Translations under genes and position numbers: made by a program
Notes under the pieces: generated by a model
What the model was told of the DNA's origin: nothing
The model's input: only the letters and a program-made list of their open reading frames with translations
Databases searched by the model: none
Assembly (NCBI GenBank): GCA_046726415.1
Contig: JBKPAK010000078.1
Location: forward strand, 1 to 13,368
Reading direction: 5' to 3'
Length of the DNA: 13,368 nt
From: Candidatus Methylomirabilota bacterium
GTDB lineage: Bacteria > Methylomirabilota > Methylomirabilia > Rokubacteriales > CSP1-6
Part shown: one piece after another, positions 1 through 13,368 of the stretch
Layout of the letters: every line of letters starts with the position of its first letter
Numbering within the stretch: position 1 is the first letter of the stretch

Positions 1-179
1 GGAAAACGGGATTCGCGTAAACCCCTGCCGCCTTCTGGAGTGAGACATCGAGGGAGCGCGACATCGAGGGCACCGCGGCTTCGCCGCGGGTCCGGGAGTG
101 GCGGGGGCTTCCTCAGCTGACCGGGACGACGACTATGGGCCTCTCCGCAGCCTGAGTGTCGCCACACACGGAGGGACGC

Positions 180-1121
180 ATGCCGCGACTGACCGAGCAG
201 GACGTCATCAAGCTCATGGACACGCTCAGCAACTGGAGGCGGTGGGGTACTGACGACGAGCTGGGCACGATCAATCACGTCACGCCGGCCGTGCGGCGGC
301 GGGCCGCGGCGCTGGTGCGCGACGGCGTGTCGGTGACCTGCGCGCGGCCAATCGTGACGAACGATATCGCCGTGGATACCACGATCCAGCCGCTGCGCTT
401 CATGGTCGACAGCGGCGAGGGGCGCGATACGGACAGCAACGACCGCGTCCTCCAGCGCCGGGGCGCCGCCGAGTTCATCGGCATGGTGTTCCACGGCTAC
501 TCGATCACCCACGTGGACGCGCCGTCGCACTACTTCTGGCAGGGCCGCATGTACAACGGCCGCTCCTGCAACCTCGTCACCTCGCGGGAGGGCGCGCAGG
601 CCGAGTCGGTGGACCTGTTGCGGGACGGCGTGGTGAGCCGTGGCGTGCTGCTCGACGTGGCCGCCGTCCGCGGCGGCGAGGTTCCGTCCGGCGAGGGCGT
701 GATGCCGGAGGACCTCGAGGCCGCCGAGCGCGCCCAGCAGGTCAAGGTGGAGCCCGGTGATGTCCTGCTGATCCGCACCGGCTACTACGCCCGCCGGCTG
801 CGCGAGCCGCGCCACCCCAGCCGCGACGGGTCTCCTGCCGCAGATGTGGCGTGTCTGCCCTGGTTCCACGAGCGCTCGATCGCTATGCTCGGCACCGACA
901 CCCACAACGACGTGAGCCCGCTACCATACCCGCGCCTGGGCAACGCACTCCATGTGGTGGCCCTGGTCGCCATGGGGCTCTGGCTCATCGACAATGCCAA
1001 CCTGGAAGAGCTGGCCCGCGCCTGCGCCGATCGCCGCCGGTGGGAGTTCCTGCTGACCATCGCGCCCTTGCGGCTCCAGCACACGACCGGCTCCCCGGTG
1101 AACCCGATTGCCGTGTTCTGA
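180..1121 (+). CDS. Cyclase family protein (kynurenine formamidase-like metal-dependent hydrolase), 313 aa
   Basis: N-terminal NWRRWGTDDELGTIN, metal-binding motif HGYSITHVDAPSH, RGVLLDV, GDVLLIRTG, and C-terminal TGSPVNPIAVF are typical of the family. Start placed at ATG 180, behind GGAGGG at 170-175. Confidence 0.9.
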   Translation: MPRLTEQDVIKLMDTLSNWRRWGTDDELGTINHVTPAVRRRAAALVRDGVSVTCARPIVTNDIAVDTTIQPLRFMVDSGEGRDTDSNDRVLQRRGAAEFIGMVFHGYSITHVDAPSHYFWQGRMYNGRSCNLVTSREGAQAESVDLLRDGVVSRGVLLDVAAVRGGEVPSGEGVMPEDLEAAERAQQVKVEPGDVLLIRTGYYARRLREPRHPSRDGSPAADVACLPWFHERSIAMLGTDTHNDVSPLPYPRLGNALHVVALVAMGLWLIDNANLEELARACADRRRWEFLLTIAPLRLQHTTGSPVNPIAVF

Positions 1122-1212
1122 ACCGTGGCCGACGCCGCAGCCCACGGGCTCACGACTTGTGGGACACTTTCCGGTAGCCGGTGATCAGCTCTCGCGCACC
1201 AGGGAGATGCGG

Positions 1213-2118
1213 ATGACGTTCGCCCCGGACCACGACGTCCCGATCCCGTACATGCAGCGCACGCGCGACTACTATCAGGCGCTCGGCTACCCCCCCTATC
1301 GCTGGGCGCACTTCGCCGACGTTCCTTTCACGCCCCTGAAGGCGCCTCTGGCGCAGGCGCGGGTGGCCCTGATCACGACGGCCGCGCCGTACCAGCCCGG
1401 TGTCGGCGACCAGGGGCCGGGGGCGAAGTACAACGCCGCCGCCAAGTTCTACAAGGTCTACTCCGACGGGACGGACACCGCGCCCGATCTGCGCATCTCG
1501 CACGTCGGCTATGACCGCGTCCACACCACCGCCGAGGATCCCAGGACCTGGTTTCCCCTGGCCCGACTTCACGATTTCGTGAAAGCGGGACGCATCGGCG
1601 CGCTCACGCCGCGGTTCCACGGCGCCCCGACGAACCGGAGCCACCGGGTGACGATGGAAACGGACGCGCCAGAACTCCTCCGCCGCTGCCGAGAAGACGG
1701 CGCAGACGTGGCGGTGCTCGTCCCCACCTGACCGGTGTGTCACCAGACCGTGAGTCTGGCGGCCAGGTATCTCGAGGCGAACGGGATCCCCACCGTGATC
1801 ATGGGATGTACAAAGGACATCGTGGAGTACTGCGGCGTCCCGCGCTTCCTGTTCAGCGACTTTCCCCTCGGCAACGCCGCCGGGCGCCCGTTCGACGTCG
1901 AATCGCAGACGGTCACCTTGGAGCTCGCGCTGCGCGTGCTGGAGAGCGCGCCCGCCGGGCGGACCACGGTACAGTCGCCGCTGCGGTGGCGTGACGACCC
2001 CTCGTGGAAGCTCGACTTCTCGAACCTCGACAAGCTGACGCCGGAGGAGATCGCCGAGCGGCGCAAGGAGTTCGACGCCGTCAAGGCTGTGGCCAAGGCG
2101 AAGCGCGAGGAAGCATGA
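1213..2118 (+). CDS. Glycine/sarcosine/betaine/D-proline reductase selenoprotein B family protein (GrdB/PrdB-like), 301 aa, predicted selenocysteine at codon 173 (TGA 1729-1731)
   Basis: ORFs 1108..1731 and 1735..2118 share a frame and are joined as GTC CCC ACC TGA CCG GTG TGT CAC CAG ACC = VPT-U-PVCHQT. Upstream motifs PFTPLKAPLAQARVALITTA, ISHVGYD, FPLARL, GRIG and downstream LEANGIPTV, GVPR, FPLG span the whole family domain. RBS AGGGAG at 1201-1206 favours ATG 1213 (ATG 1207 is an alternative). Confidence 0.85.
1732..1767 (+). promoter_or_regulatory. Candidate bacterial SECIS element
   Basis: CCAGAC (1743-1748) pairs with GTCTGG (1754-1759) around loop CGTGA. The loop follows 17 nt after the UGA and has G then U at loop positions 2-3, consistent with the bacterial SECIS consensus. 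The lower stem is imperfect. Confidence 0.65.
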
Positions 2119-3308
2119 GCAAGCCCTTCGCCGGCGTCCGGATCCTCGACTTCACCCGGTACCTCGCGGGCCCGTACGGCACCTACCAGCTGGCGCTCCT
2201 CGGCGCCGATGTCGTGAAGATCGAGTCGCGCGACGGCGACGAGACGCGCAGCCAGCTTGTCTCAAAGGAATGGGCCGAGCGGAAGATGCCGCCGTCGTTC
2301 CTGGCGGTGAACGGCAACAAGCGCAGCATCACGCTCGACCTCCGGCGGCCGGAGGCCGTGGAGGTCATCACGCGGCTGGTCACCAAGGCCGACGTGGTCT
2401 GGGAGAACTTCCGCCCGGGGGTCATGGACAAGCTCGGGGTTGGCTATGAGGCGCTCGCCGCGGTCAACCCGCGCCTCGTCTACTGCGCGGTCTCCGGCTT
2501 CGGCCACACGGGACCAGAGCGAACCACCGCCGCCTTCGACGGCAAGCTGCAGGCCATGTCCGGCATCATGTCCATCACCGGCGAGCCCGCCGGCGGCCCG
2601 ATGCGCGCCGGATTCGCGATCTGCGACACCATCGGCGGCATGACGGCGGCGCTCGCCGTGGCGAGCGCGCTCTACCAGCGCACGCACACCGGTCGCGGGC
2701 AGTTCGTGGACGTGGCCATGCTCGATGCGGCGCTGGCCTTCATCCCCGGCCCAGTCTCCGAGTACACCGTGGCCGGCATCGAACAGCGGCAGATCGGCAA
2801 CGGCTCGGTGAGCCGCAAGCCGACGGCCAGTCGCTTCCGGGCGAAAGACGGCTTCATCGTCCTGGCGGTGCTGACCGAGAAGCAGTTCGCAGGCCTCATG
2901 CGCACGATCGGGCGGGCCGACGCCCTCGACGATCCGCGCTTCAAGGACTGGGCGGCGCGGACGGACAACGTGGCGGCGCTGCGCGAGGTCATCGAGACCG
3001 CACTGGCCACCGACGATCCGAAGACTTGGGAGGCGCGGCTGACGGCGGCGGACGTCCCATGCGCCTGCATCTGGAAGATCGATGAGATCGTGCAGCATCC
3101 GCAGCTCGAGCACCGCGACGTGTTGCAGACCGTCGACTCGCGCTACGGCCCGCTGCGGCTGGTGGGGGCGGGCTTCCGGCTCGCCCACGGCAGCCCGGGC
3201 ATCGACCGGCCGCCGCCGACGCTCGGCGAGCACACCGACGAGATCCTCGCCGAAGCGGGCTACGCCCCCGCGGAGATCGAGCGCCTGCACCGCGACGCGA
3301 TCATCTGA
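2115..3308 (+). CDS. Class III CoA-transferase (CaiB/BaiF family), 397 aa
   Basis: GVRILDFTRYLAGP, LGADVVKIE, NGNKRSITLDL, ADVVWENFRPG, NPRLVYCAVSGFG, catalytic-type Asp in ICDTIGG, TGRGQFVD, PPTLGEHT. The start ATG overlaps the upstream stop (ATGA 2115-2118). Confidence 0.95.
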   Translation: MSKPFAGVRILDFTRYLAGPYGTYQLALLGADVVKIESRDGDETRSQLVSKEWAERKMPPSFLAVNGNKRSITLDLRRPEAVEVITRLVTKADVVWENFRPGVMDKLGVGYEALAAVNPRLVYCAVSGFGHTGPERTTAAFDGKLQAMSGIMSITGEPAGGPMRAGFAICDTIGGMTAALAVASALYQRTHTGRGQFVDVAMLDAALAFIPGPVSEYTVAGIEQRQIGNGSVSRKPTASRFRAKDGFIVLAVLTEKQFAGLMRTIGRADALDDPRFKDWAARTDNVAALREVIETALATDDPKTWEARLTAADVPCACIWKIDEIVQHPQLEHRDVLQTVDSRYGPLRLVGAGFRLAHGSPGIDRPPPTLGEHTDEILAEAGYAPAEIERLHRDAII

Positions 3309-3375
3309 GCCTCAGGTCCTGATACGCGCTCAGCTGAGCCTCAGGTCCTCGTGCCCGGTCATCTGAGCTTCAGAT
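3305..3375. repeat. Three palindromic CTGAGC(C/T)TCAG boxes at 29-bp periodicity
   Basis: CTGAGCCTCAGGTCCT at 3305-3320 and 3334-3349; CTGAGCTTCAG at 3363-3373, within ATCTGA-GCT-TCAGAT (3361-3375). Confidence 0.8.
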
Positions 3376-3502
3376 TCCCGTGCGGTGAGACAAACGGATG
3401 GCCCGCGATGGTCGGGGCACCTCCGGTCGACGCCCGTCCTGCCGAATCGGAGGACGCGGGGCTGGGTGTATGCTCGTCCGCACCGTTTTCGGGGGTGGCG
3501 CC

Positions 3503-4747
3503 ATGGACGACGTGAAGCAGCAGCTCGCGCGGTGGATCGACGAGGATCGCGACACGATCATCCAGTTCTTGTGCGAGTTCGTTCGCGCCAAGAGCCCGAA
3601 CCCTCCGGGCGACACCACGCTGGCGGCCGGGCACGTCACGCGTTTCCTCGAGATGCACAGGCTACCGTTCCAAGTGGTCGCGCCGCAACCCACCATGCCG
3701 AACATCGTCGGCTCCTTCGAGGGAGCGAAGCCTGGTCGGCACCTGGTGCTGAACGGTCACATGGACGTCTTTCCCGCCGACGAGGCGAACGAGCGCTGGA
3801 CGCATGGTCCGTGGAGTGGGGCGATCGCCGAAGGCAAGATCTATGGCCGCGGCGTGGCCGACATGAAGGCGGGAACGTCCGCTTCCATCTTCACCTACTA
3901 CTATCTGTACCGGGTCCGTCAGCATCTGAAGGGGAAGCTGACCTTGACCGCCGTCTCCGACGAGGAGACATTCGGGCCGTGGGGGGCGCGGTACTTGATG
4001 GATCATGCCGACGTCCACGGCGACTGCCTGCTGAACGGTGAGCCGAGTAGTCCCCTGACCATTCGCTTCGGCGAGAAGGGACCGCTCTGGCTGAAGTTCA
4101 CCGTGCGAACCAAGGGGGCACACGGCGCTTATACGCATCTGTCGCCGAGCGCGACGAAACTCGCGGCAAAGCTGATCCTCGATCTGGAGGATCTGACCGC
4201 GCTGGAGCCATCGGTGCCCATCGAGGTCGCCGACGCCCTCGCCGGCGCCGCGGCGGCCATCGACGAGGCGCAAGGCCCCGGGGCGAAGGACATCGTGCAG
4301 CGGGTCACGGTGAACATCGGCATCATCCAGGGCGGCCAGAAGGTGAACATGGTTCCCGCCACGTGCTGGTTCGAGGCCGACGTGCGTCTGCCGCCCGGCC
4401 TGGGACGGGACGAGGTGATGGCCGCGCTACGCCGGATCCTCGGCCGCTATCCCGAGGCGACCATGGAAGAGATCAACTACAGCGCGCCGAGCGCCTGCGA
4501 CCCCAATCACGAGATGGTCGGCATCGTGCGCGCCAACGCGCAGGCCTTCGGCCGGCCCGCCCCGGCGCCGATCGTGAGTCTGGGCGGTACTGACGCCCGC
4601 CTGTGGCGCCATCGCGGGATCCCCGCGTTCGTCCACGGGCCGTTCCCGCGCGGCATGGCCCAGGCGGACGAGCACGTCGAGATCGAGGAGTACCTACACA
4701 TCGTTCGCATGCACGTGCTGTCGGCGTCCGACTACCTGTCGCGCTGA
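3503..4747 (+). CDS. M20 family metallo-hydrolase (ArgE/DapE-like deacylase), 414 aa
   Basis: SPNPPG, LNGHMDV, GRGVADMKAG, SDEE, GEPS, GEKG, GAHG, VNIGIIQGG, GGTDAR, DEHV. Start set at ATG 3503; the longer N-terminus in the ORF track looks non-coding. Confidence 0.9.
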   Translation: MDDVKQQLARWIDEDRDTIIQFLCEFVRAKSPNPPGDTTLAAGHVTRFLEMHRLPFQVVAPQPTMPNIVGSFEGAKPGRHLVLNGHMDVFPADEANERWTHGPWSGAIAEGKIYGRGVADMKAGTSASIFTYYYLYRVRQHLKGKLTLTAVSDEETFGPWGARYLMDHADVHGDCLLNGEPSSPLTIRFGEKGPLWLKFTVRTKGAHGAYTHLSPSATKLAAKLILDLEDLTALEPSVPIEVADALAGAAAAIDEAQGPGAKDIVQRVTVNIGIIQGGQKVNMVPATCWFEADVRLPPGLGRDEVMAALRRILGRYPEATMEEINYSAPSACDPNHEMVGIVRANAQAFGRPAPAPIVSLGGTDARLWRHRGIPAFVHGPFPRGMAQADEHVEIEEYLHIVRMHVLSASDYLSR

Positions 4748-4860
4748 GCCGGATCGCGCTTCGCGCCGACGGAGACCTGTCGCGCGGTTCGCCGACGAGG
4801 CCGATCGCCCCCGCGATCCAGAACGCACGCCGTGCCCAGCGCCGCGTGCCGGCGGCGCAC

Positions 4861-6123
4861 TCATACCAGGCCGATGTCCTGTGCCTCCGTGTGCGGGAAC
4901 ACCTTGTCGAGCCTCGCGTTGTCGAGCCCGTACAGTCGCTTGAACAGGCCGCCGAGCATGGCGCGGTATTCGGTCAACACCGGCCAGTCCCGGTTCTGGT
5001 TCAGGGTGCGGCGCTCGACCGCGATCTGTTCGCCGGCGATGCGTCCGCCGCGGATGACGCCACCGAGCGCCCAGTAGACGGTGCCGTGGCCATGGTCGGT
5101 GCCGCGCGTGCCGTTTTCGCGGAAGGTGCGGCCGAACTCCGAGATGACCACGACGACGGTGTTGTTCCACAGCGGCCCCATCTGCTGGGCGAAGGCGGCG
5201 AGCCCCTGACCGAGGTTGCCGAGGAGATTGGCGAGTTGGCCCTGCGCGCTGCCTTCGTTGACGTGCGTATCCCACCCGCCGACATCGATGAAGGCGAGGT
5301 TGAACTTGTCGCGCATCAGCCCGGCCATCCGGCGCGCCTCGACTTCGAAGCCGCGCGCGCTGAGCGCACTGCGGTTGGCCGCCTGCATCTCCCCGTTGGT
5401 GCTGCCCGAGGCCATCATCTCGCCTTGCTGGGCGACCGTCCGGCGCAGCTCGAAGCCTTCGCTGATCAGGGGCTCGAAGCGCGTCCCCGCATACATGTCG
5501 GCCAGGAGCGCCATCTGTCGTTCGTCGAACGGCGCGCGGGCGGTGCCCTTGAGCGACACGTTGGGGACCACGACGTCACCGGTCATGGCGATCGGCAACC
5601 CGTCGGTGAAGGCCACGGGCGCCGCGGCCCCGCCGAGCACGGCGGCCAGCCGATTCATGAAACCCGATCCGTAGGCCTTCTGGCCCCCGCGCTCGACGGC
5701 CAGGGGAAGTCCGCCCTCGACGCTGTCCTGCGTCTCGAAGTGGCTGCGACTTAGGTCCCTCGTCCCGGCAAAGGTCACGAACGCAACCCGGCCTTCTCGC
5801 CAGAGGGGATAGATGCTGTCCTTCAGGGCGGGGTGCAGCCCCCACATGACCGCCTCGCCCGGCCGCGCGAGTGGTAGAGCGGTGTTCGGGTTGTTCGGAT
5901 CGGGTTTGGGCACCGCGAGGGTCGGCCGCGCCTCGTAGTAGAACGGGCTGCCCACCGGGATCACTGCATTGGCCGCATCGTAGCCGCCGCGCAGGAACAC
6001 CAGCAGGAATTTGATGTCCGCCGCCTCCGGCGCGGCGTAGGCGCGCGACACCACATGAGGGGTGGCGCCGATCGCGTGGGCGGCGCCGAACAGCGCGACC
6101 TTGAGGACGACGCGTCGCTCCAT
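4861..6123 (-). CDS. DUF1501 domain-containing protein with probable Tat signal peptide, 420 aa
   Basis: FLRGGYD, WGLHPAL, SRSHFETQD, GGWDTHVNE, SEFGRTFRENGTRGTDHGHG are characteristic. N-terminus MERRVVLKVAL has a twin arginine; GAGGT lies upstream of ATG 6123. Confidence 0.88.
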   Translation of the reverse strand: MERRVVLKVALFGAAHAIGATPHVVSRAYAAPEAADIKFLLVFLRGGYDAANAVIPVGSPFYYEARPTLAVPKPDPNNPNTALPLARPGEAVMWGLHPALKDSIYPLWREGRVAFVTFAGTRDLSRSHFETQDSVEGGLPLAVERGGQKAYGSGFMNRLAAVLGGAAAPVAFTDGLPIAMTGDVVVPNVSLKGTARAPFDERQMALLADMYAGTRFEPLISEGFELRRTVAQQGEMMASGSTNGEMQAANRSALSARGFEVEARRMAGLMRDKFNLAFIDVGGWDTHVNEGSAQGQLANLLGNLGQGLAAFAQQMGPLWNNTVVVVISEFGRTFRENGTRGTDHGHGTVYWALGGVIRGGRIAGEQIAVERRTLNQNRDWPVLTEYRAMLGGLFKRLYGLDNARLDKVFPHTEAQDIGLV

Positions 6124-6137
6124 GACCACCTCGTTCT

Positions 6138-7712
6138 TCAACGCTGCATCCAGTCCGGCGAGGCGAGCAATATGGTGTTCCACTCCTGCTGGGAGGCCGT
6201 CTGCGCGAGGGCCTCGCGCGTGCGGGCGCTCAGCGTGGGCTCGATCGCCTCGTAGAACAGCCGGTTGTTCAGCATGGGGAAGCCCGTGCGCGGGCCGGGC
6301 CGGTTGTCCTCGGTGTTGAACAGCCCCGCGCTGCCGCTGCCGATCGCGCGGGCGATCTCGAAGCGTTTCACCATCTGGCCCGAACTCGCCCAGGCCGTTT
6401 CGACCAGCGCGTAGCCATCGGGTGTCACCCGCCCATACAGCGGCTCACCGAGCTGACTGAGCCAGCCGACCACCGGTCGATAGTTGCTGATGGTCTTGCC
6501 GTCGTAGGCCAGCCGCAGCGACGAGACGACGAACTGCATCGGATCCTTGAATTTGCCGGGGCCGGCCTCCGCGCCGCTCAGCACCGCGGCGAATTCGCGC
6601 GCGGCGAACATCGTGCGCAGCACCGCCGCCACGTCGCCGTCGGTGCGCTGAAACGCCTCGGCCATGGCCTCGACCAGGGCCGGGGAAGGATCGTCGGCGA
6701 CGAAATAGGTGGCGATCTTGCGGCTGATGAAGCGGGCGGTAGCGGGCTGCCGGCACAGGAGCACCACCGCCTCCTCGACTTCCCCGAACCCCGCTCCCGC
6801 GATGCGCTGGTTCAGGACGGTCTTGGTGCCGAAGTCGTGGCGGTTGGGGTTGAACTCGAACAGACCCTCGCGCACATAGAGCGGCTGACGGGCCGGGGCG
6901 AGCTTCGGGATATCGCCCGTGACATTGATGCCGACCCCGGTGAGCACCCGGGCCAGCTCCTGGACGTCCTGCTGTGAGTAGCGCGAGCCGCTGAGGCCCC
7001 CGCTGATGCCGAGCGTGTGCAGCTCCATCAACTCGCGCGCGTAGTTTTCGTTGATGCGCCCGGCCGCGCTCTGGGCGTTGTCGAGATACTCGAGCATGGC
7101 CGGCGCCGTCGCCGTGGCCAGGACGAGCTCGCGGAACCGGCCAAGCGCGCGGGGCCGCACGGCGCGCTCCTCGTAGTCGGCCAGCGTCCAGCGCACCCCG
7201 GCTTTGCCGGAGAACACGCTGAAGTGATTCATCCAGAACCACGTCATCTGTTCGCGCAGCTGGGCCGGCGAGTAGAGCGCGCGCATCAGATGGCGCTTGG
7301 CGGTCTCGTAGCTTGCCTGATTGGCCGCCTGGTTCTGCTGCTTGCGCGCTTGCTGCTTGTCGTCCTGGCTCGGCAGGGCGTTGATGCGCTGCTGCTCGGC
7401 GCGCGCGGTGCGCAGCAGTCGCTCGGCGGTCTGCTGGGTGACGGGAATCGCGGCGATCGCCGCGGCCAGATCGGGCGGATCCTGCGCAGGGGGGTTCAGC
7501 TGCTCATCGAAAAACCGCGCTCGGCCCAGTTGGCGGTAGCGCGCGACGGTCGCGCCGTCGACGCCGAACGCAACGCGGTTGAGCCAGCGCAGATCGTCCT
7601 GAGTGAGCGGGCGCGGCGCGCGATCCGAGCTGGTCGGGCCGGTAGCGCACGCCACGAGCACCAGGGACAGCGCCGGGAGCCAGGTCCGAGTGCCGAGGGC
7701 AATTCGCATCAT
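6138..7712 (-). CDS. DUF1800 domain-containing protein, probable lipoprotein, about 524 aa
   Basis: QLREQMTWFWMNHFSV, PAMLEYLDN, INENYARELMELHTLG, YSQQDVQELARVLTG, GKFKDP, PDGY, ASPDWMQR. Lipobox-like LVAC follows a hydrophobic stretch. Start is ATG 7712 or 7709. Confidence 0.9.
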   Translation of the reverse strand: MMRIALGTRTWLPALSLVLVACATGPTSSDRAPRPLTQDDLRWLNRVAFGVDGATVARYRQLGRARFFDEQLNPPAQDPPDLAAAIAAIPVTQQTAERLLRTARAEQQRINALPSQDDKQQARKQQNQAANQASYETAKRHLMRALYSPAQLREQMTWFWMNHFSVFSGKAGVRWTLADYEERAVRPRALGRFRELVLATATAPAMLEYLDNAQSAAGRINENYARELMELHTLGISGGLSGSRYSQQDVQELARVLTGVGINVTGDIPKLAPARQPLYVREGLFEFNPNRHDFGTKTVLNQRIAGAGFGEVEEAVVLLCRQPATARFISRKIATYFVADDPSPALVEAMAEAFQRTDGDVAAVLRTMFAAREFAAVLSGAEAGPGKFKDPMQFVVSSLRLAYDGKTISNYRPVVGWLSQLGEPLYGRVTPDGYALVETAWASSGQMVKRFEIARAIGSGSAGLFNTEDNRPGPRTGFPMLNNRLFYEAIEPTLSARTREALAQTASQQEWNTILLASPDWMQR

Positions 7713-7954
7713 CCAGTGTGGCCGTCGCGGGCGGGGCGAGGACGCGTCCCGCACCGTTCCCGGCGCCCTGGCTCCCACAGGGCGGGGAACGTCGGCCGGA
7801 TCGATCGTGCGCCGGTGCGCATGGCCTGTCAAGGCCCGCGAGCAATGCCGGCGGCGCGCCGCCCAGTCTGGCGATCCCCTCGGCGCCGGGCCTCTGGTTG
7901 CAGAGGCACCTTCGCGATAAGCTTCGGCCACGTCTATCGCCGAGGAGCTGACCC

Positions 7955-8842
7955 ATGAACGTCTCCATCCGCCAGATCCACCCTGTGTTCGTGGGCGAGG
8001 TATCCGGGATCGACATCGCCGGACCGCTCGCACGCGAGGAGGTGGCGGCCATCGAGGCGGGGATGGATCGCCACGCCGTGCTCGTGTTTCGCGACCAGAA
8101 GATCACCGATGAGCAGCAGATGGCGTTCAGCCGCAACTTCGGCGCCCTGGAGGACGCCCGCGGCGGTACCATCACCAAGCCCGAGGACAAGCGACTCCGA
8201 GTGGGCATGAACGACGTCTCCAATCTCGGCCAGGATGGCCAGCCCCTCGCTCGCGCCTCCCGCCAGCGCGTGTTCAACCTGGGCAACATGCTCTGGCACT
8301 CGGACAGCTCGTTCCGGGTGATCCCCGCCAAGTATTCCCTGCTATCGCCGCGCGTGGTGAATCCGACGGGTGGGAATACCGAGTTCGCGGACATGCGCGC
8401 GGCCTATGATGCCCTCGACGCGGATGTGAAGGCGCAGATCGAGGACTTCGTGTGCGAGCACTCGCTGATGCACTCGCGTGGCTCGCTCGGCATGCTCGAT
8501 TACTCGGAAGAGGAGCGGGCGATGTTCCGGCCGGTTCGCCAGCGGCTCGTGCGGACGCACCCCGTGACCGGCCGCAAGTCGCTGTACCTCTCCTCGCATG
8601 CCGGCGGCATCATCGGCGTGCCGATGCCGGAGGCTCGAATCCTGTTGCGGGACCTTACCGAGCATGCCACCCAGCCGAAGTTCGTCTATGTCCACCGCTG
8701 GCGCCCGTGGGATCTCGTCATGTGGGACAACCGGCAGATGATGCACCGCACGCGCCGCTATGACGAGAGCCAGCCGCGCGATATGCGACGCACCACGGTC
8801 GCGGGAGACGCGCCCACCGCGGCCCAGGTCGAGGCGGCGTAG
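7955..8842 (+). CDS. TauD/TfdA family Fe(II)/2-oxoglutarate dioxygenase (TfdA-like), 295 aa
   Basis: HAVLVFRDQ, facial triad WHSDSSF ... MHR, GGNTEFAD, HPVTGRKSLY, WDNR, RDMRRTT. RBS GAGGAG upstream. Confidence 0.92.
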   Translation: MNVSIRQIHPVFVGEVSGIDIAGPLAREEVAAIEAGMDRHAVLVFRDQKITDEQQMAFSRNFGALEDARGGTITKPEDKRLRVGMNDVSNLGQDGQPLARASRQRVFNLGNMLWHSDSSFRVIPAKYSLLSPRVVNPTGGNTEFADMRAAYDALDADVKAQIEDFVCEHSLMHSRGSLGMLDYSEEERAMFRPVRQRLVRTHPVTGRKSLYLSSHAGGIIGVPMPEARILLRDLTEHATQPKFVYVHRWRPWDLVMWDNRQMMHRTRRYDESQPRDMRRTTVAGDAPTAAQVEAA

Positions 8843-8857
8843 CGTCCGAGCCCGCCA

Positions 8858-9646
8858 ATGATGACCACTGGCCGCCTGGCCGGCCGCGTGGCCATCGTCA
8901 CCGGCGCCGCCCACGGCATTGGTCGCGCCATCGGGGTGGCGCTCGTGGCGGATGGTGCCACCGTCTGGGCCTGCGACGTGCGCGAGCCCGAGCTTGCGGC
9001 GACCGGGCGCGCCTTGGAGGAGGCCGGGGGCGTCGCGGGCAAGACCGCTCGCGTCGACATCGCCGATCCCGGCCAGATTGCCGAGTTCGTCGAGCGCGTC
9101 GCGGCGGCGGATGGAGACGCCGAGATCCTCGTCAACTGCGCGGGCGGAGTGGCCGGCCAGGCGGGCCGCCCCGTCGAGGAGGTGAGCGACGAGGACTGGT
9201 ACGGCATCTTCCGCGTCAACGTCGATGCGACCTTTCGCTTCACGCGGGCCGTCGTCCTCGGCATGAAGCGCCGTGGCCGGGGCGCGATCGTCAATATCTC
9301 ATCGGGCGCTGGCCGCTCGTACAGCCGCACCGGCATCCAGGCCTACGCGAGCGCCAAGGCCGCGGTCATCGGCTTCACGCGCCAGACGGCGCGCGAGCTG
9401 GGGCGCTTCGGCATCCGCGTCAACTCGGTGGCGCCCGGCTTCGTGCTCTCGAATCCGGCCACCGAGCGGCAGTGGGCGGCCATGGGCGATGATGGCCAGC
9501 GCGAGCTGCTCGACTCGATCGCGCTCGGCCGCGTGGGTCAGCCGCAGGAGATCGCGAGCGTGGTGGCATTCCTGGTGTCGGACGGCGCGTCCTACGTCAC
9601 CGGGCAGACCCTCAGCGCCGACGGCGGCCACTGGATGCTGGGGTAG
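8858..9646 (+). CDS. Short-chain dehydrogenase/reductase (classical SDR), 262 aa
   Basis: TGAAHGIG cofactor motif, VNCAG, NISS, catalytic YASAK, GIRVNSVAPG, YVTGQTLSADGG. It lies 15 nt after the dioxygenase stop, so the two are likely co-transcribed. Confidence 0.93.
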   Translation: MMTTGRLAGRVAIVTGAAHGIGRAIGVALVADGATVWACDVREPELAATGRALEEAGGVAGKTARVDIADPGQIAEFVERVAAADGDAEILVNCAGGVAGQAGRPVEEVSDEDWYGIFRVNVDATFRFTRAVVLGMKRRGRGAIVNISSGAGRSYSRTGIQAYASAKAAVIGFTRQTARELGRFGIRVNSVAPGFVLSNPATERQWAAMGDDGQRELLDSIALGRVGQPQEIASVVAFLVSDGASYVTGQTLSADGGHWMLG

Positions 9647-9671
9647 CAGCGTGTCGGAATATCCAGAACCG

Positions 9672-9688
9672 CTCCGGCGTTCCCGGAG
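9672..9688. terminator. Small hairpin between convergent SDR and FAH genes (possible terminator/pause)
   Basis: CTCCGG-CGTTC-CCGGAG inverted repeat. There is no U-tract on either side. Confidence 0.25.
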
Positions 9689-9690
9689 AT

Positions 9691-10473
9691 CTAGCGCTCT
9701 CTCAGCACCGGGTTGCGCAACACGCCGATGCGGGGGATCTCCACCTCGACCACGTCACCATCCTTCATGTTCTCCGTCGCACCGTCGGTGCCCATCCACA
9801 GCACGTCACCCGGGTACAAGGTCAAGTATTGGCTCATGCGGCTGATGAACTGGCGCACGCCGAAGATCGCGTCCTTGACGGCGTAGGAGAACATCTCCTG
9901 GCCATTGAGCCGGATGGTGACCCGGAGATCGTCGGGATCGAGGCCGGTGACGATCCACGGACCCATCGGCTTGAAGGTGTCCGTGTTCTTTCCCCGCCAG
10001 AACGTCCGGTCACCGCGCTGCCAGGTTCGCTCGCTGACGTCATTGCCGATCGTGTAGCCGAAGACGTAGTCGAGCGCCTCGGCCTCCGAGACCCGCTTGC
10101 ACCGCCGGCCGATCACCGCGACTAGTTCCCCTTCGTACTGAACCTGCTCCGTGGCGTCCTTGGGGATGACGATGGGCTCGTCAGTCGCGACCAGCGCATT
10201 GTTGGCGCGGTAGCCGACGTCGGCGTGCGGCGGAAACTCCGGCTTCACGCCCCGGCGGTGGGCCATCTCGGTCACGTGCTCCCGGTAGTTGACGCCGGCG
10301 GCATAGAAGGTGGGGGGAATCACCGGCACGAGCAACTTGACCCGACTCAGCGGGAAGGTCGTCGCGGTCTGCCGATGCTCCTCGAAAGGACTCCCCGTGA
10401 CTTCGGTCACGGTGTTGTCCTCGATGACGCCGTACGCGGCGTTCCGCCCTGATTGAAACCGGCACCATTTCAT
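9691..10473 (-). CDS. Fumarylacetoacetate hydrolase family protein, 260 aa
   Basis: GVNYREH, YEGELVAVIG, GYTIGNDVSERTWQ, GKNTDTFKPMGPWI, TLYPGDVLWMGT, IGVLRNPV. The start overlaps the upstream hydrolase stop (10470-10473). Confidence 0.93.
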   Translation of the reverse strand: MKWCRFQSGRNAAYGVIEDNTVTEVTGSPFEEHRQTATTFPLSRVKLLVPVIPPTFYAAGVNYREHVTEMAHRRGVKPEFPPHADVGYRANNALVATDEPIVIPKDATEQVQYEGELVAVIGRRCKRVSEAEALDYVFGYTIGNDVSERTWQRGDRTFWRGKNTDTFKPMGPWIVTGLDPDDLRVTIRLNGQEMFSYAVKDAIFGVRQFISRMSQYLTLYPGDVLWMGTDGATENMKDGDVVEVEIPRIGVLRNPVLRER

Positions 10474-11252
10474 GGCCGATGCTCCTTGAGAAAACCGCCC
10501 ACTTCGCGGTTGAACACGTGAGGACGCTCGAAGTACGTCGAGTGGCCGGCGGCCTCGACGCGCACGAGGCGTGAGCCCGGGACCTGCTCGTGGACCTTCT
10601 TCGACAGCTCGGGCCAGGTAAGTCCGTCCTCGTCACTGGTCAGGAAGAGCGTCGGTACCCGGGCGGCGGCGTAGCGTTCCACGGGTGTGGTCAGGCGGCC
10701 AAGATGATCGCGGAAGTCGGCGGGCAGCGGCGCGTTCGTGCCGGCGATTTGAGCGTAGAGGAAGGCTCGGACCGGCTGCTCCTTGCGGAAGGTCTCGCCC
10801 AAGGCCGCGTGCCACAGCACGGCCGGCCGGGGTGGACTCGTCGCGCCGAGCTGCCGGCGCAGCTCGGCGATCTCGAGATTGGTGAGGTTGCCGACCGTGT
10901 TTGCCATCACGACCGCCCAGAATCGCTCGGGCACCCGCACGACGGCGCCCACGGCGGCCCAGCCGCCCATCGACTGTGCGACCAGAGCCGCCTTCGCGAT
11001 CCCCAGGTGATCGAGCAACGCGATCGCGTCGGTCGCGAGCGCGGCGGGACCCGGCCCGCCCGCCACGTCCGGGGACTGGCCGAAGGCACGCTGGTCCACC
11101 GTGATGCACCGGTACTCCTCGGCGAACACGGGCACCTGCTGCCACCAGCTCAGATGGTTGCCGCCGGCGCCGTGCAGAAACAGCAGCGTGGGCGCGGTGC
11201 CGCCGGTGTCCTCGTAGTAGAGGCGAAAGCCGCTCTGCTCCATAAAAGGCAT
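10470..11252 (-). CDS. Alpha/beta fold hydrolase, 260 aa
   Basis: LFLHGAGG oxyanion motif, DQRAFGQS, nucleophile elbow AQSMGG, acid in SDEDG, His in AAGHS. Start set at ATG 11252, behind GGGGGA. Confidence 0.9.
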   Translation of the reverse strand: MPFMEQSGFRLYYEDTGGTAPTLLFLHGAGGNHLSWWQQVPVFAEEYRCITVDQRAFGQSPDVAGGPGPAALATDAIALLDHLGIAKAALVAQSMGGWAAVGAVVRVPERFWAVVMANTVGNLTNLEIAELRRQLGATSPPRPAVLWHAALGETFRKEQPVRAFLYAQIAGTNAPLPADFRDHLGRLTTPVERYAAARVPTLFLTSDEDGLTWPELSKKVHEQVPGSRLVRVEAAGHSTYFERPHVFNREVGGFLKEHRP

Positions 11253-11256
11253 CGCG

Positions 11257-11508
11257 CTATCCCCCGACCACGCCGCAGATCGCCGCCTCGATGATCTCGA
11301 GGGGGCGGTCGATCTCGGCGCGGAAAATGTTGACATCGACCTCGCCGCGTCGCCTGCCAACACCATACGCCGAGTCGGGGTCGGCCGGCGAGACCTTGCC
11401 GAGGCCCACGCCGCGCAGCGCGAGCCGGATCGCCGCCCAGGATCGCATCGAATCCGACGGGCGGGCAGCCTCGTGAGGCGGGCCGTACCGTGGGTGTTGA
11501 AGTTCCAT
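11257..11508 (-). pseudogene. Short ORF (83 aa) or C-terminal gene remnant upstream of the hydrolase
   Basis: The last about 60 codons are mostly G/C-ending and stop 4 nt before the hydrolase ATG. The tail NIFRAEIDRPLEIIEAAI resembles by eye the last helix of class III PLP aminotransferases. The 5' boundary is uncertain. Confidence 0.3.
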
Positions 11509-11616
11509 GACCAAGGCTTCGCCCGGGATGTTCCCCAACGCAGGCGTATACTCGGCCCCGCGCCAGGGTGGGCCGGTGCCGTCGATCATGACATCAGGGC
11601 ACGGGAGGGAGCGACC

Positions 11617-12711
11617 ATGAATACGCCACACGCGATCTCCGCGTTGATTCACGATCGACTGGGCCGGACCTTGAGCGATGTATTTGCGGCGAACGGAACG
11701 ACCGGCGACATCTTCAGCATCCGCCTGGAGCCGGGAGACACTCTGTTGGGCCAGCTGGAAGCGACCGACGATGGTCCACCGAGAGTCACCCTCGAGCTGG
11801 TCCTGGACGTCATCGACAGTTCCCTCTCGACGTTGCCGGATGTCCTCGAGCGGGGCGTGCGAGCGCCTGGCGAGTTCCTGCGGAACGCGCGCAACCTTCT
11901 GAGGGACCGGCTGGTCTTTTTCGGCCAGCATACCGACGACATTGCCACCCTGGTGGCCGCCGAGGATCCGGCCAGCATCCGCCGCGCCGGCGACGCGCTG
12001 TTCACGAGAATCGACGCCGCCTTCGGACGGACGGACCGGAGCGACGTATTCCAGAGTATGGGTCAATGGCTGAGGCTACGGCCATTCATCGGAGGTGACA
12101 TCGGCACGGTCCTGCCATTGGCCACCCTCGTCAGCGCGGTACAGGGCCGTCTCGAGAATGCCATTCGCGTACCGCAGAGCATCGAGCTAGGGCTGCTCGA
12201 CTATTTCTTCAAGAGCAGTGGATTCCGGACTGTTGACGGGGCGAGCGTGGTCGCCCCCGTACACCTCTCGCACCTCGGGAACGCGCGGTCAGGCCGGGGT
12301 TCTGAACTGTCGAACGATCCGGCCGGGCTTCGACCGCTCACGGGCTTCATCGCGAAGGCGACCGCTGAGCACTACATACGGGACATCACCCGGGTCATCG
12401 TGGAGAGCGCGTACGATGCGGGACGCGGGCTGCGCGCGCGATTCGACGACATCGCGCCGCGGTTGAGGCGCCGCAAGCCCGATCAGGGGGCGCAGGCCGC
12501 GATCGTGGAGAAGTTCGTGGCGTGGTTCAGAGGCTTTTCGGCCATGGCGGAGTCGGGAACGATGCGGGCCGTCGAGGTGGCGACGCAGGGAGTGTCGCAA
12601 TTTCAGACCAACCCCCTGATCGCCGCCGCGTCGGGCTCTTTCGCGGGCACCGTGGCTCGCAAACTCGCGCAGGATTCCTTCCTGGCCGTGTTGCGCTCCG
12701 AGCTGGACTAG
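11617..12711 (+). CDS. Hypothetical protein, 364 aa, no family recognised
   Basis: Strong RBS (GGGAGGGAG) before ATG 11617, long open frame with natural amphipathic-helix-like composition, TAG at 12709-12711. Confidence 0.7.
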   Translation: MNTPHAISALIHDRLGRTLSDVFAANGTTGDIFSIRLEPGDTLLGQLEATDDGPPRVTLELVLDVIDSSLSTLPDVLERGVRAPGEFLRNARNLLRDRLVFFGQHTDDIATLVAAEDPASIRRAGDALFTRIDAAFGRTDRSDVFQSMGQWLRLRPFIGGDIGTVLPLATLVSAVQGRLENAIRVPQSIELGLLDYFFKSSGFRTVDGASVVAPVHLSHLGNARSGRGSELSNDPAGLRPLTGFIAKATAEHYIRDITRVIVESAYDAGRGLRARFDDIAPRLRRRKPDQGAQAAIVEKFVAWFRGFSAMAESGTMRAVEVATQGVSQFQTNPLIAAASGSFAGTVARKLAQDSFLAVLRSELD

Positions 12712-12717
12712 CCGAGG

Positions 12718-12937
12718 ATCTGCGGTGCGCGCCCACTGCGGGTTCTTCCTATCCGGCGAGAACCCCAGCTGCGGGTTCTTCCGCATCCTGCGAGAGCCCA
12801 ACCCGCAGGTTCGTCGATATCCTGCGAGAGCCCAACCCGCAGGTTCGTCGATACCCTGCGGGAGCCCAACCCGCAGGTTCGTCGATATCCTGCGAGAGCC
12901 CAACCCGCAGGTTCGTTCCTCCGAGGGCCCAACCGGC
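12718..12937. repeat. Tandem array of a 34-bp hairpin-forming unit (4 near-identical and about 3 degenerate copies)
   Basis: Unit ATCCTGCGAGAGCCCAACCCGCAGGTTCGTCGAT starts at 12785, 12819, 12853 (2 substitutions) and 12887 (truncated at 12916). Degenerate copies start at 12718, 12751 and 12917. Internal inverted repeat CCTGCG...CGCAGG. Confidence 0.93.
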
Positions 12938-13243
12938 GCCCCGGCACCGTTTCGCAACGAAACGCGCGTTCCCTTCCGAAACGGGCGCGTGGTGGAGGGC
13001 CCGCAACCATGCGGAAACGCACGGTCTGGGCTGGCACCGAAGTTGAGTGCGCATTGGCTGCCGTTCAACACGCGCGCCGCGCGCCACAGAAAGGATTCGA
13101 GCGAGCGGCGAGCTCAGGGAACCTCGGTTCGCTGCAGCGCGTCACGAATGGACCCGCAATCGCGCCGGGCGCGAGAGATCACTTGCCTATCGGGGCGTGA
13201 TCGCGGGATATTTCCAGCACCGTAACTCGTCGGAGGAACCGCT

Positions 13244-13368
13244 ATGGCACGCTTGACGATCAACGGCAGATCTCTCGAGGTCGACGTCAATCCCGCGACA
13301 CCCCTACTGTGGGCGATCCGAGAACAGGTCGGCCTCACCGGCACCAAGTACGGCTGCGGCATCGCGCA
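13244..13368 (+). CDS. (2Fe-2S)-binding small subunit of a xanthine-oxidase-family molybdoenzyme (CoxS/IorA-like), truncated by window end
   Basis: Not in the ORF track. It translates as MARLTINGRSLEVDVNPATPLLWAIREQVGLTGTKYGCGIA, with the TPLLW and GLTGTKYGCG motifs. RBS GGAGGA at 13232-13237. Confidence 0.92.
   Translation, partial: MARLTINGRSLEVDVNPATPLLWAIREQVGLTGTKYGCGIA

Follow-up and report, generated by a model that had tools for sequence, protein, structure and literature searches.

A PrdB-like selenoprotein gene paired with a family III CoA-transferase gene points to an undescribed enzyme acting on CoA-activated acids

The closest described systems

Short UxxC proteins named "proline reductase PrdB" were catalogued from aerobic oceans between 2005 and 2008 (Zhang, Fomenko and Gladyshev, 2005, PMC1088965; Zhang and Gladyshev, 2008, PMC2398784). 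In the accessible sections of both catalogues, the family takes its name from proline reductase with no analysis of neighboring genes, and there is no mention of CoA-transferase pairing or of ligase and kinase fusions. We analyzed a 13,368-nt stretch of DNA from Candidatus Methylomirabilota bacterium (the window), in which a forward-strand gene at 1213–2118 encodes a similar protein beside a family III CoA-transferase gene. The protein resembles the environmental family, as presented in those sections, in its pfam07355 match, the Sec/Cys exchange at UxxC, the oxic habitats, and in that no Grd or Prd partners are discussed. Table 2 of Zhang and Gladyshev (2008), the part of that paper from which we took the family definition, lists pfam07355 similarity, Sec/Cys pairs in UxxC and a SECIS element after the UGA. 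All three are found here and, judged by its sequence, 1213–2118 is a member of this short (∼300 aa) environmental "PrdB" UxxC family. Fluoroacetate reductase (FarB/FarE) and betaine reductase (GrdH/GrdI) need no pyruvoyl Schiff base to cleave a C–X bond adjacent to a carboxyl group. As described in the portion of the source available, they are still GrdB-type plus GrdE-type proteins that feed GrdA and protein C in strict anaerobes (PMC10838667), whereas the partner in the window is a CoA-transferase.

Like the PrdB of D-proline reductase (TIGR04483), the window protein is short, without the N-terminal half of GrdB, and carries Sec in a UxxC motif. Of the curated models, TIGR04483 gives the highest score (94.2 bits, residues 41–262), which is well short of its equivalog cut-off of 300. 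Unlike PrdB, the protein has ∼40 extra residues at each end and the motif UPVCHQ, and its gene has no PrdA proprotein, PrdC or proline racemase gene beside it. With GrdB, GrdF and GrdH it shares a homologous C-terminal domain in which the Sec columns align (U-PV-C against U-GT-C in the GrdB of the same genome). However, identity to that GrdB is 25% over 178 aa, the N-terminal ∼200 aa are missing, the gene is not beside GrdE, GrdA or GrdC/D, and the scores against TIGR01917 (40.3 bits) and TIGR01918 (37.7 bits) are under the cut-offs of 602 and 65.45.

The transferase brings to mind CoA-cycling pathways, in which a family III transferase moves CoA from the product to the substrate acid and a second enzyme acts on the resulting thioester. 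Examples are CaiB with carnitine dehydratase, FldA and HadA with 2-hydroxyacyl-CoA dehydratases, and BaiF. As in these pathways, a two-gene module would suffice; unlike them, in which a dehydratase or comparable enzyme comes second, the second protein here is a Sec/Cys UxxC protein. We know of no UxxC protein that has been described as the thioester-using enzyme of CoA cycling. The pairing, kept in several bacterial groups that include aerobic soil bacteria, points to an undescribed enzyme acting on CoA-activated acids. We favor a two-gene module, at a probability of about 0.5, in which the transferase would supply a CoA thioester and the Sec/Cys–Cys redox enzyme would transform it.

Selenoprotein B homologues rank among the commonest selenoproteins of oxic oceans and, as found here, are widespread in soil bacteria. 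They carry a proline or glycine reductase annotation, though the remainder of these systems is often entirely missing from their hosts. A conserved partner and synthetase fusions make the function of the PrdB-like family experimentally approachable. If the chemistry proposed below is right, selenium- or thiol-based reductive bond cleavage would extend from strict anaerobes to aerobes, and thousands of annotations would be corrected.

The selenoprotein gene and its coupled CoA-transferase gene

The PrdB-like protein comprises 301 aa from ATG 1213, 6 nt before which lies a Shine-Dalgarno-like AGGGAG (1201–1206). An alternative start is present at ATG 1207, but ATG 1213 matches the start in aligned orthologues, which begin MTFA or MTLA. 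The frame is open once the TGA at 1729–1731 is read as selenocysteine; the translation then contains TUPVCHQ, with the redox motif U175-P-V-C178-H-Q. At this column, homologous loci have TGA in 38/115 cases and a Cys codon in the other 77 (14/34 and 20/34, respectively, in the first locus set). A SECIS-like hairpin follows at 1741–1761, with the core stem CCAGAC/GUCUGG (1743–1748 and 1754–1759) and the loop CGUGA; for its distance from the UGA, the yardstick was the spacing expected in bacterial selenoprotein genes. All six core stem pairs are present in 32/38 Sec forms and only 2/77 Cys forms, and AGT, a rare Ser codon on which the stem depends, is found in 34/38 and 5/77, respectively. Taken whole, the 62 nt that follow the UGA are no more stable in folding than shuffled sequence (z = −0.15), so the support for the hairpin is comparative, from Sec against Cys forms. 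An Rfam search of the window matched no family. The host genome contains selA, selB, selD and tRNA-Sec. From the Sec/Cys column, the Sec-specific hairpin and the Sec machinery, we conclude that 1213–2118 is a genuine selenoprotein gene, as the initial annotation had claimed.

Residues 34–174 align with positions 209–347 of PF07355 (GRDB) at 28.2 bits, above the gathering cut-off of 22. The protein has at least 8000 homologues, mostly of ∼310 aa; a protein atlas search with a natural Cys homologue (P0021) returned only clusters auto-named glycine reductase. A PDB sequence search gave 0 matches. In the predicted structure (pLDDT 92.3), U175 is placed after strand 168–172, at the N terminus of helix 176–191. 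Foldseek found no PDB match to this model at E 0.001 or better, and the best PDB matches in a wide VIA-align search were generic Rossmann/LacI/SDR-like folds (Z ≤ 8.7). The predicted fold is not thioredoxin-like, and no solved relative offered a clue to function.

The modeled position of UxxC at a helix N terminus is typical of redox proteins, which would suit a general thiol/selenol oxidoreductase. Such a protein would reduce disulfides, persulfides or peroxides, for example CoA mixed disulfides or CoA persulfide, and its link to CoA enzymes would reflect care of the CoA thiol, not acyl chemistry. The predicted fold, with its generic matches, argues against this, as does the fact that the closest characterized relatives are substrate-cleaving B proteins. 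Genomic context, taken up below, also bears on this alternative.

The CoA-transferase gene (2115–3308, forward strand) encodes 397 aa and matches PF02515 over its full length (positions 2–366 of 366; 386.4 bits, above the cut-off). Its Asp171, presumably the catalytic Asp, is invariant in 29 partner sequences. All seven of its NCBIfam matches are below their cut-offs, so that no equivalog is reached: the best is succinate–glutarate CoA-transferase (NF052585, 280.8 versus 750 bits), and the formyl-CoA, oxalate, mesaconate and carnitine equivalogs are likewise not attained. Because the CoA-transferase III fold also includes racemases and isomerases, the transferase reaction of the partner is putative. 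The stop codon of the selenoprotein gene overlaps the transferase start in ATGA (2115–2118), preceded by GAGGAA at 2107–2112, an arrangement that suggests translational coupling; the overlap had been noted in the initial annotation and is present in the sequence. Within one soil metatranscriptome, the best match was a 217-nt contig that is 99% identical (2 differences) to 1424–1640; the contigs are short, none bridges position 2115 and parts of the pair are uncovered, so they lend transcription little support. A promoter and terminator scan of 1–3600 gave nothing above shuffles.

Conservation of the pair and fusions of the PrdB-like domain

Genome searches gave at least 557 loci; the neighborhood survey used the best 80 per query from species-representative genomes, with neighboring genes called by codon-position GC; the two locus sets overlap, and the fractions below are not a census. 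In 51 of the 113 evaluable PrdB-like loci, the next gene downstream on the same strand encodes a CoA-transferase, so the recurrence of CaiB/BaiF-type neighbors on which the initial annotation had made its reading depend was indeed found. The intergenic gap is 0–202 nt in 50 of the 51 and 0–12 nt in 21. On a tree (a quick search with SH-aLRT support only), the pair is present in 20/20 loci of Rokubacteria, 17/17 of the Bradyrhizobium clade, 3/3 of Belnapia/Acetobacteraceae, 6/7 of an alphaproteobacterial Sec clade and 4/5 of one further clade. At least seven changes of the pair label are needed, four of them forced by starred branches. The remaining 62 loci have no adjacent transferase, including 32/32 in a Nitrobacteraceae clade, where the neighborhood is housekeeping, and 11/11 in the Anderseniella/gamma/Chloroflexi group; therefore, adjacency is not obligatory for the family.

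In the reciprocal direction, a PrdB-like gene lies upstream of 7/7 transferase relatives with at least 76% identity. Among remote relatives of the PrdB-like protein (31–39% identity), three (L230, L231 and L234) have a family III transferase gene adjacent but upstream, and three others (L235, L236 and L238) have a two-domain, 818-aa form downstream. The host genome has ∼30 full-length PF02515 genes in 7.6 Mb (42 matches including fragments). At ∼0.5% of genes, a PF02515 neighbor in 51/113 loci is more than chance would give, and comparison of the sequences indicates that the pair is conserved and not a local accident.

Could the adjacency nevertheless be functionally meaningless, a neutral pair passed on as a unit by descent or by gene transfer? 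The identities of the two genes to those of the window rise together (Spearman 0.75, 46 loci), as simple co-inheritance would give, and most flanks are unrelated housekeeping genes. Against this, the pair is found in at least five separate clades whose surrounding genes are unrelated, so that it outlasts complete flank turnover. In five loci, the PrdB-like gene is 68–70% identical to that of the window, while the transferase in the same slot is only 31–34% identical and, by sequence, is a different subtype, which argues that the slot was refilled. The reversed gene order in remote relatives and the independent fusions to acyl-CoA synthetases also speak against neutrality, and we regard this explanation as very improbable.

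The fusions link the domain to CoA activation by a second route. At least 20 protein clusters have a PrdB-like domain fused to an AMP-forming acyl-CoA synthetase: in 20 of 32 long homologues, the AMP-binding synthetase and the PrdB-like domain are joined without a break, and the domain sits at the C terminus of a complete synthetase. Kinase fusions account for four more of the 32. A locus that has no transferase (L138) carries an AMP-binding gene directly upstream of the PrdB-like gene. The adjacency in several clades and phyla, together with these fusions, bears out the proposed link to CoA activation. Three apparent fusions to a CoA-transferase (P0292, P0303 and P0304) were rejected as frameshifted read-throughs of adjacent genes.

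These partners have two further bearings. Transferase, AMP-forming ligase and kinase all make activated acyl or phospho donors, and in L076 and L080 the pair adjoins acyl-CoA thioesterase genes. Both observations would fit a protein in which residue 175 (Sec or Cys) accepts the acyl group of acyl-CoA or acyl-AMP, forming a seleno- or thioester, and which acts as an acyltransferase, a thioesterase-like enzyme or a carrier with no net redox change. However, C178, H179 and Q180 are invariant in 35 aligned sequences, as expected of a resolving residue, and Sec/Cys exchange at UxxC is a redox selenoprotein signature in the portion of the 2005 catalogue that holds Table 3 (PMC1088965). We consider an acyl acceptor unlikely. 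As for the thiol/selenol oxidoreductase, a paralogue on contig C156 lies among AhpC/TSA, OsmC and sulfur-transport genes; TauE is found in L074 and in the eight Anderseniella-group loci that have a downstream gene-caller match, rhodanese in five Bradyrhizobium loci and L300, and DsbA in three loci. These neighbors, and the many family loci that stand alone, would agree with a housekeeping role. The synthetase fusions and tight translational coupling are hard to fit to thiol repair, and we see this alternative as possible but rather doubtful.

Literature searches found no publication that describes the PrdB-like/CoA-transferase pairing; publications on Rokubacteria and selenocysteine, judged by title or abstract, contain nothing on it.

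Proposed mechanism, Grd components and neighboring genes

For the two-gene module that we favor, four elements are inferred: that a CoA ester is acted on, what kind of reaction takes place, what reduces the enzyme and which acid is used. Family III CoA-transferases pass CoA from the product back to fresh substrate. The partner would load a carboxylic acid onto CoA and probably also recycle CoA from product to fresh substrate in this way. U175 and C178, at the start of the helix, would act as a redox pair on the thioester. In the most likely chemistry, the selenolate would attack the carbon next to the thioester and displace a leaving group, for which an amine or onium, a sulfur group, a halide or phosphate are candidates. 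Cys178 would then attack selenium to release the thioester enolate, leaving the enzyme as a Se–S bridge that cellular thiol systems would reduce. The thioester would thus fill the role of the pyruvoyl subunit (GrdE/PrdA) and protein C of Stickland reductases. It could replace pyruvoyl activation for reductive C–N or C–S cleavage, as the initial annotation had speculated. In the available portion of the source, B proteins for betaine and fluoroacetate do not require a pyruvoyl proprotein, since these substrates call for no Schiff base (PMC10838667), which sets a precedent for pyruvoyl-independent action in the family. More tentatively, the [U/C]PVCHQ proteins, which make up the abundant "marine PrdB" selenoprotein family, may form a new class of thiol/selenol-driven reductases, in O2-respiring bacteria and without a pyruvoyl subunit, that strip a substituent next to an activated carbonyl, with activation provided interchangeably by an adjacent transferase, a fused AMP-forming ligase or a fused kinase. 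If so, the pair in the window would amount to a minimal but complete half-reaction of the Stickland kind, carried out on a CoA ester.

In agreement with the initial annotation, the host is no strict anaerobe: its genome has at least four full-length heme-copper oxidase subunit I genes. Bradyrhizobium and Belnapia carry the pair in its Cys form. Among the 11 window ORFs scanned, none encodes GrdA, GrdE/PrdA, GrdC/D or thioredoxin, also as had been noted. Searching the rest of the host genome for grdE, prdA and grdA nevertheless revealed a full grd set: four GrdB–GrdE pairs, one GrdC/D-like gene and one Sec-containing GrdA, the latter located on contig C21 and nowhere else. Another Rokubacterium that has the pair likewise holds grd genes (GrdE and GrdA). 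The window protein could then be an ordinary protein B subunit that works in trans with GrdE/PrdA and GrdA encoded elsewhere, adding to glycine reductase a further arm with its own substrate. However, each of the four GrdE (PF09338) genes already adjoins its own full-length GrdB, apart from the window gene, and the missing N-terminal half and low identity to GrdB do not favor such a role. Moreover, in 4/4 alphaproteobacterial genomes tested that have the pair, both PF09338 (GrdE/PrdA) and PF04723 (GrdA) are absent. We would give a subunit acting in trans very little credence. The description of the protein as stand-alone is borne out in that such pairs exist in these Grd-free alphaproteobacteria; in the host, the absence of Grd partners applies to the window only. 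Because pairs occur in Grd-free genomes, the grd set elsewhere in the host does not refute the module.

Across the loci examined, neither thioredoxin nor any comparable reductant gene is a conserved neighbor of the pair, and the flanking genes give no consistent clue to the substrate. Sulfur-related neighbors (TauE, rhodanese and DsbA) recur only loosely. A cyclase-family gene (PF04199, 70.3 bits; 180–1121, forward strand) does lie 91 nt upstream of the selenoprotein gene, between its stop codon at 1119–1121 and ATG 1213, as had been reported. The suggestion that it belongs to the module did not hold: tblastn matched it in 0/36 and 0/80 loci, and it was rejected as a third conserved partner (0 of 116). 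The TfdA-like dioxygenase reported in the window is present (TauD/TfdA, 7955–8842, 203 bits), but oppositely oriented genes lie between it and the pair, which argues against a link, and a TauD gene recurs in only three other loci. No third conserved gene was found among the neighbors within the phylum. An M20 ArgE/DapE-type deacylase gene (3503–4747, forward strand) is an occasional downstream neighbor there, in three loci (the window, L015 and L016), and amidase, DehI-like, thioesterase and peptide-binding protein genes recur in two loci each.

A PrdB-like selenoprotein and its surroundings

The window (68% GC) is contig C78 of a 7.6-Mb genome in 352 contigs, and its closest loci lie in Candidatus Rokubacteria and Methylomirabilota MAGs. 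Gene prediction by codon-position GC gave twelve genes, which were assigned with Pfam and NCBIfam. On the plus strand, a cyclase-family gene (180–1121) precedes a PrdB/GrdB-like gene with an in-frame TGA (1213–2118), a family III CoA-transferase (2115–3308) and an M20 deacylase (about 3503–4747). Adjacent minus-strand genes for DUF1501 (4861–6183) and DUF1800 (6138–8033) separate this selenoprotein operon from plus-strand genes for a TauD/TfdA dioxygenase (7955–8842) and an SDR (8858–9646). An FAH-family hydrolase (9691–10473) and an alpha/beta hydrolase (10470–11366) follow on the minus strand. A plus-strand ORF of 412 aa (11473–12711), with a coding-type GC3 of 0.79, matched no Pfam or NCBIfam model, and a 34-bp tandem repeat (12741–12916; 5.2 copies, 88% matches) lies in the right end, which bears no other assignment. 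The initial annotation had described a 91-nt spacing between the cyclase and PrdB-like genes and an ATGA stop/start overlap at 2115–2118; both were borne out by the sequence, as were the absence of Grd/Prd partner genes within the window and the presence of a dioxygenase among the neighbors.

The PrdB-like gene encodes a real selenoprotein. Reading the TGA at 1729–1731 as Sec gives a single protein of 301–303 aa with the motif TUPVCHQ. Of a first set of 34 related loci, 14 have TGA in the same alignment column and 20 have Cys, with the reading frame kept on both sides; in an enlarged set of 115 the split is 38 TGA to 77 Cys. A hairpin, CACCAGAC-CGUGA-GUCUGGCG, starts 12 nt past the UGA. Its complete six-pair core is found in 32/38 Sec forms versus 2/77 Cys forms, and the rare AGT serine codon that forms its 3′ arm in 34/38 versus 5/77. 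The genome carries selD (with its own TGA), selB, selA and one tRNA-Sec, the last three grouped on contig C313, and in an alignment with a full-length GrdB from the same genome, Sec175 falls exactly on the Sec of that protein. For transcription, the evidence amounts to one short contig from a single soil RNA library. One family member, P0177 (294 aa), has Arg in the Sec/Cys position (YRPVCHQ), which may reflect a miscalled or mutated Sec codon, as CGA and TGA differ by one base.

The top curated model for the protein was PrdB TIGR04483, at 94 bits, below its cut-off of 300; the Pfam GRDB cut-off was passed and that of subfamily TIGR01918 was not reached. The protein spans what is the C-terminal half of GrdB and has ∼40 additional residues at either end. 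A word-indexed search gave at least 8000 homologues (all 8000 scored candidates were returned), and 1734 clusters reached E ≤ 0.001 when 50%-identity representatives were searched exhaustively. With 35 sequences as input, AlphaFold2 gave a confident model (pLDDT 92.3, pTM 0.91), in which U175 lies between strand 168–172 and helix 176–191. Searches for a close solved structure were negative: a sequence search of the PDB had no hits, Foldseek had none at E ≤ 0.001, and matches in a wide structural search were all of a generic three-layer alpha/beta type (Z ≤ 8.7). The selenoprotein family is already known: in their accessible text, Zhang, Fomenko and Gladyshev catalogued it as "proline reductase PrdB, UxxC", finding 42 Sec genes in Sargasso Sea sequences and, in GOS data, 235 Sec and 110 Cys homologues (PMC1088965, PMC2398784). 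Under these models, the accessible text of a 2026 review still names no proteins other than glycine reductase B and D-proline reductase (PMC13188914), and none of the three sources assigns the orphan form a function in its available portions. The CoA-transferase pairing and the fusions described below were not found in the searchable literature, supplementary files aside, and titles and abstracts on Rokubacteria and selenocysteine gave no match on the pairing.

Distribution of the PrdB-like/CoA-transferase pair

Among the close relatives of the first set, the transferase lies downstream in all 10 Rokubacteria-type loci whose contigs extend far enough and in 0/24 proteobacterial or Chloroflexi loci. 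This suggested a lineage-specific pairing, a picture that changed with a second, alignment-based search of species-representative genomes, which gave at least 557 loci, of which the best 80 were used. The enlarged set comprised the window and 114 loci, 113 of them with at least 400 nt downstream. A family III CoA-transferase is directly downstream on the same strand in 51/113 (26 Sec and 25 Cys forms), with a gap of 0–202 nt in 50 of the 51; over half of the loci sampled lack it. The recurrent CaiB/BaiF-type partner that the initial annotation proposed to look for exists in several clades.

On a maximum-likelihood tree (120 rows, quick search, one locus with an internal stop omitted), the linked loci form several well-supported groups: Rokubacteria (20/20), an alphaproteobacterial Sec clade (6/7), Belnapia/Acetobacteraceae (3/3), a clade around locus L100 (4/5) and a Bradyrhizobium clade (17/17). 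Unlinked loci cluster too, in a Nitrobacteraceae clade (32/32) and an Anderseniella/gamma/Chloroflexi group (11/11). Linkage changes at least 7 times on the tree, 4 of these forced by starred branches, versus ∼39 when labels are shuffled. In five alphaproteobacterial loci the PrdB-like protein is 68–70% identical to that of the window and the transferase in the slot only 31–34%; by sequence, the latter is another subtype. In L138, the only locus of the L100 clade without the transferase, the gene immediately upstream encodes an AMP-binding acyl-CoA ligase.

A third search used remote representatives (31–39% identity to the window protein) as queries. The transferase is directly upstream in L230, L231 and L234 (two Desulfobacterales MAGs and one alphaproteobacterium) and downstream in the Burkholderiales loci L244 and L300; none was found near L232, L233 (a 2-kb contig), L237 or L302. 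In L235, L236 and L238 the gene directly downstream encodes a protein of 818 aa that contains two CoA-transferase domains. At L235:5743–8196 and L238:829–3282 these are tandem family III domains, and an NMT1-type ABC binding protein is encoded upstream. The two-domain layout may resemble that of the DMSP enzyme DddD. In the reciprocal search, a PrdB-like gene was upstream of 7/7 relatives of the window transferase at ≥76% identity, 1/2 with upstream DNA at 51–67% and 0/69 below 50%; the background is ∼30 full-length family III transferase genes in the ∼7000 genes of the window's genome.

Outside the pair, flanks are wholly different from group to group and variable inside Rokubacteria. In Bradyrhizobium loci, one flank has Sua5, FAD-oxidase, GNAT and NUDIX genes and the opposite flank an SRAP gene; L083 and L097 have type VI secretion genes, and Belnapia a luciferase-like oxygenase and an MFS transporter. 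No reductant gene was conserved beside the pair in the neighborhoods compared. Some flanks contain genes for TauE, TauD, rhodanese, sulfatase, an NMT1-type binding protein or a GMC oxidoreductase; these are loose hints at sulfur or onium compounds, too inconsistent to build on. In two Rokubacteria loci (L014:7103–7921, L016:4668–5486), a DehI-like gene (haloacid dehalogenase family PF10778, 33 bits) starts 4 nt past the CoA-transferase. The alphaproteobacterial loci L081, L085, L124, L126 and L034, without a family III transferase, share a DUF6134 gene downstream of the PrdB-like gene; part of this subgroup also has a PLP enzyme, carboxyltransferase CT_C_D/CT_A_B and a family I CoA-transferase, and L126 retains a 62-aa remnant resembling a family III transferase.

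Canonical Grd genes in the same genome

The window's genome has seven GrdB-like matches, six with an in-frame TGA. Four full-length GrdB genes adjoin PF09338 (GrdE-type) genes (contigs C21, C165, C9 and C172), and on C21 the pair is accompanied by a GrdC/D-like gene and by a GrdA that contains Sec. Canonical partners elsewhere in the genome, which the initial annotation had set against an independent module, are therefore literally present. The objection nonetheless loses its force because every GrdE has its own GrdB, and because four genomes bearing the orthologous pair (two complete Bradyrhizobium genomes and two alphaproteobacterial chromosomes) gave no match to PF09338 or PF04723 (GrdA).

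The four Sec-GrdB/GrdE pairs (L052–L055) are in a Rokubacteria-type genome with at least four heme-copper oxidase genes; the host is probably an aerobe, an unusual combination with glycine-reductase genes. One pair has a GrdC/D-like gene and Sec-GrdA, one adjoins a DAO-GCV_T (dimethylglycine/sarcosine oxidase-like) gene and two are beside peptide ABC transporter genes. Two more short paralogues look truncated. That at C156:55437–56400 (L050:7437–8400; motif UPNC) keeps ∼22 conserved residues past the TGA, and similarity ends where a sulfur-transport (PF04143) gene starts; AhpC/TSA-like and OsmC-like ORFs precede it, and truncation of the gene or a rearrangement may explain its structure. That on C49 (L051:2720–3592), near a copper amine oxidase gene, is an N-terminal fragment without the Sec codon followed by out-of-frame sequence, and is probably a pseudogene.

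Fusions and a proposed CoA-thioester route

Among 32 homologues longer than 531 aa, 20 (about 805–830 aa) have a complete AMP-binding acyl-CoA synthetase N-terminal to the PrdB-like domain, 4 have a fructosamine-kinase/APH-type kinase domain C-terminal to it, 3 bear PF02515, 1 is a GrdB–GrdE fusion and 4 have other architectures or no recorded Pfam domain. In the alignment, the ligase and kinase fusions are seamless, with the NCPVCHQ motif whole, and on the tree the fused domains nest within the PrdB-like family. The ligase domains matched only generic acyl-CoA synthetase models. The three PF02515 proteins were rejected as fusions, since an out-of-frame stretch marks them as read-throughs of adjacent genes.

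In glycine reductase, a thioester must form on protein C before the selenoether is resolved, and family III CoA-transferases typically move CoA from the product to the substrate of a thioester-requiring enzyme. Characterized members of the selenoprotein family use Sec, with a nearby Cys, to break a bond at the carbon adjacent to a carboxyl group. Proprotein cleavage is unnecessary for betaine- and fluoroacetate-specific B proteins, according to the accessible text of PMC10838667. By analogy, we infer that a CoA-thioester route with Sec175 and Cys178 is most likely for the pair. The transferase would load the acid with CoA, Sec175 would displace a leaving group at the alpha carbon, and attack of Cys178 on selenium would expel the thioester enolate. 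CoA from the reduced acyl-CoA could then be handed to the next substrate molecule, and the Se–S bond would be re-reduced by thioredoxin or another thiol system. With such a mechanism, two genes would be enough, and ligases or kinases could stand in for the transferase because they activate the carbonyl or the leaving group. The kinase fusions (P0276–P0279, ∼655 aa) represent four 90%-identity clusters, with the PrdB-like part N-terminal and a fructosamine-kinase/APH/MTR-kinase-like part C-terminal.

Follow-up and report, generated by a model that had tools for sequence, protein, structure and literature searches.

An in-frame TGA very probably read as selenocysteine in a PrdB-like gene of a Candidatus Methylomirabilota bacterium

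Introduction

Among the closest described relatives of the gene studied here are PrdB, which is the selenocysteine-containing 26-kDa subunit of D-proline reductase in clostridia, and GrdB, GrdF and GrdH, the substrate-specific B subunits of the glycine, sarcosine and betaine reductases. Bacterial SECIS elements, of which that of Escherichia coli fdhF is an example, bring SelB together with Sec-tRNA(Sec) to the ribosome. The Sargasso Sea survey, in its passage on these elements, gives a small apical loop with a conserved G as a criterion (PMC1088965).

A review table places the selenocysteine of PrdB within a UxxC motif. In the survey sections cited here, a "proline reductase PrdB" family with UxxC was the third most abundant in the Sargasso Sea, with 42 genes (PMC1088965), and the GOS survey assigned 235 genes to a family of that name, with pfam07355 and UxxC (PMC2398784). 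Neither BSepDB (PMC13326102) nor deep-Sep (PMC12013277) mentions PrdB or proline reductase in its main text, and a literature search on PrdB-like and GrdB-like names turned up only Synergistota fluoroacetate metabolism. A selenoprotein family that shares this label, this motif and this Pfam domain was already in the literature in 2005, and the locus described here is probably an ordinary member of it.

Results

One reading frame with a single internal TGA

Translation of the window, the whole stretch of 13,368 nucleotides that was analysed, gave one forward-strand frame from an ATG (1213-1215) to a terminal TGA (2116-2118), whose sole internal stop is the TGA at codon 173, in the context AVLVPT-TGA-PVCHQTVSL (Table 1). 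Under table 11 the region appears as two ORFs (1108..1731 and 1735..2118). An earlier note on this DNA had taken these two same-frame ORFs to be one gene, with coding-like usage on both sides of the TGA and no ribosome-binding site for a separate downstream start, and all three points were borne out. GC3 was 0.82-0.90, in the same phase, in all 180-nt windows from 1261 to 2160 and was unbroken across the TGA, and inspection of the sequence found no purine-rich, Shine-Dalgarno-like stretch before GTG 1735. The start at ATG 1213 is backed by the truncated relatives listed, 69 of 120 of which are exactly 172 aa long, with MTFAP[DE]HDVPIP as their commonest N-termini.

Table 1. Positions of the features of the window discussed in the text
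Feature	Position	Strand	Basis or remark
Putative cyclase family gene, upstream	156..1121	+	PF04199; operon sharing possible
GGGAG, likely ribosome-binding site, 6 nt before ATG 1213	1202..1206	+	Reading of the sequence
PrdB-like (PF07355) probable selenoprotein gene, U173-P-V-C176 motif	1213..2118	+	301 aa; table 11 pieces are 172-aa and 127-aa ORFs
In-frame TGA, very probably selenocysteine 173	1729..1731	+	Cys in homologues, TGA in relatives, truncation point of relatives
Bacterial SECIS-like hairpin	1739..1763	+	Folding energy, compensatory pairs, covariation, codon bias
Family III CoA-transferase gene	2115..3308	+	PF02515, E 1.8e-115; below every equivalog cut-off
M20 (ArgE/DapE-type) deacylase gene, downstream	3398..4747	+	Operon sharing possible

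The joined frame aligned with single-chain homologues across 98-100% of its length and its TGA fell on an invariant cysteine column, so the join goes beyond chance. The dN/dS ratio was 0.13-0.50 downstream of the TGA in nine pairs (0.13-0.34 with the outlier L063 left out) and 0.09-0.38 upstream of it (0.21-0.38 with L063 left out, whose upstream part comprises only 25 codons). Purifying selection acts on the half after the TGA just as on the half before it.

These results bear on the possibility of a split gene, in which 172 aa and 127 aa (from GTG 1735) would be translated as two separate polypeptides. The GTG lies only 3 nt after the TGA, and gene callers do yield such pieces, three of which (P0289, P0304 and P0351) start at query residue 175. 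However, the break would cut through the UxxC/CxxC motif, and all Cys forms listed have that motif on a single chain. The downstream start has no recognizable ribosome-binding site, and the conserved hairpin described below would be left without a role. Moreover, codon 175 is often no start codon in the loci listed (64 GTC, 12 GTT, 9 GTA, 3 TTC and 1 CTC). We consider two separate polypeptides the least credible of the alternatives, with hardly any chance of being correct.

When the whole window was read with TGA as selenocysteine, giant meaningless frames appeared, since TGA is the main stop in the window, and this reading gave no second selenoprotein candidate there.

Cysteine and TGA at the same column

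A cysteine occupied the TGA column, as CP[VI]CH, in 120 of 120 full-length homologues listed (60-76% identity), and C173 was invariant in the 29 sequences of alignment A1; the aligned residue was never Trp or Gly. The N-terminal half gave a different kind of match: the best 120 listed, 83-99% identical, all end one residue before the TGA column, with LVP[STN] as their C-terminal end (120/120), and are named "PrdB" in some cases and "hypothetical protein" in others.

A genome scan with a pattern that permitted TAA, TAG, TGA or TGG at the codon (TRR) found at least 120 loci in many phyla, and the codon was TGA in 120 of the 120 listed; the TGG form, although permitted, was absent among them. The TGA form was found in Rokuibacteriota, Methylomirabilia, Reyranella, Enhydrobacter aerosaccus ATCC 27094, Acidimicrobiia, Binatia, Myxococcota, Dehalococcoidia and others, and in marine MAGs. 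The closest of the loci listed, L052 from a Candidatus Rokuibacteriota, was 77% and 79% identical over the two halves, and a tree placed the window sequence near Methylomirabilota/Rokuibacteriota.

The earlier note had proposed that the TGA is Sec173 of a 301-aa protein and that gene callers mis-split such genes. The cysteine column and the TGA of the genomic relatives speak for the first proposal, and the second agrees with the 120 listed fragments that end at the column. The alignment and the PF07355 search suggested there as checks also came out in its favour, the latter with a match of the read-through protein above the gathering score that ends at residue 172.

Should the TGA instead be an error of sequencing or the product of a recent nonsense mutation (TGY to TGA), the locus would be a misread Cys-form gene or a pseudogene. 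A single base change from TGC or TGT would suffice, and many full-length Cys forms exist. Against this, the 120 closest N-terminal relatives listed all stop at the same column, the 120 genomic relatives listed carry TGA there across many phyla, the frame after the TGA is unbroken and evolves under purifying selection, and the synonymous sites around the hairpin are constrained. An error or a pseudogene is very improbable on these results, which come close to refuting it.

A hairpin directly after the TGA

The hairpin following the TGA has a lower stem (1739-1741/1761-1763), an upper stem (1743-1748/1754-1759) and the apical loop CGUGA (1749-1753), in which G1750 is the invariant G of alignment column 22 (+22), followed by a nearly invariant U at +23. 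The 27-nt hairpin folded at -12.6 kcal/mol (z -2.81; 3 of 200 shuffles folded as well), whereas the 62-nt stretch after the TGA folded no better than its shuffles (z -0.15), and only the 27-nt hairpin stands out. No such hairpin was found at the terminal UGA.

RNAalifold paired columns 15-20 with columns 26-31 of an RNA alignment in which columns 1-18 were fixed by the search pattern. Compensatory pairs were found at 15:31 (CG 57, UA 50), 19:27 (AU 74, UA 33, UG 4) and 18:28 (GC 109, GU 6, AU 4), and 85.6% of the stem cells were paired, against 26.9-35.0% when the partner was slid. The covariation score was 0.216 against 0.125 in shuffles and was reached by 0 of 500 of them, a control that overstates significance because the sequences are related. 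One part of the stem (CAYCAG with CTG) is a consequence of the conserved His-Gln and Leu codons.

Codon choice was strongly biased in the TGA forms listed. The codon of Ser181 was AGT in 62 of 63, compared with 6.5% of 1150 background Ser codons, that of Gly181 was GGC in 1 of 57, compared with 56% in the background, and that of Leu182 was CTG or TTG in 121 of 121, with no CTC, compared with 38%. Residue 180 was Val in 120 of the 121 TGA forms listed, whereas it varied among the Cys forms listed (n=117: C 54, I 28, V 18, S 10, A 5 and T 2). The hairpin was absent from two plasmid-borne Cys forms from the plasmid collection, the two sequences that make up this control. Rfam gave no match to the hairpin, and a search across the entire window (E up to 10) gave none near the TGA and four weak chance matches elsewhere (DicF, two CRISPR repeats and BTH_s19).

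The UGA could also be read through without selenium if a near-cognate tRNA (for Trp or Cys) decoded it or if the genetic code were reassigned. TGA terminates 7 of the 11 genes of the window, and the family matches of these genes reach near their ends, from which we conclude that the code is not reassigned. The hairpin, moreover, resembles a bacterial SECIS element in position and shape, with the small loop and conserved G given in the passage of the Sargasso Sea survey cited above (PMC1088965). Together with an aligned residue that is Cys in A1 and the absence of TGG among the loci listed, this makes selenium-free read-through highly implausible.

The cysteine column, the conserved TGA, the hairpin with its codon bias and the purifying selection downstream lead us to conclude that UGA 1729-1731 is very probably decoded as Sec173. 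The tRNA scan found no tRNA in the window and no tRNA-Sec among the 11 tRNAs in the flanks of all loci listed. The best explanation overall, to which we give a probability of roughly 0.9, is a single gene whose UGA is recoded as selenocysteine with the help of a SECIS hairpin and whose 301-aa product belongs to the GRDB/PrdB superfamily.

Family and predicted structure of the protein

The read-through protein matched PF07355 (GRDB) with 28.2 bits against a gathering cut-off of 22, residues 32-172 corresponding to profile positions 209-347 of 347. Its best NCBIfam match was TIGR04483 (PrdB; E 8.1e-27, 216 of 238 profile positions, residues 39-260), at 94.2 bits against an equivalog cut-off of 300. 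The GrdB/GrdF/GrdH models TIGR01917, NF040794 and NF040795 gave 40.3, 41.8 and 34.8 bits against cut-offs of 602.2, 800 and 775, respectively, and TIGR01918, the glycine/betaine/sarcosine/D-proline reductase selenoprotein B subfamily, gave 37.7 against 65.45. Judged by these curated models, the 301-aa protein is no true PrdB or GrdB. The description of the gene as GrdB/PrdB-like in the earlier note stands as far as the PF07355 superfamily and the UxxC motif are concerned and does not extend to the curated PrdB and GrdB families.

In the AF2 model (pLDDT 79.5, pTM 0.85), a strand is predicted at 166-170, U173 in a loop and a helix at 176-189, which would place Sec173 and Cys176 where a beta-strand gives way to a helix. 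Redox pairs usually sit at such a position, and U173 and C176 probably form a redox-active pair. A sequence-profile search of the PDB gave no matches at E up to 0.01. Foldseek of the model against the PDB gave none at E up to 0.001 and best TM-scores, normalised to query length, of about 0.3, and thus no structural lead.

Neighbouring genes and a possible link to CoA

The ATG of the CoA-transferase gene overlaps the terminal TGA of the selenoprotein gene (ATGA), making the CoA-transferase a probable co-translated partner. A family III CoA-transferase gene lay directly downstream in 11 of 73 loci listed, all of the subfamily of the window. Counterparts of the cyclase and M20 genes adjoined the relatives in none of the loci listed (tblastn), and both genes were therefore dropped as conserved partners. 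Among 30 long homologues, 18 were fused to an AMP-forming acyl-CoA synthetase domain and 3 to a CoA-transferase III. On the basis of neighbourhood and fusions, a CoA-linked substrate can be proposed tentatively. These genomes commonly carry genes of CoA metabolism, and outside the subfamily of the window the immediate neighbour is not conserved.

The protein could, alternatively, be a genuine D-proline reductase PrdB or a GrdB-type subunit whose pyruvoyl partner (PrdA or GrdE) is encoded elsewhere. The best NCBIfam match is to PrdB, several relatives bear this name in JGI, and the cited sections of the two surveys class a family of this motif and Pfam domain as "proline reductase PrdB" (PMC1088965, PMC2398784). 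However, the scores lie far below the PrdB and GrdB cut-offs, no PrdA, PrdC, GrdA, GrdC, GrdD or GrdE gene was found among the genes of the window, no partner family was shared within 6 kb by more than 16 of 81 loci listed, and the neighbours and fusions are CoA-activating enzymes. The hosts, moreover, include Reyranella, Enhydrobacter and Acidimicrobiia, which are aerobic lineages. A genuine PrdB or GrdB is thus a very improbable identity for this protein.

Discussion

Under the preferred reading, that of one selenoprotein gene, the hairpin, starting 10 nt after the UGA, would act as a bacterial SECIS element and, by the mechanism established in bacteria, bring SelB and Sec-tRNA(Sec) to the ribosome, and the terminal UGA, which has no hairpin, would end translation. 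The selenol may then attack the substrate, with Cys176 resolving the resulting adduct into a selenenyl-sulfide, in line with proposals for PrdB and GrdB. The enzyme would be neither a D-proline nor a glycine reductase and would require no adjacent pyruvoyl subunit, and it may act on a carboxylic acid that the CoA-transferase of the overlapping gene handles in CoA thioester form.

The "PrdB" selenoprotein widespread in aerobic and environmental bacteria might even be a stand-alone selenol/thiol enzyme, independent of any pyruvoyl subunit, acting on CoA-activated carboxylic acids rather than a proline reductase, an idea that we regard as speculative and rather unlikely. Such an enzyme could, for example, perform reductive cleavage of a bond beside the thioester carbonyl. 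Its substrate would come from the family III CoA-transferase to which it is translationally coupled or, in other lineages, from a fused AMP-forming acyl-CoA synthetase. If true, this would be a new selenium-dependent reaction in aerobic carbon metabolism. The recurrent pairing and fusion with CoA-activating enzymes give a concrete lead toward the substrate.

Thousands of relatives are filed as truncated "PrdB" or "hypothetical" fragments. Annotation with read-through gives back the whole enzyme and adds one more selenoprotein to the organism. The locus would also be a clear case of a SECIS element that limits both codon choice and an amino acid, Val180 being fixed in the Sec forms and free in the Cys forms. 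The family, which is among the most abundant environmental selenoproteins in the cited sections of the two surveys (PMC1088965, PMC2398784), carries the name of a clostridial enzyme without having the defining features of that enzyme.

Comparison with known systems showed both likenesses and differences. Like bacterial SECIS elements, the hairpin lies within the coding sequence right after the UGA and has a small apical loop with a conserved G; unlike them, it matches no Rfam model, and its sequence is family-specific because it is composed of the codons for H-Q-T/S-V-S/G-L. As far as the survey sections go, the gene resembles the "PrdB" family in its UxxC motif, its PF07355 domain, the occurrence of Sec and Cys forms and its presence in many non-clostridial bacteria, including marine ones, a match by label, motif and Pfam domain and not by the survey sequences themselves. 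These sections handle the family as proline reductase (PMC1088965, PMC2398784), whereas the window protein scores well short of the PrdB model. It shares UxxC and a similar core size with PrdB but carries an N-terminal extension of about 39 residues and a C-terminal one of about 40, and in place of prdA or prdC its gene has neighbours that code for a CoA-transferase, a member of the cyclase family and an M20 deacylase. With GrdB, GrdF and GrdH it has the UxxC motif in common, and its GRDB match stops exactly before the Sec, but the 301-aa window protein matches only the C-terminal half (213-422) of their profiles of about 430 positions.

Reading frame across the TGA codon

The TGA at 1729-1731 was the sole internal stop of the frame 1213-2118 (+ strand), whose read-through product has 301 residues with the TGA at position 173; around it the sequence reads ...DVAVLVPT-TGA-PVCHQTVSLAARYLE. 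The GC content at the third position (0.82-0.90) followed one phase over the full span and was unbroken at this TGA. A GGGAG stretch lies 6 nt 5' of ATG 1213, and nothing GGGAG-like was read in the window sequence before GTG 1735. The earlier note had described two same-frame ORFs joined across an in-frame TGA, with coding-like codon usage on both sides and no evident RBS for a downstream start, and these observations were borne out. Its claim that standard gene calling splits the gene also held, since translation table 11 cut the ORFs 1108..1731 and 1735..2118 from the frame and the best 120 N-terminal relatives end at the TGA column. The gene ends in TGA 2116-2118, and this codon shares bases with the ATG (2115) that starts the next gene. 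Because TGA terminates seven of the 11 window genes (TAG the other four), this codon is not reassigned.

Relatives with TGA and with cysteine

A search with the 172 N-terminal residues, in a band of 94-301 aa, gave 5361 matches (E up to 1e-10). The best 120 of these shared 83-99% identity and had lengths of 167-228 aa (exactly 172 aa in 69); in all 120 the C-terminus, ...LVP[S/T/N], falls one residue short of the TGA column. Homologues with a cysteine in this column (Cys forms), mostly 308-313 aa, fall outside this band and were compared via a full-length search (band of 165-527 aa) instead, in which at least 8000 candidates were scored, all with E up to 0.001. The best 120 of these were 297-342 aa, with a query coverage of 98-100% and an identity of 60-76%, the top Cys form among the matches listed being 76% identical overall. 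All 120 carried Cys at the TGA column, the motif being P-x-C-P-x-C-H-Q in 117, A-N-C-P-V-C-H-Q in two and C-P-V-C-H-K in one, and alignment of the query with 28 of them showed that C173, P174, C176, H177 and Q178 were invariant.

Species-representative genomes were scanned for the pattern L-V-P-x-[TRR]-P-x-C-H-Q, with the column free for TAA, TAG, TGA and TGG. At least 120 loci matched, and the 120 listed all had TGA and were all family members on reading. Among the matches listed, these TGA forms were found in Candidatus Rokuibacteriota, Methylomirabilia, Binatia, Reyranella, the cultured Enhydrobacter aerosaccus ATCC 27094, Acidimicrobiia, Myxococcota, Dehalococcoidia, Acidobacteriota, Pseudomonadales, Verrucomicrobiota and others; the closest to the window was L052 (Rokuibacteriota), with halves 77% and 79% identical, followed by L025 (Methylomirabilia). 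One Pseudomonadales MAG has two different TGA-form paralogues (L019 and L077), each on its own contig. A TGA subfamily with U-P-[F/M]-C-H-Q (loci L010, L011, L013, L034, L037, L042, L069, L071, L105, L112 and L119) has 79-95 residues after Sec rather than the usual ~125-135.

The read-through protein scored 28.2 bits against Pfam GRDB (PF07355; gathering score 22), over residues 32-172, and the match reached the last profile position, immediately before the TGA. This search and the inspection of the TGA column in homologues, both proposed in the earlier note, came out in favour of its main claim: with Cys in the column of the closest full-length homologues and TGA in that of so many other loci, TGA 1729 is very probably the Sec173 codon of a 301-aa protein.

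The half downstream of the TGA is translated. Comparison of the window with nine relatives, 12 hairpin codons excluded, gave a dN of 0.14-0.39, a dS of 0.66-1.03 and a dN/dS of 0.13-0.50 downstream of the TGA (0.13-0.34 without locus L063), and a dN of 0.095-0.28, a dS of 0.72-1.30 and a dN/dS of 0.09-0.38 upstream of it (0.21-0.38 without L063, which has 25 codons there).

A tree was built from 129 rows: every second of the 120 Cys matches, two plasmid forms and the 67 TGA forms in which the stop is preceded by at least 140 aa and followed by at least 100 aa. The other 54 of the 121 TGA forms, which included the short-tailed P[F/M]CHQ subfamily and loci with only 300-nt flanks, were left out. 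Five Sec/Cys changes were counted by parsimony, at least two of them forced by well-supported branches, and the window clustered with L025, L052 and five Cys forms (support 97). As the Cys sample is biased to the window's nearest relatives, no direction of change was drawn.

A putative SECIS element after the TGA

A hairpin at 1739-1763,.(((.((((((.....)))))).)))., had a free energy of -12.6 kcal/mol and a z of -2.81 (3 of 200 shuffles were as stable), while the whole 62-nt stretch after the TGA was no better than shuffles (z -0.15). In a 63-nt alignment running from the TGA, with the window and 119 loci (L024, at 41 nt, left out), RNAalifold gave a 6-bp stem at columns 15-20/26-31, in which three pairs stay paired via double changes: 15:31 (CG 57, UA 50, UG 2, unpaired 11), 19:27 (AU 74, UA 33, UG 4, unpaired 9) and 18:28 (GC 109, GU 6, AU 4, unpaired 1). 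Paired cells of the 11-pair structure amounted to 85.6%, against 26.9-35.0% with the 3' partner slid by 1-3 columns and a shuffled mean of 80.4% (matched by 0/500 shuffles), and the covariation score was 0.216 against 0.125 (0/500), these statistics being subject to the kinship of the sequences, to the fixing of columns 1-18 by the search pattern and to a CAYCAG/CTG pairing partly due to conserved His-Gln and Leu codons. Double changes occurred in four pairs, which is not unusual: 183/500 shuffles had at least as many.

Codon usage in 121 genes provided controls free of these caveats, with the parts of these genes outside the hairpin as background. Ser181 was AGT in 62/63 (background 6.5% of 1150 Ser codons), and Gly181 was GGA in 33, GGT in 18, GGG in 5 and GGC in 1 of 57 (background GGC 56%). 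Leu182 was CTG in 111, TTG in 10 and never CTC (background 38%), and Thr179 was ACC in 73 and ACG in 3 (background ACG 40%). The first base of codon 179 covaried with the third base of codon 181 (ACC with AGT, TCC with GGA). The loop G and U come from the codon of residue 180, which was Val in 120/121 TGA forms while 117 Cys forms had C 54, I 28, V 18, S 10, A 5 and T 2; the SECIS element appears to dictate the amino acid at this residue (window 1747-1755; nucleotide alignment columns 22-23). The hairpin was not formed in either of two Cys-form genes, from Roseomonas and Haematobacter plasmids. The former gene (7968-8876 on a Roseomonas haemaphysalidis plasmid, L121) is convergent with an annotated protein adenylyltransferase SelO gene (8881-10353, - strand), 5 nt away.

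No Rfam match to the hairpin was found. It follows directly on the UGA, and its small apical loop contains an invariant G; it shares these traits with bacterial SECIS elements as described in the Sargasso Sea survey (PMC1088965).

Structure and gene neighbourhood

An AF2 model on the protein alignment (mean pLDDT 79.5, pTM 0.85) placed Sec173 in a loop between strand 166-170 and helix 176-189, a position where a redox CxxC pair would typically sit. Solved structures gave no match by sequence or by fold.

Genes and ORFs around the probable selenoprotein gene
Feature	Position	Strand	Remark
Cyclase family	156-1121	+	
CoA-transferase III	2115-3308	+	
ArgE/DapE-type M20 deacylase	3398-4747	+	
DUF1501	4861-6183	-	listed ORF overlaps that of DUF1800 by 46 nt
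DUF1800	6138-8033	-	
TauD	7955-8842	+	
SDR	8858-9646	+	
FAA hydrolase	9691-10473	-	
Alpha/beta hydrolase	10470-11366	-	
ORF without family, 412 aa	11473-12711	+	third-position GC suggests coding over 11701-12601; no Pfam (E up to 0.001) or NCBIfam (E up to 0.01) match

Within 6 kb, no neighbour family occurred in more than 16 of 81 loci. The conserved neighbour was CoA-transferase III. Among the 73 loci with at least 2 kb downstream, 11 had it as the next downstream gene, on the same strand; these 11 all belonged to the window's subfamily (Rokuibacteriota/Methylomirabilia and Reyranella/Enhydrobacter groups), and four had the window's ATGA overlap. Locus L067, of similar identity, was without a downstream CoA-transferase. 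In the Reyranella/Enhydrobacter group (flanks of L072 and L009) the pair lies beside an oligopeptide-type ABC transporter with a family-5 solute-binding protein, a permease and a double ATPase. Acyl-CoA dehydrogenase (12 loci), SDR (11) and enoyl-CoA hydratase (10) recurred in other subfamilies and, being common in such genomes, are weak evidence.

Domain fusions, sampled in 30 homologues of 528-2000 aa (P0244 and P0393-P0419 among them), count as stronger evidence than these neighbours. An AMP-forming acyl-CoA synthetase was N-terminal to the PrdB-like part in 18 of the 30, whereas CoA-transferase III (3) and fructosamine-kinase/APH-type domains (4) were C-terminal. Every long homologue with a findable motif had CPVCH, all being Cys forms. 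We infer from these arrangements that the family may be tied to CoA-activated substrates, and the CoA-transferase pairing and acyl-CoA synthetase fusions provide a testable lead on its function.

Comparison with known selenoproteins

The top NCBIfam model was PrdB (TIGR04483; E 8.1e-27), for which the protein scored 94.2 bits where the cut-off is 300; it was also far under each cut-off of the GrdB, GrdF, GrdH and TIGR01918 models. By the curated PrdB/GrdB models, none of whose cut-offs was reached, it is not a true PrdB or GrdB. Unlike GrdB, the window protein has no N-terminal half of that protein, and no PrdA, GrdE, GrdA or GrdC gene was found in the window. 'PrdB' is a misnomer for the family.

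In a Sargasso Sea survey, 'proline reductase (PrdB)', with UxxC, ranked third in abundance among selenoprotein families, at 42 genes (PMC1088965). The GOS survey gave 'PrdB', with pfam07355 and UxxC, 235 selenoproteins and 110 Cys homologues, and many of its samples had this family in their top three (PMC2398784); a 2006 comparative study placed 'proline reductase' among Anaeromyxobacter and Geobacter selenoproteins (PMC1794560). A 2026 review attributed UxxC to both GrdB and D-proline reductase and mentioned a Methylomirabilota MAG with 63 predicted selenoprotein genes (PMC13188914). In the literature searched, no such stand-alone family named 'PrdB-like' or 'PrdB homolog' was found, and the accessible parts of these sources did not address the function of the survey 'PrdB' family. 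The window family was equated with the latter by label, motif and Pfam domain alone. The window gene adds a member to a published selenoprotein family and for that reason would not surprise a specialist.
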